From an uncultured Chloroflexia bacterium (GTDB lineage Bacteria; Chloroflexota; Limnocylindria; Limnocylindrales; CSP1-4): a stretch of DNA of 64,000 bases. Shown here piece after piece: positions 1-64,000 of the stretch. The stretch lies in the NCBI GenBank assembly GCA_963833225.1, contig CAWHXD010000005.1:1-64000 (forward strand). Direction: 5' to 3'. The position numbers and the translations under genes were made by a program. How positions within the stretch are numbered: position 1 is the first letter of the stretch; every line of letters begins with the position of its first letter. The notes beneath the pieces were generated by a model, which saw only the letters and a program-made list of their open reading frames with translations, ran no database searches and had not been told where the DNA came from.

Positions 1-1671
1 CACTATATACCCCACTCACAGAACGAATCACCGCCTTATGTCGTCCAGATACGGATTCAATTGCATCTGAAATTTCACCGATTGTTGCTCGTGCACGTGC
101 TGCATCTACAGCATTCGCAAGAAGATTACCTTCCCCGGTACGAGCAGTTTCTGTCAATACTTCAAGTGTACGCTTTACTTCAGTTTAATCACGTGTAGCT
201 TTCATTTGATTGATACGGTCAATTTGTTTTTGTCGCACAACTGTATTATCGATATCCAAAATGTCAATTGGTTCTTCGACATCAAGTTGATATTTATTGA
301 CGCCAATAATCGATTCAGTTTTAGAATCGATTTGTGCTTGACGTTTCGCAGCCGCTTCTTCAATTTTCATTTTCGGAAGCCCTGTTTCAATTGCTTTCGC
401 CATACCACCAAGTTCTTCAATTTCTTCAATTAATTCCCATGCTTTTTCCATCAGTTCATCTGTCAATTTTTCAACATAGTACGAACCGCCCCATGGATCT
501 AGCGATTTTCGTCATCATCGTTTCTTCTTGTAAGAATAATTGCGTATTTCGTGCAATTCGTGCTGAAAAATCAGTCGGAAGTGCAATTGCTTCGTCAAGT
601 GCGTTTGTATGAAGTGATTGTGTATGCCCCATTGCCGCGGCATTTGCTTCAATCAGTGTACGCGTGACGTTGTTAAACGGATCTTGTTCAGTCAAACTCC
701 AACCAGATGTTTGCGAATGTGTACGAAGTGCAAGTGATTTCGGATTTTCGGGTTCAAATGATTGAATCATTTGTGCCCACATTTTACGAGCTGCACGCAT
801 TTTCGCAATTTCCATAAAGTAGTTCTTTCCAATCGCCCAGAAAAAGGACAATCTCGGTGCAAATGAATCGATATCGATGCCCGCTTTTAACCCTGTTCGA
901 CATATTCAAGTCCATCAGCAAGCGTATAGGCTAACTCAATATCCGCAGTTGCTCCTGCTTCTTGCATATGATAGCCAGAAATTGAAATCGAGTTGAATTT
1001 CGGCATGTTTCTGGATGTAAATTCAAAAATATCAGCAATAATTTTCATCGACATTTCCGGTGGGAAAATATACGTATTTCGCACCATATATTCTTTTAAA
1101 ATATCATTTTGAATTGTTCCTGCAAGTTTTCTGGTGTTACACCTTGTTCTTCTGCCGCTACGATATAAAACGCCATAATCGGTAGTACTGCGCCATTCAT
1201 CGTCATCGAAACAGACATTTCATCGAGCGGAATTCCATCAAATAAAATTTTCATATCTTCAACTGAATCGATAGCAACGCCCGCTTTTCCAACATCTCCC
1301 GTCACACGCGGATGATCAGAGTCATAACCTCGGTGTGTCGCTAAGTCAAAAGCAACAGACAAGCCTTTTTGCCCCATCGCAAGGTTCCGTCTATAAAATG
1401 CATTACTTTCTTCAGCAGTTGAAAATCCTGCATATTGGCGAACTGTCCAAGGTCTCGAAACGTACATTGTCGGATACGGCCCTCTCGTGTTCGGTGTGAT
1501 TCCTGGATAATCATTCAAATGGGAAACATTTTCAACATCTTCTTTAGAATAAACAGGTTTAATATCGATTCCTTCATTCGTCCGAAATGGATTACCTGCT
1601 ATAGGAGATGCTTCGGTTAATGATTCTGCTCCGTGTAATGGATTTACTTTACTAAAATTAGGCTTTTTCAT
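1..1671 (-). CDS. scpA: Methylmalonyl-CoA mutase large subunit (runs off window edge; several frameshifts)
   Basis: Fragments with [66 protein letters not shown]. Confidence 0.93.
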
Positions 1672-3381
1672 TGTTCGCGTCTCCTTTCCAACTATTTTTA
1701 ATTTCAGTAAGTTTCTGCTATTTTATCTTGCCCGCTGAAAATGAATCCATTAAGTCCAGTTTGCTAGCCAATTTTGCGCAAACTTCAGCTTCATATTTTC
1801 CAGCCACGTCATACAATTCCACTTAGGGAGTCCGTTAAGTAAATCTGTCATAACTTCTTCGGTTACATTTGGTTTTGCACAGACAACTGACATAATCCGG
1901 TTGTTCATTCACAATCCACTCATTTGCTTCCTTAGCATTTGTAAATACTGGACTCCACTCTGAATGGATGCCTCCCGTAGCTAAAAATCCACTAACAAAA
2001 TCTGCCCGTGGTTTAACATCTTTTAATTCTCCAAATGTGACTAACACTGTTTTTGGTTGTTGTTCTTGAAAATGTGTTCTTATCTTTTCAAAAGGTTCTG
2101 CTAGACGTCCTTCTACTATCGATACCATCAGATTCTACTAAATGCAGAAGCTGACAAATCTGCATAGATATTCGTGCCAATTAGTGACTTCGTACCTACT
2201 TGCAACATCTTCTGCAGTGGCTGAACTGTTGTGCTTTAAACAGTTGTTCAAGTTTCCCACATTCGACATATGTGCTATAGCCACCAGCCGCATCAATTTC
2301 AACAAACAATTCCCAAGCTTTATCCACAAGTTCATTGGTCAAAGTATCGATAAAATAGGAACCGCCCGAAGGATCGAGTACTTTATCTACAAGTGTTTCT
2401 TCTTTAATAACGAGTTGAACATTCTGTGCGTAACGAATTGATGCGGGAGTCGTGTCCTGTTAATACATTATGTGGATGAACAGTAATCACATCAGCTCCA
2501 CCAAGAACAGCTGAAAACGCTTCATTCCCTGCCCTCAATAAATTGACATACGGATCAAATTTTGAATAAGACCGAAGAGACGTTTCCGTTAAAATCGGAA
2601 TATGACCAACCGATGTTTCACCAAATGATGTTCCAAATGCTTGCCACAAAACTCGAAAAGCACGGATTTTTGCAATTTCCATAAAGAAATGAGTATCAAT
2701 TGCGAAACGAACGAAAAATTGTTCGCTAAACTCATGAAATGTTTGTATAAGCAGTTGCTAGTCTCCGCACCTTGAGCAATTGCAAGAGCCAGCTCTGTGA
2801 CAGCATCTGCACCGTTTAGATGCGACACTGCGTAAATCTGCAGCAAATTGTTCGGACATTTGTATAACCTGCTGGTAAACTGCCACCTCTGTAAGCGAAA
2901 CAGCTCCCCGCACCTTGTCGTTCGATCTTCTGGTATACAAGATCAAACACTTTAAGTAATTGGTCATCTTTGCGTCGTATTTGTCATGAATATCGGATAT
3001 GACGTCACAAGCTCTGCTAATTTCATTAAGTGACTTTTCATCCCATTCAAGTTGTTTTGTCCCGTCATAGACAATTGCTTCATTACCCCGTTCAATCGAA
3101 TTTTTAAGCTCGTACAACAAATGATTGCCCATCCGTTAGCATATTGCTGTTGAGCAACAATCCAACCTGGCTTGTTGTTTTGCAGTCTCTAATCGTTGCA
3201 ATTGTGTCCGTATAATCTGCTTCGTCCCGCAGTATATAACGGTTGTAAATCAATTCCTTCAGATGTTTTTGTAATCAGTTTTTCAAAAGGCTTTCCCTCT
3301 TAATGATTTAACAGCAACTTCTTTCCATTCTAAATAATTTACGTCTTCAAAAGTCGTTGTTTTCATTGTATGTATAGTCAT
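1668..3381 (-). CDS. Methylmalonyl-CoA mutase small subunit (many frameshifts)
   Basis: Fragments [45 protein letters not shown]; ATG at 3381 with GGAGG RBS; directly upstream of the large subunit. Confidence 0.85.
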
Positions 3382-3452
3382 TTTTCGATTCCCTCCTCAA
3401 ACTACTAAACTTACCTCTATTTTACATGAGCATGCTAGCACATTGTAAGGTC

Positions 3453-3486
3453 AAAAAGCCCGGAACCGATAATTCAGGTTCCAGGC
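3453..3486 (-). terminator. Intrinsic terminator after bkdB
   Basis: - strand GCCTGGAACC-loop-GGTTCCGGGC followed by TTTTT. Confidence 0.8.
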
Positions 3487-3494
3487 GGTATAAT

Positions 3495-4793
3495 TTAATA
3501 AATTGATGTGTTTTCTGCAGAAATATTTTCAAGAATTTCTTTCACACGTGCAAGGAAACGTCCGCAACGAGTCCATCAAGTACACGGTGATCGAGTGACA
3601 GACATAGGTTAACCATATCACGTGCGGCAATCATGCCACCGTCCATGATAACTGGACGTTTAACAATCGATTCGACTTGAAGAATTGCCGCTTGTGGATG
3701 ATTAATAATTCCCATCGATTGAACAGAACCGAATGAACCCGTATTATTCACTGTAAATGTTCCGCCTTGCATTTCAGCCGATTTCAATTTTCCTGTACGT
3801 ACTTTCGTCGCAAGTTCTTGAATATCACGGCCAATGCCTTTAATTGTTTTTTCGTCGGCATGATTAATAACTGGAACAAACAATGAATCTTCTGTTGCAA
3901 CAGCGATTGAAATATTAATATCTTTTTTCTGAATAATTTTGTCGCCAGCCCACATTGAATTCATCATCGGGAATTCTTTCAATGCTTGTGATACTGCTTT
4001 CACAAAAAATGCAAAGTATGTTAAGTTGAAGCCTTCCTTTTGTTTGAACTCATTTTTCAATGAATCACGGTAAGCAACAAGGTTTGTTACATCGACTTCA
4101 ATCATCATCCATGCATGTGGTGCTTCATGTTTCGAGCGCAGCATATTGTTCGCGATCGCACGACGAACGCCCGTTACTGGAATTTCAATATCGCCAGCCG
4201 ATACAGGAACTTCCGCTTTTGGTTGTGGTGCATGTAGCTGGTGCGGCTGAGTTGGTGCTGGTTGCTGCAGCTTCTTGAATCAGGTGCTGCTTTTGGAATA
4301 TTTCCACTTTCGATAATCGCTAAAAGATCTTTACGTGTAATTCGTCCACCTCGTCCTGTACCTTCAACGAGTGATAAATCAATATCATTTTCTTGTGAAA
4401 GACGAAGAACTGCCGGTGAATATCGTCCACTTGCACTTTTATCCCGCTTAATCGGTGAAGTTGGTTGTAGTGAACCTTCTGCCGGCATTTCATTAGCAGG
4501 TTCTTCTTTTGCTGGTGACGCAGCTACTTGTGGTTCTGTCGGTTCACTGCTCCTTCAGTTTCAATCACACAAACGATTGCCCCGACTTCTAGTGTTTCTC
4601 CTTCTTGTGCAATTAATTCTTTAATCGTTCCACTAAACGATGAAGGAACTTCAGCATTTACTTTATCTGTATTCACTTCAGCGAGCGGATCATATTTATT
4701 TACTGTATCGCCTGGTTTCACAAGCCATTTCTCAATGGTACCTTCTGTCACACTTTCACCGAGTTGCGGCATTAAAATATTTTCAATAGCCAA
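3495..4793 (-). CDS. bkdB: Branched-chain 2-oxo acid dehydrogenase E2, dihydrolipoamide acyltransferase (frameshifted)
   Basis: Lipoyl domain MPQLGESVTEG..TDKV, E3-binding SPAVLRL..GTGRGGRIT, catalytic DHRVLDG. Confidence 0.93.
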
Positions 4794-4814
4794 TCGATTT
4801 ACCTCCATTTCCAA

Positions 4815-5798
4815 TTAAAATTCAGCAAGTTCACGTGCTGCTTTTTCGACTTTGTCTGGATTCATCATAAAGAATCTTCTCCATTGTCGGTGCATATGGC
4901 ATTGCAGGAACATCTGGTCCTGCAATACGTTTAATTGGTGCATCGAGATCAAACAGGCAATTTTCAGCAATAATTGCTGCAACTTCACCCATGATGCTTC
5001 CTTCTATATTATCTTCTGTTACAAGAAGTACTTTCCCTGTTTTAGAAGCGCTTCAATAATCGCTTCTTTATCGAGTGGATAAACAGTCCGTAAATCAAGA
5101 ATATGTGTTGAAATCCCATCTTCTGCAAGACGTTCAGCCGCTTGAAGTGCAAAGTGAACACAAAGTCCGTACGTGATAATTGTAATGTCATCACCTTCAC
5201 GTTTAACATCTGCTTTTCCGATCGGAAGTACATAATCATCATCTGGAACTTCCCTTTAATTAAACGATAAGCACGTTTATGTTCAAAAAATAAGACTGGA
5301 TCTTCATCACGAATTGCTGCTTTTAAAAGACCTTTCGCATCATAAGGTGTGGAAGGAATAACAATTTTCAAACCAGGTGTGCTTGCAAACATCGCTTCAA
5401 CAGATTGTGAATGATAAAGTGCGCCGTGAACGCCGCCGCCAAATGGTGCACGAATGACAATTGGACATGACCAATCATTATTTGAACGATAACGAATTTT
5501 TGCAGCTTCAGAAACAATTTGGTTCACTGCTGGCATGATGAAATCAGCAAATTGCATTTCAGCAATTGGACGCAAGCCCGTACATTGCCGCACCAATTCC
5601 GACACCTGCAATTGCAGATTCTGCAAGTGGTGCATCAATAACACGGTCTTCCCCAAATTGATCGTAAAGACCTTGTGTTGCTTTAAAAACGCCACCTTTT
5701 ACACCAACATCTTCTCCAAGAACGAAAACACGATCATCTCGTTCCATTTCTTCTTTCATAGCCAGTGTGATCGCATCAATATAAGACATGACAGCCAT
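4815..5798 (-). CDS. bkdAB: Branched-chain 2-oxo acid dehydrogenase E1 beta (frameshifted)
   Basis: [39 protein letters not shown]. Confidence 0.93.
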
Positions 5799-6812
5799 TA
5801 TTCGTTCCCCCCTTCTTCAGCATACACATGAAGGAGCGCAGATTCAGGCATCTGCATACGGAGCATTTTCCGCATAATCAGTTGCTTCGTTTACTTCTTT
5901 CATAATGCGTTCTTCCATTTCTTTTTCAAATTCATCAGTTAAAACGCCGACTTCTTTTAAATAAGCAGCAAATGTAATGATTCGGATCTTTTGCTTTTTC
6001 TATTTTCAAGTTCTTCTGCATGAACGATATTGACGATGATCATCATCAGAGGAGTGAGATGTCAATCGATAACAAACCGTTTCAACTAAGGCTTGGACCT
6101 TCACCGCGACGTGCACGGTCTGCCGCTTCTTTTACAACACGATAAACTTCAAGTGGATCTGTTCCGTCAACTGTAACACCCGGCATGCCATAACCAATTG
6201 CACGGTCTGAAACATTTTCAGCACGCAAGTTGTTTTTCAATTGGAACAGAAATCGCATATTTATTGTTTTCAACCATAATAACAGTTGGTAATTTATGAA
6301 CACCGGCAAAGTTCATTCCTTCATGGAAATCACCTTGGTTGGAAGAACCTTCTCCAAGTGTAACAAATGTAATGAAATCTTCCTTTTTCATTTTCGCAGC
6401 AAGTGCAACACCGACTGCATGTGGAAATTGTGTTGTAACAGGAGATGAACCTGTTAAAATACGATTTTTTCTTTGACCAAAGTGACCTGGCATTTGACGT
6501 CCACCTGAGTTCGGATCTTCCGCTTTTGCAAATGCAGAAAGCATTAAATCTTTTGTTGTCATTCCAAAATGAAGAACAACACCCATATCACGGTAATAAG
6601 GTGCAATCCAGTCTTTATCTTTATCAAGTGCAAATGCTGCTCCAACTTGTGCTGCTTCTTGTCCTTGACAAGAAATAACAAATGGAATTTTCCCTGCACG
6701 GTTCAATAGCCACATCCGTTCATCGATTCGACGTGCCATCGAACATCGTTTCAAAAATTTTTAATACATCTTCATTTGTTAATCCAAGTTCTTCATGACG
6801 ATTTTTTGCCAT
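5798..6812 (-). CDS. bkdAA: Branched-chain 2-oxo acid dehydrogenase E1 alpha (frameshifted)
   Basis: GQEAAQVG, PYYRD, GGRQMPGH, TPP motif GEGSSNQGDFHEGMNFA..ENNKYAIS. Confidence 0.93.
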
Positions 6813-6829
6813 TTCTATTAATCCCCCTT

Positions 6830-8255
<1,426 letters not shown>

Positions 8256-8275
8256 TTAAATGGCCTCCTTCAAAA

Positions 8276-9389
<1,114 letters not shown>

Positions 9390-9435
9390 TCATGTTTATT
9401 TCAATTAACGATCGAAAAAAGCTGGTAAAACGTGA

Positions 9436-10532
9436 TTATCTTCCTGTTAATACACTTTTTTCGTTTTGTAAAAATTGGCTACGTGATTTCGCAACACGTG
9501 CAATGCGTTCTTCCGCAAGACGGTCTGCTGCAACATACGTTGGAATATTATCACGTTTTGAGATATTCGAAAATTTTTCGAATTGTATCGTAAATACCTT
9601 CAACACGTTTCAATGCACGTTCACGGTTATAGCCAGCTAATTCATCTGCAACATTAATAACGCCGCCTGAGTTGATGACATAGTCCGGTGCATAAACAAT
9701 GCCCATTTCATGAATTATGTCACCGTGATGAGTTTCTTTCAATTGGTTATTTGCAGAACCTGCAATCACTTTCACTTTAAATTGTGGAATCGTTTCATCA
9801 TTAATGATTGCGCCAAGTGCACATGGTGCAAAAATATCCGCTTCTTGTGAATAGATTTCATTGATACCAACAGCTGTTGCACCAAATGCATCGACTGCAC
9901 GTTGAACTGCTTCTTCGTTAATATCAGTACAATTAGTTTCGCGCCTTCTTCATGCAAATGTTCGCAAAGTGTATAATGCAACGTTTCCGACACCTTGAAC
10001 AGCTACTGTTTTACCTTCAAGAGAATCAGTTCCAAATGCTTCTTTTGCTGCTGCTTTCATCCCTTCATAAATTCCGTAAGCAGTAACAGGTGAAGGATTA
10101 CCAGATGAACCCGATCCAGCTGAAGTACCTGTTACATAATCTGTTTCAAGATTGAATAAGATCCATATCATCTTCAGTTGTTCCAACATCTTCCGCAGTA
10201 ATATAACGACCGTTCAATCCTTCGATAAAACGACCAAATGCACGGAACATTTCATCGTTTTTATCTGTTCTTGGATTACCGATAATAACTGTTTTTCCGC
10301 CGCCAAGATTTAATCCTGCTGCTGCATTTTTATAAGTCATTCCACGTGCAAGACGAAGTGCATCTTCAATTGCTTCACTTTCACTTGCATACGTCCACAT
10401 ACGTGTTCCACCAAGTGCTGGTCCAAGTGTTGTATCGTGAATTGCGATGATTGCTTTTAATCCTGATGTTTTATCCTGACAAAAAACGACTTGCTCATAA
10501 TCATATGTTTCCATATATTTAAAAATTTCCAT
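9436..10532 (-). CDS. bcd: Leucine (branched-chain amino acid) dehydrogenase (frameshifted)
   Basis: [42 protein letters not shown]. Confidence 0.93.
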
Positions 10533-10574
10533 TGATAATTCCTCCTTGGGGTTGCGTCATTTTGTATGCATTGT

Positions 10575-11491
10575 TTAATTTTTTGTGTGCTAAAGATGGC
10601 TAAGTGCAATGAATACAGTTTACTTTCAGCACTATCTGCCCTTGATGTAAGGACAATTGGTGCTCTGGCACCTTGGATAATTGCGCCGACTTTCGCATTT
10701 GCAAAATACATTAGTGATTTATATAAAATATTGCCTGCTTCAATGTTCGGAACAACTAGAATATCAGCTTTACCAGCTGTTTCCCTGTAATTCCTTTTTG
10801 TGCTAGCAGCTTCTTCGGAAACTGCATTATCAAGCGCAAGTGGACCATCAATGATGCAACCATTAATTTGTCCACGTTTATTCATGACGACTAGTGATGC
10901 GGCATCTGTTGTTGGCACCATTGCTGGATTGATCGTTTCAATTGCTGCAAGTGGCGCAACAATCGGTCATGTCCACACCACAAGCATGGGCAGTAGCAAC
11001 TGCATTACGAATAATTTGTGCTTTCGCTTCAAGATCAGGTGCAATATTCATCGCCGCATCTGTCACAAATAGCAGTCGATCATAGCCCGGCACTTCAAAA
11101 GCTGCAACATGAGAAAGGATTTTTCCCGTTCGAAGTCCATATTCACTATTCAAAACTGCTTTCAAAATAATGGATGTTGCCAAATTACCTTTCATCAGAA
11201 CATGTGCATGTCCACTTGAAACCGCTTTCACTGCTTCAAGTGCCGCATGCGCTGCATCTTTCCGTATGATGAATACTAATTTTTTCATGTTGAAAGTAAA
11301 TGATGAAAATTGTTGTCATCAATGCGTCATCACTTTATTTTCATCATCAAATAGCATAAATGAAGCGATCCCTTCATCAATAGCTGAACTAACGGCTTCA
11401 AGAACTTCCAAATCTGCAGCTGATGCGACAGCAACAACTGGATCCGTTTTTTCGATGCTGCTCTTTCGACGATTGAATCAAGTGTAATCAT
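10575..11491 (-). CDS. ptb: Phosphate butyryltransferase (frameshifted)
   Basis: LMKG, LSHVAAFE, TDAAMNIAP, DGPLALDNA, PNIEAGN, LTSRADS. Confidence 0.9.
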
Positions 11492-11535
11492 TTCTTTTCT
11501 TCCAGATCGATTACGCCTAGGTGACTGCTGTCAAA

Positions 11536-13582
11536 TTAAACGAGGTTGAATTTTTCAAGTTTATAATAAAGTGATCGAAGCGAAATACCTAATCTATTAG
11601 CAGTTATCGATTTATTTCCTTCATTTTCACGAAGAGCCGTTTCAAGAATGGATTTTTCATAATCATCCATGATGGAAGCAAGTGTACTTTTTTCCGGAAG
11701 AATTGACGGTTCCTCATCTTACGGTTTGCAGAGTAAAGTGATTTCATCAATATCTTCTAATCCGAGAATGACTTCTCTTGATTCCATATAAATCATTGCA
11801 CGACTAAGCACATTTTCAAGTTCCCGAACATTTCCTGGCCAATCATATTGCTTTAAGCCGATCTTGCGCTTCTTTCGTAATTTCATCTACTTTCATCCCG
11901 AATTCCTGATTTAGCTTCACAAGCAAATGTTCGACAATTGATGGAATATCTTCTTTTCGTGACCGAAGGGTGGAATTTGAATCGAAATTCGATTTAATAC
12001 ATAATACAATTCTTCAATGAAACGTGCCTTCATGCATTGCTTTTTCTAAATTCTTAGACGTTGCTGTGATTAAACGAACAGATAACTTCAATAGGTTCTT
12101 TACTGCCTACTGGATAAATCGTTCCTTCTTAAATAATGTAAGTAGTTTTTCTTGAACCACAAGCGGCAAATCAGCAATTTCATCAAGAAACAGTGTACCA
12201 TTATTGCGATTCTATGAACAAGACTATCTTTTAAACCATTCGTCTTGCGCTATCAGTCTCTTGACCAAATAAGTTCGCTTCTAATGTAGCTGGATGAATT
12301 GTTGCACAATTGACGCGAATGAACTTATTAAATTTCCGTTCACTTTCACTATGAATGGCATGTGCAAACAATTCTTTTCCGGTTCCTGTTTCTCCTCGAA
12401 ATAAGACAGGGAAGTTATTTTGCAGCAAGTTTTGCTTGTTCAATTGAAATTTCGAATATCCGTCGAACCTCCAAAAATATCATCAAATGTATAAGTCGAT
12501 TCAAGTTTACGAATAATTGTTCGCGCCCTGGTCAAGTTCATTCATCAAATTTCTCATTTCGGTAATGTCATGAATGACACCGACACTACCTTTAACTTGA
12601 TGATCGACAATAATTGGTGCAACATTGACAATCACTTCACTGTTATTTTCACCAACACGCATATTGACACCGCGAACAGGTTTTCTTGTTTCAAGCACTT
12701 TCATATGAATACTTTCGCCTTCATTAATATCTGCAGTAGCAGGCTTCCCAATCATTTCATCTTCTGTCAAACCCGTAATCCGTGTATACGCTGGATTGAC
12801 AAGAATTCCATTGCCTTTTTCATCAACAACAGAAATCGCATCATCACTTGAATGAATAATTGCTTCAAGCATCGTTTTTACTTTTTTCAAATCCGTAATT
12901 TCTTCTGCAAGCGCAAAACTTCCGTCATATCTTTAAACACTGCAAAAGCGCCAACTTTTTTCCCTTTATAATCAATAAAGCGGATAACGAGAAGTGACAA
13001 TTTTAAGACCATTTGCAAGAATTAGTTCCTTGTTCAATTCCGATCTACCTGAATCAAAGACATGTGGTAAGCTTAGTTATAGGGATTACTTCAGTGATCG
13101 TTTTACCAATCGCATCTTCAATTGCGACACCCGTCATTCGAGCAGCACTTTTATTGAAAAAGTCAACATTCCCATCTTCATCAATGCCAATCATACCTTC
13201 TTCAATTGAATCGAAGATCATTCGTCTGTTTATGCATTTCTGCACGAATCCGTTTAATATATGTATCATTCTCCTCAAGTAGATGGACAAGAAGATTTGC
13301 AACTGAACCAGGTATTAGTACAGTATGGGCAGGTCTCGCTTTTAATAGTTCAGCGAATACCGATTATCACCGGTTACATCGAAAATGATATGCAAATCAG
13401 GTGTAAGATGTGACTTTCCAATCACTTCCATATGCAATGCCAAGATTTTTTGCACGGATAATTCCTGGTGCATTTTCATCAGTATCAATGATTGCTTTCA
13501 CATTCATAAAATCTAAATTTTGGAGAAGGTCCAGTATTATCGATCCGCCTGTCCCTGCCCCGACAATGAGAACGTTTTGCAA
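11536..13582 (-). CDS. bkdR: BkdR-like PAS/AAA+/HTH regulator (frameshifted; GAFTGA loop not found)
   Basis: N-terminal [10 protein letters not shown], two PAS segments, [27 protein letters not shown]-terminal [15 protein letters not shown]; upstream of ptb. Confidence 0.85.
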
Positions 13583-14093
13583 GGATATTCATTCTCCTTT
13601 TTCAAACCATGCAATCTTTTGCAATTACAATTTCATCATACACGATTGCTCTCTTCTTGACAATATATCTTTATATTAAATATTAAAAGGCTATATACAG
13701 TTCAAGAGAGTACTGTTCATAAATAGAAGGTTCAGATGATTCAGTTAGCTGTTTTCCGGAGGACTTTGCAATTCACGAGTTCTTTAAGCGCCTAATGTAT
13801 TTGAATTTAACTTGCCGGGGACGTCTCAAAGACCCATTGTTGGCAGGCGAAAAATGGATAATATTGCTTTGCATTTATTTGCACGCTCGATATCTATCCC
13901 GAAACCTTTAACATGCCCCTGCAACATTTTGCGCTTCACCTTTTAGGTCAGCGACTTTCTTTACTCTTTAAAATGTCTTCTTTTCCATCTTGTTTTTCAG
14001 CTGAAGCTTTAATTGTTACATCTGTTGTTTCCCCTTCTATGAGAAACTTATTCCAATTTGGCACATCAGCGCCAACTCCGTAGTTTTCACACA

Positions 14094-14119
14094 GAAAAAG
14101 CACCGCCTAGGACGATGCT
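14094..14119 (-). terminator. Intrinsic terminator after the small lipoprotein gene
   Basis: - strand AGCATCGTC-CTA-GGCGGTGCT followed by TTTT. Confidence 0.65.
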
Positions 14120-14132
14120 ACATAATGCTTTA

Positions 14133-14273
14133 TTAATTATGCTCGTCATTATATTGTTCTGACGGTTCTTCTGTTGAATCTGGTTCATTTTCATCAGCGC
14201 CGTTACATCCAAATAATAAGCCTGCTGACAAAATAACCGACATAAACGGAAGAAAGAATTTTTTATACTTCAC
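14133..14273 (-). CDS. 46-aa small acidic lipoprotein (below ORF-track cutoff)
   Basis: GTG start with AGGAGGG RBS; [46 protein letters not shown]; lipobox LFGC; terminator follows. Confidence 0.75.
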
Positions 14274-14290
14274 TTCGTTCCCTCCTATCT

Positions 14291-15104
14291 AGTGTTCCTG
14301 AATTCATTGCAACACCAACATCTGCTTGCGCAAGTGCGGGCGCATCATTTGTTCCGTCGCCCATCATAGCAATAAGCTTCCCATCCTTCTGCTCTTTTAA
14401 AATATAATTCATTTTATCTTCAGGCTTTGCTTCCGCAATGAAATCATCTACTCCTGCCTGCTTTGCAATATACTTTGCTGTTAACGGATTATCACCTGTT
14501 ACCATTACAGTTTTTACGCCCATTTTTCTTAACCTTGCAAACCGTCCCTGGATTTCCGGTTTTATAATATCTTCAAGCTGAATAACTCCCACAGCTTTTT
14601 TATTAAACACCAACAACCAAAGGCGTTCCGCCGTTGGAAGCTATCTCCGTTATCTTCTCATCAATTTCAGGATGGGCTCCATCGGTTTGACCGGTCCAGT
14701 TTTTAATTGCATCCATGCACCTTTCCTTATTGATGTTCCATCCTGCAAATCAATTCCCACTCATTCTTGTTTCAGCAGTAAATCCAATAAATTTTCCATC
14801 CTGTTTTGAACTTTGCAATATATAAGGCTCGAGTTTTTGTGCGAGTTCAACAATAGATTTCCTTCAGGAGTAGGATCGGAAAAGAACTTAACAAACAATA
14901 TTTTACAAATTCATTTTTATTAATTCCATTTAGTGGAAACAAATTTGTCGCTTTACGATTCCCTATCGTAATTGTTCCGGTCTTATCAAGAAGAACTGTA
15001 TCAATGTCTCCTGCATTCTCAACAGCCTTACCTGATTTTGCAATTACGTTTGCACGAAGAGCTCTGTCCATTCCTGCAATACCAATTGCTGAAAGTAATC
15101 CACC
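14291..15104 (-). pseudogene. kdpB: Internal fragment of potassium-transporting P-type ATPase subunit B; both ends missing, probably an assembly fragment
   Basis: [63 protein letters not shown]; no kdpA/kdpC adjacent. Confidence 0.88.
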
Positions 15105-15319
15105 TCGCGAGCGGTGATGCCGGGACCGGACGAGGAGGCGTCAGCACGCATCGTCCGCAGTTTGTAGATCGTGAAGGTCCCTGCGGGACGGACGCGGGTC
15201 GCGCGGTGGAATGCGGGGCCGGGTGAGGTGAGGCGAACGGCCAGTCCCAGCCCGAGGATGAGCGGCCCGAGTACCACGAGCCCCACGGCAGCCAGGGACC
15301 GCTGGATCAGGCTGGGCAC
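15105..15319 (-). CDS. Sugar transferase (priming phosphoglycosyl transferase), truncated at the junction
   Basis: TM helix, then [30 protein letters not shown]; the frame then runs into kdpB DNA. Confidence 0.8.
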
Positions 15320-15993
15320 TGCAAGCGTCCCACGAGGTGAGAGCGAACCGGCGGGATCACGTGGAGCAGCGGATACACGACCGGCGTCAGGCGGCCGAGT
15401 CGGCGTGCCAGCGGTGGCGCCACGGTCAGCGATCGCAGCTCCTTCGGCCACGAGGGGAACAGGCGACTGAGCCGCCTGGCGGAGACCCCGTGGACGGCCG
15501 GGTTGCCCGGGTTGCCAAAGCGGAGGTCGTACCACACCAGCCAGCCACCAGGCCGGAGCACCCGGCGGATCTCACCGGCCACGGCCGCCTCCATCGCGTC
15601 CGACGGGATGGAGCTGAAGAGGGTGACCGCCACCACCACGTCGAGGGACGCATCTGGGAATGGGAGCGCATCTGCCGACGCGACCGCGAACCGCGCGTGG
15701 ACCTGCCGCGACAGCGCCCTGTCGATGCGATCGGGCAGCAGGTCGATCCCGGACGCGTCTACGTCCGGCCATCGGCTCACGATCGTGGCGACGAGCGATC
15801 CATCGCCGCAGCCAACGTCCAGGATATCCGGTGGCCGGCCTGCTGGTAGGCTCCGGGCAATCAGCTCCAGGATCGCCCGGTCCCGCTCGTCGCTGAGTCG
15901 TGCGTAGCCGCGGTTGGACGGGTCCCAGAGGTGCGCGCGGCCCGTCGCCGCATATCGCTCGTAGGTCGCACGGATCTCGTCTTGGTCGTTCAT
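15307..15993 (-). CDS. Class I SAM-dependent methyltransferase
   Basis: ILDVGCGDG, DALPFPDASLD, RVLRPGG. Confidence 0.88.
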   Translation of the reverse strand: MNDQDEIRATYERYAATGRAHLWDPSNRGYARLSDERDRAILELIARSLPAGRPPDILDVGCGDGSLVATIVSRWPDVDASGIDLLPDRIDRALSRQVHARFAVASADALPFPDASLDVVVAVTLFSSIPSDAMEAAVAGEIRRVLRPGGWLVWYDLRFGNPGNPAVHGVSARRLSRLFPSWPKELRSLTVAPPLARRLGRLTPVVYPLLHVIPPVRSHLVGRLQCPA

Positions 15994-17033
15994 TCGTCGG
16001 ACTCAAGAGTGGGGACGCGTCCCTGGCGTCCTGCGAACCAGCGTGGAGCGAAGCGCAGCAGGCCAGCCCACGTACCGACCCCATACCCGACATGGAGGCA
16101 TGCATACGCGGCGATGACGTCTGGGAGCGTGGCGTCAAACTCATGGGCCACCTTCCGGCCAAACCATGTGGCCGCGGCCAGCCACACCGCCACCGCTACG
16201 AGCGCGAGCAGTGGAGCCCAAGGGATAGCCGCGGAAGCCACGAGGCACAGGGTGATCACCCCCACGAACGCCGCCGGCACGAGGTGCCGAGGCCGCAGGA
16301 CGCTCGGCCGCTTCTGGATGCCCCGCACCTTGAACAGGCCGTATCGGAAGTACTGCCGGAGCAGTCCTTGCCAGGACGCTCGGCTGACATACGTGGCTCC
16401 GATGGAGGGATCAAATCGTATTCGCCCCCCCGCGTCGAGGATCCGCTGGTTCAGCTCCTCGTCCTGGTCCTGAATCATCTCCGGGTCGAATAGCCCTACC
16501 CGCTCGAAGACCCACCGCGGCCAGCACCCGAGCCACACGGTGTCCACATCGATCGGGGAGTCGAGCAGGTGGAACCGCCTCCCGCCACCGATGCCGAACG
16601 GGCTCGTCGTTGCCGCCGAGGCTGCACGCCCGGCACGCGTCGCGCTGCCCTTGCGCATCTGCCCGCCCACGTTCCAAGCCCCACTGGACCGAAGGGCTGC
16701 GAGACAGGCGGACAGGTAGCCGGGATCCGGCTCCGCGTGTCCGTCCATGCGAACGATGATGTCACCGCGGCTCGCGCGGATTGCTGCGTTGAGGGCCTCG
16801 GGCGTTACCCGGTCCGGGTTGTCCACGAGCCGCACACGAGAGTCGCGCGCCGCGAGCTGCTCGATGACGCCCCTGGTTCCGTCGGTCGAGCGCCCGTCGG
16901 CAACGATCACCTCGATGTCGGCCTCGATCGGGTCCGCGAGCAGCGGCACGATCGCGCGCTCGATGGTCGTCGCCTCATTGCGTGCCGGGATGATCACCGA
17001 GACCGTCAGCGGGACGTCGGCAGCGGTCATCAC
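15990..17033 (-). CDS. Glycosyltransferase family 2 (ExoA-like)
   Basis: VSVIIPARNE, DGRSTDGT, RMDGH, QDEELNQR, RQYFRYG; C-terminal TMs. Confidence 0.9.
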   Translation of the reverse strand: MMTAADVPLTVSVIIPARNEATTIERAIVPLLADPIEADIEVIVADGRSTDGTRGVIEQLAARDSRVRLVDNPDRVTPEALNAAIRASRGDIIVRMDGHAEPDPGYLSACLAALRSSGAWNVGGQMRKGSATRAGRAASAATTSPFGIGGGRRFHLLDSPIDVDTVWLGCWPRWVFERVGLFDPEMIQDQDEELNQRILDAGGRIRFDPSIGATYVSRASWQGLLRQYFRYGLFKVRGIQKRPSVLRPRHLVPAAFVGVITLCLVASAAIPWAPLLALVAVAVWLAAATWFGRKVAHEFDATLPDVIAAYACLHVGYGVGTWAGLLRFAPRWFAGRQGRVPTLESDE

Positions 17034-17083
17034 GGTCGGACAAGGCTCGTTGTCGAGGTCGCCATGTCGAATAGCATACGAAT

Positions 17084-18044
17084 GTGGTTGTACCCCAAGG
17101 TCCCGTACGGCTCCCGGTGACTGTCGTCATCGTGACCTGGAACTGCGAGGCCACGTTGGGAGGGTGCCTGACCGCGGCCGCAGCAAGCCGTCCTGCACCC
17201 CCTGAACGGGTCGTCTGCGTGGATAACGGTTCCACTGACGCGTCCGTGGAGATCGCCACCGCAAGTGGTGCAGACGTCATCGCTCTGGGTGAGAACACCG
17301 GCTTTCCTAGGGCTGTGAACTCTGCACTCACAACATGCGAGTCAGCCTATGTGCTGCTCCTGAACCCTGACGTTGTGGTTGCCCCCGACGCCATCGCAAC
17401 TTGTGTCGACGTCTTTGCCAGGCACCCGCGCGTGGGAATCGTGGGAGCCAACCTGCGGCAACCTGATGGGCGGGCGGACCTCGCTGCGGCCCGGAGGTTC
17501 CGGACGCTCGGGCTACTCGCACTCGAGACTTCTGGCTTGCCCCGGCTCTCGCGCCGGCTCGACCTTCAGTACCTGCCGCATTGGGATCGGACAACTCCGG
17601 ACGGTCCCCTGTCTCAACGGCGCCTTCGCGCTTATTAGGACGGACCTGCTGCGCGCAGTCGGAGGGCTCGACGAGACAGCCTTCCTGTACCTCGAGGACC
17701 AGGAATTGTGTCGTCAGGTGGCGGCCCGTGGAAGGGACGTCTTCTTCGCAGCTGATGCCACAGCCATCCACGAGGTAAGCGCTGCAACCCGTGCCTCACG
17801 CCCTGATCAACAAGCGGTCGCCTACGTCCACCGGATCGATGCGAACGTGGAGATCATCAGGCGCTTGCAGGGGAATGCGAGCGCGCACGCGGCGCTCGTG
17901 CTCTGGGCCCAGCGAGGCATCGTTGGATGGTTGCTCGCGGTCATGCGGTCTGACGGCGACCGCCAGATGCGCTACGCCTTGGCGCTCCGCTGGCTGGCGC
18001 TGCAACTCACGGGGCGTCGTCCACCGCCGCCAGTCCCAGATTGA
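17084..18044 (+). CDS. Glycosyltransferase family 2 (rhamnosyltransferase-like; frameshift near 17600)
   Basis: VVIVTWN, DNGSTD, NTGF, LLLNPD in 17084..17638; GAFALIR, FLYLEDQELC in 17373..18044. Confidence 0.85.
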
Positions 18045-19160
18045 GTCGGCCGAGGTACAGGTCAGCGTAGTGGCGCGCCATCTGCTCCTGGGTGAAGCGC
18101 TCAAGCACTCGGGCTCGACCAGCCTCGCCCATGCGCAGCCTGAGGCTTGGAGAGGCGACGAGCCCGCGTAGCCGCTCGGCGAGCAGTTCCTCGTCCCCAA
18201 ACGGTACGAGGAAGCCGGTCTCCTGGTCAACTACGACTTCAGTTGCACCCCCGATATCCGTCCCCACGACCGGGATTTGAGGTACATCGCCTCGGCCTGG
18301 ACGATTTCGAACCCCTCGAATGTCGACGGCAGCGCCAGGACATCGGTCGCAGCCAGAACAACCGGTAGGTCGGTCCGAGCCCCCGTGAATTGCACGCGGT
18401 CAATGACCCCAAGGGTCGTAGCCTGCATCTCGAGATCCGGTCGCGTTGGGCCGTCACCAACCAATACGAGGAGGTCACATGGCCCGGCGAAGCGGGCGAA
18501 CGCACCGATTAGGTGGCGCTGCCCCTTGTGCGCCTCAAGATGGGCAACCTCCGTAATGACGTGGGAAACGATCTCAATGCCCAGTGCTTCTCGGGCTGCC
18601 GCTCTTGGTGGAGCGGTATCGAGTTCGGATGTGTCGATGCCGTTGTAGATGACCGCGTAGCGGCCGACAGGGATGTGAGTGTCTGCCTGCAGGATCCTGC
18701 CAGTGGCCGCAGAGTCGACCACGATGGCCTCATGGAGCGGGGCGAGCAGGCGTTCTACAAGCGGCTGCCACCGGTAGTAGCGACGGTGGACGGTCCCGAA
18801 CAGCCTGGCGCCGGCTATGCGGGCTGGGACAGCGCACAGGATCGACGTTCTGAACATGTGGGTGTGGACGATGTCCCAGTGCGGCCGTGAGAGCAACATC
18901 TTCGCCAATCTCCCGAGGCCCACTACGATTGCACCAAGGTCTCTCGGGCCGGGTCGCGCTGGCATCCCCAGATCGATGACGCGAATGCCGCTGGACCGAA
19001 GGCGCGCCCCGTAGACGCCCGGTCGTCCAAGGTTGAGAACAGTGACCTCGAACGTCGCGCGGTCGAGCGCCGCGGCGACGAGAGCCGTGAGTTTCTCGCC
19101 GCCCCCGAGGTCAAGGCCACCTACGACGTGGAGCACACGAAGGTGACGCTCGCGAGTCAT
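18007..19160 (-). CDS. Glycosyltransferase family 4 (frameshift near 18280)
   Basis: RVLHVVGGLDLGGGEK, DIVHTH, IYNGID, KGQ, PSTFEGF..EAM, TDIGGATEVV. Confidence 0.88.
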
Positions 19161-20122
19161 CGGAGGCCGTACTCCTTCGCCATGTGCGCGAGCGTTGCTT
19201 CGAGGTCGGGCATCAGCCCGCTGTCCCGCAACCAGGTCGCCTGTGCCGTGCAGAACCTTGTCTGATCCACAAGGGCTTCGAGGCGCCCGAGCGAAGGTGC
19301 CCACCGACTCGCAAAGCCAAGCGGCGGGGCAATGATGCTGCCGAGCGCCGAAGGGAACGCAGTCAACCGCGCAGGTCGACCGACTGCCTTCCCGGCGAGG
19401 CGAGCTAGCTCGTCCAGTGGCAGCGGATTGTTGATGATTAGGACAGATGGCACCGACTCGACTGTTGCAGCGACAGCGATGGCCCGTGCGACGTCGCTCA
19501 CGGCGACGTAGTTCGTCCAGGCGTGGGCGTGGATGAGCCGGCGACCAGACGCGATTCTCGCCAACAAGCGCCGCAGTGGGCGCATCGGGTGGCGGGAGCC
19601 GATCACATTCGACGGCTGGATTACCTTGGCCCATCCCGCGGCTTCGAGCACGGCAGCCTCAGCCATCGCCTTGCTGCGCTCATACGGCCCGGTGGGCCGG
19701 CGTGGGCTCATCTCATCGACCTGAGTATGCGGATGACCATACACGCCCGTACTGGACACATAGATGAACCTCTTCACGCCGGCAGCGCGCGCTGCACCCA
19801 TGAGGCGAGCCGTGCCATCGACATTGACACTGCGCAGTGCGTCGGCGTTATCGGAGCGCACCAGCCCGGCAGCGTGAATGACAATGTCGGCACCGTCCAC
19901 CAGCCGCTGGCAATCACCGGTCGCAAGGATCGAGCCAGTCACGACCTCTTCCGTCGCCGAGCCGGCCCGAGCGGAGCGAGACATGATGCGGATCCGGTGG
20001 CTCGCGAGCGAGGCAAGCAACGACAATGTCGCGGTGCCAACGTATCCAGTCGCACCTGTGATGGCGATGACGTCGGGGCGAGACGACCTCGCTTTCTCCG
20101 TTGCAGCGTCGTGGATCACCAA
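19157..20122 (-). CDS. NAD-dependent epimerase/dehydratase
   Basis: ITGATGYVG, IHAAG, YVSSTGVYG, YERSK (YxxxK). Confidence 0.9.
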   Translation of the reverse strand: MVIHDAATEKARSSRPDVIAITGATGYVGTATLSLLASLASHRIRIMSRSARAGSATEEVVTGSILATGDCQRLVDGADIVIHAAGLVRSDNADALRSVNVDGTARLMGAARAAGVKRFIYVSSTGVYGHPHTQVDEMSPRRPTGPYERSKAMAEAAVLEAAGWAKVIQPSNVIGSRHPMRPLRRLLARIASGRRLIHAHAWTNYVAVSDVARAIAVAATVESVPSVLIINNPLPLDELARLAGKAVGRPARLTAFPSALGSIIAPPLGFASRWAPSLGRLEALVDQTRFCTAQATWLRDSGLMPDLEATLAHMAKEYGLR

Positions 20123-20179
20123 CTCGTCCCGCAGATGACACCCAATGGGAGTGTTTCCTGAGGCAGGGCGTCGCGAAGC

Positions 20180-22422
20180 CTAACGTCGTATCTCACGGCG
20201 CTCAAGGAAGTGTCGGGCGACCACCTGGTCCACGAACCCCATCCTGGCACCTGCGTCGCGCATTCGGTGCCACAGGTTCCAGTCGCCTGGTTCGTGGAGC
20301 CGCCAGGAGTCGATGTCGTGACGAAGGATGCGGAGGTCCAGGGAATACAGGACGGCAGCATGAACGATTTGTCCCCTCCCGCAGCGGCCAATTCCCCACG
20401 CGCGTCCACTCTCCTTCGCTGATCTCCATGTCCGCAACGCCGAAGGCGAAGTCGAGCGAACCGGTGAGACATGCGTCCAGAAGGGCCTCGACATGGTCGG
20501 GGGTGAACTCGTCGTCGTCGTCGAGTGGGGCCAACCATTCCCCGGCGGCAATGTCGAGAGCATGGTTCATGGGTGCCTCGCCCGCGACCATCCACCGGTG
20601 CTCAGGGCGGCTGGGGTATGCGCCACGGACCGGCAGATTGACGAAGCGTAGCCGCTTGTCGGCGACCGACAGGACGGCGTCTTCCGTCGCCTGATCGCAG
20701 TGATCCCCTACCACCAGGATCTCCAGGTTCTGGTGGGTCTGCGCCTGCGCTGAGGCGATCGCACGCTCCGCCACCAGCCGCCCTCGATCGTATGTGGCGA
20801 TCCTGACAGTGACGAGGGGCGGCTTGCCCTGCAGCCAGATGTCGGGTCTCACAGCGCGCATCTCCGGGAGTTCACGCCTCACTCGCCGTGCCTCCGACCT
20901 CTGGCGCAGCCACACCCTCCAGCCACCATATCGAAGGAGGCCGTACATGCGCTTCAGGCGAGTTGCGTCGGTCTTGACCAGCAAGGCAGCCAACAGCACC
21001 GTGAGTAGTCCCGTGACGATCAGCGTGGCGATGTCACCAGCGACGAGCGAAGCGACCACCCCGACGACGGCCGCTGCACCGCCACCCACGGCGAAGCCGG
21101 TCAGCGCACCCCTTGCCAGCGGCAGGATCGCAATCTCGAGAGATCTGGCCGTCAGTATCGGGAGAAGGACGACGTTCGATACCAGCAGCGTAGCGAGCGT
21201 TGCGATGGCCGGACCCTGCTGAAGGCCGGCACTTGCGAGGAGAATGCTTCCTGAGAGGCTGAACACGGCCTCTGCAAGCACTAACGGGCCGAGGAACCAG
21301 TGGCGGCTCCTGCTGATCAGCAGGAGCACCAGGACGTGGCCAGGTGCGTTCAGCGCCCAGACCAGGGCGTAGATACGAGCAATGGTGACGGAGAGTTCCG
21401 GCGCGTTCCCTACCCACACTCGGAGCAGCACGTCCGCCTCGGCGGCGATGACGCCGAACCCGAGCGCGGCGAGCAGAGCCGACGCTCTCATGAGTACGCT
21501 CCCCGTCGGCAGGCTGCGAGGGCCGAGCGCGGCTAGCCGTGGAAAGCCCACGTCGATCAGTGCGAACAGCAGCGAAGCGGCGACCGCCGGGATCGCGGAA
21601 CCGACTGAATAGTCCCCAGCGGCCGCAGCGCCAAAGAAGAACCCGACCACAAGCACGTCGGCCCGCATCCCAATCTGGCTGCCGAGCGCCGTCATCCACA
21701 GCGGCCCAGAGAACCTGAGAACTTCGCGGATCTCTGCTGTTCTTCGCGTGAGTCCGGGGATGGCTCGCCAGCGGAGCAGGACTCCAACGGTCACCCCGAT
21801 CCCGAGCAGCCTCGCTGCCAGTAGAGCCGTCGCCCCACCGAGGAGCCCGTGTGTCGGAACAAGCACCAGCACGAGGACGACGCCGACGGCGGCCGACGTC
21901 AGTGCGGTCACGGCCCACATATCGAACCGCTCGCGACCTCTCACCGTTCCAGCCAGGGCGCTTGCTCCGAGGCCGAAGGCAGCCTCTACCACGGCGAGGA
22001 CCATGACAGCTGTGGCGGTGGAGGCCTCCGTCCCGTTGAGACCGAGTACGGCAAGCTGGGACCCACGCGAGAGCGATCCCCAGCCCGCCGATGACGACCC
22101 CGATTGCAACCGCGACCGTGTGAGGCGCACGTACTTCTGTCCGACAGGCCGCCTCATTTCGGGCCAGTGCCGCGTGCCGGGTGGCCGAGAACATCAGACC
22201 GCCTTCGAGCAGCATCGTGAAGGACTTGACCGCCGCCACCACGGCCCAGACACCGAAGAGGTGCGGACCGACGACACGGTAGATGACGGAGGTGCTCACC
22301 AAGCCGAATGCCGCCAAGGCGCCCCAGGCGAGGGCGTTCCACAAGGCGTTGGGCGTTCTCGCTCCCAACTGGCCCAGCCCGCCTGGAGTGGGGGTGATTG
22401 CGCTTCCGCGGAGACCAGTCAT
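20180..22422 (-). CDS. Wzx-like oligosaccharide flippase fused to a C-terminal GT2 domain (frameshifts near 22070 and 20375)
   Basis: Polytopic region (FGVWAV, VLRFSGPLW, RADVLVVG, AGDYSVG) continues in frame into PLVTVRIATYDRG..APLDDDDEF; GDWNLW in the next frame. Confidence 0.75.
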
Positions 22423-22785
22423 CGGGACGCCAAGGTGCTCCTCACGCACGCAAGCGCGAGGGACGTCGGGATGCCATCGCTCTGCTCAGGAGACCTCCAT
22501 TCGGCCGGCGTTTCCCCCCGCCCTTCGCTGGATAACGTGGCTCGCGCTGGCCGCTGACCTTCGCGGGTATGCCGGCTGACGCGGACACAAGGTGGCATGT
22601 CAACGAGAACACGAATACCGTCAAGCCTCCGTTCACAAGATGGCGGACGCCTCGACGGGGTCGTGGCACCTCCTCCTCGTGCATAAACCCGGGATAGGGA
22701 GCAATGGGGCATTGTCTTGCGCTCCGACCCGGGGGCAACACTACTCGGGCCCAGGGCGCCTGACGTCCCCTTCCAGGGGGCACAT

Positions 22786-23463
22786 CTAGAAACTGAATGC
22801 CCGCTGCGCGCGCTCATCAGCCTGGCCGCGCCAGTGCTCGGCATCAACCCTGCTGTGATAGCTGCCCCCGGAGTCCTGCGGGCGCTCGGGCAATGGCTGT
22901 CCGGCTACGAGGCGCGGCCAGTACGTGCGGAACAGGACCATCTCCAGAGAATGGATGATTGCGACCAGCCTGCCGGCAGTGATCCCCGCGGGCACCTCGG
23001 CCCGTGTCCGGTCCACGACTGGGCCGCGATCGAGTTCGACCGTCATCCGGTGGATGGTCGCCCCTGCCGGCTCGCCTGCGACGATCACCCACAGCCATGG
23101 GTAGAACCCACGGCCCCAAGGTAACCATCCTGGATGGACGTTGTAGGCACCCTCGAACAAGGCCAGCTCCCCTGGAGTGAGGATTCGTGGATAGTGGACT
23201 GACACGGCGAAACGGCCACTCGCCTCGGTGATCGGGCCAGAGCGTGTTTCGAGGCCAAGACGTCTGGCTAGCAACGTGACTTCCTCATCCTCGTGGGCGA
23301 CCCAGATGATGCCGACATCGTGACGGCGCACGCTCCTGAGGACCTCGCGCGCCAGGGTCGGGCCCAGCAAGAGGTCGACTCGTTGGGACCTCCCTTGCCG
23401 CGTGGTGCGCCCTGTGGATCCTGCTCCTGGACGACTCGCGCCACCTTGCTCGGTGTGTTTCAT
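22786..23463 (-). CDS. Formyltransferase, sugar N-formyltransferase-like
   Basis: SVHYPRIL, NVHPGWLPWGRG, GATIHRM..LDRGP. Confidence 0.82.
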   Translation of the reverse strand: MKHTEQGGASRPGAGSTGRTTRQGRSQRVDLLLGPTLAREVLRSVRRHDVGIIWVAHEDEEVTLLARRLGLETRSGPITEASGRFAVSVHYPRILTPGELALFEGAYNVHPGWLPWGRGFYPWLWVIVAGEPAGATIHRMTVELDRGPVVDRTRAEVPAGITAGRLVAIIHSLEMVLFRTYWPRLVAGQPLPERPQDSGGSYHSRVDAEHWRGQADERAQRAFSF

Positions 23464-23625
23464 TTCCTCATCCAGGTGCATGGCCTGGCTCGCGAACGGA
23501 ACTCGACGCCCAAGGCTCATTTGCAACCGACATGTCCGCGGTCGTCACAGTACCGGCGCCGGTCGCGGGTAATCTCGCGGCCTTGGCGAGCGCATGGACA
23601 TTACCGAGTTCAACTCACAGCTCCG

Positions 23626-24717
23626 TCACACGGCCTTCCTGATTGTCCCGCCGATGAGCTCGACGTCTGTTGAGGTCATGGACTCGAACAGGGGGATGCA
23701 GAGGATCCGCTCGTGAGCCACTTCGGTCGCGGGAAGTGGACGGGTGTGCAGGTGGGCGAAGGCGTCCATACGATGGCATGGCTTGAAGTACCGCTTCGTC
23801 TGGACTCCGGCTGCCGTCAACGCGGTCTCCACTTGATCCCGCAGCGACGAGTTGGCGAAGGCGATGGCGAAGTCCTTGCAGGTTGAACGGTCCTCGAGCC
23901 GGACACGCTGATAGGAGAGGCCGGAAACGTCGGCAAGAATCTGCATGTAGTGCGCCACGTGAGCGGCGCGCGCCGCCAGCGCATCCTCAATGCGCCGAAG
24001 GGTCAACAGGCCCAAGGCGGCATGTAGCTCGGACATCTTTCCGTTGAGACCGACGAGCTTCGAGTTGTAGTCGCCTGAGAACCCGTAGCCCCGCAGCAGC
24101 TCGATCCGTCTCAGAAGCTGGGCGTCGCGAGTGGCAATCAGCCCACCCTCCGCGGTCGTTACAGGCTTCGTGCCCGAGAGCGAGAACACCTCGGCATCAC
24201 CGAGGCCGCCCACCTTCACGCCGTCGCGCGTAGCCCCGTAGGCGTGCGCGGCATCGAACAGGAGGCGGGCTCCCAACTCATCGGCGATGATGCGCAGCCT
24301 CTCAGCATCTGCAGGATTGCCGAAGACGTGGGTCGCGACGATCAGGGTGACCCCCGGATGTTCGGCGGCTGCTTGCCGAGCGTCGTCCGGATCCATGTTG
24401 AACGTCCCAGGGTCCACATCGACGAACACCGGAGTCAATCCGTTCCAGATGATTGCGTTCACGGTTGAGTTGAACGTGAATGACGGCACGAGACACGCTG
24501 ACCCATGCGGCAGGCCCATGGCAGCGATGGTGAGGGTGAGCCCAATGTCCCCGCTGACGACGACGCGTGCTGGGACGCTGAGGTAGTCGGACGCCATGGC
24601 CTCAAGACGACTTGCCATCGGCCCGAAGTTGGAGAGCATGTGCGTGTCCCAGACTTCCGCGAGCAGGGCCGTGTACTCCTCCAGAGGCGGTAGGTGCGGT
24701 CTGGTAATGGGGATCAG
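23626..24717 (-). CDS. DegT/DnrJ/EryC1/StrS PLP-dependent sugar aminotransferase
   Basis: PSFTF, PVFVDV, THVFGNP, FDAAHA, FSLSGTKPVTTAEGG, GLNGKMSE; the frame extends upstream to IPITRPHLP. Confidence 0.9.
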   Translation of the reverse strand: MIPITRPHLPPLEEYTALLAEVWDTHMLSNFGPMASRLEAMASDYLSVPARVVVSGDIGLTLTIAAMGLPHGSACLVPSFTFNSTVNAIIWNGLTPVFVDVDPGTFNMDPDDARQAAAEHPGVTLIVATHVFGNPADAERLRIIADELGARLLFDAAHAYGATRDGVKVGGLGDAEVFSLSGTKPVTTAEGGLIATRDAQLLRRIELLRGYGFSGDYNSKLVGLNGKMSELHAALGLLTLRRIEDALAARAAHVAHYMQILADVSGLSYQRVRLEDRSTCKDFAIAFANSSLRDQVETALTAAGVQTKRYFKPCHRMDAFAHLHTRPLPATEVAHERILCIPLFESMTSTDVELIGGTIRKAV

Positions 24718-25442
24718 GGTCGTGCCTCCACAACCAGGTGACTGTCCGCGCGCGTCTCCAGGAGCCTGAGGTCCGGATCTTCGCTTTCACCGATGCGCAC
24801 GCGACGCACATCAGTGAATCCGGCCTCGCGTAATCGCCCGGCCAGCTCAGTGAAGTCGTACAGGTACAGGTGGCCCCACTCCCGCATTGCGGTATTCAGC
24901 ATCCGCACGGGCGTGTCGATCTGCGCATATGCAGGCCAGGTCAGCCACTCATGCTCGCTACGCCAATCCTCGCCGGACGTGCAACTCGCGAGGAGTCGCT
25001 CAAGATCGGGTGTGGCGATCCGGACGGTCCCGTCGGGTGCGATGGCTCTCCGCCAATCACGGAAGAGACCCATGGCAGCGTCTAGTGAGAAATGCTCAAC
25101 GAGGTGCTCAGAATAGATCGACGTCACCGAGGCGTTCCTGACCGGCAGTCCGAAGCGCAGGTCCACAAGGATGTCGGCGGGGGGCTCGAAGTCGATGTTG
25201 ACCCAGCCGTCTATCGGGGCGTGGCCGGATCCCAGGCATAGACGGAGAGGTCGCGGAGCATCCTTGAGTTGCTGAGTCGCGAGGGCGCACAGCACTTGGC
25301 CACGCGCGGTTGACGCCACCGCAGCGAAACCGCCCGTGATGATCACGGCTGCGCGCTTCGCCACTCGCGTGGCGACCTCGGCTGGAGTCCTCCTCGGCGT
25401 GTCGGCCGACCTCAGCTCGGCGGGCTTCGTCGGGTCTTGCAT
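24714..25442 (-). CDS. SAM-dependent methyltransferase
   Basis: LRLCLGSG..GWVNID, IYSEHLVEH, PDGTVRIATPD. Confidence 0.82.
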   Translation of the reverse strand: MQDPTKPAELRSADTPRRTPAEVATRVAKRAAVIITGGFAAVASTARGQVLCALATQQLKDAPRPLRLCLGSGHAPIDGWVNIDFEPPADILVDLRFGLPVRNASVTSIYSEHLVEHFSLDAAMGLFRDWRRAIAPDGTVRIATPDLERLLASCTSGEDWRSEHEWLTWPAYAQIDTPVRMLNTAMREWGHLYLYDFTELAGRLREAGFTDVRRVRIGESEDPDLRLLETRADSHLVVEARP

Positions 25443-25946
25443 GTATCAACTCTAGGAGACCGGCCTCGACATTCGTCTGACCCTGACCTCCTATGACGGA
25501 CATGACCATAAGAGCGGCCGAACACGGTTCGGCACAGCGCAGTCTGCCCGAGAGTCGAGTCCCTCGCTGATCGCGCGCCGGCGGCCAAGCTCGGCCATCG
25601 GGCATGGAGGCCCACCTTCGTTCAGCCTCAGCGTGGAGGGCGGCGGCCAGGCGGGGGACCGGGCGGTCGGGTGAATCTCGAAGATCACACTGGCCGGGGT
25701 TGGCGTGGCAGTTGTCGCGTCGTCCACCGCCCGGGTGGCCACCCGAGCTGCAATCACAGCCCGGCTGCGCACGCAGTCGTTTCGGGTTCCCGTGTCGAAT
25801 GGAGGGACAAGGTGCTGCTGCAGATCGGCCTCGTGATGCGCACATGACCCCGTCAACGAAGGCGTACTGATGCTCGTGGCGACCGTGTCGCCGTCGAGGC
25901 GGCCGCCGGGAGTCATGATCCCACTGAGGGGGTACGCTCACCCGCT

Positions 25947-27200
25947 GTGACCCCCAACACTGAAGCCGTCCAAGGCTCCCGAACTGCCCTCCCGGCGACC
26001 GCCATCGGTCTTCTCGTGGCGCTGGCGGCCTTCCTCGTCTACTGGTTGTCGAACCAGGGGTACGACGCCGGCCGGGGTGATTTCTTCTATCTCGCGGACG
26101 CCTTCCTCCACGGCCGAACCTGGGTCGTGCCGCCGTTCGATGTAGGATCGGTGAACGACGTCATCCTGCGCGATGGCCACGCGTACGTCCCCTTCGCGCC
26201 ATTCCCAGCCATCGTGCTGATGCCCCTGGTCGCGCTGCTCGGGCCGGTGGCTGCCGACCAGATCGAGCCTGCGGTGAACGCGTTGCTGGCGGCGGCGGTC
26301 GTCTTCCTGGCTTGGTGGACCGCGGGCCGGATCGGCGTCGAGCGGCTGCGGGACCGGCTTTCGCTCGCGCTGCTGATGGGGTTTGGCACGCAGATCTGGT
26401 GGGTGACGACGCGGGGTGGCGTGTGGCACACCGGGCACCTTGTTGCGACGATCCTGACCCTGTTGCTGGTCGCGGAGCTGTTCGGTCGGCGGCGGCCGCT
26501 GCTCATAGGACTGCTGGTGGGTGCGGGGTTCCTCACGCGGGCGCCGCTCGCGTTCGCGGGACCGGTGATGGCCCTCTGGGTGGTGGAGTCGTGGCCGGCG
26601 ATCCTGGGCGCGGGCCGATCGCTGGGGGAGCGGCTGCGGGCAATCCCGTGGGCGTCGTGGGCCTGGCTGCTCCTCGCGTTCGCGCCCGCCCTCGCGTTCT
26701 TCTTCTGGTACAACGTCGCTCGCTTTGGCTCGATCACCGAGTCCGGCTACGCGCTCGCGACGCTTCCCCCATGGTTGGAGGCGCAGCGTCAGCAGGGCCT
26801 GTTCTCGCTGGTCCACCTGCCCATGAACCTGGACTACCTGTTCCTGCACCTGCCGACGCTCACGAGCACCTTCCCCTTCCTCCAGCCGGACGGCCTCGGG
26901 ATGTCGGTGTTCATCACCAGCCCGGGGCTGCTGCTCGCGCTCCTCGCGCCCTGGCGTGACAGGCGCGCACGCTTGCTGCTCCTCGCGGCCGTCCTGGTGC
27001 TGATCCCGACGCTCCTCTACTACGGCGGCGGATGGCTCCAGTTCGGGTACCGCTACTTCCTCGACTCCATCCCATTCATCTGGGCATTGGGCGCGATGGG
27101 TGTTGCGCGACGGGGCGAGATCGCCTGGTGGGGCCGACTGCTCATCTGGGCGAGCGTCATCGTCATGATGACGAGCGTGTACTGGGCCTACAACCTGTGA
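25947..27200 (+). CDS. Polytopic membrane protein, putative GT-C glycosyltransferase
   Basis: About 10 hydrophobic segments; LADAFLHGR, YVPFAPFPA, QFGYRY; paralog of 58364..59665. Confidence 0.65.
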   Translation: MTPNTEAVQGSRTALPATAIGLLVALAAFLVYWLSNQGYDAGRGDFFYLADAFLHGRTWVVPPFDVGSVNDVILRDGHAYVPFAPFPAIVLMPLVALLGPVAADQIEPAVNALLAAAVVFLAWWTAGRIGVERLRDRLSLALLMGFGTQIWWVTTRGGVWHTGHLVATILTLLLVAELFGRRRPLLIGLLVGAGFLTRAPLAFAGPVMALWVVESWPAILGAGRSLGERLRAIPWASWAWLLLAFAPALAFFFWYNVARFGSITESGYALATLPPWLEAQRQQGLFSLVHLPMNLDYLFLHLPTLTSTFPFLQPDGLGMSVFITSPGLLLALLAPWRDRRARLLLLAAVLVLIPTLLYYGGGWLQFGYRYFLDSIPFIWALGAMGVARRGEIAWWGRLLIWASVIVMMTSVYWAYNL

Positions 27201-29452
27201 CGGCGATCGCCATCCGGCGAGCCTCTGGCCTTGCGCTCGTCGGCATCGCCCTCGCCCTCCTGACTGGACTCCCGTTCGCGGCACTGCTCACCCCCACCTT
27301 CCGGGCGGTGCAGCTGGCCGGCTTGGCCACGGTCGGGATCATTGGCCTTGCTCGCGGGGCCGCACGCCCCGCGCATGGATGGTTCCACGCCGCGGCAGGT
27401 GCCCTGATCGGCGCCACCGTGCTCTCGACGATGTTCTCGGTCATCCCGTCGGCGGCACCGCAGCTCATCATCACGTCCGTCGCCCTGTACGGCATCGGGC
27501 TGCTCACGCTCGAGTGGGTGAGCACCGACCAGGGGCGCAGGGACGCCGCCGTCCTGGTTGGCGTGGGAATGACCCTCCTGGTCGCGACGACATTCGTCCT
27601 GTCGTGCGCGGCAGTCTGGGTCGAGTGGGTGGAGCTCGGGATGTCACCGGCCGCGCTGCCCCTCCGACCTGCGGGCGTGGGGGGCCTGGTCCCGGGCCCC
27701 ATCTGGACCACGGACTACCTTGTGCTGACCGCGCCACTCGGCGTCGCGCTCCTGTGGGGTCACGGTCGGGCTGGGCGAGCGGTGAGCCTGGGTCTCGCGA
27801 TCCTCTCCGTCGTCGCTGTGGTGGCCGGGGCCGTGCGAGCTGTCTGGCTTGCCGAAGCCGTGATCGCGCTCGTATTCGGCCTGAGGTGGGTCCGGAATCG
27901 TCCGCGGTCAGCTCGCCAGACGACGCTCGTGGCAGGCACCATCGCCGTTGCGCTCGTTGCTGGAGCGGTGGTCGTTGCGCCACGTCTCGCAGGTCTGCTC
28001 CGGAGCGTCGACGAGGGGCGGGTCTCGGCCATCCAGGCCGCCGCCTCAATCTTCGCCAGCTCGCCCTTGGTCGGTGCGGGGCCGGGGACCTACGGCAGCC
28101 TCCGAATGGGCGAGCCCGCAGACAGCCTCTCGCAGCTGACCCTGCCCGACGCCCACAATCTCGTGGCCCAGGTGAGCGCGGAGCTGGGACTGGTCGGCCT
28201 GGCAGCGCTTGCGCTCGGGACGGTCATCGTGCTCTGGAAATGGGCCCGTCCAGCGCGACGACTCGATCCGCTGGCATTGGCGGGGGTCGCCGCCCTGGCG
28301 GGCGCGATCGCTCATCGCATGGTCGACATGGTGTTCCTGATTCCCGGTCTGGCCGTGATGGGGCTTGTCGCAGCCGCCTTTGTCGCAGGCCCCGCTCGGC
28401 CACTGACGAATCGCGGCCGCACCGCCGTTCGAACGGTGGCCGTGCTGGCTCTCGGGGTGGCCATCGTCACGACGCCTGCGCTTGTGTCTCGGCTCGCCGC
28501 AGACTCCAACCTCGTGGCCGCAGTCGTCGTGGACAGCCAGGGAGACGCCACCTCCGCAGCCGACGCCGCGAGCCGGTCTTTGGCAGATGCTCCAGACCTG
28601 GTTCCCGCGTATGTCGCCCGGTCCCTTGCCGAAGCCGAGACCGGCGACTTGCCCGCGGCGGTCGAGGACGCGCGCGCAGCCTATGCACGGGAGCCGTCGA
28701 CTCCTTCGCGCCTGCTGCTCGCCCGCGTTCTTGAGCTCGACCAGCAGGAAGATGCCGCGTTGGCCCTGTACCAGGAGATCATCGTCACCCGCCCAGCGGA
28801 TCCGGCCGCGCTGCTGAACGCGGCCGTGAGCTTGGGAGGTGCCGGTGACCAGCAAGCCACGAGACTGGCCGTTCGGCTGCTTCTGGCAGCCGACCCCCGG
28901 ATCGCGCGGGTTGTTGATCAGCTCCCGGCTGCGTTGCGGGCCGCCGCGCGTGAGGAGGCGCAGCAGCTCGCGGACGATCGCGCTGCGCAGGGTGATTTCC
29001 TGACTGCCATCGAGCTCTACTACTGGCTCGGGTGTCCTCTCGCTGAGGGACCCATCGGCAATTCGGAGAGCGGGGACTTGCCGGCCCAGTGGTCTCTTGT
29101 CCAGTCGGCGCTTGATGGTGGCGACACCAGTTGGGACGCGTTGGTTCGGGCCGCAACCCAACAGCCCGCGCAGCTGGGGAAGGCCGCATGGTGGGTGGCG
29201 AGCGAGACGTGTCGCCCGCTGGAGAGGGATCGCTGGGCGAGGATTGGCGCGATCCAGTCCGGAGGCAACCGATTGTCGCTCGCCATCCAGGCGGGCCAAG
29301 TGCCTGGCGTCACGAGTGACATGCAGCCCTCCCGGTATCCACAGTGGATCTGGGGAGTTCCCAGTCCCCTCAATCCGTACCCACGGGGGACCTGGGTGGT
29401 TGCGTTCGGACAGGCATCGTGCGCGGCGACCCTCGGCGCCGACCAACCGTGA
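27197..29452 (+). CDS. O-antigen ligase (Wzy_C) family membrane protein with TPR-like C-terminal region
   Basis: R..W, PLVGAGPGTY, DAHNLVAQVSAELGLVG; Ala/Leu-rich helical repeats follow; GTG overlaps upstream stop. Confidence 0.8.
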   Translation: MTAIAIRRASGLALVGIALALLTGLPFAALLTPTFRAVQLAGLATVGIIGLARGAARPAHGWFHAAAGALIGATVLSTMFSVIPSAAPQLIITSVALYGIGLLTLEWVSTDQGRRDAAVLVGVGMTLLVATTFVLSCAAVWVEWVELGMSPAALPLRPAGVGGLVPGPIWTTDYLVLTAPLGVALLWGHGRAGRAVSLGLAILSVVAVVAGAVRAVWLAEAVIALVFGLRWVRNRPRSARQTTLVAGTIAVALVAGAVVVAPRLAGLLRSVDEGRVSAIQAAASIFASSPLVGAGPGTYGSLRMGEPADSLSQLTLPDAHNLVAQVSAELGLVGLAALALGTVIVLWKWARPARRLDPLALAGVAALAGAIAHRMVDMVFLIPGLAVMGLVAAAFVAGPARPLTNRGRTAVRTVAVLALGVAIVTTPALVSRLAADSNLVAAVVVDSQGDATSAADAASRSLADAPDLVPAYVARSLAEAETGDLPAAVEDARAAYAREPSTPSRLLLARVLELDQQEDAALALYQEIIVTRPADPAALLNAAVSLGGAGDQQATRLAVRLLLAADPRIARVVDQLPAALRAAAREEAQQLADDRAAQGDFLTAIELYYWLGCPLAEGPIGNSESGDLPAQWSLVQSALDGGDTSWDALVRAATQQPAQLGKAAWWVASETCRPLERDRWARIGAIQSGGNRLSLAIQAGQVPGVTSDMQPSRYPQWIWGVPSPLNPYPRGTWVVAFGQASCAATLGADQP

Positions 29453-29511
29453 TCTCGATCGACCTCCGCCCCGGATGTGGTCTGTGAGCCGGGTTCCAAC
29501 GGTCAAGGGCT

Positions 29512-30620
29512 CTAGGGTGGCAGCAATTGCGAGAACCCAAGCAACCCGAAGACCACGAAGCCACAGAGCGACAGGCCGAACGCAACCTGCAGCCACGGCC
29601 GTCGCCACATGCCAATGAACCAGGCGAACGGCCAGCCGGCCCCAAGGTATCTGGCGTCGGACTGCGAGACGTCCGCTCAGGAAGACGCTCACGTAGGCCA
29701 CCAGGGCCATCAGCTTCTCCGGCCAGGGCAATCGCGACCGCAGGAAGCGCAGCAGCAGGGCTGTGTACCCGAGGAGCGTGAGAATCGAGCAGCGCGGCGA
29801 CCGCGACCACCCCGCTGCTGGGCGCGGCAACGCCTGATCCGCCCTGCGTGATGGACGGCAGCGTCCAAGCTGCCTGCGCATGGAGGAAGGCCAGCGGATC
29901 CCCGAGTACCGCTCCCTGGTACGCGGCGAACAGCGCGAGGCACACGGGACCTGTCGCTAGGGCGGCAAGGTGCCACGTGATCCGTCCCTGGCGCTGGACG
30001 ATGGCCACGGCAAGCGGGACCACCAGGAGGATCCCGGGCGGCCTGGCGAGCGTCGCGACCGAGAGCAGGAGCGCGGCGACCCAAGTTCGGTCGCGACGGA
30101 CCGCGAGCAGCGCTCCCGCCGAGGCGGCCAGCAGCAGCGAGTCGCTGTACGCCATCCCGAACGCGGCGGCCCCCGGGGCGAACACGAGGAGCCACATCGC
30201 CGGGCGCACAGCCTGCGCCTGGCCAGCGTCGCCCATCAGCCGGGCGACGAGCAACATGCCGAGCAGCAGGGCGGTGTTCGCCACCAGCAGCCCGGCAACC
30301 GCGATCGACCCGGGAAGGACCAGGTCCGCCGCGCGCACGAGCAGGGGATACGCAGGGAAGAAGGCCCAGTCCCGGTAGGACTGCGTGATCGGGGCGAGGT
30401 GATATCCCTCGGATGCGATGCCCAAGTAGTAGACCGAGTCGTACCCGGTCAGCCCGGTCATCAGTGGGCCTCGCTCGAAGCTCGATCGCGCCCACGGGAC
30501 ACCGATGAGCTCGACAAGCAGGACCAACGCGACCAGCACGACGCGGCTGACCAGGAATGGGGCGAGGATGTCGAGTGTGAGCCGCCGCCAATCAACCGTT
30601 CCGCTGGCTGCCCCGTTCAC
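29512..30620 (-). CDS. Mannosyltransferase, PIG-V/GT76-like (frameshifts near C-terminus)
   Basis: YDSVYYLGIASEGY, AFFPAYP, AYSDSL, ARPPG, GDPLAFLHAQAAW. Confidence 0.82.
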
Positions 30621-30784
30621 GCCGCTATCGTAGCGGCGCAAAGCCGAGGCTACTCGCGGTCGCTGGTTGCGTCCGCAACGGTTTCGGCGAGCGGGTGTAT
30701 GCTCCGGCCGTGTCCCCCCAGAGCGTGATCGGTGTGCCTTCGCGTCCGCCGGCCACCGGTGATGCGCCGGTAGCCGCGCCGGGC

Positions 30785-31913
30785 ATGCTGCGTGCTGTCC
30801 GCCGCCCGTTCGACCGGATCGACCCCGCGCGCTGGGACGCGCTCGCGGGCGCCAACCCCTGGGCCACCCCGTTCAGCTCCTGGGCCTTCGCACGTGCATG
30901 GTGGGACGGCTATGGCGCCAACGCCCACGAGGAGACGCTGGTCTTCGTCCCCGCCGGTGCCCCCGACGACGCCGAGCCGGTCGCCATCGCCCCGCTCATG
31001 CACCGCCACGAGGTGGAGCCCGATGACGTGGAGCTGGGCACCAGCATCCGCCACGCCGATGGTCCACCGCTGACCCCGGTCTCGCCGGATGCCAAGGCCG
31101 TGTTCTTCGGCGCGTCCTACCACGCGGACTACGCCACGCTGCTGGGTGACCCGGCCGACCTGCCGGCGGCCGCCGATGCCCTCGCCGCCTACTGCTCGGC
31201 GGTGGGCGACCCGGATCACCCGCTGCCCTGGGACGCCGTGGACCTCCGCCGCCTGCGCGCCGGCGACCCGGCGGCCGAGGCCCTGGCGCAGGCGTTCGGC
31301 GCCCGCGAGATCGCCAACGGCTGGACGCTCAACGTGGAGCGCGAGGACGTGTGTCCGGTCGCCGTGCTGCCCGTCGGCGCCACGCCCGACGAGTTCTTCG
31401 CCACCCTGGGCAAGAAGGAGCGCCACGAGATCCGGCGCAAGGTCCGCCGGGCCGAGGCCGCGGGCGAGGTGCGCCTCGACGACTCCGCCGACCCGCTGGC
31501 GGACCTCCCGGCGTTCATCGACCTCCACCAGAAGCGCTGGGGCGCGGACGGCCTGTTTCCCGAGACGCCCGGCGGCGAGCAGAGCCGGGTGTTCTTCCAC
31601 CGCCTGTTCGAGCTGTTCCCGGCCGGCGGTCCCCTGAGCCTCGCGTTCCTCACCGTGGGCGGCCGCCGGATCGCGGCCGGGCGTCACCTTCCAGACCGCC
31701 GACTCGCTGCTCTACTACAACGCCGGCGTGGACCCCGAGGCGCGCGAGCTGTCGCCCGGCGTGCTGATGGTGGAGCGCTACCTGCGGCGCGCGCTGGAGC
31801 GCGGCCTGACCCGGCTGGACTTCCTGCGCGGCGACGAACCCTACAAGTACGAGTGGGGTGCGGTGGACGAACCCATCCAACGCCTGCTGGTCAGACGAAC
31901 GATGCAGCGATGA
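30785..31913 (+). CDS. GNAT/FemAB-like acetyltransferase (CelD/BcsL type; frameshift near 31680)
   Basis: TPFSSWAF..WW, ADYA, KKERHEIRRKVRR, ELSPGVL, DFLRGDEPYKYEWG. Confidence 0.85.
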
Positions 31914-31982
31914 CGCCTCCGCATCCCGACGATCCCTGCGTCCGCCCGATGGTGCACCTGCCGGTGCCCGGGTCCCGAGCGC

Positions 31983-33119
31983 GTGCGCGTCGTCCAGGTC
32001 ATGGCCACCGGTACCAACGGCGGCGCCCAGGAGCATGTGTTCAACCTGGTCTCGAGGCTGGACCGCGAGTTCTATGACGTGTCGGTGGTGTCGCTCTCGT
32101 CCGGGAGCGCGGTCCGCAAGCTCCAGCGAGCCGGCATCGACACCCTCGTCATCGACGACCCCGACGACGTCATTGCGACCGCCACGCTGGCCGCCTATCT
32201 CACCGACGTCCGCGCCGACGTGGTCCACAACCACATGTACCGGGCTGAGATCGTGGGCACCAAGGCCGCGATCGCGCTGGGCGATGCGGGCCACCGGCGC
32301 CCGTGGCTGATCTCGACCGTGCATTCCTCGCGGGTCCGCTCGGGCGAGGACCAGGAGCAGGTGCGCCGGCTGACGCCGCAGATGAACCAGCTGATCGCCG
32401 TGTCGCGGGCGATTCAGGCCAAGATCGAGCACGAGGGCCGGACCGGCGCCCCCGTCAGCCTGATCTACAACGGCGTCGATCTCGAGCGGTACGACCACCA
32501 GGAGCCGTGCTGCACCCTGCGCGACGAGTTCGCCATGGAGCCGAACGCCGCGATCGTGGGCGTGGTGGGCCGTCTCGAGATGGAGAAGGGCCACCCGACG
32601 CTGCTCGAGGCCTGGCCGCTGGTGCTGGAGCGGGTGCCCAACGCGTACCTGATCATCGTGGGCGAGGGCAGCCGGCTGGACGCGCTCCACCAGATCGCGA
32701 TCGACCAGGGGATCGAGCGCCACGTGATCTTCACCGGCCGCCGCGACGACATCCCGGCGATCACCGCCGCCTTCGATGTCGCCGTCCTGCCCTCCTACCG
32801 CGAGGCGCAGGGCCTCACCATCCTCGAGGCCATGGCGCTGGCACGCCCGGTCGTCGCGTCCAACGTGGGCGGCATCCCGGAGATGATCCAGCACGGCGTG
32901 AACGGGATGCTGGTGCCGCCCCAGGATCCACCGGCCCTCGCCGGCGCGATCGCGCTCCTGCTCACGGACCACCCGCTCGCGGACATGCTCGGGCGGGCCG
33001 GCCACGACACGGTCCACGACCGCTTCTGCATCCAGCTGATGGTCAACGCGGTCCAGGAGCTCTACGACGAGGGCGCCCGCCTGGTGCGGCCCCGCGAGGT
33101 GGCGATCAGCGCGAGCTGA
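31983..33119 (+). CDS. Glycosyltransferase family 4
   Basis: GGAQEH, DVVHNH, IYNGVD, GRLEMEKG, LPSYREAQGLTILEAMA, SNVGGIPE. Confidence 0.92.
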   Translation: MRVVQVMATGTNGGAQEHVFNLVSRLDREFYDVSVVSLSSGSAVRKLQRAGIDTLVIDDPDDVIATATLAAYLTDVRADVVHNHMYRAEIVGTKAAIALGDAGHRRPWLISTVHSSRVRSGEDQEQVRRLTPQMNQLIAVSRAIQAKIEHEGRTGAPVSLIYNGVDLERYDHQEPCCTLRDEFAMEPNAAIVGVVGRLEMEKGHPTLLEAWPLVLERVPNAYLIIVGEGSRLDALHQIAIDQGIERHVIFTGRRDDIPAITAAFDVAVLPSYREAQGLTILEAMALARPVVASNVGGIPEMIQHGVNGMLVPPQDPPALAGAIALLLTDHPLADMLGRAGHDTVHDRFCIQLMVNAVQELYDEGARLVRPREVAISAS

Positions 33120-33176
33120 GCGATCTGGTACCACTGGAGGACGGTCGCACGTCCCACGCCGGGCTACCATCGCTCG

Positions 33177-34014
33177 ATGGAGCACGAGGGCGCCCCGCGA
33201 CCGGCCATGGCTGGGAACCTGATCCAGCGAGTGGCTGCCGTAGTCGATTGGCGTTGGCTGCCGTTGCTCCTGGGCCTCGGTTGGCTGGTTGTCATCCTGG
33301 TGACCCGGCCGATGCCGCTGTACGACGCCAAGGCGTACTGGATCGTCGGACGGGTCAGACCCGTATGCAGTCTCGGGCGAGGGCGAGACGCTCGCGTACC
33401 TCTATTCGCCGGCGTTCCTCCAGTTGATCTGGCCCCTGCGGCCTGCTTCCGTACGAAGTGGTTTGGCGTCGCGTGGGTCCTGATCACTGCCGGCACGCTC
33501 GTGGCGATCACGCGCCACTGGCTGCCGATCGCCCTGCTCCTGCCCATGACCATGATCGAGCTCGAGGTGGGCAACATCCACTTCCTGCTCGCCGCGGCGG
33601 TCTATCTCGGCTTTCGGTACCCGGCTGCGTGGGCGTTCGTCCTGCTCACGAAGGTCACGCCTGGGATCGGCCTCATCTGGTTCGCCGTTCGGCGGGAATG
33701 GCGCTCGCTGGGGTCGCGGTCGGCGCAACCGCGCTGGTGGTCGCCGTCTCCTTCGTCCTCGTCCCCGGGCACTGGGTCGAGTGGATCGAGAGCCTTGCCG
33801 GCAACGCAGGCAGCAGTGGCCGTACCCACTGTTTCCCGTTCCACTCTGGATACGGCTGATCGGGGCTGGCATCCTCATCGCCTGGGGGGCGCGGACGGAT
33901 CGCCGGTGGACCATGATCGTTGGCGCCACGCTTGCCCTCCCCACCCTGTGGCTCGCGAACATGGCGATGATCGTCGGGTTGCCGCTGTTCGTGGACCGCA
34001 TGAAGTCTCGCTAG
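33177..34014 (+). CDS. GT87/DUF2029-like membrane glycosyltransferase (frameshifted)
   Basis: YDAKAYW, ELEVGNIHFLLA, LLTKVTPGIGLIWFAVRREWR. Confidence 0.7.
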
Positions 34015-34031
34015 TCGGGGGCGGCTGAGCC

Positions 34032-35450
34032 TTGACGCTGGATCGTCTCTGGACCTGGATCGCGATCGCCCTGCCGGCGCTGGTCGCCCTGGTGGTCCCG
34101 CTGCCCGCCGTGGATCTCGCCTACCAGGTCCGGGCCGGCAACGAGATCCTCGCGTCCGGTGCCCTGCCCGCCGTGGACACCTGGACGTTCACGATTGCCG
34201 GGACGCCATGGGTGGACCAGCAGTGGCTGGCGCAGGTCTGGCTGGCGGTCGGCCATGCCCTCGGCGGATGGGAGCTGCTCGCGGTGCTGCGAGCGGTCCT
34301 GGTGGCCGCCACAACCGGCCTGCTGATCGCGACCGCCCGGGAGCGCGGGGCGAGCCCGCGCACGTCCGCGATCCTCGCGATGGCGGCCTTCGCCCTCGCC
34401 GCGCCGGCGCTGGCCCTGCGGCCCCAGCTGTTCGGGATCGTGCTGTTCGCGCGCGCTGCTGTGGCTCGTGGCGGGTCGTGAGCGGCGTCCGCGGCTGTAC
34501 CTCCTCGCACCGGTCGTGGTGGCGCTGTGGGCCAATGTCCACGGCAGCTTCGTCCTTGGGCCGGCGCTGCTCGGCTATGCCTGGCTGAGCGACGTTGCTG
34601 CCGGACGACCGTCGCGGGTGTCGCTTGCCGTGCTGGTGGCGGGGACGCTCGCGACGCTGGTCAATCCGTTCCTGGCCGGGGCTTGGGCGTATGCCGTGGG
34701 GATCGGCGCGAACCCGGTGATCGCCGGACAGGTGAGCGAGTGGCAGCGCACGTCTCCGCTGACGATGCCCGGCCTGCTGTTCTACCCGGCGGCGGCCGCG
34801 ACCATCGTGCTGGGTCTCCTCCGGCGATCCTCCATGACGTGGCCCGACTGGGCGCTGCTGCTCGCGATGGCGTTCATCGGCGCGTGGGCGGTGCGGGGCG
34901 TCGCCTGGTGGGCGCCCGTGATGGTGCTCCTGCTGGGACGGATCCTCGCCGGCCGTGCGGCGCCCGCAATGACAACGGAACGCGACGCGGATCCGGGCGC
35001 CAGACGCGTCCGGGGATCGGCCTTCGTCAACGGCACGATGGCCGGCGTGCTCGGTCTCGCGCTCCTGGTCGCGCTGCCGTGGTGGCGGCCGACCGATCCC
35101 CTGGCGGGGCGGGCGGGCCTGCTGACCTATGCCCCAAGCGGCCTCGCGGCGAAGGTCGCGGAGCTCGCGGCCCCGGGACGCGCGTGGTGGTGCCGCAGAC
35201 GTGGGGCTCGTGGTTCGAATGGGCCGCCCCCGACGCTCGCTACTTCATCGACTCGCGGTTCGAGCTCTTCCCGACCGATGTCTGGGCGGACAACGCCAGG
35301 CTGGCTGCCGGCGCGGACGACGCCACCGAGGTGCTGGATCGCCGCGACGTCGGCATCGTGGTGGTTCCGGCAGGGGATCCCCTGCCCACTGGCCCCTGGA
35401 CGGTGGCGTGGCGTGACCCTGACGGCACCATCCTGGTGCGAGCCCAGTGA
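34032..35450 (+). CDS. Polytopic membrane protein, putative GT-C/lipid-modifying enzyme (frameshifted)
   Basis: DLAYQVRAG..DTWTFT..WVDQQWL, LRPQLF, LWANVHGSF, NPF, VSEW, FIDSRFELF. Confidence 0.65.
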
Positions 35451-35579
35451 CGGGTGGTCCGCCGCTGGTACCTTCGGGCGGTCGGCCGCCGGGGCTCGGC
35501 TTGGTATGGTCGCGGCCCATGGAGAGACGCGCCGCATGACTGATGTTGCCGCCCCGCTCGGCTCTGGGACGCCGTCGCG

Positions 35580-36608
35580 ATGACCGGCGGCATCGATGCT
35601 GCGATCCGGCCCGACGAGGTGAGCCCGCGCGACCGGGCGGCCGAAGGCCGGTACCGCCCCGATCTGGATGGGCTCCGGGCGATTGCTGTCGGGCTGGTGA
35701 TCATCGGCCACACGCAGTGGCCGTGGCGACAGAACGGTGCCGACGCCGGCGTGACCGCGTTCTTCGTCCTGTCTGGCTACCTGATCACCGGGATCCTGGT
35801 CCGCGAGCGGCAGCGCACAGGATCCATCAGACTCCGCAACTTCTATCGCCGGCGGTTCGTCCGCCTCGCCCCCGCGCTCCTGGGCCTCCTGGTGTTCGCG
35901 CTGGTGCTCGGGCTCGCCGGGGACCTCTCCGGTCAATGGCAGCTTGGGCTCGTCTCGTGCCTGCTCTACGTGTCGAACTGGGTGCAGGCTGCCGGGATCG
36001 CCATCCATCCGATAGGCCATACCTGGTCGCTTGCGATCGAGGAGCAGTTCTACCTCCTGTGGCCGCTCGTCCTCCTGGTTGCCTGGCGCCGCGCGTTGCC
36101 GCTCGCCGGCGCCGCGATCGCCATTGCGGTCCTCCTCCGTCTCGGCAGCGCCGGCTACTTCGAGTACTTCTCCACCATCACGCGCATGGATGCGCTCGCG
36201 GTCGGATGCGTTGTCGGACTCCTGCAGCCCAGGTGGCCGTCATGGGTCGCCCTGGCGGGCGTGATCACGCTGATCACCGCGGCCATGCTGTTGAGCGCCG
36301 ACAATCACGATCTCGCGATCCCGATCTCCATCGTGGCCACGACGGCTGTCATCGGTGGCGAGCTCCGCCCGCTCGGGCGCCTCGCCCCAGTCGGCTTGCG
36401 CGCCTACAGCCTGTACCTGTGGAACACCCCAATGAACCTGTTGTTCGGGCCGCTCTCGATCGTCACGCCGGTGCTGACCTTCGCTCTGGGCGAGGTGTCG
36501 TTCCGGCTGTTTGAGGTGCCGGTGCTCCGTCGAGGCGGTGCCCGGCGAGCTCCCCGGATCGCCGGCGACCGGCTGGCGACAGGCACGGCACCGGCTGATG
36601 CCCAATGA
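35580..36608 (+). CDS. Acyltransferase-3 (OafA/OatA N-terminal-like), copy 1
   Basis: YRPDLDGLRAIAV, FFVLSGYLIT, FYRRR..RLAP, HTWSLAIEEQFY, YSLYLW. Confidence 0.92.
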   Translation: MTGGIDAAIRPDEVSPRDRAAEGRYRPDLDGLRAIAVGLVIIGHTQWPWRQNGADAGVTAFFVLSGYLITGILVRERQRTGSIRLRNFYRRRFVRLAPALLGLLVFALVLGLAGDLSGQWQLGLVSCLLYVSNWVQAAGIAIHPIGHTWSLAIEEQFYLLWPLVLLVAWRRALPLAGAAIAIAVLLRLGSAGYFEYFSTITRMDALAVGCVVGLLQPRWPSWVALAGVITLITAAMLLSADNHDLAIPISIVATTAVIGGELRPLGRLAPVGLRAYSLYLWNTPMNLLFGPLSIVTPVLTFALGEVSFRLFEVPVLRRGGARRAPRIAGDRLATGTAPADAQ

Positions 36609-37324
36609 GGCTCCTCTCGCTCGTCCTCGTGGCCGCGACCGCGCTTATTGCCGCCGGCTGCCTGTCCACGGGAAAAGCGCCACCAACGCCGCTTCCTCCC
36701 CAGCCAGCGTGTGGAATCTCGAACGAACCGGAGAGCCTGTGCATCGTCATCCTGGGTGACAGCACGGCTGAGGGCGTGCCGCTGGAAGGCGCCGACCGCT
36801 GGTGGGTGCAGTTGGGGGACCGCCTCCGGGACGCGCTGCCGGGCCGGCCCGTCGAGATCGACTCCTGGGCCGTGCCGGCAAGTCGGATCGACGTCCTCGA
36901 GTCCGCTGCGGTGGATCAGCCCGAGCTGGCGTCCTTCGATATCGCGATCGTGCTGGAGGGGGTGAACGACATCGGGCACACGCCCCTCGATGAGTGGAGC
37001 GCACGGTACAAGGCAGTCGTCGAGCAGCTCGAGAGCAAGGGCGCGACCGTCGTGGTCACCACCCCACTTCCCCACTTCGAGAATGGGGCGTACACGGCGC
37101 GGCACGACGCGCTCGACGATGCGGTCCGAAGCCTGGGTGGCCCGCACAGACCCGTCCTCGAGATCGCCCGGCCCTGGCTCGCCGATGGGCCCGGCGTCGG
37201 CGCCACCTACTACGTGGACACCCTCCACGTCGGGGCAGCCGGGCAGCGGCGCATGGCCGACCTGGCGCTGGACGTGATCCTGAGGGTGGTTGAGCAGTCG
37301 GCTGCAGGGATGAGGCCGCTGTGA
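36605..37324 (+). CDS. SGNH/GDSL hydrolase-fold lipoprotein, copy 1
   Basis: Lipobox IAAGC; ILGDS, EGVND, DTLH. Confidence 0.88.
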   Translation: MRLLSLVLVAATALIAAGCLSTGKAPPTPLPPQPACGISNEPESLCIVILGDSTAEGVPLEGADRWWVQLGDRLRDALPGRPVEIDSWAVPASRIDVLESAAVDQPELASFDIAIVLEGVNDIGHTPLDEWSARYKAVVEQLESKGATVVVTTPLPHFENGAYTARHDALDDAVRSLGGPHRPVLEIARPWLADGPGVGATYYVDTLHVGAAGQRRMADLALDVILRVVEQSAAGMRPL

Positions 37325-38328
37325 TCCGGCCCTCGCTGCCCGGTGCCAGGGGCGGGATCGGCTACCGCCCCGACCTCGATGGGCTCCGGGCGATCGCCGT
37401 GGGCCTGGTGATGCTGATGCATGCCCAATGGCCGTGGGAGAACAGCGGTGCGGACGCCGGGGTGACTGCGTTCTTCGTGCTCTCCGGCTTCCTGATCACC
37501 AGCATCCTCCTTCGCGAACGAGACCGCGATGGGCGGATCGACATCGTTCGCTTCTACCGGCGTCGCGTTGTCCGACTGGCGCCCGCATTGCTGGGGCTGC
37601 TGGCATTCACGCTGATCCTCGGCGTCCTCGCGGACCCGCCAACCAACTGGAGACTGGGGATCGTGTCCTGCCTCGCCTACCTGTCCAACTGGGTCCAGGT
37701 GGCCGGCATCAGCATCAATCCGCTTGGCCATACATGGTCCCTCGCCATCGAAGAGCAGTTCTACCTTGTCTGGCCGCTGATCCTGATCGTCGCTCGCGGT
37801 CGGGTCCTGCGACTCGCCGTGGCGGCGATCCTGGTCGCATCGGCGGTCCGTCTCGTGACGTCCGGGACGTTCGAGTACTTCTCCACCATCACGCGGGCCG
37901 ACGCGATCTTGCTTGGGTGCGTGGTCGCGATCGTGCAGCCGCGCTGGCCTGCCTGGGTTGGAGCAGCCGGCGTTGCCGCACTGGTTGGGGCGGCGCTGGC
38001 GCTCCCACCCTCCAGCCACGACATCGCCATTCCCCTTGCGATGGCGGCGACAGTTGCGGTGATCGGTGGAGCGCTGGAGCCGCTGGGTCGGCTGGCTCCG
38101 ATCGGCCTTCGGGCGTACAGCCTGTACCTGTGGAACTGGCCGATGACCATCCTGTTCGGCCCCATGGGGCTGGCGGCTCCTGCCGCGACGGTGATCGCGG
38201 GCGAGATCTCCTTCCGACTTCTTGAGGTTCCCGTGTTGCGGCGTGGACCGGCCAGGCGGGCCACCCCGGCCCCGCCCCCGGTCGCGGTTCGAGCCTCCGT
38301 CACGGTGGACACGGAATCCGGGAGGTGA
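37321..38328 (+). CDS. Acyltransferase-3, copy 2
   Basis: YRPDLDGLRAIAV, FFVLSGFLIT, HTWSLAIEEQFY. Confidence 0.92.
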   Translation: MIRPSLPGARGGIGYRPDLDGLRAIAVGLVMLMHAQWPWENSGADAGVTAFFVLSGFLITSILLRERDRDGRIDIVRFYRRRVVRLAPALLGLLAFTLILGVLADPPTNWRLGIVSCLAYLSNWVQVAGISINPLGHTWSLAIEEQFYLVWPLILIVARGRVLRLAVAAILVASAVRLVTSGTFEYFSTITRADAILLGCVVAIVQPRWPAWVGAAGVAALVGAALALPPSSHDIAIPLAMAATVAVIGGALEPLGRLAPIGLRAYSLYLWNWPMTILFGPMGLAAPAATVIAGEISFRLLEVPVLRRGPARRATPAPPPVAVRASVTVDTESGR

Positions 38329-39026
38329 TTGCCCGGGGAGTGCGGGCGACCGCGCTGTGCCTTCTCCTCGCCGCCTGCATGCCCCCTGGCGCCGACGCAC
38401 CGCCGACGCCCCTCCCGCCCCAGCCTGTCTGTCGGGCAGCGGGCGAGCCCAGCGCCCTGTGCGTCATCGTCCTGGGTGACAGCATCGGCGCAGGCGAGCC
38501 CCTCGAGGGCGAGGCTCGGTGGTGGGTCCTGCTCGAGCGGCTGCTCGCGGCCGCGCTGCCGGATCGAGACGTCGCGGTGGACAGTTGGGCAGTGTCCGGC
38601 AGTCGGGTGGACGTTCTCGAGGCGGCGGTGCGCGACCAGCAGGCGCTCGACAGCTACGATGTCGCCATCATCATCGAGGGGGTGAACGACACCTTCTTCA
38701 CCCCGCTCGACGAGTGGGCGGCTCGCTATACCGCGGCGCTTGAAGCCCTTGAGCACCGGGGGATCCGGGTGATCCCGACAACGCCACCCCCGAGCCTCGA
38801 GGACGGCCAGTTCAAGACGCGCTACGACGGGGTGGCCGAGCAAGTGCGACAGATGGTGACACCGGCCCGCCCGATCCTCGATATTGCTGCCCGATGGCAT
38901 GCCGACGGGGCGGAACACGCCGCCGGCTACTACGCGGACCTCATCCACCAGGGACCCGAGGGTCAACGCATCATGGCGGAAATGGCGCAAGAGATGGTGC
39001 TCCAGGTGCTCGGACCGGACGGGTAG
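38325..39026 (+). CDS. SGNH/GDSL hydrolase-fold lipoprotein, copy 2
   Basis: Lipobox LLAAC; VLGDS, EGVND, DLIH. Confidence 0.88.
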   Translation: MIARGVRATALCLLLAACMPPGADAPPTPLPPQPVCRAAGEPSALCVIVLGDSIGAGEPLEGEARWWVLLERLLAAALPDRDVAVDSWAVSGSRVDVLEAAVRDQQALDSYDVAIIIEGVNDTFFTPLDEWAARYTAALEALEHRGIRVIPTTPPPSLEDGQFKTRYDGVAEQVRQMVTPARPILDIAARWHADGAEHAAGYYADLIHQGPEGQRIMAEMAQEMVLQVLGPDG

Positions 39027-39066
39027 CCGCGCCTTGCCGGCTTGAGCGCGGGCCTGGATGTGCCGG

Positions 39067-40341
39067 TCAGCGCGTCGTCGGCCACAGGCTGTGGAGCGGC
39101 TGCCCCACGTCGTCATACCGGACGTGCCGCTCCGCGAGGCCCGTCCACAGCAGCGCCACCACCGTCACCAGCGCGATCACCGCGGACCCCAGGAGGCTGA
39201 TCTCTCGTCCTTCGGGCAGGGTCAGCTCGGGGGCAGGGGCGGCGTAGGCGAGGTTCGCGAGGAACGCCACCGAGAACGCGCCGAACGCCACCACCAGCAC
39301 GCGCCCGTTGGCCGCCATCAGCAGGAACACGAACGCCGGGTAGGCGGCCAGCGCCGGCATCGCCGTGAGGAAGGTGAACGCGACCAGGGTGATCGCCGCC
39401 AGGCCCAGCGCCAGGCCCTGCGGGCTGGGCCGCCGGTAGACGGCCGCGAACACCAGGAGCCCAAGCAGCCCCGCCACCCCGAACCCGACCTGCCGGAAGG
39501 TGAGCGGCCCAAGGACGGCCGTGGAGTCCGCCACGAAGTCCCCGCCCGCGCCAAGCACCTGGACGATCCACCAGGGATTCCACGCCCGCAGCGAGAGCAC
39601 GCTGAGCACGCCGTCCTGGGACTCGCGCAGGTTGGCCAGGTAGTTGAGCGGCCCGTTGGCCGCGATGAACGGAGCCCAGGCCAGGACGCTCACCACGATC
39701 GCGACCAGCGCGCCCTTGAGCGCCCCCCGAACGCCCTGGGTCGAGAGGAACCAGGCGGCGAACGGGACGATGAACGGCAGCGCCTGGGGCTTGGTCATCA
39801 GCGATACCGCCAGGAGGGCAGCCACCAGCGATGGCCGGTTGGCGCGCGCCGCGAGCACCGCCAGCACCGCCGGCAGCACGTAGATCGGCTCGTACTGGCC
39901 CCACCACGCGGACACGTACCAGGTGACCGGCCACAGCAGCACGGCGCCCATGGCCACGACGGCCGCCCAGGCCTTGTCGCGGAACCACCAGCCCATCGCC
40001 ATCGCCAGGCCCAGGTCGGCGATGCTGGCCGGGATCTTCATCAGGGCCGCGATCGCCGGATCGGAGGCGTCGGTGACGGTCCGGAACGCGGGCGCCACCC
40101 ACGCCAGCGCGCCCCACACCCAGGCCATGACGGCCGGGAACGAGAGGTCCTGGTCGTAGGCGTGGTCCAGGCCGCCAACGGCGATGCCGTGGACCCAGAG
40201 CACGAACTGGTCGATGTCCCCGGCCGGCCCGCGCGACGGCCACAGCCACAGCCGGACGGCGATCCCGGCGGCGAACAGCAGCGGCACCGCGATGGCGAGC
40301 AGCAGCGCCGGGATCGGGGAGGACCGCCGGCCGACGATCAC
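39067..40341 (-). CDS. Putative GT-C membrane glycosyltransferase (mannosyltransferase-like)
   Basis: GDIDQFVLW, KIPASIAD, SAWWGQYE, TKPQA, AWNPW; many TMs. Confidence 0.72.
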   Translation of the reverse strand: MIVGRRSSPIPALLLAIAVPLLFAAGIAVRLWLWPSRGPAGDIDQFVLWVHGIAVGGLDHAYDQDLSFPAVMAWVWGALAWVAPAFRTVTDASDPAIAALMKIPASIADLGLAMAMGWWFRDKAWAAVVAMGAVLLWPVTWYVSAWWGQYEPIYVLPAVLAVLAARANRPSLVAALLAVSLMTKPQALPFIVPFAAWFLSTQGVRGALKGALVAIVVSVLAWAPFIAANGPLNYLANLRESQDGVLSVLSLRAWNPWWIVQVLGAGGDFVADSTAVLGPLTFRQVGFGVAGLLGLLVFAAVYRRPSPQGLALGLAAITLVAFTFLTAMPALAAYPAFVFLLMAANGRVLVVAFGAFSVAFLANLAYAAPAPELTLPEGREISLLGSAVIALVTVVALLWTGLAERHVRYDDVGQPLHSLWPTTR

Positions 40342-40390
40342 GAGTCCACCGCCCGCGACGGGATCCCGTGCGCCGAGGCGGTCATCGCGG

Positions 40391-41467
40391 TCAGGCCGGC
40401 GTCGTGACCCAGTAGCGCTCGGCGAGGCCGCCGGGCACCCGGCCGATGTCGGCGGTCCGGGCCGCGTAACCGCGGACGGCGTCGGCCATGGCCTTCGTGC
40501 TGTCGAACAGCCGGTCGATCTGGCTCTCGTACAGCGCGATCGCGCGGATCTTGCGCTCCACCTGGTCGCTGATGTCGGCGAACTCGGCGGCCAGCGAGAT
40601 GCCGGCCGGGAGCGCGTCGAACGAGCCCGGGGGCATGTCCTCGAGCCGGCCGAAGTCCTCCCACCACGCGTAGGGGAAATCCTCGTACAGCACGACGGAG
40701 CCGGTGTAGTCCGGGCCGGGCATCACCCAGCGGCGGGCGTCGCCGAGGAGCGCAAGCCCCGCGTCCCGGGTGAGCTGGTGATCGACGTGGCCGCCGATGC
40801 CCATCGGGAGGTAGACCCGCTGCGGCTCCAGGCGCGCGATCTCGTGGCGCAGCAGGTCCACGGGCGCGCGATCGTCCGCGCGCGGCGTGCCCAGGAGCTG
40901 GTCGTCACCCTCGTAGCCGCGGAAGACGGCATCGGGCAGGTCCATCCAGACCATCGACACCTCGGCGAACGCCGCGAAGCGCTCGTCCTCGAGGCGCCGG
41001 GTGGCCATCGTCTCACCGGCGGCCGCGGCGTCGGTTCGCTCCGTCGTGAGGACGGCACCCTGGGTGCTGACGTCGTCGATCACGGCCTGCCCGGCGAGCG
41101 ACTCGTTGTGGATATGCGCGCGGCGGTACCACGACGAGCGCTGCCAGAAGCGCTTGGCGGCGGCGTCCGCATCGCCCTGGGTGGCGTCCAGCCCTTCCTT
41201 GGTGGCCTGCCACGGCGCGGCCGACGAGTCCTCCGGGAAGTCCGCCTGGAGGTGGGCGCGGTTGAAGGCCTCGGTGACCGGCCAGATCGCCTTGGACCCG
41301 AAGCCAAGCGCCTCGCGCTGGTACGGGGTGAGGCGGTCGACACCCCCGGTGCCCGAGTACAGCGTGAGCACCGTCACGTTCTGGCCGAGCTCGCGCAGGC
41401 TGGCGATGAGGCCGCCGCACGACAGCGCGACGTCGTCCGGGTGGGGGGCAACGAAGACATGGGTCAT
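40391..41467 (-). CDS. PIG-L family deacetylase with internal insertion
   Basis: APHPDDVALSCGG, RRLED, DLPDAVFR, GGHVDH, YEDFPY, YESQ. Confidence 0.88.
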   Translation of the reverse strand: MTHVFVAPHPDDVALSCGGLIASLRELGQNVTVLTLYSGTGGVDRLTPYQREALGFGSKAIWPVTEAFNRAHLQADFPEDSSAAPWQATKEGLDATQGDADAAAKRFWQRSSWYRRAHIHNESLAGQAVIDDVSTQGAVLTTERTDAAAAGETMATRRLEDERFAAFAEVSMVWMDLPDAVFRGYEGDDQLLGTPRADDRAPVDLLRHEIARLEPQRVYLPMGIGGHVDHQLTRDAGLALLGDARRWVMPGPDYTGSVVLYEDFPYAWWEDFGRLEDMPPGSFDALPAGISLAAEFADISDQVERKIRAIALYESQIDRLFDSTKAMADAVRGYAARTADIGRVPGGLAERYWVTTPA

Positions 41468-41555
41468 GGCCAGCGGAGTATAGCCAACGGGAGTGGCCGG
41501 TTCGGCACCAGGTCGATCGCCGCTGGACGCGCGACGGCCGCCGGGCCCCTGCCGC

Positions 41556-42215
41556 CTACTCGTGCCAGCCGGCGTCGCCCACGAGCGGCACGAACACGCA
41601 CGCGCCGTCGGATCGCTCCGTCCACTCGTTCCCGTGGCGCTCCACGACCAGCAGCTGCTGCTCGCGGCGGGTGCCCACGGGGATCACCAGCCGGCGCCCA
41701 TCGCCCAGCTGGAGCCGGAGCGGCTCGGGGACGACCGGCGCCGCCGCCCCGACCAGGATCCCGTCCCACGGTGCGGTCTCCGGACGGCCCAGGGTCCCAT
41801 CACCCACCTCCACGGTCACCCGGTCGGCGTAGCCCAGGTCACGCAGCCGCTTCGCTGCCTCGTGCGCCAACGCGGGATCGCGTTCGATGGAGGTCACGTG
41901 GCACCCCAGCTCGGCGAGCACGGCGGCCTGGTACCCGGAGCCCGTCCCGACGTCCAGCACCCGCTCCCCTGGGCCCACTGCCAGCAGCTCCGTCATGCGG
42001 GCGACGATGTACGGCTGGCTGATCGTCTGGCCCGAGCCGATCGGCAGCGGGTGGTCGTTGTACGCCTGGTCCCCGAGGCGCTTGCCGACAAAGGCCTCGC
42101 GCGGCACGGCACCCATGGCGGCAAGCACGCGTGGATCCCGGATATCCCGGCCCCGAAGCTGGTCGGCGACCATCCTCTCCCGGGCGACGCGTCTGCGGGC
42201 CCGAGTGTCGTCCAT
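41556..42215 (-). CDS. pcm: Protein-L-isoaspartate O-methyltransferase
   Basis: VPREAFV, GQTISQPYIVA, VLDVGTGSGYQAAVL, FVPL. Confidence 0.93.
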   Translation of the reverse strand: MDDTRARRRVARERMVADQLRGRDIRDPRVLAAMGAVPREAFVGKRLGDQAYNDHPLPIGSGQTISQPYIVARMTELLAVGPGERVLDVGTGSGYQAAVLAELGCHVTSIERDPALAHEAAKRLRDLGYADRVTVEVGDGTLGRPETAPWDGILVGAAAPVVPEPLRLQLGDGRRLVIPVGTRREQQLLVVERHGNEWTERSDGACVFVPLVGDAGWHE

Positions 42216-42226
42216 GTCCGGTGGCG

Positions 42227-42829
42227 TCAGCTCGCCGTGGGGCTGTCCGAGGGGCTCACGGGGCTCGCCGAGGAGCCCGGCGACTCCGGTGCGACCGACG
42301 GGGCCACCGAAGGTGCGACCGAGGGCGCCGTGGACGGTGCGACCGACGGCGCCACCGACGGGATGGCCGTCTCGATCGGGGTCGCGATCGGCTTTGGCGT
42401 GGCGAAGATGTCGCTCATGGGCCCGTTCCGGCCAAGGAGCAGCCCCCAGGCCAGGATCACCACGAACACCCCGACGGTGACGATCACGAAGTAGCTCGAG
42501 ACGCGGTCCTGGATGTGGACGGCATCATCGGCGGCCGTCGGCGCGGGCGCGGCCTTGGGGGCGCTTCCCTTCGTCCTGGGGTGGCCGGCACCGGCCCGGG
42601 CAGACGCACCGGCCGCGATCTCCGGCCCCGCATCCGCGGCGTCCTCGTCGTCGAGCTCCACCTCATCGTCCGTGGTGGGCTCCCCGTCATCGTCGCCGTC
42701 GTCGGTCGTATCCGCGGCGTCGGCGGTCTCGATGTCGTCGGCCCCGGGGCCCGTGGCGTCGGCCTCGGGCTCGGGATCCGTCGCGCCCTCGGGGCCCTCG
42801 GCCTCCGGGTCGCGTTCCTCGTCGGTCAT
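42227..42829 (-). CDS. Hypothetical single-pass membrane protein: acidic N-terminus, Pro/Ser-rich C-terminus
   Basis: D/E-rich N-term, TM YFVIVTVGVFVVILAWGLLLG, PSVA repeats; AGGAG RBS. Confidence 0.75.
   Translation of the reverse strand: MTDEERDPEAEGPEGATDPEPEADATGPGADDIETADAADTTDDGDDDGEPTTDDEVELDDEDAADAGPEIAAGASARAGAGHPRTKGSAPKAAPAPTAADDAVHIQDRVSSYFVIVTVGVFVVILAWGLLLGRNGPMSDIFATPKPIATPIETAIPSVAPSVAPSTAPSVAPSVAPSVAPESPGSSASPVSPSDSPTAS
42288..42365 (-). repeat. Imperfect 12-bp coding tandem repeat (PSVA x6)
   Basis: Translates to PSVAPSVAPSTAPSVAPSVAPSVAP. Confidence 0.8.
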
Positions 42830-42927
42830 CCGGGTGTTGGTCTCCTTGTCGTGGGCGGACCCAGCGGGTCCTGCCCTACGCGGCCGTCAGTGTACCGAGC
42901 CTGCCGTCCTCGGGGCCGGATCCGCCG

Positions 42928-45126
42928 TCACGCGTCCCGGACAGCGCGCACAAACGTGCCGCCGACACCCGCCGCAATCGAGATCACCCCCGCCCCGATG
43001 ATCACCGGAGCGGCCGTGAACAGCTCCACCAGGACGCCGCCCGCCGCCATCGCCAGGCTCATCCCACCGAACACCAGCGCGAACCGGAAGCTCACCACGC
43101 GTCCCATCAGCTCCGGCGGCGTGCGCTCCTGGAACAGCGTCTGGCTGGGGATCACGAAGGCCATGTTCGCGACGCCCATCCCGAACAGGATCCCGAGCAC
43201 CGCGGTCACGTTGCCCACCAGCCCCAGCGCCACCCCGCCCACCCCGAACGCGATGTACGCCACGATGATCAGCCGCCCCTTGCGAGCCCGGCCGGCGACC
43301 GCGCCCAGCAGGAACCCGCCGATCAGGCTGCCCGCGCCGATCGCCGTCTCCATGAACGCGTAGGTCGCGCGCCAGGCCGGCTCCGGTGCCGTGGTGATCT
43401 CGCGAGCGAGGATCACCGTGGCCACCAGCAGCATGCCCAGCGAGAACTGGCCCGCGGCGCCCTGGAGCGTGTTCGCGAGGAGCACCGTCTCGTTGCGCAG
43501 GAAGCCCCAGCCGGCCCGGAGATCCTCGCCAACCGACGTGCGTCCCTCGTCCGTGCGCGGTGTCTCGCCCGCCGTCTCGCCGGCGGTCTCGGCGTCGCCC
43601 GGCCTCGCCGCTGCGGCGGCACGGCGGATCAGCGGCGGCACCACGATCGTGGCGATCAGGCCCGCGGACGCGAGATACGTCACCGAGTCGAACCAGAAGG
43701 CGAGCGCCAGGGAGTCCCGGAGGAAGACCACGAACAGGCCCGCCAGCGGGTAGTTGATGACGTCCGCGATCGTCTCCGCCACCCACATCGCGGAGTTGGC
43801 CGAAAGCAGGTCCTCCTCGTCCACGATGCGCGGCAGGATCGCCTGCCTGGCCGGCCGGAAGAAGATCGAGATCGTGGTCAGCAGGAACACCAGCGGGTAG
43901 GCGACCCAGACGTTGAGCAGGATCGCGACCGGCACCAGCAGCACCACCGCCGCTCGCAGGATGTCCGACACCACCAGGACCTGCTTCTGGTCCCAGCGGT
44001 CGACGAAGGTGCCCGCGATCGGCGACAGGAACAGGTTGGGGACCGTGGCCACAAAGAACATCAGCGCCGTGAGCAGCGCGGAGTCGGTCAGCTCGTACAC
44101 GAACGCTGCCAGCGCGATCTGGTTCACGCGATCGCCGAACAGGCTGATGATCTGGCCCACCCACAGGGCCGAGAACGACGGATTGAGCGCGAGGCGGACG
44201 TAGGGGTGGCTCCGGACGCGCTCGGCCAGCGAGGGCAGGCCCGGAACCCCGAGCCTGACCAGGTCTCCTGGGGCAATCGTGTTCTCGCGGACCACCGCCG
44301 CGGCGTGCTGGCCGCGGGAGGTCAGCTCCACGGCTCGCGCCTCCGCCTCCTCGAGGGGGAATGGCGCCAGCGCTGGCGACGCGAGACCGATGCCACCGGC
44401 GCCCATCATCAGCGGCCGCTCGAGCGCCAGGGCTTCGTCGAAGGCCGAGTTCAGGCCCGAGCCCGCCCGGACCGCATTGCCTTCCTCGTCGACCGGCGCC
44501 AGGGTCCCCGGCAGGCGCAGCGTGCCCGCCAGGCCCTCGTATCGGCCCGCACGGGCGTCGTCAACCGCTTGCTGGGCCTGCTCCGGGCGCCGGAGCAGCG
44601 TCGCGAACAGGAAGAAGCCAAGACCCGCCGTGAGGAACACGTCGCCAAGCGAGGCAACGTTCTGGATCGGCGGGAAGGGGATCGGGATGATGTCGCCCAG
44701 CGGTCCGAGGCGGAACAGGAACTCTGGCCCGATCTGCGCGGGCAGCGTGAAGTGCAGGACCGAGTCCAGCGGCGGCGTCAGCCCCGACGCCTCGAACGCC
44801 GGCAGCCACACCGGCATCCGGCCGCCGTTGGCCGTGATCGCGAGGGCGTTGGCCGCCACGCCCACGAACGCCAGAGCCAGGCCCGGGTACCAACGGTTGT
44901 GCCACAGCGTGAACAGCAGGAGCCCGTAGGCAGATCCCAGGAGTGGGGCGCGCAGCGTCTCGACCAGGGGGATGTTCCAGCCCAGTGCGAGCTCCGTCGC
45001 GAACCGGATGATGACCGCGAGGAACAGCAGCGGCAGGAACCGCAGTCGGATCGTCGCGAGGTGCTCGAGCTTGCCGCCGAGCAAGAGGCCGAGGACCAGC
45101 CCGAGGATGATCCCGATGGTCAGCAA
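42928..45126 (-). CDS. DUF5317-like membrane domain fused to an MFS transporter (MefA/EntS-like)
   Basis: N-term GGKL..L, NALAITANGGRMPV, LGPLGDIIP..SLGDV; linker; then FSALWVGQIISLFGD, AGTFVDRWD, FFRPARQAILP, QERTPPELMGRV in one 732-aa frame. Confidence 0.8.
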   Translation of the reverse strand: MLTIGIILGLVLGLLLGGKLEHLATIRLRFLPLLFLAVIIRFATELALGWNIPLVETLRAPLLGSAYGLLLFTLWHNRWYPGLALAFVGVAANALAITANGGRMPVWLPAFEASGLTPPLDSVLHFTLPAQIGPEFLFRLGPLGDIIPIPFPPIQNVASLGDVFLTAGLGFFLFATLLRRPEQAQQAVDDARAGRYEGLAGTLRLPGTLAPVDEEGNAVRAGSGLNSAFDEALALERPLMMGAGGIGLASPALAPFPLEEAEARAVELTSRGQHAAAVVRENTIAPGDLVRLGVPGLPSLAERVRSHPYVRLALNPSFSALWVGQIISLFGDRVNQIALAAFVYELTDSALLTALMFFVATVPNLFLSPIAGTFVDRWDQKQVLVVSDILRAAVVLLVPVAILLNVWVAYPLVFLLTTISIFFRPARQAILPRIVDEEDLLSANSAMWVAETIADVINYPLAGLFVVFLRDSLALAFWFDSVTYLASAGLIATIVVPPLIRRAAAAARPGDAETAGETAGETPRTDEGRTSVGEDLRAGWGFLRNETVLLANTLQGAAGQFSLGMLLVATVILAREITTAPEPAWRATYAFMETAIGAGSLIGGFLLGAVAGRARKGRLIIVAYIAFGVGGVALGLVGNVTAVLGILFGMGVANMAFVIPSQTLFQERTPPELMGRVVSFRFALVFGGMSLAMAAGGVLVELFTAAPVIIGAGVISIAAGVGGTFVRAVRDA

Positions 45127-45160
45127 GGCTCAGCCCCGGGGTGGGAGAGGGACCGCGGGG

Positions 45161-46657
45161 TCAGCGTGGCTCAGCCGGGCGGGCCGCCCGTGCCGTCGGC
45201 GGCACGACGTTCACGGATCCCGGGCTCGCCGCGGGCGCCGCTCCTGGGCCTGGCGCCACGCCCGCGGGCTGCCCCGTGCCCGAGGCCAGCGCGGCCCCCG
45301 GGTTGGGGTGCTGTCCGATGAGGGGGATCGGTTGCGGCTGGATCGTGCGACCCGGGTCCGCCACACCTTCTGCCCAGTGCGTCTGGACGAAGGCGTCCAC
45401 GATCCTCGGGTCGAACTGGATCCCTGCGAACTTGCGCAGCTCGGCGATCGCCTGCTCAGGCGTGAGCGGCGTCATGCGGTATGGGCGTGCCGCCGTCATC
45501 GCCTCGAACGAGTCCGCCACGTGGAGGATCCGCGCCAGCAGCGGGATCTCGTCGCCGATCAGGCGGTCCGGGTAGCCCGAGCCGTTGTACCACTCGTGGT
45601 GGTGCCGGATGATCGGCAACTCCCGGGACAGCCGGTTCACCTTCTCGATGATCTGGGCACCCAGGACTGGGTGCGAGTTCATCATGATCCGCTCCTCCTT
45701 GGTCAAGCGGTCCTGCTTGAGGAGCACGGCGTCTGGCACCCCGATCTTGCCGACATCGTGGAGGAGACCACCCCATTCAAGCGCCTCGAGGTCCGCCGCG
45801 CCCAGCCGCATCACCCGCCCGATGTCGCCGCCGATCTCCTTCACCCGCCAGGAGTGGCGGCTCGTGTACGGGTCGCGCTTGTCAACGGCCTCTGCCAGGG
45901 CCGTGATCGTCTGGGTGAACATCTCGCGCATCTCGGTGTAGTTCCGGTACGCGAGGCGGGTCATGTAGAGCGGCAGGGCGAACAGCAGGCTCGCCCACGC
46001 GGCGATCACATAGATCTGGGCCATCAGCCAGCCGATCGGCGCGAGGCTCACGATGCTCGTGGCAACGGAGCGCGACTCGGCCCGAATGATGCTCGCGGCG
46101 CTCTCCTCGGTCCTCAGGGAAACGCTGAACGCCACCAAACCGGCGTTCACCGCGAGGAACACGGCCCCGCCCGCCAGTGCCACCAGGAAGATCGTCGGCG
46201 AACCTAGAGCCTGACTCCAGGCTGCCGGGTCTTGCGGCGGGACGCCAAGGGCCATCATGAAGAGTCCCGCCACGACGGCCGGCACGATGATCTCAGCGTG
46301 GTTGGACAGGGTTCCGTACCAAGGCACGCGGCCCCGAAGCTCGCGAACTTCTGTGGTCCCGAGGAGGCCGACCCATGCCCCTGCCGTCGGCCCGCCGACG
46401 ATGGTCGCCGCCGTGATCGTCGACACGGAGACGGCAAACATGGCACCCCGAGGCATCTTGACGGGCAAGGAAGATGCGACGAGGGTCACCAAGATCCAGA
46501 ACGCTAGCCCGGCGACGGGGGCGAGGTCCCCAAACTCCACGAAGCCTGCCGCGATCGGTGAGGTGGCACGCAGGGGAAATAGAAGAGTCGTGGCGACAAG
46601 CGCGACTGCGCTCGTTGCCACGACCCCTGCGATGTAGAGCTTCAGTTTCCTCGGCAT
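45161..46657 (-). CDS. Membrane-bound HD-GYP cyclic dinucleotide phosphodiesterase
   Basis: About 7 N-terminal hydrophobic helices; DPYTSRHS, LHDVGKIG, HHEWYNGSGYP, VADSFEAM..RPYR, GIQFDP. Confidence 0.92.
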   Translation of the reverse strand: MPRKLKLYIAGVVATSAVALVATTLLFPLRATSPIAAGFVEFGDLAPVAGLAFWILVTLVASSLPVKMPRGAMFAVSVSTITAATIVGGPTAGAWVGLLGTTEVRELRGRVPWYGTLSNHAEIIVPAVVAGLFMMALGVPPQDPAAWSQALGSPTIFLVALAGGAVFLAVNAGLVAFSVSLRTEESAASIIRAESRSVATSIVSLAPIGWLMAQIYVIAAWASLLFALPLYMTRLAYRNYTEMREMFTQTITALAEAVDKRDPYTSRHSWRVKEIGGDIGRVMRLGAADLEALEWGGLLHDVGKIGVPDAVLLKQDRLTKEERIMMNSHPVLGAQIIEKVNRLSRELPIIRHHHEWYNGSGYPDRLIGDEIPLLARILHVADSFEAMTAARPYRMTPLTPEQAIAELRKFAGIQFDPRIVDAFVQTHWAEGVADPGRTIQPQPIPLIGQHPNPGAALASGTGQPAGVAPGPGAAPAASPGSVNVVPPTARAARPAEPR

Positions 46658-46745
46658 CCGTCCCCAGTTCCCGATGTACTTCGGGACTCTAGCCCGTCCG
46701 CCCTATCTCAGTGAACAGGACTTGAGTACTGAGGTGGAGTTGAGG

Positions 46746-46835
46746 CTAGAAGCCCCGAAGTGACGCTCCCCCGGCGAGTGCCACGGCGGCAACAGCGCTC
46801 AGGGCAACCAGGACACGCAGAAGGCGATCCTTCAT
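46746..46835 (-). CDS. 29-aa hydrophobic micro-peptide MKDRLLRVLVALSAVAAVALAGGASLRGF (not in ORF track)
   Basis: ATG at 46835, GGAGGA RBS 7 nt upstream, TAG at 46746-48; basic N-term, hydrophobic core, GG, short tail ending in an aromatic residue. Confidence 0.8.
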   Translation of the reverse strand: MKDRLLRVLVALSAVAAVALAGGASLRGF

Positions 46836-46857
46836 CGGTCGATCCTCCGCGCCCCTT

Positions 46858-46890
46858 CTACCAGGACTTGAAAGCCTTGGTCGGTCCCAC
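46858..46890 (-). CDS. Putative 10-aa upstream micro-ORF MGPTKAFKSW
   Basis: GTG at 46890 with GAGGAGGA RBS 6 nt upstream; same GGAGGATCGA context as the 29-aa ORF. Confidence 0.4.
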   Translation of the reverse strand: MGPTKAFKSW

Positions 46891-46912
46891 GCTCGATCCT
46901 CCTCGCGGCTCC

Positions 46913-47066
46913 CGTGTCCCTTCCAGGAACACGAAAACCGACCTGACTCGAAAGTCGGTCGGTTGCACTACTCGCTCCACCCTCACCCTAAGTGCCCAGT
47001 TCAGGTGAGGGCATCTGCGCGTCCGAGCGTTCTTTGTGGCCCAGTACGTTCGTACTAGTACGGGCC
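46913..47066 (-). ncRNA. Putative structured 5' leader RNA (four consecutive stem-loops)
   Basis: Stems at 46913-46933, 46936-46964, 46973-47029 and 47038-47066, paired by eye. Confidence 0.45.
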
Positions 47067-47119
47067 GGACTATAGGTAGCCCGGACACCACCGGTCAATA
47101 CGCAACCCTACCTATGTCC
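47067..47119 (-). promoter_or_regulatory. Sigma70-type promoter with overlapping inverted repeat
   Basis: TTGACC (47093-98) N18 TATAGT (47069-74); inverted repeat ATAGGTAG (47072-79) / CTACCTAT (47108-15). Confidence 0.6.
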
Positions 47120-47173
47120 ACCGATCCAGATCGGCTCACTTCCGCCCGACACTTGGCACAGGCGGCGCGGAGA

Positions 47174-50100
47174 CTAGATGTCCTCGTAGGAGGGAGGCTC
47201 CGCGGCCAGTTCGCTCCGGACATACGCTGCGTAGTGGGCGTACTGCTCGGCCGCAGCGGCCCGTCGCCCACTCCGCTTGTATGCTCGCAACAACTCAAGC
47301 TCTATTGCATCGGCTTGCGGATCCACCGCAAGGACGGCTTGGCCGACGCGGATCGCCGCATCGTAGTCGGCTCGCTGTTGGCTACGGGTCATCTCCGCTT
47401 CAGAGGCCGCCAAGACCGCGGCATGAAGATTCTCACGGTAGGTCGACGCCCATTCCTCGTAGGCGAATGTGAGCGCATAGCGGCCGCGGTAGTTGCGCAG
47501 CAACTCGAAGAGGGCCTGGTCATCACCTTCCTTCGCGCTGTCGATCAGAAGCCAGCACTTACGACTCACCACGTTGACGAGTCCGTCGTTCAGGCTCACG
47601 ACGTCACCGTCGAACTGGATGTAGCCGGCGCTCATGCCCTCGCGGTAGTCGGGTTCGAGCACTCTGCGAAGGAAGTAGATGGCCTGGTGTAAGGAGTTAC
47701 CCCCCGCCTCAACCCCTAGTTCGGGCCACAGTGCTTCGATCACTTCTTCCCTGTTGGCGGACATCCGAGGTCGCGATGCAAGGAAGCAGACGAGCGAGAG
47801 GACCTTCCGCCTCAGGTATCGGGGCTGATCCTCGCCCTCGAGGAACACCTCGACGGCCCCCAAATCCGAGACTGTCACTGCGCCTGCAAGCCTCTTCGTG
47901 ATCGCCAGCGCGCTGGGTCGAAGGGACTTGTTCGTACTCGCAGCCTTGCGCAGCAGGGCGGCATCCTCGGCAGACCCGACCTCCGCCAAGATTGCGCTGG
48001 CGAACACGGCTGCTTCCAGGTTCCCTCGGATCGCTTGCACCACCGGGGAACGCCAACGATCGGGCCGAAGCTTGGCTTCACGTTCGAGCATGGCCCGACT
48101 TTCAGCCGAGAGCAGGTGAAGCCTCACGACCAGTTCCTCGGCCAGCAGCGACCAGCAATAGGCCCCGGAGGCACTCCGTGAGAGGGCCTCATCAAGTGGC
48201 ACCCCAGTTGCCGCATCGACGAGCAGAGCGGCAAGGTATGAGCCGCGGCGCGTGTTCTGAGCACCCGCGACACGAGAGGCCTCCTCGGCCGCGGCCTTTG
48301 CCGCCGGATCGCCCTTGTGGAGAGCAACACGTGTCGCGAGGATCTGTGTTCTCAACTTGCCGGCGGCGTCGGCGCATCGATCTTGGCCAAGGCGCGTCAG
48401 GCTCGCTAGGGCCGCCGAGGTGTCCCCTTGGCGAAGGGCGGTCTCGCCGACAAGGAGGTTGTAAATGCCCACATGCCCTCGGGACAGCAGCGTCGGGTCA
48501 AGGTGCTGGAGCCACACACTCGCCTCGTCCGCCGATCCGAACTCGGTCTCTATCCGCGCCGCCTCGAGGCAGACTTCGGCGTTCGCGAGCAGGCTTCCCG
48601 CAGGTGCTGCGCAAGACGTGATCGCGCGCGACTCGGCCAGCCGCCCCAATTGGGCCTCTGCGGCAGCCACCATCATCGTCGCGGACACTCGCTCCACCGA
48701 TCCGTGCGCGCGGCCACCTAGGAGTGTTTCCGCCAGCGAGGCTTCCCTGAGCGCGTCTGCCGCGTCACCCAGCCAGAGAAGTACGCCGGAGAGGTTCAGC
48801 CGCGACACGCCCGCATACCGACTGCGCCCCTCCCTCTCCTGGTCGGCGGCCAACCTCCGAAGCGACTCGGCAATCTCGAGCAGATCCCCTTCTTGACTGG
48901 CCTGCATCAGGGTCAGATTGGCGAGGGCGACATAGCGCTGCGGTGGAGTGAGCGCCTCCCTAAGGGCCCGGGCGTTGGCCTCGGCAGCCTCGTCAGCGAC
49001 GCCGAACACCCCGAGGGTTGAGGCCAGCGTCAGAAGCGAGAGTCCGCTGAGTGTGCCGCCTGCGCTTTGCTCGACTGCCACTCGCGCCCATCGGACGGCC
49101 GTCGGGAAGTCTCCGCGCTGCAGTTCCAACCTCGAGCGAAGGATGAGGGCAGTAGGGCGGTCTGGGTCTCCGGCACCAGCGTCCAGAAACCCCCTTGCGA
49201 GTTCGAATTCCCCGGCGGCGATGATCTCCTCGAGCGAGCTGTCCACGACCGACGCACAGGCTTGGATGTCACCCGCCATCAGGTAGTGCCATGCGCTCAC
49301 GTTCCATCCGAACGCCCTGAGCTCCACGGCCAACGATCGATGCAAGTCCCTGACTGCCTGCCCGCCAATGCTCGCGGCAAGCCGTGTTTGGAGGAACTCC
49401 TGAACCAGCGGATGAAACCGATGTGGTGACACACGGTCCGGCTTCGTCAGCAGGCCAAGGCGCTCCGCATCCGCAATCGCCCGGCGCGCATGCTCGTCGT
49501 CAACTTGGCCGACAGAGATTGCAGACGCCACATCAACCGTCGTCAGAACCGATGCTCGCATGAGGAAGTCGGTCAGGTCACTTGGCAAGGAGGCAAGCAC
49601 CTCCTCGGCAAGGAAGTCGTACATGTCGCTCGCCGATGCCCTGAGGTGAGCTACAAAATCACGCGGGTCTTGTCGCTCCGCGAGTCGGGCGTTTACTAGG
49701 GTCAGGAGGGCTGGCCAGCCGTCGGTTCGCTCGCAGAGATCGGAGACAAGGTCCTGGTCCAGGGGGTGCCGGTAGGCGTCACGGAACAGGCTTGATGTCT
49801 CGGCGACGTCAAAACGGAGGTCCTGTCCGCTCAGGGCCATGACCCCACCGCGAGCCCGGAGGCGGCCGACGGCGAGCGAGGGCTTCGACCGCGACGCGAG
49901 GATCACGGAGAACCCTGGCCCGGTGCGGTCGAGCAGGGCACGGACGATGGGCTCGGTCTCGTCGAACCCGTCGACGAGGTGGTAGTCGTCAATGATCAGG
50001 GTCAGGCCGCGCTCGCTGCGAGTGCCGAACTCTGCCATCTCGCGCGCGATGGTGAGCACGAGGTCCTTCTGCGTTGGACCCCCGGTGCCCAGGGCGAGCA

Positions 50101-50686
50101 GCATAGCGAAGGTGGTCGGCGCGAAGCCCGGCTGGAGTTCGCGCCCGGAGGCGACGAGGTGACGCACGAACGTCAGCCAGTCGCGGTCGTCCGCCTCCAG
50201 GCGGTACCAGGCGGTCATCCGCCGCGTGTGCCGGGCCCAGTCGCCCAGGAGCGTGGTCTTGCCGAAGCCGGCCTCGGCGATGATCAGGCCGAGACGGCCC
50301 GCCGCAGCCTGTTCCAGCCACGAGTTCAGACGAGGTCGCGAGAGCGTGTCGCTGCGCTTGAGAGGGCAGTGGATCTTGGCCGGCTGGACGGGCAGCGGAT
50401 TCATGCCGTACGCACCGGACCCCAGGATCGGCCCGGCGAACCCAGGCCCGACGGCGACCAACCCATGCCCGTCGTGTGCACTCCTCCCGGGCGACGCGGG
50501 CCGCGCTTCCGCGGACGGGGTGGCGCCGCTGTTGGTGCCTGACGATACGGCAGGTTGTGGCGCGGAGGTCGGCTCCCCATGCACCCGGGGATGCACCCGG
50601 GCGGATTGCCCGCCGGATGAGGCGCGGTCGCTGATGGGCTGGCTGGTCGTCGGGGGCATGGCGACATCGTGCCGTGTGCCACTCAA
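47174..50686 (-). CDS. Large MalT-like STAND ATPase regulator with TPR-like middle and C-terminal BTAD-like region (true start may be 50405 or 50659)
   Basis: PAKIHCP..RPRL, Walker A AEAGFGKTTLL, LIIDDYH, TDGWPA, YDFLAEEVL, RFHPLVQEFL; C-term REEVIEALWPE, LHQAIYFLRRVLEP, YRGRY..YEEWA. Confidence 0.85.
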   Translation of the reverse strand: MSGTRHDVAMPPTTSQPISDRASSGGQSARVHPRVHGEPTSAPQPAVSSGTNSGATPSAEARPASPGRSAHDGHGLVAVGPGFAGPILGSGAYGMNPLPVQPAKIHCPLKRSDTLSRPRLNSWLEQAAAGRLGLIIAEAGFGKTTLLGDWARHTRRMTAWYRLEADDRDWLTFVRHLVASGRELQPGFAPTTFAMLLALGTGGPTQKDLVLTIAREMAEFGTRSERGLTLIIDDYHLVDGFDETEPIVRALLDRTGPGFSVILASRSKPSLAVGRLRARGGVMALSGQDLRFDVAETSSLFRDAYRHPLDQDLVSDLCERTDGWPALLTLVNARLAERQDPRDFVAHLRASASDMYDFLAEEVLASLPSDLTDFLMRASVLTTVDVASAISVGQVDDEHARRAIADAERLGLLTKPDRVSPHRFHPLVQEFLQTRLAASIGGQAVRDLHRSLAVELRAFGWNVSAWHYLMAGDIQACASVVDSSLEEIIAAGEFELARGFLDAGAGDPDRPTALILRSRLELQRGDFPTAVRWARVAVEQSAGGTLSGLSLLTLASTLGVFGVADEAAEANARALREALTPPQRYVALANLTLMQASQEGDLLEIAESLRRLAADQEREGRSRYAGVSRLNLSGVLLWLGDAADALREASLAETLLGGRAHGSVERVSATMMVAAAEAQLGRLAESRAITSCAAPAGSLLANAEVCLEAARIETEFGSADEASVWLQHLDPTLLSRGHVGIYNLLVGETALRQGDTSAALASLTRLGQDRCADAAGKLRTQILATRVALHKGDPAAKAAAEEASRVAGAQNTRRGSYLAALLVDAATGVPLDEALSRSASGAYCWSLLAEELVVRLHLLSAESRAMLEREAKLRPDRWRSPVVQAIRGNLEAAVFASAILAEVGSAEDAALLRKAASTNKSLRPSALAITKRLAGAVTVSDLGAVEVFLEGEDQPRYLRRKVLSLVCFLASRPRMSANREEVIEALWPELGVEAGGNSLHQAIYFLRRVLEPDYREGMSAGYIQFDGDVVSLNDGLVNVVSRKCWLLIDSAKEGDDQALFELLRNYRGRYALTFAYEEWASTYRENLHAAVLAASEAEMTRSQQRADYDAAIRVGQAVLAVDPQADAIELELLRAYKRSGRRAAAAEQYAHYAAYVRSELAAEPPSYEDI

Positions 50687-50750
50687 CGCCCGCTTATGTC
50701 CAGCCGATCCCGCGGGACCCGCTCGCTCGTGTCAGGCGGTCAGCCCGAGG

Positions 50751-50954
50751 TCAGCCCTCGTACTCGAACCCGATCTTGAGCTGGACCTGGTACTCGACGA
50801 TCTCGCCGTCCTCGATCCGCGCCGACGATTTCACGACGTCGACGGTCCGGATGTTTCGGACGGTCTTGCTCGCGGTCGCGACGGCCTGCCGAGCGGCGTC
50901 ACTCCACGAGTTCGGGCTCGTGCCCACCATCTCGCGAACGATGATCACGCCCAC
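50751..50954 (-). CDS. Dodecin family flavin-binding protein
   Basis: EMVGTSPNSWSDAARQAVATASKTVRNI..EYQVQLKIGF; GTG with AGGAGG RBS. Confidence 0.88.
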   Translation of the reverse strand: MGVIIVREMVGTSPNSWSDAARQAVATASKTVRNIRTVDVVKSSARIEDGEIVEYQVQLKIGFEYEG

Positions 50955-51017
50955 TCCGATCCTCCTGCTGGTGTCGCGGCCCAGCATAGGCCAGCGTGGG
51001 GTTGGTAGGGTTCGACC

Positions 51018-51962
51018 ATGACGACACCTCGCCGCAAGTTCCTCATCGATACCGACACGGCCTCCGACGACGCCGTTGCCCTGGTCATGGCGCTGCGCGA
51101 TCCGGGCGTGGAGGTGCTGGCCATCACGGTGGTCGCGGGCAACGTTCCACTCGACCAGGCGGTGCAGAACGCCCTGTACACGGTGGAGCTGGTGGGGGCG
51201 AAGGTGCCGGTGCACGCGGGGGCGGCCGCGCCGCTGATCCAGCCCCTCCACACCGCCCAGGTGGTCCACGGACAGGACGGGATGGGCGACATCGGGCTGC
51301 CGGTCCGGGGTCGATCGCCGGCGCCGGGCCACGCCGTGGACCGTCTTGCCGAGCTGATCGAGGCTCATGCGCCGGGGGAGCTCACCCTGGTGACGCTGGG
51401 TCCGCTCACGAACATCGCGCTGCTGTTCGCGCGCCACCCGGAGTACGCGACCCGGCTGCGCGAGGTCGTCGTGATGGGCGGGACGGGTGACGGGATGGGG
51501 AACATCACCGCGGCCGCCGAGTTCAACATCTGGGTGGACCCCGAGGCCGCTGCGGTCGTCTACGGCGCTGGTGCCCGCCTCGTCCAGGTGGGCTGGGACA
51601 TCTCGCGCAAGTACGCGACGTTCGACGCGACGCAAGCGTCGGACCTGCGCGCGGTGGGCCGGCTGGGCGCGTTCTGCGTTGACATCCAGGCGGTGCTCAC
51701 GGCGTTTGCCCTGGAAGGGACGCACCTCGCTGGCTTCGACCTGCCGGACCCGATCGCGATGGCGGTCGCGCTTGATCCGACGATCGCCACGGACATGCCG
51801 TTCCTCAACGTCGTGGTCGAGACGCGGGGCGAGTACACCCGGGGCGAAACGGTGGTGGACCACACCGGGTACACGGGGCGGCCCGCCAACGCGCACGTGG
51901 TGCTGGAAGCCTCACGGGAGCGCTTCGTGGCTCTCCTGAAGGACCGGCTGCGCGAGGACTGA
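51018..51962 (+). CDS. Nucleoside hydrolase (IUNH family)
   Basis: IDTDTASDD, AGNV, HGQDGMGD, LGPLTNIA, AEFNIWVDPEAA. Confidence 0.93.
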   Translation: MTTPRRKFLIDTDTASDDAVALVMALRDPGVEVLAITVVAGNVPLDQAVQNALYTVELVGAKVPVHAGAAAPLIQPLHTAQVVHGQDGMGDIGLPVRGRSPAPGHAVDRLAELIEAHAPGELTLVTLGPLTNIALLFARHPEYATRLREVVVMGGTGDGMGNITAAAEFNIWVDPEAAAVVYGAGARLVQVGWDISRKYATFDATQASDLRAVGRLGAFCVDIQAVLTAFALEGTHLAGFDLPDPIAMAVALDPTIATDMPFLNVVVETRGEYTRGETVVDHTGYTGRPANAHVVLEASRERFVALLKDRLRED

Positions 51963-51976
51963 ACGGTTCGGCGCGA

Positions 51977-52282
51977 TCAGGCCGGGCCGGACGCTTCCGC
52001 GCGCACCTTGTCAAAACAGCTGGAGCAGTAGACGGGACGGTCGCTGCGGGGCTCGAACGGGACCACCGCCTGTCCCCCACAGCTGTTGCACACCGCGGCG
52101 TGGTATTCGCGGCTGCCGGTGGCTGTTCCGCTCGACCGGGCGCGCTTCGCCGCGGCTCGACAGGAGGGACAGCGCTGCGGGTCGTTCACGAGACCCTTGG
52201 TGGAGAAGAACTGCTGCTCGCCCGCGGAGAAGACGAAGCCGTCCCCGCAGTCACGGCACGTCAACGCGCGGTCGCTGAACAC
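51977..52282 (-). CDS. Zinc-ribbon plus CxxC-x17-CxxC domain protein
   Basis: CRDCG..FSAGEQQFF..KG..PQRCPSC; CNSCG..VPFEP..RPVYCSSCF. Confidence 0.88.
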   Translation of the reverse strand: MFSDRALTCRDCGDGFVFSAGEQQFFSTKGLVNDPQRCPSCRAAAKRARSSGTATGSREYHAAVCNSCGGQAVVPFEPRSDRPVYCSSCFDKVRAEASGPA

Positions 52283-52453
52283 CGGCCAACCCTCCCGTGT
52301 CCCATCGCCGCCGGCCCCAAGCGTCCTGCACGGGCGTCGATGGGACGCGGCGCTCGGGCGGCGATACCGGGGGGCCGGTGGCTTTGGGCGGAGAATACGT
52401 CTCGCGTCAAGCGCGGCGGGAACTGCCGGGTCGGTGGGGGCGTCGAGTGGCCC

Positions 52454-53368
52454 ATGTCGAAGCGCGTGCTGTTCCCGACGACCCTTCTTCTCGTCACTCT
52501 TGGCGTCACCGCCTGCTCCACGGGAGGAGTGCCGGTGGCGTCACCGCCCCTGGGGGCGACGGGATCCCCGGGCGTTCCGACCGCCGCCCCGAGCGACCTT
52601 GGGACGGGGATCATCCACCCGACGGGGGCCAACGAGGTCGTGCTCCGCTTCGATGAGGCGGGCGGATTCGTCCCCATCGAGTGGCTCGCGGCGCGCCTGC
52701 CGTACTTCACCCTCTATGGCGACGGACGGGTCGTCTTCGTGCAGACGTCGGCCGAGTTCCCCAATCGGGCGGACAGCATCTCGGTCGGCTATCCGCTCCG
52801 GACGGCCGTGCTGCCCGAGGAGCAGGTCCAGGGTCTCCTCGAGTACGCGCTGAGCGACGGGGGACTCGCCATCGCCAAGACCGACTACCAGAACCCGATG
52901 ATCGCCGATGCGCCGACGGCCGTGTTCACGATCAACGCCGAGAACGACACCAAGACGGTGTCGGTCAACGCGCTCGGCATGGAGGGGCAGCCGGGGCCGG
53001 ACACCCGGGTCCTGGCCCAGCTGGCGGCGCTCGGCGAGCGGTTGCGCGACTTTGACCAGGGCGGCTCGCTCGCGAGCGAGCCGTACGAAGCGCCTGCGTA
53101 CCGCGGGGTGATCCTCGAGCAGCAGGGGCTGCAGGGCGTCCAGCTCCGCGACTGGCCGTGGGCCGACATCACGCCGGCGGACTTCAAGGTGCCCGTCGAT
53201 CCGAATGCGCTGCCGCAGGGGACACGAACGCTCACCGCGGCGGAGGCCGCCGCCGTTGGTGTGGACGGGTTCCAGAGCGGGATCTCCGGAGGCCTGTTCC
53301 TCACGGGCCCCGACGGCAAGACCTACTCGCTGGTCATCCGGCCGCTGCTGCCCGACGAGCAGGCATAG
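52454..53368 (+). CDS. Hypothetical lipoprotein
   Basis: Signal peptide with GVTAC lipobox; PYFTLYGDGRVV, IADAPT, C-terminal RPLLPDE. Confidence 0.75.
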   Translation: MSKRVLFPTTLLLVTLGVTACSTGGVPVASPPLGATGSPGVPTAAPSDLGTGIIHPTGANEVVLRFDEAGGFVPIEWLAARLPYFTLYGDGRVVFVQTSAEFPNRADSISVGYPLRTAVLPEEQVQGLLEYALSDGGLAIAKTDYQNPMIADAPTAVFTINAENDTKTVSVNALGMEGQPGPDTRVLAQLAALGERLRDFDQGGSLASEPYEAPAYRGVILEQQGLQGVQLRDWPWADITPADFKVPVDPNALPQGTRTLTAAEAAAVGVDGFQSGISGGLFLTGPDGKTYSLVIRPLLPDEQA

Positions 53369-53437
53369 CCGGCCGACGGGCCGACCGGGTGGCCGGCGGG
53401 CCGAGCTGGCGCCCCCGTCCTGACTGCACCGCTGGCG

Positions 53438-54787
53438 TCAGCTGACGTCCGCGAACCGGTCCCCGGCGTAGTTCACGAATCGCGTCTGCGCCTTCTTGAA
53501 CCACAGGTCGATCTCGCCGGTTGGGCCGTTGCGGTGCTTGGACAGCTTGAGCTTGACGACCTCACCGTCCGTCACCTGGTCGTCCGAGCCACGTTCCTTC
53601 TCGCGCCACAGGAACATCACGAGATCCGCATCCTGCTCGATGGAGCCGGACTCCCGGAGGTCCGACAGCCGGGGCTCCTTGGACTCGCGCATCTCGGGCT
53701 GCCGGGAGAGCTGGGAGAGCGCGAGCACGGGCACCTTGAGCTCACGGGCCAGCGCCTTGAGGCCGCGGCTGATCTCGGAGACCTCCTGGACCCGGTTCGC
53801 ATCCCGCGTCGTGATCGACGACTGCATCAGCTGCAGGTAGTCCACGATCACGAGGTCCAGCCCGACCTCCGCCTGGAGGCGGCGGGCCTTGGTCCTGAGC
53901 TCCATCGTCGTGATGTTGGGCGTGTCATCGATGTAGATGGGCGCCTCCGAGAGGGTGTTCATCGCCGGCGCGATACGGGTGAAGTCCAGCTCGTCCAGGA
54001 AGCCCGTACGGAGGCGCTGGGAGTCGATGTTGGCGACCGACGACAGGAGGCGGAGCACCAGCTGCTCCTTGCTCATCTCGAGGCTGAACAGCCCCACGCT
54101 CTTGCCGTCCCGCGCCGCGGCGTGCTCCGCGATGTTGAGCGCGAAGCTCGTCTTGCCCACCGACGGTCGCGCCGCGAGGATCACGAGGTCGCTCTTCTGG
54201 AGGCCGGTGGTCAGCGTGTCCAGGTCCCCGAACCCGGTCCGGATCCCGCTGATCTCACCCCTGTGCTCATGGAGGTAATCCAGCCGGTCGTAGGCGTCGT
54301 GGAGCAGGCTCTTGAGCGCCGAGAACCCGACCGCGACCCGCCGCTGGCTGACCGCGAACAGCTCCGACTCCGCCCGATCGATGGCCTCCTGGACCTCCGC
54401 GGGATCCTCGTAGCCGATGCCGGCGATCTTGCCCGCCGCCGCGATCAGGTTCCGGAGCAGTGCCTTGCGCTCGACGATGCGCGCGTACTGGGCCGCGTGG
54501 ACAGCGGTGGGCGTCTGGTTGGACAGCTCGCCGAGATAGGCGCGCCCGCCGATCGCCTCCAGGTCGCCCGTGCGGTCCAGCGCCTCGGTGACGGTGACGA
54601 CGTCGACTGGCTCGCGCCGCTCCGACAGGTCCAGCATGACGGCGAAGATGCGGCCGTGGGCCTGCCGGTAGAAGTCTTCCGGCTTGAGGAAGTCGGCGAC
54701 CTCGATGATCGCGTCCCGGTCGATCAGGATCGACCCCAGGACGGACTGTTCAGCTTCGATGGATTGCGGCGGCAGGCGATCGATCAC
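53438..54787 (-). CDS. dnaB: Replicative DNA helicase
   Basis: PPQSIEAEQSVLG, AARPSVGKT, FSLEMS, VDYLQLM, LSQLSR, DLRESGSIEQDAD, KHRNGP. Confidence 0.97.
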   Translation of the reverse strand: MIDRLPPQSIEAEQSVLGSILIDRDAIIEVADFLKPEDFYRQAHGRIFAVMLDLSERREPVDVVTVTEALDRTGDLEAIGGRAYLGELSNQTPTAVHAAQYARIVERKALLRNLIAAAGKIAGIGYEDPAEVQEAIDRAESELFAVSQRRVAVGFSALKSLLHDAYDRLDYLHEHRGEISGIRTGFGDLDTLTTGLQKSDLVILAARPSVGKTSFALNIAEHAAARDGKSVGLFSLEMSKEQLVLRLLSSVANIDSQRLRTGFLDELDFTRIAPAMNTLSEAPIYIDDTPNITTMELRTKARRLQAEVGLDLVIVDYLQLMQSSITTRDANRVQEVSEISRGLKALARELKVPVLALSQLSRQPEMRESKEPRLSDLRESGSIEQDADLVMFLWREKERGSDDQVTDGEVVKLKLSKHRNGPTGEIDLWFKKAQTRFVNYAGDRFADVS

Positions 54788-54892
54788 GCGCGACGAAACT
54801 CCACGGACGTGGCGGGGCCATCCGAAGGTCGCCGGTGGGGGCCGGCCGGCGATAGGGGGTTATGAACGAGTAGTCGGGCTGCGGGCCCCGAC

Positions 54893-54933
54893 CCTGTGGA
54901 CGTGTGTCCAATTCCTGTGGACAGCCTGTGGAC
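54893..54933. promoter_or_regulatory. Three direct repeats CCTGTGGAC, DnaA-box-like, upstream of dnaB
   Basis: CCTGTGGAC at 54893, 54914 and 54925; reverse complement nnGTCCACA resembles TT(A/G)TCCACA. Confidence 0.55.
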
Positions 54934-54957
54934 GGAGCGCGCCGAGTTGGCTGGCGG

Positions 54958-55608
54958 TCAGTCCAGGCGGCGGATGACGCCGATGAGCTTTCCCTGGATG
55001 CGCACCGAGGGGTAAAACTGCGGCGGGTACTCCGGGTTGGCGGGCTGCAGGCGGACGCGGTCCTTCTCGCGGAAGAAGCGCTTGAGGGTGACGGCGTTCT
55101 CCTCCACCTGGGCGACCACGATGTCTCCGTCACTGGCCGTATCCTGCTGGCGGATGACCACGAAGTCCCCGTCCGTGATGTGCGCCTCGATCATCGAGTC
55201 GCCGCGGACGCGGAGCACGTAGGCCTCCCCGGCAGGGGCGAGGATGTCCGGGACGGCGAGCGTCTCCGAGACCTCCTGGTAGGCCTCGATGGGGCCGCCG
55301 GCCGCGATCTCGCCGATCACCGGCAACGCGAATGACTCGCTGGGAATGGACTGGGGCATGAGCTCCGGCCCGAGGCCCATCATCAGGGCGGCGGTGGGCG
55401 TGAGGCGGATGGCCCGCGACTGGGCCGCCCCGCGCTCCAGGTACCCGTCCTTCTCCAGGATCTGCAGGTGGTGGTGCACCGCGGACGTGGATGCGAGACC
55501 GACCGCCTTGGCGATCTCCCGCACGGACGGGGGATAGCCGCGCGCCCGGATGGTCGCCGCGATCACGTCCATGATCTTCCGCTTGCGTTCCGCGTCGTGA
55601 CGGGTCAC
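54958..55608 (-). CDS. lexA: SOS repressor LexA
   Basis: GYPPSVREI..GLASTSAVHHHL, cleavage site IAAG, VRGDSM, VTLKR; GTG with AGGAG RBS. Confidence 0.96.
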   Translation of the reverse strand: MTRHDAERKRKIMDVIAATIRARGYPPSVREIAKAVGLASTSAVHHHLQILEKDGYLERGAAQSRAIRLTPTAALMMGLGPELMPQSIPSESFALPVIGEIAAGGPIEAYQEVSETLAVPDILAPAGEAYVLRVRGDSMIEAHITDGDFVVIRQQDTASDGDIVVAQVEENAVTLKRFFREKDRVRLQPANPEYPPQFYPSVRIQGKLIGVIRRLD

Positions 55609-55633
55609 GGGGGGTCTCCTTGTGGTTGGCATC

Positions 55634-55661
55634 ATGATACCGAACGGACGTTCGATGTCAA
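55634..55661 (-). promoter_or_regulatory. lexA promoter with LexA operator
   Basis: TTGACA N16 TATCAT, with CGAAC-N4-GTTCG (55641-55654) in the spacer. Confidence 0.88.
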
Positions 55662-55807
55662 TGCTGGACTCGGCCGGAGCGGCCACCCGGGGCCAAGGCC
55701 CGTGCGATGGGCGGTGCTACCATCGCCCTCCCCGGCTCGCAGCGACCGTGGGTCATAGGGTGAGGAGCAGGGTGGCTCGAGCATCGCGGCGGCGCCGCGA
55801 GGACCAC

Positions 55808-56302
55808 ATGACAGGCACACCAGTGCATCGCAAACAGCGGATTGGCCTCCGGCGCCTGTTCGGACTGGCGGCCTTCCTGCCGCTCGCGAGCCGGGCTCCG
55901 ATGTACGGACGCCTGTTCTGGGAGCTGGTCCGCGACGACCGGACGCCGGTCGGTCGCAAGGCCCTGCTGGCTGGAGCTCTGGGCTACCTTGCCCTGGGTC
56001 GGGACCTGGTCCCGGACAACCTGCCGATCGTCGGTGGCCTGGACGACCTCGTGGTCGTGGTGCTGGCCGTGGACCTGTTCCTCGATGGCGTCCCGGAGGA
56101 TGTCCTGGACGAGAAATTGGACGAGCTGGGCATCGACATTCGTTCGTTCCGCGAGGACGTCGCGCGGATCCGGCGCTTCACGCCGGGCTCGGTTCGACGC
56201 ATCATTCGCCGGGCGCCCGCCGCGGTGGGCCTCGCCGGCGACACGCTGCGCAACAGCGGGCTTGGACCGAGGGTCCGGGCCTGGATCAACGACCAGGTAT
56301 GA
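55808..56302 (+). CDS. YkvA/DUF1232 family protein
   Basis: DDRTP..K..ALGYL..DLVPDNLPIVGGLDDL. Confidence 0.82.
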   Translation: MTGTPVHRKQRIGLRRLFGLAAFLPLASRAPMYGRLFWELVRDDRTPVGRKALLAGALGYLALGRDLVPDNLPIVGGLDDLVVVVLAVDLFLDGVPEDVLDEKLDELGIDIRSFREDVARIRRFTPGSVRRIIRRAPAAVGLAGDTLRNSGLGPRVRAWINDQV

Positions 56303-56330
56303 ATTGACACATCCAGGAGGGTGCAAGCGC

Positions 56331-56777
56331 GTGAAGGTGATCCTGACCAAGGACGTCCCGAAGCTCGGCAAGAGCGGGGAGATGAAGACGGTCGCGGACG
56401 GCTACGCCCAGAACTTCCTCATCCCGCAGAAGCTTGCCGTCGTCGCGTCCGGGGGCGCCTATCGCGCGTACCAGCACGACATCGCGAGCCGCGAGGACAA
56501 GCGGAAGCGCGAGCGCGAGGATGCCGAGATTGCGGCCACCCGCATCGCGAGCACCACCCTGACGATGGGCGTCAAGGTGGGCGAGGGCGGCAAGCTGTAC
56601 GGCTCGATCAACAACCAGGACATCGCGGAGGCCCTCGGTCGCCGTGGCATCGTGGTCGACAAGCACAAGATCGAGCTGGAGCAGCCGATCAAGTCCCTCG
56701 GCACCTACAAGGTGGCGATCAAGGTCCTCGCGGGCATGACGCCCGAGGTGACGATCGTCGTCGAGCCCAAGGGCTGA
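56331..56777 (+). CDS. rplI: 50S ribosomal protein L9
   Basis: MKVILTKDVPKLGKSG..VADGYAQNFLIPQKLA, GKLYGSI, PIKSLG. Confidence 0.96.
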   Translation: MKVILTKDVPKLGKSGEMKTVADGYAQNFLIPQKLAVVASGGAYRAYQHDIASREDKRKREREDAEIAATRIASTTLTMGVKVGEGGKLYGSINNQDIAEALGRRGIVVDKHKIELEQPIKSLGTYKVAIKVLAGMTPEVTIVVEPKG

Positions 56778-56805
56778 CGCTCCACGGCCTGCGCGAGTCG
56801 CGGGC

Positions 56806-58359
56806 TCAGGGTGCCGGCACCGAGCCGGCCGGCCCCGTGATCCGGTAGGCGGTGACGCCGCAGTACGTGACCTCGTCCATCGGGTAGCCGGCCGCCCGCG
56901 CCAGCTCGACCTCCCCGTCGAGCTGGATGATCAGGACGGGCCTGCCCGCGTCCCGGAAGCGCTCGATCTCGTTCACGACGGTTGAGCCGGCGCTGACCGC
57001 CGTGAGGTCCGGCCGGGCACCCTCGACAGCCTGCGCGTACCAGATCGGCGTCGTCATGCTCCACCAGGCCACGATGCCGGCGTCCTGTGGCGCGCCGGCG
57101 AGGAGCTCGTCCAGGTAGCAGCGGGCGTCGGCCACCTTGACCCGGTCCTGGTTGATCCCGAGCAGGGCGAGCGGGACGGCGAGGGCGACGGCCGGCAGCA
57201 CCCGGGTGAGCGTCATCGGTCTGGCCGAGGCCCGCCGGCCCTCGGTCACAGGCTCTCCGCGATGGTCCCCGGTGGCCGCCCGCCACAACCGCTGCGCTCC
57301 GACGGCAGCCAGGATCCCCGCGACCGCGACGGGGAACAGCGCGTACCGCTCAATGTCGCCGTTCTGGTACGTCAGCCTCGCGTACAGCGTCAGCCCTCCG
57401 GTCGAGGCCAGGAGCCACGCGGTCCGCCACGCCCGCCGCGCCACCAGGTCGGCAAACCCCGCACCCGCGAGCACGACCAGTGCCATGGCTACGGGCGGCG
57501 TGAACGAATCACCGAGCTGCGCCAGGAACGTGCCCAGCTGCCCAAACGCCACACCTGGCCCGGACAGGCTGAAGAACGCCATCTGCCCCCCGAAGTCCTG
57601 GCCCAGGACGTAGCGCAGGAACAGCTCAAGGGTCGTGGGGGCGTAGTCGTACTGGATCGGCGGGTTGGCCGCCGCGCGCAGGGGCACGTAGAGGTACACG
57701 CTGAGTCCCGCCACGAGCGCGAGGACGCTGGCGGCGATCGTGCGCGGCTCGCGCAGGACCGAGGGACGGGTGGCGAGGAGGTACACGGCGATGCCCGGCG
57801 CGAGCAGCGCCATCAGCATGTGATTGCCAACGCCCAGCCCGAACACCAACGCAGCCAGGGCAAGCCATCGGGGCCGGCGACCGCGATCCCATACGAGGAG
57901 CAGCGCGACGACGGTCAGCGCGAGCAGCACGTGAAGCGGGTGCGGGTCGGCTCGCCCGGCCGTCCGCCAGTACGCCGTCATCAGGCCGCACGCGAGGGCC
58001 GTGGCCGCCGCCAGCTCGCGTCCGGCTCCGAGCTGGCGCGCGATCGCGAACAGCACCCCGATCGCCAGGGCGGCCGTGACGGCGGTCAGCAGGTTCATCT
58101 CGTAGGCAGGCCCGCCGAGCGAAAGCAGGGTCGTCCACAGCCAGCCGAGGATGTTGAAGGTCGGGAACCCCGTCGGGTGGGTGAGCCCCAGGGTGGGCGG
58201 CGCCGCCTGGAAGATCGCGGTGTCCCAGAACCCGACGTCCGGCAGCAGGCGCCAGGTGTAGGCGGCCAGCGCGACGAACACGACCGCCGCGGCCTCGAGG
58301 AGCAGCGTGAGGCGGTCGGGTCGAGCCCGGGTCCCGCTGTCCGTCGCGTCCTCGCTCAC
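56806..58359 (-). CDS. DUF2723/TMEM260-like GT-C membrane protein
   Basis: WDTAIFQ..LGLTHPTGFP, GLGVGNH, YLYVPLRA. Confidence 0.82.
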   Translation of the reverse strand: MSEDATDSGTRARPDRLTLLLEAAAVVFVALAAYTWRLLPDVGFWDTAIFQAAPPTLGLTHPTGFPTFNILGWLWTTLLSLGGPAYEMNLLTAVTAALAIGVLFAIARQLGAGRELAAATALACGLMTAYWRTAGRADPHPLHVLLALTVVALLLVWDRGRRPRWLALAALVFGLGVGNHMLMALLAPGIAVYLLATRPSVLREPRTIAASVLALVAGLSVYLYVPLRAAANPPIQYDYAPTTLELFLRYVLGQDFGGQMAFFSLSGPGVAFGQLGTFLAQLGDSFTPPVAMALVVLAGAGFADLVARRAWRTAWLLASTGGLTLYARLTYQNGDIERYALFPVAVAGILAAVGAQRLWRAATGDHRGEPVTEGRRASARPMTLTRVLPAVALAVPLALLGINQDRVKVADARCYLDELLAGAPQDAGIVAWWSMTTPIWYAQAVEGARPDLTAVSAGSTVVNEIERFRDAGRPVLIIQLDGEVELARAAGYPMDEVTYCGVTAYRITGPAGSVPAP

Positions 58360-58363
58360 GACG

Positions 58364-59665
58364 TCAGAACGCCACGAAGCCGATCGAGATCGCCCAGATC
58401 CCGTACGCGCAGATCACGACCGAGCCCACGGCCGCCAGCTTCATCAGGCGTGTCCAGCCACGCGCGACCACGGTGGCCAGGATCGCGAACAGGAGCAGCT
58501 GGAAGTCGAGGCTGAACCGGTACCCGAACTGGGTGATGCCGACATTGCCGTGGGTGATGATCGGGAGCGAGACGATCACGACGCCCAGCAGCGACCAGCC
58601 AACCATCGGGGTTCGGATCCGGGCCTTGAGCAGCCACAGGAAGAGCGGAGTGGTCAGGAAGATCCCGAGCCCCCACCACGAGGGCTGGAGGAACGGGAAC
58701 TCGTCCACGTAGTTCCAGCTCCGGAACAGGATCGCGAACAGGTTCCGCGGGATGTACCACAGCGACAGGATGCCGTGCTCCACGTAGATCGGGTCCTCGA
58801 GCACCCCCGGGATCCGCGTGTAGGCCTGGTCGGTGAGGGTGCCCCAGCGGAGCAGGTTGAAGCCGATGTAGATCGCGGCGGGGACGGCGAGCCCGAGGCC
58901 GAACACGACCGTCGTTCGCAGCAGGCGTCCCTTGTCCATCGACCGCAGGGCGGACCAGCCCGGGAAGCCCAGCTGCGCCGCGAGCACGAACGGCAGCGCG
59001 AGGCCGGTCGGGAGCCGGGACAGGGCCGCCAGGCCGAGCAGGAGCCCGGCGATCCAGGCCGGCTTCCGGGTCAGGGCGCTCAGGGTGGCCATCGCGAGCA
59101 GCAGCACCGCGGAGACGTGGGCGAAGTACCAGGACGAGCCGCTGATGGCCACGTACCAGAAGCAGGTCCCGAAGGCGAACACCGTGCTCAGCGCCAGGCG
59201 GTCCCGGACGCGCAGGGCGAGCCCCAGCCGGCCCAGGACGAGGTACACGACGCCGGTGGCCAGGCCGGCATAGAGCGAGCTGTAGACCTGGGCCGGGAAC
59301 TCGCGACCGAAGATGGCGACGAACGGGAGGGCGAGCACGGCCGGCATCGGCGGATAGGCGACGTACCAGCGTCCGTCGCCGGCCGGGATCAGCTCGTTGA
59401 GCCACGACGGGGCCTCGTCCAGCCAGTAGCGGCCATGGAGGAAGGCATCGGCGAGGCGGTTGAAGTAGTCAAGCGCCTGTGGCTCGGCGGCGGCGGTCCC
59501 GAGGAAGACCGCCACGCCGAGGATCGTCATGGCGAGGAAGCCCCAGAGCTCGGGGCGGCGGCCGGCCCGCTCGACGAGGAGTGCCCCCAGGGTGCCGTCG
59601 AGGTAGGCGCGCACCCGGGCCGTGAAGCCCTGGTCCAGCGGGTCCATCGCCTGTCCGTGTGCCAC
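58364..59665 (-). CDS. Polytopic membrane protein, putative GT-C (paralog of 25947..27200)
   Basis: LADAFLHGR, YVAYPPMPAVL, YN..RWG, PFLQP, QFGYRF. Confidence 0.65.
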   Translation of the reverse strand: MAHGQAMDPLDQGFTARVRAYLDGTLGALLVERAGRRPELWGFLAMTILGVAVFLGTAAAEPQALDYFNRLADAFLHGRYWLDEAPSWLNELIPAGDGRWYVAYPPMPAVLALPFVAIFGREFPAQVYSSLYAGLATGVVYLVLGRLGLALRVRDRLALSTVFAFGTCFWYVAISGSSWYFAHVSAVLLLAMATLSALTRKPAWIAGLLLGLAALSRLPTGLALPFVLAAQLGFPGWSALRSMDKGRLLRTTVVFGLGLAVPAAIYIGFNLLRWGTLTDQAYTRIPGVLEDPIYVEHGILSLWYIPRNLFAILFRSWNYVDEFPFLQPSWWGLGIFLTTPLFLWLLKARIRTPMVGWSLLGVVIVSLPIITHGNVGITQFGYRFSLDFQLLLFAILATVVARGWTRLMKLAAVGSVVICAYGIWAISIGFVAF

Positions 59666-59778
59666 GTGTCGCCCTCAGCGGCTGCCCAGCGCGCAGAGCG
59701 TAGCAACCGGCGGGCTCGGCGTCGCCACCCCGGGAGCTCCGGGCTGCGCCGGGGACCTCGGCGGCGCAGAATCCGCGC

Positions 59779-61110
59779 GTGAGCGAGCGGACGATCCTGC
59801 ATGTCGACCTCGACGCGTTCTTCGCGGCGGTCGAGCAGCGCGACCGGCCCGAGCTGCGAGGCCGGCCGGTGATCGTGGGCGGTGCCGATCCGACGCAGCG
59901 CGGGGTCGTGTCTGCCGCCAGCTACGAGGCGCGCAGGTTCGGCGTCCACTCGGCGATGCCGCTGCGGACGGCCTACCGGCTCTGCCCGCACGGCGTGTAC
60001 CTGCCGGTGGACGGGCGGCGCTACCAGGCAGCGAGCCGGGACGTGATGGCGATCCTGCGCCGGTTCACGCCCCAGGTGCAGCCGCTCTCGATCGATGAGG
60101 CGTTCCTCGACGTGACCGGGTCGCGGGCGCTGTTCGGGAACGGCGAGACGATCGGGCGGACGATCAAGGCCGTCGTTCACGACGAGGTGGGGCTCACCGC
60201 GTCGGTCGGCGTCGCGGCCACCAAGCTGGTGGCCAAGATCGGCTCGGACCTGCGCAAGCCCGACGGGCTTGTGGTCGTGCCGCCCGGCGAGGAGGCTGCG
60301 TTCCTCGCCCCGCTGCCGATCTCCCGGCTGTGGGGCGTGGGCGAGAAGACGGCCGCCGTGCTGCGCGAGTTCGGGGTCGTGACCATCGGCGACCTGGCGG
60401 CGCTGCCGCGTGAGGCGCTGGAGCGGCGGTTCGGGAAGCACGGTGCCTCGCTGGTGGATCGGGCGCACGGGCTGGATCCCGACCCCGTCGCGACCGGGGA
60501 GCCGGCGAAGTCGATCGGGCACGAGCACACGTTCGGGCACGACACCTCCGATCGCGACGTGATCGAGCGCACGCTGCTGGGAATGGCCGACGGCGTCGCC
60601 TGGCGGCTCCGGGCGGCAGGTCTGCGGGCAGCCACGATCACCCTCAAGCTGCGCGACTCCTCGTTCACGACCATCACCCGGCAGACGACGCTCGAGGTGC
60701 CGGCTGACCTCACCGAGCCGATCTTCGACGCGGCGCTCGGGCTCCTGCGCCGCGAGCTCCATGGGCAGCGGATCCGGCTGGTGGGGGTCACGGCGTCGAA
60801 CTTCCGCGACCCGAGGCAGCTTGGGCTATTCGAGGGCCCGAAGGGGGAGGCGGGGCCGGCCGACCCGCGACGGCACCGGGCGGCCGAGGCGATGGACACG
60901 ATCCGGCGCCGGTATGGCGAGCGGGCCGTGACCCGGGGCCGGCTCGTCCGGGCGGGCGTGCCGACCGTCTTCGAGCGGGACCCGAACGCCGCGATCGAGG
61001 GGCGACCCGGGGTTCCGGGGACGCCGACGGGGCGCACTCGGAGGCACGAGCCGGCTCCGGCCGGCGACGACGCGGACGAGGGGGTCGATCCGCCCACACC
61101 GGAGGAGTAG
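59779..61110 (+). CDS. dinB: DNA polymerase IV (Y family)
   Basis: HVDLDAFFAAVE, ASYEARRFGV, SIDEAFLD, KPDG, GVGEKT, KSIGHEHTF, clamp motif QLGLF. Confidence 0.95.
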   Translation: MSERTILHVDLDAFFAAVEQRDRPELRGRPVIVGGADPTQRGVVSAASYEARRFGVHSAMPLRTAYRLCPHGVYLPVDGRRYQAASRDVMAILRRFTPQVQPLSIDEAFLDVTGSRALFGNGETIGRTIKAVVHDEVGLTASVGVAATKLVAKIGSDLRKPDGLVVVPPGEEAAFLAPLPISRLWGVGEKTAAVLREFGVVTIGDLAALPREALERRFGKHGASLVDRAHGLDPDPVATGEPAKSIGHEHTFGHDTSDRDVIERTLLGMADGVAWRLRAAGLRAATITLKLRDSSFTTITRQTTLEVPADLTEPIFDAALGLLRRELHGQRIRLVGVTASNFRDPRQLGLFEGPKGEAGPADPRRHRAAEAMDTIRRRYGERAVTRGRLVRAGVPTVFERDPNAAIEGRPGVPGTPTGRTRRHEPAPAGDDADEGVDPPTPEE

Positions 61111-61196
61111 GCGAGCGCGCCTCCATTGCCAGAACGCCCGTGCGGTTTGTGACACCAGAGCTGTCACAGCGTTCGGCGACGCTTCGCTCACGACGC

Positions 61197-61251
61197 TTGA
61201 CATCGAACACCTGTTCGGTCTAGTGTCGCGGCAGAAACGAACAAGCGTTCG
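61197..61251 (+). promoter_or_regulatory. Promoter with two LexA boxes
   Basis: TTGACA 61197-202; CGAAC-ACCT-GTTCG 61204-17; TAGTGT 61221-26; CGAAC-AAGC-GTTCG 61238-51. Confidence 0.88.
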
Positions 61252-61304
61252 CATCCGGAGTGCCCCCGGCTGACGACGACACCCGCCGCGTGAAGGAGAA
61301 CACC

Positions 61305-61574
61305 ATGGCGATGGTTCGCGTCGCACCGGTCAGCGTCCGGGTTCGGACGGACTGGCTACGGGGCATTCCCCGCGAGATCACCTGGGGTGAGGACCGGATC
61401 CCGGTCATGCGTCTCGTCTCGGTCCGCGACGAGGGCCGCGCGTACCCGGCCATCACCGGGCCGCGCACCCTGTTCGAGGTGGACACCCCCGGGTACCGCG
61501 TCGCGCTCACCTTCCAGCATCGGTCGCGCCGCTGGACGATCGACGGGCTGGACGGCCTGGACGCAGCCGCCTGA
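61305..61574 (+). CDS. 89-aa small protein under LexA boxes (resembles DUF6504 / ImuB C-terminal-type beta domain)
   Basis: AAGGAG RBS plus ATG; PVSVRV..G.PREITW..V..R..FEV..L....RRW.IDGLD pattern. Confidence 0.75.
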   Translation: MAMVRVAPVSVRVRTDWLRGIPREITWGEDRIPVMRLVSVRDEGRAYPAITGPRTLFEVDTPGYRVALTFQHRSRRWTIDGLDGLDAAA

Positions 61575-61687
61575 GGCCTGCCATCACCCTCGGGAGCCAC
61601 GGCTCCTCCCCGTCGGCTCCCATGACTGGCTGCGGGGCGGGCGCGATCGCGCTCGCCCCGCGGACCGCTTCGCGAACAGCCCGGTAA

Positions 61688-63040
61688 CTACTGGCGGAAC
61701 GCGACCTCCTGGACGACGAACTGCAGCCGACACCAGGTGATCGCCAGGTCCTTCGGGACCAGGATCGCGCCGGTCTCGGCGTCTCGAGCGCGGCAGGTCT
61801 GGGCTTCCGGGCTGTCCATCGAGACCGTGAGGAAGAGGCTCTGGTGTCGGGGCAGCCTGGCAAGGGCCGACGCGAGGTCTGGAGGCATGGCCACCACGAG
61901 GTCCCGCATCCCGCCGTCCCCGGTCTGCACCCGGATCCTCGTTGAGGCCAGCAGCAGCCAGGCAGCGTCAACATCGCACCCGTCCCGCTTGCGCACCCAC
62001 CCGCAGTCGCCCTTGACCTCCCGGACCTCCCACAGCGCGGCGGCTTCCGCCTGGATCCGGACCTCGGTGTTGCCGTGGCAGGCCAGGAAGTCGATGTGGG
62101 TGAGGCCGGTCACGGCGTCCGCGTCGGGGGCGCCGTAGCAGCGCGGTGCCGTGGGCGTGATCCAGGTCTTCGCGCCGTCGGCGTCCGCCACCCAGCCGAA
62201 CAGGTCGAGGACCTCGCTGTCTGTCTGGATCTCCCACCAGGTGTGGCCATCGCTTTCAACGGGGCCGCCCACGACCAGCATCCGGGTTCCGGCCGGCAGC
62301 AGTGGCTTGAAGCGCTTTGAGGCGTCGCCCACGCTGGGTGCACTGCGGACCCGCAGGTTGTCGCCGTCGAGCGTGACGATGGCGATGGACCCGACATGGA
62401 GACCCTCGTCCGCGGGCAGGGTGGGTGAGGGTGTCGGCGCCTCCGTAGCCCCGCCCGACGCGGTTGCCGAGGGCGTCCAGGCGGCAGATGGCGAGGCGAG
62501 CGGGTCCACGCCGGCGCCGCCGCGGTTCGCGACGAGCCGCGGGACGACGAGCGCCGCCGCGGCAACGCCCAGGACGGTGATCAGGGCCACGACGGCGATG
62601 ATCCGGGCACCGCCACCTCGCCCGCCGCCCGCATGCCCAGTCGCGCGGGCCGTGCCGACGGGCCGGGGTGGCGACGCACGCACGGCGGCCATGGCCGAAT
62701 CGAGCAGGTTGGGTGGCATCGTTCCCGCGACGTCGGGCCTCCCAGCGCCGCTCAGGCGCATCCGGCATTCGCTGATGAGGATCCGGTCCAGCCAGCCGTC
62801 GAACCGCTCCAGATCCTCGAGGCGCGGCAGCTCCCGCCAGGCAGCCAGCAGCGCGTTGGTCACGGCATCGGATGCCTCGACGTCGGAGCCGAGGATGGCC
62901 CGCGCCAGTCGCCATCCTCCGGCCAGCCGGGCAGCCGCCACCGCTTCGAAGGCGCCGATGTCGCCGTCCCGCGCCCGCGCGAGCAGCGCGGCGTCCTGGG
63001 GCGCGGACGGAGCGTTGGGTGCTCGACCAGCTTCCGACAT
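61688..63040 (-). CDS. ECF sigma region-2-like domain + TM + extracytoplasmic SH3-like/Cys-rich domain
   Basis: LLARARDGDIGAFE..RLARAILG..ASDAVTNALLAAWRELPRLEDLERFDGWLDRILISEC; TM IIAVVALITVLGVAAAALVV; DNLRVRSAPS..GPVESDGHTWWEI. Confidence 0.7.
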   Translation of the reverse strand: MSEAGRAPNAPSAPQDAALLARARDGDIGAFEAVAAARLAGGWRLARAILGSDVEASDAVTNALLAAWRELPRLEDLERFDGWLDRILISECRMRLSGAGRPDVAGTMPPNLLDSAMAAVRASPPRPVGTARATGHAGGGRGGGARIIAVVALITVLGVAAAALVVPRLVANRGGAGVDPLASPSAAWTPSATASGGATEAPTPSPTLPADEGLHVGSIAIVTLDGDNLRVRSAPSVGDASKRFKPLLPAGTRMLVVGGPVESDGHTWWEIQTDSEVLDLFGWVADADGAKTWITPTAPRCYGAPDADAVTGLTHIDFLACHGNTEVRIQAEAAALWEVREVKGDCGWVRKRDGCDVDAAWLLLASTRIRVQTGDGGMRDLVVAMPPDLASALARLPRHQSLFLTVSMDSPEAQTCRARDAETGAILVPKDLAITWCRLQFVVQEVAFRQ

Positions 63041-63168
63041 GACTCCCCCTCTGGAGCGCAAGCATGCCACGTCGTGGGCGGCTGGCCGGCATGTTGGGCC
63101 GATCGGCCCGGGACCGTCGGACGCACCGGCCTGCGATGGGCGACCCGGGCCCTGTCTACAATCGACGG

Positions 63169-63837
63169 GTGGAACCGAGAAGCCGCTTTCGCGACCTGAC
63201 GGTCGCCGAGTTCGTCCAGCAGCTCGCGTCGGGCGAGCCAGTCCCGGGCGGCGGAGCCGCCGCCGCCATCGCCGGCAGCCTGGGCGCTGCCCTGGTCGCG
63301 ATGGTGGCCAACCTGTCGGAGGGGCGTCCAAAGTACGCGGAGCACGCGGATCTGCACGCCCGAGCGATCCCGGCCGCCGCTGAGCTCGTCGAGCGCCTGC
63401 TCGCTCTCGCCGACGAGGATGCCGAAGCATTCGCGGGGTATGGCGCGGCGCTCAGGATGCCGCGTGAGACGGATGAGGAGAAGACCGTCCGGACGGCCGC
63501 GATCCAGGAGGCAGCGCTCGCCGCCACGCTCTCGCCGCTGCAGGTGGTCGAGGCGTCGCTGGAGATCGTCACCCTGGCCGAGGAGCTGGCCGGGCGCAGC
63601 AACAAGAACGCGTCGTCGGACCTCGAGGTCTCGGCGCTGATGTCGGTGGCGGCCTGCCGGTCCGCGGCCGCGAACGTGTACATCAACCTGCCGTCGCTGG
63701 GCGACGAGTCCCGTGCCAAGGACATCCTCGAGCGGACGGTGGGGCTCGCGGATGCGGTCGAGCGCCTGGCCTCCAGGACACGCGAGGTGGTGCGCAGCGG
63801 CGAGGCCCGGGGCGTGCTCCCGGTGGAGGGCGAATGA
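63169..63837 (+). CDS. fchA: Cyclodeaminase/methenyl-THF cyclohydrolase family (FTCD C-terminal-like)
   Basis: LASGEPVPGGGAAAA, LADEDAEAF, N.NASSD, NVYINL. Confidence 0.85.
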   Translation: MEPRSRFRDLTVAEFVQQLASGEPVPGGGAAAAIAGSLGAALVAMVANLSEGRPKYAEHADLHARAIPAAAELVERLLALADEDAEAFAGYGAALRMPRETDEEKTVRTAAIQEAALAATLSPLQVVEASLEIVTLAEELAGRSNKNASSDLEVSALMSVAACRSAAANVYINLPSLGDESRAKDILERTVGLADAVERLASRTREVVRSGEARGVLPVEGE

Positions 63838-64000
63838 CCGCCTTCGCCGCCGACGACGGCCCCCGCCTCCTGCGCGGCGGGCCGATCGCCACCACCATCC
63901 GCGAGCAGGTCGCCACGGACGTCGCGAGCTTCAAGGCGGAGTACGGCCACGCGCCGGCCCTGGCCGTCGTGGTCGTGGGCAAGGACGCGCCGTCAGCGGT
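63834..64000 (+). CDS. folD: Methylene-THF dehydrogenase/cyclohydrolase, N-terminal part (runs off window edge)
   Basis: LLRGGPIATTIREQV..PALAVVVVGKDAPS; ATGA overlap with fchA. Confidence 0.8.
   Translation, partial: MTAFAADDGPRLLRGGPIATTIREQVATDVASFKAEYGHAPALAVVVVGKDAPSA

What the first reader, a model, noticed from the sequence alone, without database searches (positions are those of the whole stretch)
42928..50686. Candidate undescribed peptide-signalling cassette: STAND/BTAD regulator > micro-peptides > membrane HD-GYP > DUF5317-MFS
Seen: all parts lie on the - strand in this order: 1170-aa P-loop regulator, promoter, structured leader, two RBS-bearing micro-ORFs, a multi-TM HD-GYP protein, and a membrane domain fused to an MFS transporter. 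Established: HD-GYP domains hydrolyse cyclic dinucleotides, and agr-type systems pair a small precursor with a membrane peptidase and a membrane receptor. Inference: the 29-aa ORF is a precursor, DUF5317 matures it, the MFS moves it and the HD-GYP membrane domain senses it. That would be quorum sensing with a second-messenger output instead of a histidine kinase. I know of no characterisation of such a system but could not search the literature.
Basis: partly seen in the sequence, partly recalled or inferred. Interest (0 to 1): 0.9.

Follow-up and report, generated by a model that had tools for sequence, protein, structure and literature searches.

The report
Riboswitch-gated c-di-GMP phosphodiesterase with micro-protein partner
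A c-di-GMP riboswitch switches on an operon for a membrane c-di-GMP-degrading enzyme, and with it come a tiny 29-residue membrane peptide and an uncharacterised membrane protein (DUF5317) that turn out to travel together beside such enzymes in many bacterial phyla.

Summary
But the "structured leader" is a class II c-di-GMP riboswitch (Rfam RF01786, 66.6 bits, cut-off 53.5) joined to an intrinsic terminator. I read it as an ON switch: high c-di-GMP induces an HD-GYP phosphodiesterase, which is negative feedback.

The 29-codon ORF is a real gene. pN/pS is 0.31 in frame and above 1 out of frame. Its C-terminal third does not vary in 22 species.

The new result is that a small ORF of this type lies beside DUF5317 genes far beyond this clade. 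It has a basic N-terminus, one hydrophobic helix ending in AxGA, and a 3-14 residue tail that is often aromatic and basic. It occurs in Chloroflexota, Bacillota, Atribacterota, Thermotogaceae and Actinomycetota. The neighbouring signalling proteins have MASE9-like membrane domains with different outputs: HD-GYP, GGDEF-HD-GYP, GAF-GGDEF-EAL and histidine kinase. In the window's own genome, the two best of 67,631 candidate ORF tails are the two that lie beside its two DUF5317 genes.

My reading is that the micro-protein and DUF5317 form an input module inside the membrane for MASE9-type sensors. A secreted quorum signal is not excluded, but it is the weaker reading. I found no paper that mentions DUF5317.

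The parts
47174..50686 (-). STAND-type regulator: MalT-like NTPase N-terminal part, helical middle, C-terminal winged-helix plus BTAD. The true start may lie near residue 95.
   Evidence: Pfam and NCBIfam hits. Syntenic upstream of the operon in 15 of 17 canonical family f1/f3 loci with upstream DNA and in 10 of 12 Limnocylindria-type loci. The L087 homologue shows AAA_16 + TPR_MalT + BTAD.
47069..47098 (-). Sigma-70-like promoter, TTGACC-18-TATAGT, inside a conserved block with an 8-bp inverted repeat around it.
   Evidence: Conserved in 14 of 14 genus-level sequences and in other genera.
46949..47033 (-). c-di-GMP-II riboswitch aptamer (RF01786).
   Evidence: 66.6 bits against 53.5. Present in 13 of 13 orthologous loci, 10 at or above the cut-off, and in 10 of 15 loci of other genera and families.
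46926..46963 (-). Intrinsic terminator. Its 5' arm is the 3' core and P1 strand of the aptamer, so it acts as the expression platform.
   Evidence: The stem is invariant in 20 of 20 sequences, with compensatory changes in its upper part.
46910..46936 (-). Second hairpin just before the ribosome binding site of micro-ORF 1.
   Evidence: Fold. Compensatory changes are visible in the alignment.
46858..46890 (-). Micro-ORF 1: 10 codons, GTG start, ends in K-x-W-stop.
   Evidence: An ORF of 8-10 codons with a strong ribosome binding site in 32 of 32 Limnocylindria-type loci and in 0 of 8 distant loci.
46746..46835 (-). Micro-protein gene: 29 codons, basic N-terminus, one hydrophobic helix ending AxGA, 5-residue tail.
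   Evidence: pN/pS 0.31 in frame against 1.12 and 2.42 out of frame. Family found by jackhmmer/HMM beside DUF5317 genes. Whole-genome control.
46658..46745 (-). Conserved structured spacer. An upstream CCUCAGU segment can pair with the ribosome binding site region of the HD-GYP gene.
   Evidence: Alignment. In the fold the z-score is only -1.57, so the structure is not established.
45161..46657 (-). Membrane HD-GYP phosphodiesterase with a MASE9-like N-terminal domain of about 240 residues.
   Evidence: HD_5 136.8 bits. PDB relatives 5z7c and 4mcw. For MASE9: Pfam 17.3 bits (below the 24.3 cut-off), atlas feature score 0.91.
42928..45126 (-). DUF5317 domain (about residues 1-180) fused to a DHA3/MFS_3-type MFS transporter.
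   Evidence: Fused forms occur throughout families f1 and f3. The reverse fusion, MFS-DUF5317, occurs in L068.

Best explanation
The region is a c-di-GMP feedback operon of a Chloroflexota (class Limnocylindria) bacterium.

Switch. Transcription starts at a conserved promoter and meets a c-di-GMP-II riboswitch whose 3' core is also the 5' arm of an intrinsic terminator. When c-di-GMP is bound the aptamer holds that strand, the terminator cannot form, and RNA polymerase reads on. This makes it an ON switch.

Products. The read-through transcript encodes a 10-codon micro-ORF, a 29-residue single-pass micro-protein, a membrane HD-GYP phosphodiesterase with a MASE9-like sensor domain, and DUF5317 fused to an MFS transporter. 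High c-di-GMP therefore induces its own degrading enzyme.

Membrane module. The micro-protein and DUF5317 are obligate companions. I infer that they form the input module inside the membrane of the MASE9-like domain. The micro-protein lies N-in and C-out. Its conserved AxGA end and short aromatic-basic tail sit at the outer membrane face, and so do the invariant residues of DUF5317 (the NGGxMP motif, Asp145, the SxGD motif). Together they would set the activity of the attached enzyme. DUF5317 either holds the micro-protein or trims it. The neighbouring STAND/TPR/BTAD regulator probably controls the promoter.

Shown: the riboswitch, the terminator overlap, the coding status of the micro-ORF, and the co-occurrence.
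Inferred: the ON direction, the membrane topology, physical contact between the parts, and the regulator's target.
For: Riboswitch and switch logic:
- Rfam full-length match above the gathering score.
- Kept in 13 of 13 orthologous loci and in other genera and families. One further family has it before HD-GYP and DUF5317 (G117/L077, 52.7 bits).
- The terminator stem shares AACCGAC with the aptamer core. It is invariant in 20 of 20 sequences, with compensatory changes above it. Without ligand the minimum-free-energy fold forms the terminator and not P1.

Micro-protein is coding:
- pN/pS over 22 orthologues is 0.31 in frame and 1.12 and 2.42 in the other frames. Codons 21-28 use 3-5 synonymous codons each and never change the residue.

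Companionship with DUF5317:
- An iterated HMM run against 67,631 ORF tails of the whole genome ranks the window peptide first (39.0 bits). Second (32.7 bits) is an ORF 240 nt downstream of the genome's only other DUF5317 gene. The next hit scores 11.5.
- At 12 bits or more, 30 of 34 close loci, 31 of 40 phylum-wide DUF5317 loci and 37 of 80 cross-phylum loci have a hit.
- A further 22 of 24 Bacilli/Clostridia-type loci have a small ORF with a ribosome binding site directly after DUF5317. 20 of them share one C-terminal motif.

Link to the sensor domain rather than the output:
- Beside the pair lie MASE9-like HD-GYP, TM-GGDEF-HD-GYP in Geobacillus, GAF-GGDEF-EAL in the own genome and in G323, and a histidine kinase carrying the same kind of membrane domain.
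- The MASE9 paper proposes that MASE9 binds its ligand within the membrane (passages read).

DUF5317 itself:
- Invariant residues in 26 diverse sequences are G89, N93, G102, M104, P105, D145, S159, G161, D162 and G168.
- The AlphaFold2 model has mean pLDDT 87.8.

Expression:
- RNA-library contigs of relatives from 4 runs of 4 studies cover 46629-47052, including both micro-ORFs.
Against: - No experiment or contact prediction supports binding. See Tried and rejected for the complex job.
- The window's N-terminal domain scores below Pfam's MASE9 cut-off (17.3 against 24.3). Profile comparisons to the GGDEF-EAL and Geobacillus membrane domains are weak (E 0.0023 and 1.9e-4, probabilities 13% and 48%).
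- The small ORF was not found at 12 bits or more in 9 of 40 phylum-wide loci and 43 of 80 cross-phylum loci. The position-based scans that recover some of these had no control.
- The peptide looks like a Sec signal peptide with small residues at -1 and -3. Its gene is duplicated in tandem in several loci. In this clade DUF5317 is fused to an efflux-type MFS. All three fit an exported product.
- The terminator U-run is short, 4 U followed by CGUGUU.
- The HD-GYP has Asn in place of the usual Asp before GxGYP in this clade, and activity is untested.
- RNA-library contigs may contain DNA, and they come from relatives.
Confidence: 0.6

Rival explanations
1. Peptide signalling. The small ORF is a precursor. 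Signal peptidase or DUF5317 cuts it after the AxGA motif. The 4-12 residue C-terminal peptide is released, with help from the MFS in this clade. It is then sensed from outside by the MASE9 domain, or after uptake by the TPR domain of the STAND regulator. Cell density would thus feed into c-di-GMP.
For: - The peptide has a signal-peptide-like layout, with small residues at the -1 and -3 positions of the conserved motif.
- Tandem gene copies occur in L077, L136, L113 and L100.
- In families f1 and f3 DUF5317 is fused to an MFS of the 'secretion effector'/DHA3 type, and in family f17 a separate MFS lies beside it.
- A STAND/TPR/BTAD regulator lies beside the peptide gene in 16 of 40 Chloroflexota loci.
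- Micro-ORF 1 ends like the peptide tail.
- Two invariant Asp and one invariant Ser of DUF5317 lie at the predicted outer face.
Against: - The tail does not vary over 22 species while the N-terminal part does.
- In 20 Bacilli loci only 3-5 residues follow the conserved Gly.
- Most loci have no exporter or importer.
- DUF5317 has no fold match to any solved peptidase. The best Foldseek E-value is 1.2.
- The operon responds to intracellular c-di-GMP through the riboswitch.
- The pair also accompanies histidine kinases and GGDEF-EAL proteins.
Confidence: 0.2
2. Plain feedback operon. The riboswitch and the HD-GYP enzyme are the whole mechanism. DUF5317-MFS is an unrelated transporter gene, and the micro-ORFs act only in cis as leader peptides that tune translation of the HD-GYP gene.
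For: - c-di-GMP riboswitches before c-di-GMP turnover genes are a known arrangement (recalled from the riboswitch literature, not read here).
- A conserved segment after the 29-codon ORF can pair with the ribosome binding site of the HD-GYP gene.
- Micro-ORF 1 is conserved in length and at its ends, but not in its middle.
Against: - The 29-codon ORF is under protein-level selection.
- Relatives of it lie downstream of DUF5317, or beside it where there is no riboswitch and no HD-GYP. A cis-acting leader would not do that.
- DUF5317 lies within 1.5-6 kb of an HD-GYP gene in 19 of 30, 22 of 40 and 56 of 80 loci.
Confidence: 0.1
3. DUF5317 with the micro-protein is a small transporter or lipid-handling unit, consistent with its fusion to an LplT/EntS-like MFS. 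Its substrate in the membrane, and not the micro-protein itself, is what the MASE9 domain senses.
For: - DUF5317 is fused to MFS in both orders.
- The MFS matches NCBIfam models for LplT, EntS and Mef-type transporters.
- MASE9 is proposed to bind a ligand within the membrane.
Against: - Most DUF5317 genes outside the class are not fused to an MFS and have none beside them.
- DUF5317 has only 5 helices plus a beta hairpin.
- No transporter fold match was found.
Confidence: 0.1

Closest known systems
c-di-GMP-II riboswitches (Rfam RF01786) controlling c-di-GMP-related genes by transcription termination
   Same: Full-length aptamer match above the gathering score. The terminator overlaps the aptamer's 3' strand. 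The element lies in the 5' leader of a c-di-GMP turnover gene.
   Different: It is found here in Chloroflexota (Limnocylindria). Between it and the enzyme gene lie two conserved translated micro-ORFs and a second conserved structured spacer.
MASE9-HD-GYP proteins (T. maritima TM1467, S. venezuelae HdgA), as described in bioRxiv 10.1101/2021.11.05.467447 (passages read)
   Same: A multi-pass N-terminal membrane domain followed by HD-GYP. A Caloranaerobacter relative in the same gene arrangement passes Pfam's MASE9 cut-off at 25.5 bits.
   Different: The window's own domain scores only 17.3 bits. The main text of that paper mentions no DUF5317, no small ORF and no riboswitch (0 occurrences each of 'DUF5317' and 'riboswitch'). 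I could not see its supplements.
Small membrane proteins that modulate sensor proteins (MgrB or SafA with PhoQ; recalled, not read here)
   Same: A single-pass protein of 25-45 residues encoded beside a membrane sensor and probably acting through helix-helix contact.
   Different: Here it always comes with a second conserved 5-helix protein, DUF5317. It accompanies second-messenger enzymes as well as kinases, and it is conserved across phyla.
agr and RRNPP peptide quorum sensing (recalled)
   Same: A small ORF beside a membrane protein, a transporter and a regulator with a TPR-type sensor domain.
   Different: No AgrB, AgrC, RRNPP or Opp homologue was detected by the Pfam or NCBIfam scans of the cassette proteins. 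The tail does not diversify. Control is by an intracellular c-di-GMP riboswitch.

Membership tests
c-di-GMP-II riboswitch (RF01786) | Covariance-model score at or above the curated gathering score over the full model | tested here: met
   66.6 bits against 53.5, model positions 1-84 of 84.
c-di-GMP-II riboswitch (RF01786) | Helices and pseudoknot kept in relatives | tested here: met
   The pseudoknot helix pairs in 20 of 20 sequences. P2/P3 differ between families f1 and f3 yet still match the model.
c-di-GMP-II riboswitch (RF01786) | Binds c-di-GMP and changes gene expression | not testable with these tools
   Needs in-line probing or termination assays.
HD-GYP phosphodiesterase | HD_5/HD domain with the HD and GYP motifs and the metal-binding His and Asp residues | tested here: met
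   HD_5 136.8 bits. The alignment to 5z7c and 4mcw shows HD, HHE and GYP in place. The Asp before GxGYP is Asn in 50 of 52 clade members.
MASE9 (PF20972) | Pfam score at or above 24.3 bits | tested here: not met
   The window scores 17.3 bits, E 0.0048. Relatives in the same arrangement score 25.5 (L144) and 13.3 (L077). The atlas feature score of 0.91 to MASE9 clusters is a lead only. I therefore call the domain 'MASE9-like'.
DUF5317 (PF17248) | Pfam score at or above 25 bits | tested here: met
   82.5 bits, profile positions 2-150 of 151.
MFS transporter, DHA3/MFS_3 type | MFS_1 and MFS_3 above their cut-offs | tested here: met
   MFS_1 90.6 bits and MFS_3 53.8 bits. TIGR00900 gives 181.7 bits, below its subfamily cut-off of 319.6.
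STAND (MalT-like) regulator with SARP-type BTAD output | P-loop NTPase domain, helical or TPR sensor, and winged helix with BTAD | tested here: inconclusive
   BTAD is met at 36.8 against 22.1. AAA_16 (28.3) and Trans_reg_C (20.5) are below their cut-offs. The MalT N-terminal part matches at E 7e-56 but far below the equivalog cut-off. The domain order is the reverse of AfsR-type SARPs (order recalled).
agr-type or RRNPP-type peptide quorum sensing | Dedicated processing or export protein and a cognate receptor of the known families | tested here: not met
   Pfam and NCBIfam scans of the three large proteins list no such family.
agr-type or RRNPP-type peptide quorum sensing | Secreted mature peptide | not testable with these tools
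   Needs mass spectrometry.
GxGD intramembrane aspartyl proteases (prepilin peptidase, presenilin), considered for DUF5317 | Fold like solved members, with the two catalytic Asp on separate transmembrane helices | tested here: not met
   No PDB match with E below 1. The two invariant Asp are 17 residues apart, at the start of a beta hairpin and at the start of the last helix.

The most novel reading that the evidence does not exclude
The micro-protein is a substrate and not only a subunit. DUF5317 is a new kind of juxtamembrane peptidase that uses its invariant Asp/Ser/Asp cluster at the outer face. It cuts the micro-protein at the AxGA motif and releases a 4-12 residue aromatic-basic peptide. 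That peptide is read by MASE9-type sensors, and in Chloroflexota also by the STAND/TPR regulator. Micro-ORF 1 would supply a cytoplasmic mimic of the same C-terminus. This would be a widespread, unrecognised peptide-signalling route into c-di-GMP and two-component signalling, present from Thermotogaceae to Bacilli.
Probability: 0.15. Interest if true: 0.9.

Novelty: new variant of a known kind. Interest (0 to 1): 0.66.

Why it matters
- DUF5317 is in 92 of 301 sampled Chloroflexota genomes and in several other phyla. The searchable literature holds nothing on it.
- MASE9-type sensor domains have no known ligand.
- An unannotated micro-protein always travels with DUF5317 next to such sensors. 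That gives a concrete and cheap hypothesis for what these sensors read.
- The module also occurs in cultured organisms where it can be tested: Geobacillus thermodenitrificans DSM 465, Paenibacillus species and Caloranaerobacter azorensis DSM 13643.
- It is also a clear case of a riboswitch-driven negative-feedback loop on c-di-GMP in an uncultured soil and freshwater lineage.
- It shows how gene callers miss conserved genes of 25-40 codons.

Tried and rejected
- **Complex prediction.** I sent three chains: the MASE9-like domain (A4), DUF5317 (A1) and the peptide (A3) as partner. The verdict was 'no answer'. Scores were 0.45, 0.48 and 0.45. With the partner swapped they were 0.00 and 0.00. With chain 1 swapped the score was 0.52. 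The peptide is also under 30 residues, which is outside the calibration.
- **GxGD-protease idea for DUF5317.** Rejected on fold and on the spacing of the two Asp.
- **Atlas search for DUF5317 outside its own family.** No usable hit.
- **Homology between the MASE9-like domain and the membrane domains of the GGDEF-EAL and Geobacillus proteins.** Only weak, so I left it open.
- **Expression.** The RNA-library contigs are from relatives, cannot rank genes, and do not exclude DNA. The thin or absent cover over the HD-GYP body (45100-46600) says nothing. The run shares were small (0.18 or less), so I name no habitat.
- **Structured spacer before the HD-GYP gene.** The fold z-score is -1.57, so it is not established.
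- **Position-based scans for small ORFs.** These had no shuffled or genomic control. Only the HMM-based counts have one.
- **Earlier counts in my notes that I corrected on recount.** HD-GYP lies in 56 (not 57) of 80 loci. REG-like hits are in 16 (not 18) of 40 loci. First-round HMM hits of 10 bits or more are in 28 (not 29) loci.
- **Rows dropped.** L059 has a masked stretch over the leader. L070 and L071 end before the leader. L068 is a different locus type. These were kept in the denominators where stated.
- **Unpublished genome.** G266 enters only the 92 of 301 tally. No other claim rests on it.

Full report
**What is there**

The region has about 63-75% G+C. Three long ORFs lie on the - strand.
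- The first is a 1170-residue protein. Pfam gives BTAD above its cut-off and weak AAA_16 and Trans_reg_C hits. NCBIfam matches the N-terminal 400 residues of MalT at E 7e-56.
- The second is a 498-residue protein. Its N-terminal 240 residues are hydrophobic and its C-terminal half is an HD-GYP domain (HD_5 136.8 bits).
- The third is a 732-residue fusion of DUF5317 (82.5 bits) to an MFS transporter.

The 516-nt gap between the regulator and the HD-GYP gene holds, in order:
- a promoter-like site;
- a structured element;
- a terminator-like hairpin;
- a 10-codon ORF and a 29-codon ORF, each with a strong ribosome binding site.

**The leader is a known riboswitch**

Rfam places a full-length c-di-GMP-II aptamer at 47033-46949, at 66.6 bits against a gathering score of 53.5. 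It is the only Rfam family above threshold in the 64-kb window.

18 of 24 same-genus genomes have an orthologue-level HD-GYP match. All 13 loci that include upstream DNA have the aptamer, 10 of them at or above the cut-off. In other genera of the family, and in a second family of the class, 10 of 15 loci pass the cut-off.

The 5' arm of the terminator is the 3' core and P1 strand of the aptamer. That stem is invariant in 20 of 20 aligned leaders, and pairs higher in the stem change in a compensatory way. In a lower-G+C relative (L077) the same stem is followed by a long U run. Without ligand the predicted fold forms the terminator.

I therefore read it as an ON switch. c-di-GMP induces a c-di-GMP phosphodiesterase, which is homeostatic negative feedback. 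The direction of the switch is inferred and not measured.

**The organism**

The closest named records are Chloroflexota MAGs labelled Candidatus Limnocylindrales/Limnocylindria or 'uncultured Chloroflexia'. The window's genome is a 3.9-Mb assembly, 86% complete.

**The 29-codon ORF is a gene**

It is intact in 12 of 13 genus-level loci. The exception, L016, is frameshifted, and its HD-GYP gene is too. Over 22 orthologues pN/pS is 0.31 in frame and 1.12 and 2.42 in the other frames. Codons 21-28 each use 3-5 synonymous codons for one unchanging residue.

The product has a basic N-terminus, a hydrophobic stretch of about 17-19 residues ending in AxGA, and a 5-residue tail.

**It is a partner of DUF5317, widely**

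DUF5317 occurs in 92 of 301 sampled genomes of the phylum (this tally includes the unpublished G266).

A jackhmmer search was seeded with the window peptide. It ran against every stop-to-stop ORF tail in the fetched loci. Besides the orthologues it found related small ORFs beside DUF5317 in many other families.

Control: in the window's whole genome there are 67,631 tails. The two best scores of the iterated model are the window peptide (39.0 bits) and an ORF 240 nt downstream of the genome's only other DUF5317 gene (32.7 bits). The third best is 11.5 bits.

At 12 bits or more the model hits:
- 30 of 34 close loci;
- 31 of 40 phylum-wide loci;
- 37 of 80 loci from a cross-phylum scan.

The cross-phylum hits include Caloranaerobacter, Atribacterota, Actinomycetota and Thermomicrobiales.

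The model misses the Bacilli. There, 22 of 24 loci have a 24-41 codon ORF with a ribosome binding site directly after DUF5317, and 20 of them share one C-terminal motif. That scan had no control. A Thermotogaceae contig has one too.

Across 34 diverse members the only invariant or nearly invariant positions are the start and the A-x-G-A at the end of the helix.

**What the pair accompanies**

An HD-GYP gene lies within reach in 19 of 30 loci (±1.5 kb), 22 of 40 (±6 kb) and 56 of 80 (±5 kb). Gene order varies:
- peptide > HD-GYP > DUF5317;
- HD-GYP > MFS > DUF5317;
- DUF5317 > peptide > enzyme;
- regulator > peptide > DUF5317.

The N-terminal membrane domain of these enzymes is MASE9-like. The Caloranaerobacter protein passes Pfam's cut-off at 25.5 bits. 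The window's scores 17.3. Atlas features give 0.91.

The output domain differs between loci:
- HD-GYP in the window;
- membrane domain plus GGDEF plus HD-GYP in Geobacillus;
- GAF-GGDEF-EAL at the second locus of the window's own genome and in G323;
- HisKA/HATPase in two Chloroflexaceae, where tblastn links the membrane part to the window's domain at E 5e-7.

The constant elements are therefore DUF5317, the micro-protein and this kind of membrane domain. The authors who defined MASE9 proposed that it binds its ligand within the membrane (passages read). That fits a single-pass partner.

**DUF5317**

Ten positions are invariant in 26 diverse sequences, among them NGGxMP, Asp145 and SxGD. The AlphaFold2 model (pLDDT 87.8) has five long helices and a beta hairpin between helices 4 and 5.

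The cytoplasmic loops carry the basic residues, and the MFS that follows must start inside the cell. From that I infer that the invariant cluster faces outward, at the level where the peptide's AxGA end would sit. This topology is inferred.

No solved structure resembles the model; the best Foldseek E-value is 1.2. The idea of a GxGD protease therefore fails, and the biochemical role of DUF5317 stays open.

**The regulator**

It is syntenic in 15 of 17 canonical loci and in 10 of 12. REG-like genes flank DUF5317 in 16 of 40 phylum-wide loci but in no locus outside Chloroflexota. A homologue shows AAA_16, MalT-type TPR and BTAD. A 25-nt block over the -35 region is conserved. That the regulator acts on this promoter is inferred from position only.

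**Signal or subunit?**

For a secreted signal:
- the signal-peptide-like layout;
- tandem gene copies;
- the MFS fusion;
- the TPR regulator;
- micro-ORF 1, which ends like the peptide tail.

Against it:
- the tail does not vary over 22 species;
- tails in Bacilli are only 3-5 residues;
- most loci have no transporter;
- the operon answers to intracellular c-di-GMP.

My odds are about 0.6 for a partner inside the membrane, 0.2 for a released signal, and the rest for looser links.

**Literature**

No paper in the searchable library holds 'DUF5317' or 'PF17248'. The searches 'c-di-GMP-II riboswitch' with 'HD-GYP', and 'HD-GYP' with 'small membrane protein' and 'c-di-GMP', listed nothing on this arrangement (search listings only). 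The main text of the MASE9 paper mentions neither DUF5317 nor a riboswitch. I did not see its supplements.

**Verdict**

The quorum-sensing reading is not established and misses the riboswitch.

Noticed in passing
window 46858-46890 (-), and the same place in L004-L020, L054-L073 and L114-L122: Micro-ORF 1 has 8-10 codons and a strong ribosome binding site in 32 of 32 Limnocylindria-type loci. Its middle varies, but it always ends K-[GSPA]-[WF]-stop. That resembles the last residues of the 29-residue peptide. It is absent from 8 distant loci. It could be a cytoplasmic mimic, a stalling leader or a remnant of a duplication.
   Followed up: partly
window 45584-45586 (residue 358 of the HD-GYP protein): The Asp of the usual HHExxDGxGYP motif is Asn in 50 of 52 Limnocylindria-type orthologues, but in only 6 of 78 other HD-GYP neighbours of DUF5317. 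Its effect on activity or substrate is unknown. The best PDB relative is a 3'3'-cGAMP phosphodiesterase, 5z7c.
   Followed up: partly
window 47044-47125 (-): An 8-bp inverted repeat brackets the -35 and -10 hexamers. A GTAC...GTAC palindrome or hairpin lies between the -10 hexamer and the aptamer. The palindrome is kept in both families with variable spacing. It may be an operator or a 5'-terminal stem-loop.
   Followed up: partly
window 46658-46745 (-): The spacer is highly conserved. An upstream CCUCAGU segment is complementary to the ribosome binding site region of the HD-GYP gene, and there is an inner hairpin with compensatory changes. The fold z-score is only -1.57. No Rfam family matches it.
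   Followed up: partly
G000:C19:273755-277469 (locus L104 3090-6804): This is a second DUF5317 locus in the same genome. A 942-residue protein with an N-terminal membrane part, GAF, GGDEF and EAL is followed 5 nt later by DUF5317, and then by a small ORF of the same family.
   Followed up: yes
G000:C19:492964-493048 (-) and G000:C6:331733-331818 (-): Two further weak full-length matches to the c-di-GMP-II model (34.9 and 34.0 bits, below the cut-off) in the same genome. I did not examine them.
   Followed up: no
L068 2341-2421 (-), with the ORF at 2481-4511: This is a reverse-order MFS-DUF5317 fusion. It lies downstream of an HD-GYP gene and is followed by a c-di-GMP-I-GGC riboswitch (RF03167, 61.1 bits against 59) in front of the next gene.
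   Followed up: no
L077 8128-8379, L136 2104-2400, L113 2295-2396 and 5772-5873, L100 5484-5680: The small ORF is present in two copies. In L077 the copies are identical and in tandem. In L113 they lie 3.5 kb apart.
   Followed up: partly
L144 5665-6420 (+), Caloranaerobacter azorensis DSM 13643: A PrsW-family intramembrane metalloprotease gene (147.4 bits) directly follows DUF5317. I did not check whether this recurs elsewhere.
   Followed up: no
L089 137-1705 (-) and L090 7809-9482 (+): Histidine kinases (HisKA and HATPase_c) lie next to DUF5317 and the small ORF in Chloroflexaceae-type genomes. In L089 tblastn matches the kinase's N-terminal membrane part to the window's MASE9-like domain (E 5e-7); L090 gave no such hit.
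   Followed up: partly
window 50751-51962: The neighbours upstream of the regulator are a dodecin-domain ORF (- strand) overlapping a nucleoside hydrolase ORF (+ strand, IU_nuc_hydro 295 bits). They look unrelated to the cassette.
   Followed up: no

What the first reader, a model, noticed from the sequence alone, without database searches (positions are those of the whole stretch)
46746..46848. Hidden 29-aa peptide MKDRLLRVLVALSAVAAVALAGG-ASLRGF directly upstream of the HD-GYP gene
Seen: GGAGGA RBS, 7-nt spacer, ATG and TAG. The layout is signal-peptide-like (basic N-region, Ala/Val/Leu helix), then Gly-Gly and a 6-residue tail ending in Phe, with no mature protein behind it. Inference: a secreted or cleaved pheromone precursor releasing e.g. 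ASLRGF or GGASLRGF. An alternative is a small membrane protein that modulates the HD-GYP directly, or a type I toxin.
Basis: partly seen in the sequence, partly recalled or inferred. Interest (0 to 1): 0.85.

Follow-up and report, generated by a model that had tools for sequence, protein, structure and literature searches.

The report
Riboswitch-controlled 29-residue membrane peptide gene
A tiny but strongly conserved gene for a 29-residue membrane-type peptide lies between a c-di-GMP-sensing RNA switch and the gene of a c-di-GMP-degrading enzyme in Limnocylindria bacteria, which points to an undescribed small player in this signalling loop.

Summary
The ORF is real and is exactly as described, but it lies on the minus strand (ATG 46835 to TAG 46746, RBS 46848-46843). 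It is a conserved gene. The same 28-32-codon frame, with RBS and a stop right after the last residue, lies upstream of the HD-GYP orthologue in 13 of 14 congeneric loci. It is also in 35 of 35 loci of other genera, 12 of 12 loci of a second family, and 73 of 78 (77 by eye) species-representative loci. Median dN/dS is 0.13. It was found only in two families of class Limnocylindria (Chloroflexota).

A c-di-GMP-II riboswitch (Rfam 66.6 bits, cut-off 53.5) with an overlapping terminator lies upstream. Between it and the peptide gene is a second conserved 6-10-codon micro-ORF. That micro-ORF ends in the same basic-small-aromatic-stop motif as the peptide.

The peptide has a +2/+3 N-terminus, an uncharged 19-residue core and an almost invariant A-x-A-G-G-A-S-L-[RK]-G-F end.

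My best reading (about 0.4) is a c-di-GMP-induced single-span micro-protein that acts on the co-transcribed membrane HD-GYP. A released octapeptide (about 0.25) and a purely cis-acting leader ORF (about 0.15) remain open. A type I toxin is unlikely.

The parts
47174..50686 (-). Upstream gene: 1170-aa STAND-type regulator. It has a MalT-like ATPase in the N-terminal half, and an OmpR-type winged helix plus BTAD domain at the C-terminus.
   Evidence: Pfam BTAD 6.3e-09, AAA_16, Trans_reg_C. NCBIfam MalT 7.2e-56, below its cut-off. A homologue lies upstream of the small ORF in 42 of 47 loci by tblastn.
47069..47098 (-). Promoter-like site P1: TTGACC, 18 nt, TATAGT
   Evidence: The consensus scan found 1 site against 0.1 expected. 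Both hexamers are nearly invariant in the 15-sequence leader alignment.
47044..47061 (-). Conserved palindrome or 5' hairpin (GTACTAGTAC, then GTAC) just downstream of the -10 hexamer
   Evidence: Read. Its function was not tested.
46949..47033 (-). c-di-GMP-II riboswitch aptamer (RF01786)
   Evidence: 66.6 bits against a gathering score of 53.5, E 2.8e-14, full model 1-84. Found upstream of the orthologous operon in 14 of 14 congeneric loci (11 at or above the cut-off). Also in 18 of 20 loci of other genera at gathering and 12 of 12 loci of family f4 (8 at or above the cut-off).
46926..46960 (-). Terminator-like hairpin plus T-rich tail. Its 5' arm overlaps the 3' end of the aptamer (46960-46949).
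   Evidence: Scan and MFE fold. The hairpin CCGACC...GGTCGG is in 48 of 50 f1 loci, with a T-rich tail in 40 of 50. In f4 the hairpin is in 12 of 12 loci but a T-rich tail in 0 of 12.
46905..46942 (-). Conserved helix after the terminator. It pairs the terminator's 3' arm and U-tract (46942-46927) with 46919-46905, just 5' of the micro-ORF RBS.
   Evidence: RNAalifold on 22 loci gives 15 pairs. Three pairs show changes on both sides, most others one-sided G-U/A-U changes, and few are broken.
46858..46903 (-). Micro-ORF with its RBS: AGGAGG 46903-46898, GTG 46890, ten codons (VGPTKAFKSW), TAG 46860-46858
   Evidence: An RBS-preceded ORF of 6-10 codons ending [KR]-x-[WF]-stop was found by script in 57 of 61 loci, plus one more by eye. 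GTG and ATG starts and TAG, TAA and TGA stops interchange. Three loci carry in-frame tandem repeats of the end motif.
46746..46848 (-). The finding itself: RBS GGAGGA (46848-46843) and the 29-codon small ORF (ATG 46835 to TAG 46746)
46669..46715 (-). Spacer elements: a possible internal promoter (TTCACT 46715-46710, 18 nt, TAGAGT 46691-46686) and a hairpin (46686-46669) before the HD-GYP RBS
   Evidence: A TA[GT]AGT hexamer about 30 nt before the HD-GYP start recurs in the 32-locus spacer alignment. The site falls below the threshold of the promoter scan. Unverified.
45161..46657 (-). HD-GYP phosphodiesterase gene (498 aa): N-terminal multi-helix membrane domain (about residues 1-240) plus the HD-GYP domain
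   Evidence: Pfam HD_5 7.8e-40. HD and GYP motifs are readable in the translation. AlphaFold2 model of residues 1-250: pLDDT 91, pTM 0.86. Foldseek best hits are ECF S-components, and weak. MASE9 scores below threshold.
42928..45126 (-). DUF5317 domain fused to an MFS transporter (732 aa), downstream in the same orientation
   Evidence: Pfam DUF5317 4.1e-23, MFS_1 1.2e-25. Homologues lie downstream of the HD-GYP gene in 31 of the 32 loci that are long enough.

Best explanation
SHOWN. The 29-codon ORF is a real gene under purifying selection. It is specific to class Limnocylindria (Chloroflexota). It is the second of two short cistrons in a conserved unit:

- promoter
- c-di-GMP-II riboswitch with an overlapping terminator hairpin
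- a micro-ORF of about 10 codons
- the 29-aa ORF
- an HD-GYP phosphodiesterase with a membrane sensor domain
- a DUF5317/MFS protein

INFERRED.

1. When c-di-GMP is bound, the aptamer holds the 5' arm of the terminator. Transcription then reads through, so this is an ON switch. High c-di-GMP therefore induces the peptide together with the enzyme that degrades c-di-GMP.
2. The peptide inserts into the membrane with the N-terminus inside (+2/+3) and the C-terminus outside. Its uncharged residues 8-26 span the bilayer.
3. It stays there as a single-span micro-protein. Its almost invariant outer end (A-x-A-G-G-A-S-L-[RK]-G-F) contacts the co-transcribed HD-GYP's membrane domain, or less likely DUF5317/MFS, and tunes its activity or stability. 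In this it works like KdpF, CydX or MgrB, small proteins encoded beside their membrane partners.

I rate the claim of a real, riboswitch-linked, membrane-type peptide gene at 0.9 or higher. I rate the partner mechanism in step 3 at about 0.4.
For: Reality of the gene.
- It is intact in 13 of 14 congeneric loci, 35 of 35 loci of other genera and 12 of 12 f4 loci.
- An HMM finds it in 73 of 78 species-representative loci. Four of the five misses carry a divergent ...LAGGASLRV[FI]-stop ORF.
- Median dN/dS is 0.13, with variation concentrated at the wobble position.
- All three stop codons are used at the same place.
- The RBS is kept even where its sequence has changed (L029 and L015).
- In 1.84 billion representative proteins there are 130 hits. 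Of these, 66 are exactly 29 aa and 120 of 130 end in the motif.

Riboswitch link.

ON-switch geometry: the aptamer (47033-46949) overlaps the hairpin (46960-46936).

Membrane character, over 158 distinct variants.
- There is 1 charged residue among 3002 in positions 8-26.
- Median Kyte-Doolittle hydropathy is 1.94.
- N-terminal net charge is +2 or +3 in 154 of 158.

Partner.
- The HD-GYP gene lies directly downstream in 47 of 47 loci.
- The peptide is more conserved than the HD-GYP membrane domain in all 32 comparisons (identity lists).
- Genomes that the HMM missed still carry a divergent copy in front of the orthologue.
- The sensor domain has an invariant loop, RE.RG..PWYG.

Expression (weak evidence). 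Contigs from 4 of 4 metatranscriptome runs that I laid cover the ORF at 80-99% identity. One example is a 328-nt contig over 46629-46954 with 12 differences. DNA carry-over is not excluded.

Precedent. In C. difficile, c-di-GMP riboswitches control a family of membrane small proteins (PMC13724677; I read the abstract and sections 7 and 9).
Against: - No physical interaction has been shown.
- Conservation is concentrated in the last 8 residues: mean pairwise identity 0.83, against 0.48 for residues 1-21.
- The variable positions show no clear alpha-helical periodicity. Power at 100 degrees is 2.62, against 4.5 at 80-90 degrees and 5.97 at 180 degrees. That gives no evidence of one helix-packing face.
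- A19 and A21 are kept as Ala (144 and 155 of 158), and G22, G23 and A24 are almost never exchanged for other small residues. This looks more like a recognition or cleavage site than generic small-residue packing.
- The micro-ORF shares the [KR]-x-[WF]-stop end, and the partner model does not explain that.
- In family f4 the hairpin has no T-rich tail (0 of 12), so control by termination may not hold throughout.
- No fused form of peptide plus a large protein was found (longest hit 106 aa), so there is no fusion evidence for an interaction.
- Related genomes are not independent samples.
Confidence: 0.42

Rival explanations
1. Released signal peptide. The ORF would be a precursor consisting only of a signal peptide. 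After insertion it is cut, either at A-L-A|G-G by signal peptidase I, or after G-G, or within the membrane by a site-2 protease. The conserved octa- or hexapeptide (GG)AS-L-[RK]-G-F is then released outside. There it would be sensed by the outward-facing pocket of the HD-GYP sensor domain, or re-imported.
For: - The layout matches a canonical signal peptide: basic residues 1-7, a hydrophobic core, and Ala at -3 and -1 in 144 and 155 of 158 variants, followed by invariant G-G.
- Conservation peaks in the 8 residues behind that site (0.83 against 0.48).
- The tail length is fixed at 8 residues, while the N-terminal part varies from 26 to 36 aa in total.
- An MFS exporter-type gene lies in the same unit.
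- The sensor domain model resembles ligand-binding ECF S-components, though weakly: Foldseek E 0.016-1, target-normalised TM 0.5-0.7.
- Recalled, not from a call: Enterococcus PrgQ/iCF10 and streptococcal SHP precursors are 20-35-aa ORFs that look like signal peptides.
Against: - The presumed mature peptide is nearly invariant across two families and 158 variants. Known peptide pheromones diversify between lineages (recalled).
- No RRNPP-type receptor, C39 peptidase-ABC exporter or peptide permease appears in the conserved block (Pfam and NCBIfam of the three neighbours; synteny).
- The peptide is too short to leave the ribosome before release, so Sec/SRP targeting is uncertain (general knowledge).
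- Cleavage was not tested.
Confidence: 0.25
2. Cis-acting leader ORFs. The micro-ORF and the 29-codon ORF would both be regulatory reading frames. Their shared [KR]-small-[FW]-stop end would slow termination, and the waiting ribosome would control RNA folding, Rho access or translation of the next cistron (the 29-aa ORF, then the HD-GYP gene). This would add a translational layer behind the riboswitch, and the peptides themselves would have no function in trans.
For: - This is the only model that explains why two consecutive ORFs share the same last three positions and nothing else.
- The motif is rare at protein ends in this genome: [KR]x[FW] in 12 of 2857 long ORFs.
- The micro-ORF is conserved only at its ends, and its length is kept at 6-10 codons.
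- A conserved helix abuts its RBS.
- The gaps between micro-ORF stop and next start are short (2-39 nt).
- TGA is under-used as the small ORF's stop: 10 of 55 against 66% of long ORFs. This is rough, because relatives are not independent, and within the genus TGA is used in 6 of 14.
- Precedent: the 14-aa PepNL stalls at its stop codon, and the penultimate residue matters there (PMC11890864, passages read).
Against: - Residues 8-26 are kept uncharged and hydrophobic in 158 variants, with a +2/+3 N-terminus. That is selection for membrane insertion, which a tunnel-resident arrest peptide would not need.
- All three stop codons occur, so there is no dependence on one release factor.
- The 88-nt spacer to the HD-GYP gene is not conserved between genera, apart from a -10-like hexamer.
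- No stalling data exist.
Confidence: 0.15
3. Peptide ligands of the neighbouring STAND regulator. One or both peptides would bind, through their common [KR]-G-[FW]-COOH end, to the repeat or sensor region of the MalT/AfsR-like regulator encoded directly upstream. That would link c-di-GMP level to transcription.
For: The regulator gene is syntenic in 42 of 47 loci. Both peptides share a C-terminal motif. Recalled: TPR-type domains often clamp C-terminal peptides, and RRNPP receptors bind short peptides.
Against: There is no test of binding. No TPR family was detected in the regulator by Pfam at E <= 0.01. The hydrophobic 29-mer is unlikely to stay soluble in the cytoplasm.
Confidence: 0.06
4. 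Type I toxin, or a chance ORF in GC-rich DNA.
For: It is a small hydrophobic peptide of the size of TisB or Hok-like toxins (recalled). ORFs arise easily in DNA of 66% G+C, and the +2 frame is also open in 13 of 14 loci.
Against: There is a single copy in the genome. Its position is fixed between the riboswitch and the HD-GYP gene in two families. Purifying selection acts in this frame. No antisense promoter was found by the scan of 46400-47400.
Confidence: 0.04

Closest known systems
C. difficile CD1980.2 family of small proteins controlled by c-di-GMP riboswitches (Badilla Lobo et al., Nat Commun 2026, PMC13724677; abstract and sections 7 and 9 read)
   Same: Previously unannotated small ORFs lie directly behind c-di-GMP riboswitches. 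The products are membrane-associated, and the riboswitch acts by premature termination.
   Different: The C. difficile proteins are 58 aa, predicted to form a four-helix bundle, and multicopy (5-7 paralogues). They stand behind class I riboswitches that switch OFF with c-di-GMP, and they act on sporulation. The paper reports no homologues outside C. difficile.

Here the peptide is 29 aa with one hydrophobic segment and is single-copy. It stands behind a class II riboswitch that by geometry looks like an ON switch. It is followed by an HD-GYP gene and preceded by a micro-ORF. It occurs in Chloroflexota.
Small single-span subunits or modulators encoded beside their membrane partner (KdpF, CydX, MgtS, AcrZ, MgrB; recalled, not from a call)
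   Same: The size (about 30-50 aa), a single hydrophobic helix, a position as a short cistron in the partner's operon, and absence from annotation.
   Different: Those proteins are mostly poorly conserved in sequence. This one has an almost invariant 11-residue C-terminal end, and a physical partner has not been shown.
Pheromone or inhibitor precursors that consist only of a signal peptide, in Firmicutes (SHP with Rgg, PrgQ/iCF10, cAD1-type; recalled)
   Same: ORFs of 20-35 aa with a basic N-terminus and a hydrophobic remainder and no mature protein behind. The active part is the C-terminal 7-8 residues.
   Different: Those peptides differ between lineages. They sit beside cytoplasmic RRNPP receptors and need Eep and PptAB. 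Here the end is invariant class-wide, the neighbours are an HD-GYP, an MFS protein and a STAND regulator, and the tail is polar and follows an A-x-A site.
c-di-GMP-II riboswitch (Rfam RF01786; Lee et al. 2010, recalled)
   Same: Full-length match above the gathering score. It lies in a 5' leader on the gene's strand and has a terminator-type expression platform.
   Different: My searches found no paper that mentions this class together with Chloroflexi or Limnocylindria. The leader holds two short ORFs before the first large gene.
Leader ORFs that act at their own stop codon (TnaC, recalled; PepNL, PMC11890864, passages read)
   Same: Very short ORFs in a leader, with conserved C-terminal residues next to the stop. 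This matches the micro-ORF and possibly the 29-codon ORF.
   Different: No stalling has been shown here. All three stop codons are used. The 29-aa ORF has the composition of a membrane segment.

Membership tests
c-di-GMP-II riboswitch (RF01786) | Covariance-model score at or above Rfam's gathering score over the whole model | tested here: met
   66.6 bits against 53.5, model positions 1-84 of 84. The related GAG and GCG variant models scored lower at this site (clan competition).
c-di-GMP-II riboswitch (RF01786) | Lies in the 5' leader of a gene, on that gene's strand, with an expression platform that competes with the aptamer | tested here: met
   A promoter-like site lies 36 nt upstream. The terminator-like hairpin shares 46960-46949 with the aptamer. 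The hairpin is conserved in 48 of 50 f1 loci.
c-di-GMP-II riboswitch (RF01786) | Binds c-di-GMP and changes gene expression | not testable with these tools
   Needs in-line probing and termination assays.
HD-GYP phosphodiesterase (neighbour gene) | HD_5/HD domain carrying the HD and GYP motifs | tested here: met
   Pfam HD_5 7.8e-40. HDVGK and GSGYP are readable in the translation of 46657-45161.
Small single-span membrane proteins that partner a membrane complex | A translated ORF of under 50 aa with its own RBS | tested here: inconclusive
   The RBS, start, frame and purifying selection are conserved. Contigs from RNA libraries cover it. There is no ribosome-profiling or peptide evidence.
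Small single-span membrane proteins that partner a membrane complex | One hydrophobic segment long enough to span a bilayer, with flanking charges obeying the positive-inside rule | tested here: met
   Residues 8-26 have Kyte-Doolittle mean 2.2 in the window's peptide. Over 158 variants the median is 1.94, with 1 charged residue in 3002. The N-terminus is +2 or +3 in 154 of 158.
Small single-span membrane proteins that partner a membrane complex | Physical association with the partner | not testable with these tools
   Only gene adjacency is shown (47 of 47 loci).
Sec-type signal peptide / signal peptidase I substrate | Basic n-region, hydrophobic h-region of about 7-15 residues, small residues at -3 and -1 | tested here: met
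   K2, R4 and R7 are conserved. The h-region is residues 8-20. A19 is kept in 144 of 158 variants and A21 in 155 of 158, followed by G22 in 158 of 158.
Sec-type signal peptide / signal peptidase I substrate | Is cleaved, and the C-terminal part is exported | not testable with these tools
   No signal-peptide predictor or experiment was available.
SHP / PrgQ-type peptide pheromone precursors | Encoded beside a cytoplasmic RRNPP-type receptor | tested here: not met
   The neighbours are a MalT/BTAD-type regulator, an HD-GYP and a DUF5317-MFS protein. No RRNPP family was hit.
SHP / PrgQ-type peptide pheromone precursors | The mature part varies between lineages (pherotypes) | tested here: not met
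   The last 8 residues have 83% mean pairwise identity over 158 variants from two families.
Double-glycine leader peptides (C39 peptidase/ABC exporters) | A G-G cleavage site with a dedicated C39-ABC exporter nearby | tested here: not met
   G22-G23 are present, but the conserved block holds no ABC or C39 gene. Only the three flanking genes were examined.
Type I toxin | A small hydrophobic peptide with an overlapping antisense RNA, often multicopy or patchy | tested here: not met
   One copy in the genome and fixed synteny in two families. No antisense promoter-like site in 46400-47400. Antisense RNA itself was not tested.

The most novel reading that the evidence does not exclude
The riboswitch gates a two-peptide signalling module. 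The cytoplasmic micro-ORF peptide (6-10 aa) and the membrane-targeted 29-mer (or its released octapeptide GGAS-L-[RK]-G-F) share a basic-Gly-aromatic-COOH end that a common receptor reads. That receptor would be the S-component-like sensor domain of the HD-GYP, or the STAND regulator encoded upstream. Intracellular c-di-GMP would thus be converted into a peptide signal that feeds back on c-di-GMP breakdown, within a cell and possibly between cells. This would be a peptide-signalling system outside the Firmicutes, and the first one driven by a riboswitch.
Probability: 0.15. Interest if true: 0.85.

Novelty: new variant of a known kind. Interest (0 to 1): 0.66.

Why it matters
Small proteins are under-annotated, and few have a clear regulatory context. 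This one has an unusually clean context: a second-messenger riboswitch in front and the enzyme that destroys that messenger behind.

It is conserved across a whole class of widespread but uncultured or barely cultured Chloroflexota. If the peptide modulates the HD-GYP, it adds a new component to c-di-GMP homeostasis: riboswitch, then micro-protein, then phosphodiesterase feedback.

It would also give a function to a family that gene callers already emit as 29-aa "hypothetical proteins" (130 cluster representatives). The second micro-ORF with the same C-terminal motif is unexplained. It may point to a peptide-recognition or termination-linked mechanism that can be tested with simple reporters.

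Tried and rejected
Complex prediction. I gave the HD-GYP membrane domain (residues 1-245, 33-row alignment) with the 29-aa peptide (33 rows). The score was 0.02-0.03 against a mark of 0.32, and the controls were not run. The verdict was "no answer", so I do not use it for or against binding. The tool noted that its calibration held no protein under 30 residues.

Read laying. Cover over the body of the HD-GYP gene was low or absent in the four RNA runs. These are contigs of relatives laid at 80% likeness or more, and several contigs run on as unlike sequence at about 46682-46684. The lack of cover therefore says nothing about transcript ends. No habitat is inferred from the small word shares.

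Helical periodicity of the conservation gave no clear signal at 100 degrees.

Covariation of the peptide's last residue (F or W) with the sensor's conserved loop: the loop is invariant in both families, so the comparison is uninformative.

A Rho-utilisation-type C-rich tract after the ORF stop is visible in the window (read). It is not conserved in other genera, so I dropped it.

Stop-codon bias is suggestive overall but not within the genus, so I gave it no weight.

The ESM Atlas search with a 32-aa f4 homologue found only unnamed clusters of 30-32 aa (best 0.91). Pfam and NCBIfam have no family for the peptide.

Literature searches:
- 'c-di-GMP-II riboswitch' + 'HD-GYP': 5 papers hold both terms and 4 were listed. 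I saw only the search listing (titles and abstract starts), and none appeared to concern this arrangement.
- 'DUF5317': 0 papers.
- 'c-di-GMP-II' + 'Chloroflexi': 0.
- 'Limnocylindria' + 'c-di-GMP': 0.

Supplements of the papers were not available and might hold sequences of the C. difficile family.

A correction to my own notebook: note 35 says the regulator lies upstream in 43 of 47 loci. The output gives 42 of 47.
Full report
WHAT IS THERE. The ORF is on the minus strand. GGAGGA is at 46848-46843, followed by a 7-nt spacer. ATG is at 46835 and TAG at 46748-46746. The translation is MKDRLLRVLVALSAVAAVALAGGASLRGF. The next gene on that strand starts at 46657. It is a 498-aa HD-GYP protein (Pfam HD_5 7.8e-40) with a hydrophobic N-terminal half. 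A DUF5317-MFS fusion follows it. A 1170-aa regulator with a MalT-like ATPase plus a winged helix and BTAD domain precedes the region. Record titles of the closest HD-GYP relatives name Candidatus Limnocylindrales/Limnocylindria and other Chloroflexota MAGs. The genome is therefore not actinobacterial, despite its 66-68% G+C.

Rfam places a complete c-di-GMP-II riboswitch aptamer at 47033-46949 on the same strand. It scores 66.6 bits against a gathering score of 53.5, and it is the only Rfam family that reaches its gathering score in the 64-kb window. A promoter-like site (TTGACC, 18 nt, TATAGT; 47098-47069) lies 36 nt upstream. A terminator-like hairpin with a T-rich tail (46960-46926) shares 12 nt with the 3' end of the aptamer. 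The ligand-bound aptamer and the terminator are therefore mutually exclusive. I read this as an ON switch: c-di-GMP gives read-through. This is inference from geometry, not a measurement.

Downstream, RNAalifold on 22 loci finds a further conserved helix. It pairs the terminator's 3' arm and U-tract with the stretch just before the next RBS. It has 15 pairs, three of them with changes on both sides.

IS THE ORF A GENE? I fetched orthologous loci through the HD-GYP protein.
- In 14 of 14 congeneric loci the riboswitch is present: 11 at or above the cut-off and 3 at 49-51 bits.
- In 13 of 14 the 29-codon ORF is intact, with ATG, RBS and a stop at the same position. The exception, L016, is frameshifted, and its HD-GYP gene is broken too.
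- Over the 91 pairs among the 14 intact sequences (the window and 13 relatives), pN/pS is 0.265 and median dN/dS is 0.13. The mean pairwise difference at codon positions 1/2/3 is 0.21/0.11/0.45.
- The two most divergent copies have a different RBS sequence but still have an RBS.
- The genome holds one copy.

A profile of the peptides then found matches in 193 of 401 genomes of the order at E <= 0.01. That is 190 of 358 in family f1 and only 2 weak hits in 42 of the small-genome family f2. At class level there were 92 of 351, including weak hits in a second family, f4. With a broader profile, 27 of 401 genomes of the phylum matched: 13 of 23 in f1, 13 of 16 in f4, and 0 of the other 361. These are lower bounds. 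Genomes of three genera that the profile missed have the HD-GYP orthologue with a divergent small ORF in front of it, for example one ending ...LGAGASYRPF-stop.

In fetched loci the ORF is present in 35 of 35 from other f1 genera and in 12 of 12 from f4. In f4 it is 32-36 aa and ends ...AGGAS-x-[KR]-[GS]-W-stop.

In an independently drawn set of 78 species-representative loci, the HMM finds it in 73. Four of the five misses carry a divergent ...LAGGASLRV[FI]-stop ORF when read by eye. The fifth, L144, has no upstream sequence.

In 1.84 billion cluster representatives there are 130 hits at E <= 0.001.
- 66 are exactly 29 aa and 7 are 32 aa.
- The longer ones are upstream-start extensions or read-throughs, up to 106 aa.
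- None is fused to a large protein.
- 120 of 130 end in the motif.

Gene callers therefore already emit this ORF, but Pfam and NCBIfam have no family for it, and the Atlas clusters carry no name.

SYNTENY. The HD-GYP gene follows the small ORF in 47 of 47 loci. The STAND regulator precedes it in 42 of 47; most of the five misses lie at contig ends or in short loci. DUF5317/MFS follows the HD-GYP gene in 31 of the 32 loci that are long enough. The riboswitch reaches gathering in 18 of 20 loci of other f1 genera. One of the remaining two scores 51.3 bits, and the other was not re-tested. In f4 it is present in 12 of 12 loci, 8 of them at or above the cut-off.

A SECOND SHORT ORF. Between the terminator and the 29-codon ORF lies AGGAGG (46903-46898), 7 nt, then GTG at 46890, ten codons (VGPTKAFKSW) and TAG at 46860-46858. 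A script finds such an RBS-preceded ORF of 6-10 codons ending [KR]-x-[WF]-stop in 57 of 61 loci. One more is visible by eye, and three show the end motif but no in-frame start. The pattern suggests a translated frame:
- Starts switch between GTG and ATG.
- Stops switch between TAG, TAA and TGA.
- The last residue switches between Trp and Phe, a two-base change.
- The middle residues vary freely.
- Three loci carry in-frame tandem repeats of the end motif, in units of 21 or 27 nt.

This micro-ORF ends like the 29-aa peptide ([RK]-G-[FW]-stop). Among 2857 long ORFs of this genome, only 12 end [KR]-x-[FW]. I have no tested explanation for the shared end.

WHAT THE PEPTIDE LOOKS LIKE. These figures come from 158 distinct 29-aa variants.
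- K/R2, R4 and R7 are conserved.
- Positions 8-26 contain 1 charged residue among 3002, with a median Kyte-Doolittle mean of 1.94.
- N-terminal net charge is +2 or +3 in 154 of 158. The tail carries +1 and the free carboxylate.
- A19 is kept in 144 of 158, A21 in 155, G22 in 158, G23 in 157, A24 in 157, S25 in 147, G28 in 146 and F29 in 146.
- Mean pairwise identity is 0.48 for residues 1-21 and 0.83 for residues 22-29.

This is selection for a membrane-inserting segment, N-terminus inside and C-terminus outside by the positive-inside rule, with a specific and nearly invariant outer end. The peptide as a whole is more conserved than the HD-GYP membrane domain in all 32 comparisons.

THE NEIGHBOUR'S SENSOR DOMAIN. 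AlphaFold2 with a 33-row alignment gives a confident all-helical model of residues 1-250 (pLDDT 91, pTM 0.86). The best Foldseek hits in the PDB are ECF-transporter S-components (RibU, ThiT, BioY, FolT). They are weak: E 0.016-1, with TM normalised to the target of 0.5-0.7. Pfam MASE9 scores below its cut-off (E 0.0048). A loop RE.RG..PWYG..NH is invariant in both families. I treat the S-component likeness as a lead only.

EXPRESSION. Four metatranscriptome runs from four studies, held as contigs, carry contigs 80-99% identical to the stretch from about 46629 to 47052. One is a 328-nt contig over 46629-46954 with 12 differences. It spans the end of the aptamer, both short ORFs and the HD-GYP start. 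The tool warns that DNA can be present in RNA libraries and that contigs show neither ends nor levels. This is weak support for transcription of the unit in relatives.

INTERPRETATION. The evidence establishes a riboswitch-linked, membrane-type small-protein gene (I put this at 0.9 or higher). The mechanism is inferred.

I prefer a resident single-span micro-protein that works on the co-transcribed HD-GYP (about 0.4). My reasons are:
- the strict gene pairing;
- the class-wide invariance of the outer end, which is unlike pheromones;
- the many precedents of such micro-proteins encoded beside their partners (recalled);
- one recent precedent of membrane small proteins controlled by c-di-GMP riboswitches in C. 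difficile (PMC13724677; abstract and sections 7 and 9 read).

Three points count against it. Conservation is concentrated behind a textbook A-x-A site. There is no helical periodicity in the variable positions. The model does not explain the micro-ORF.

The released-octapeptide model (about 0.25) fits the A-x-A|G-G pattern, the fixed 8-residue tail and the MFS neighbour. It does not fit the invariance or the lack of a known receptor or exporter type.

A purely cis-acting pair of leader ORFs (about 0.15) uniquely explains the shared end and has a precedent in PepNL (PMC11890864, passages read). It does not explain why the ORF keeps the composition of a membrane segment.

Binding to the STAND regulator (about 0.06), and a toxin or chance ORF (about 0.04), are minor options.

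LIMITS. All genomes are MAGs or species representatives. Relatives are not independent, so the counts describe distribution and are not statistics. Several nanopore-type assemblies carry frameshifts. The tally includes one unpublished genome (G248). The search of earlier findings, the listing of cluster members and the search for homologous proteins gave no answer for this query.

Noticed in passing
window 46858-46903 (-): A conserved micro-ORF (RBS AGGAGG, GTG, 10 codons, VGPTKAFKSW) lies between the riboswitch terminator and the 29-aa ORF. It ends in the same basic-small-aromatic-stop motif as the 29-aa peptide. A script found it in 57 of 61 loci.
   Followed up: partly
L053, L055, L056 (micro-ORF region, about 100 nt upstream of the small ORF): In these loci the micro-ORF is lengthened by in-frame tandem repeats of its end motif: TVLAVTKGW four times, SSVTKGF three times and TSVTKGF three times.
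   Followed up: no
window 46686-46715 (-): A possible internal promoter lies in front of the HD-GYP gene (TTCACT, 18 nt, TAGAGT). A TA[GT]AGT hexamer about 30 nt before the HD-GYP start recurs in other genera. If it is real, the riboswitch would mainly control the two short ORFs.
   Followed up: partly
window 47044-47061 (-): A perfect 10-bp palindrome, GTACTAGTAC, followed by GTAC lies just after the -10 hexamer and is conserved in the genus. It could be a 5' stem-loop or an operator.
   Followed up: no
L002 (G000:C19:492964-493048, -) and L003 (G000:C6:331733-331818, -): The same genome carries two variant riboswitches: c-di-GMP-II-GCG (69.3 bits) and c-di-GMP-II-GAG (71.4 bits). Each lies next to a tRNA gene. 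They stand upstream of ORFs of 416 aa and 187 aa whose N-termini look like signal peptides.
   Followed up: partly
window 45923-46657 (-), HD-GYP residues 1-245: The membrane domain of the HD-GYP gives a confident model whose nearest solved folds are vitamin-binding ECF S-components. The matches are weak. MASE9 scores below threshold. Paralogues with this N-terminal domain occur elsewhere in the genome.
   Followed up: partly
small ORF stop codons, 55 loci: TAG is used in 38 loci, TGA in 10 and TAA in 7. Among 2857 long ORFs of this genome the shares are TGA 66%, TAG 32% and TAA 2%. Gly28 is GGC in 42 of 52 Gly codons, while Gly22 and Gly23 mostly use other codons.
   Followed up: no
L104, L116, L117, L133, L135 (record titles): Some MAGs that carry this Limnocylindria-type locus are labelled Verrucomicrobiia, Anaerolinea, Thermomicrobiales or Sulfomarinibacteraceae by their depositors. 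These are probably labelling or binning differences.
   Followed up: no
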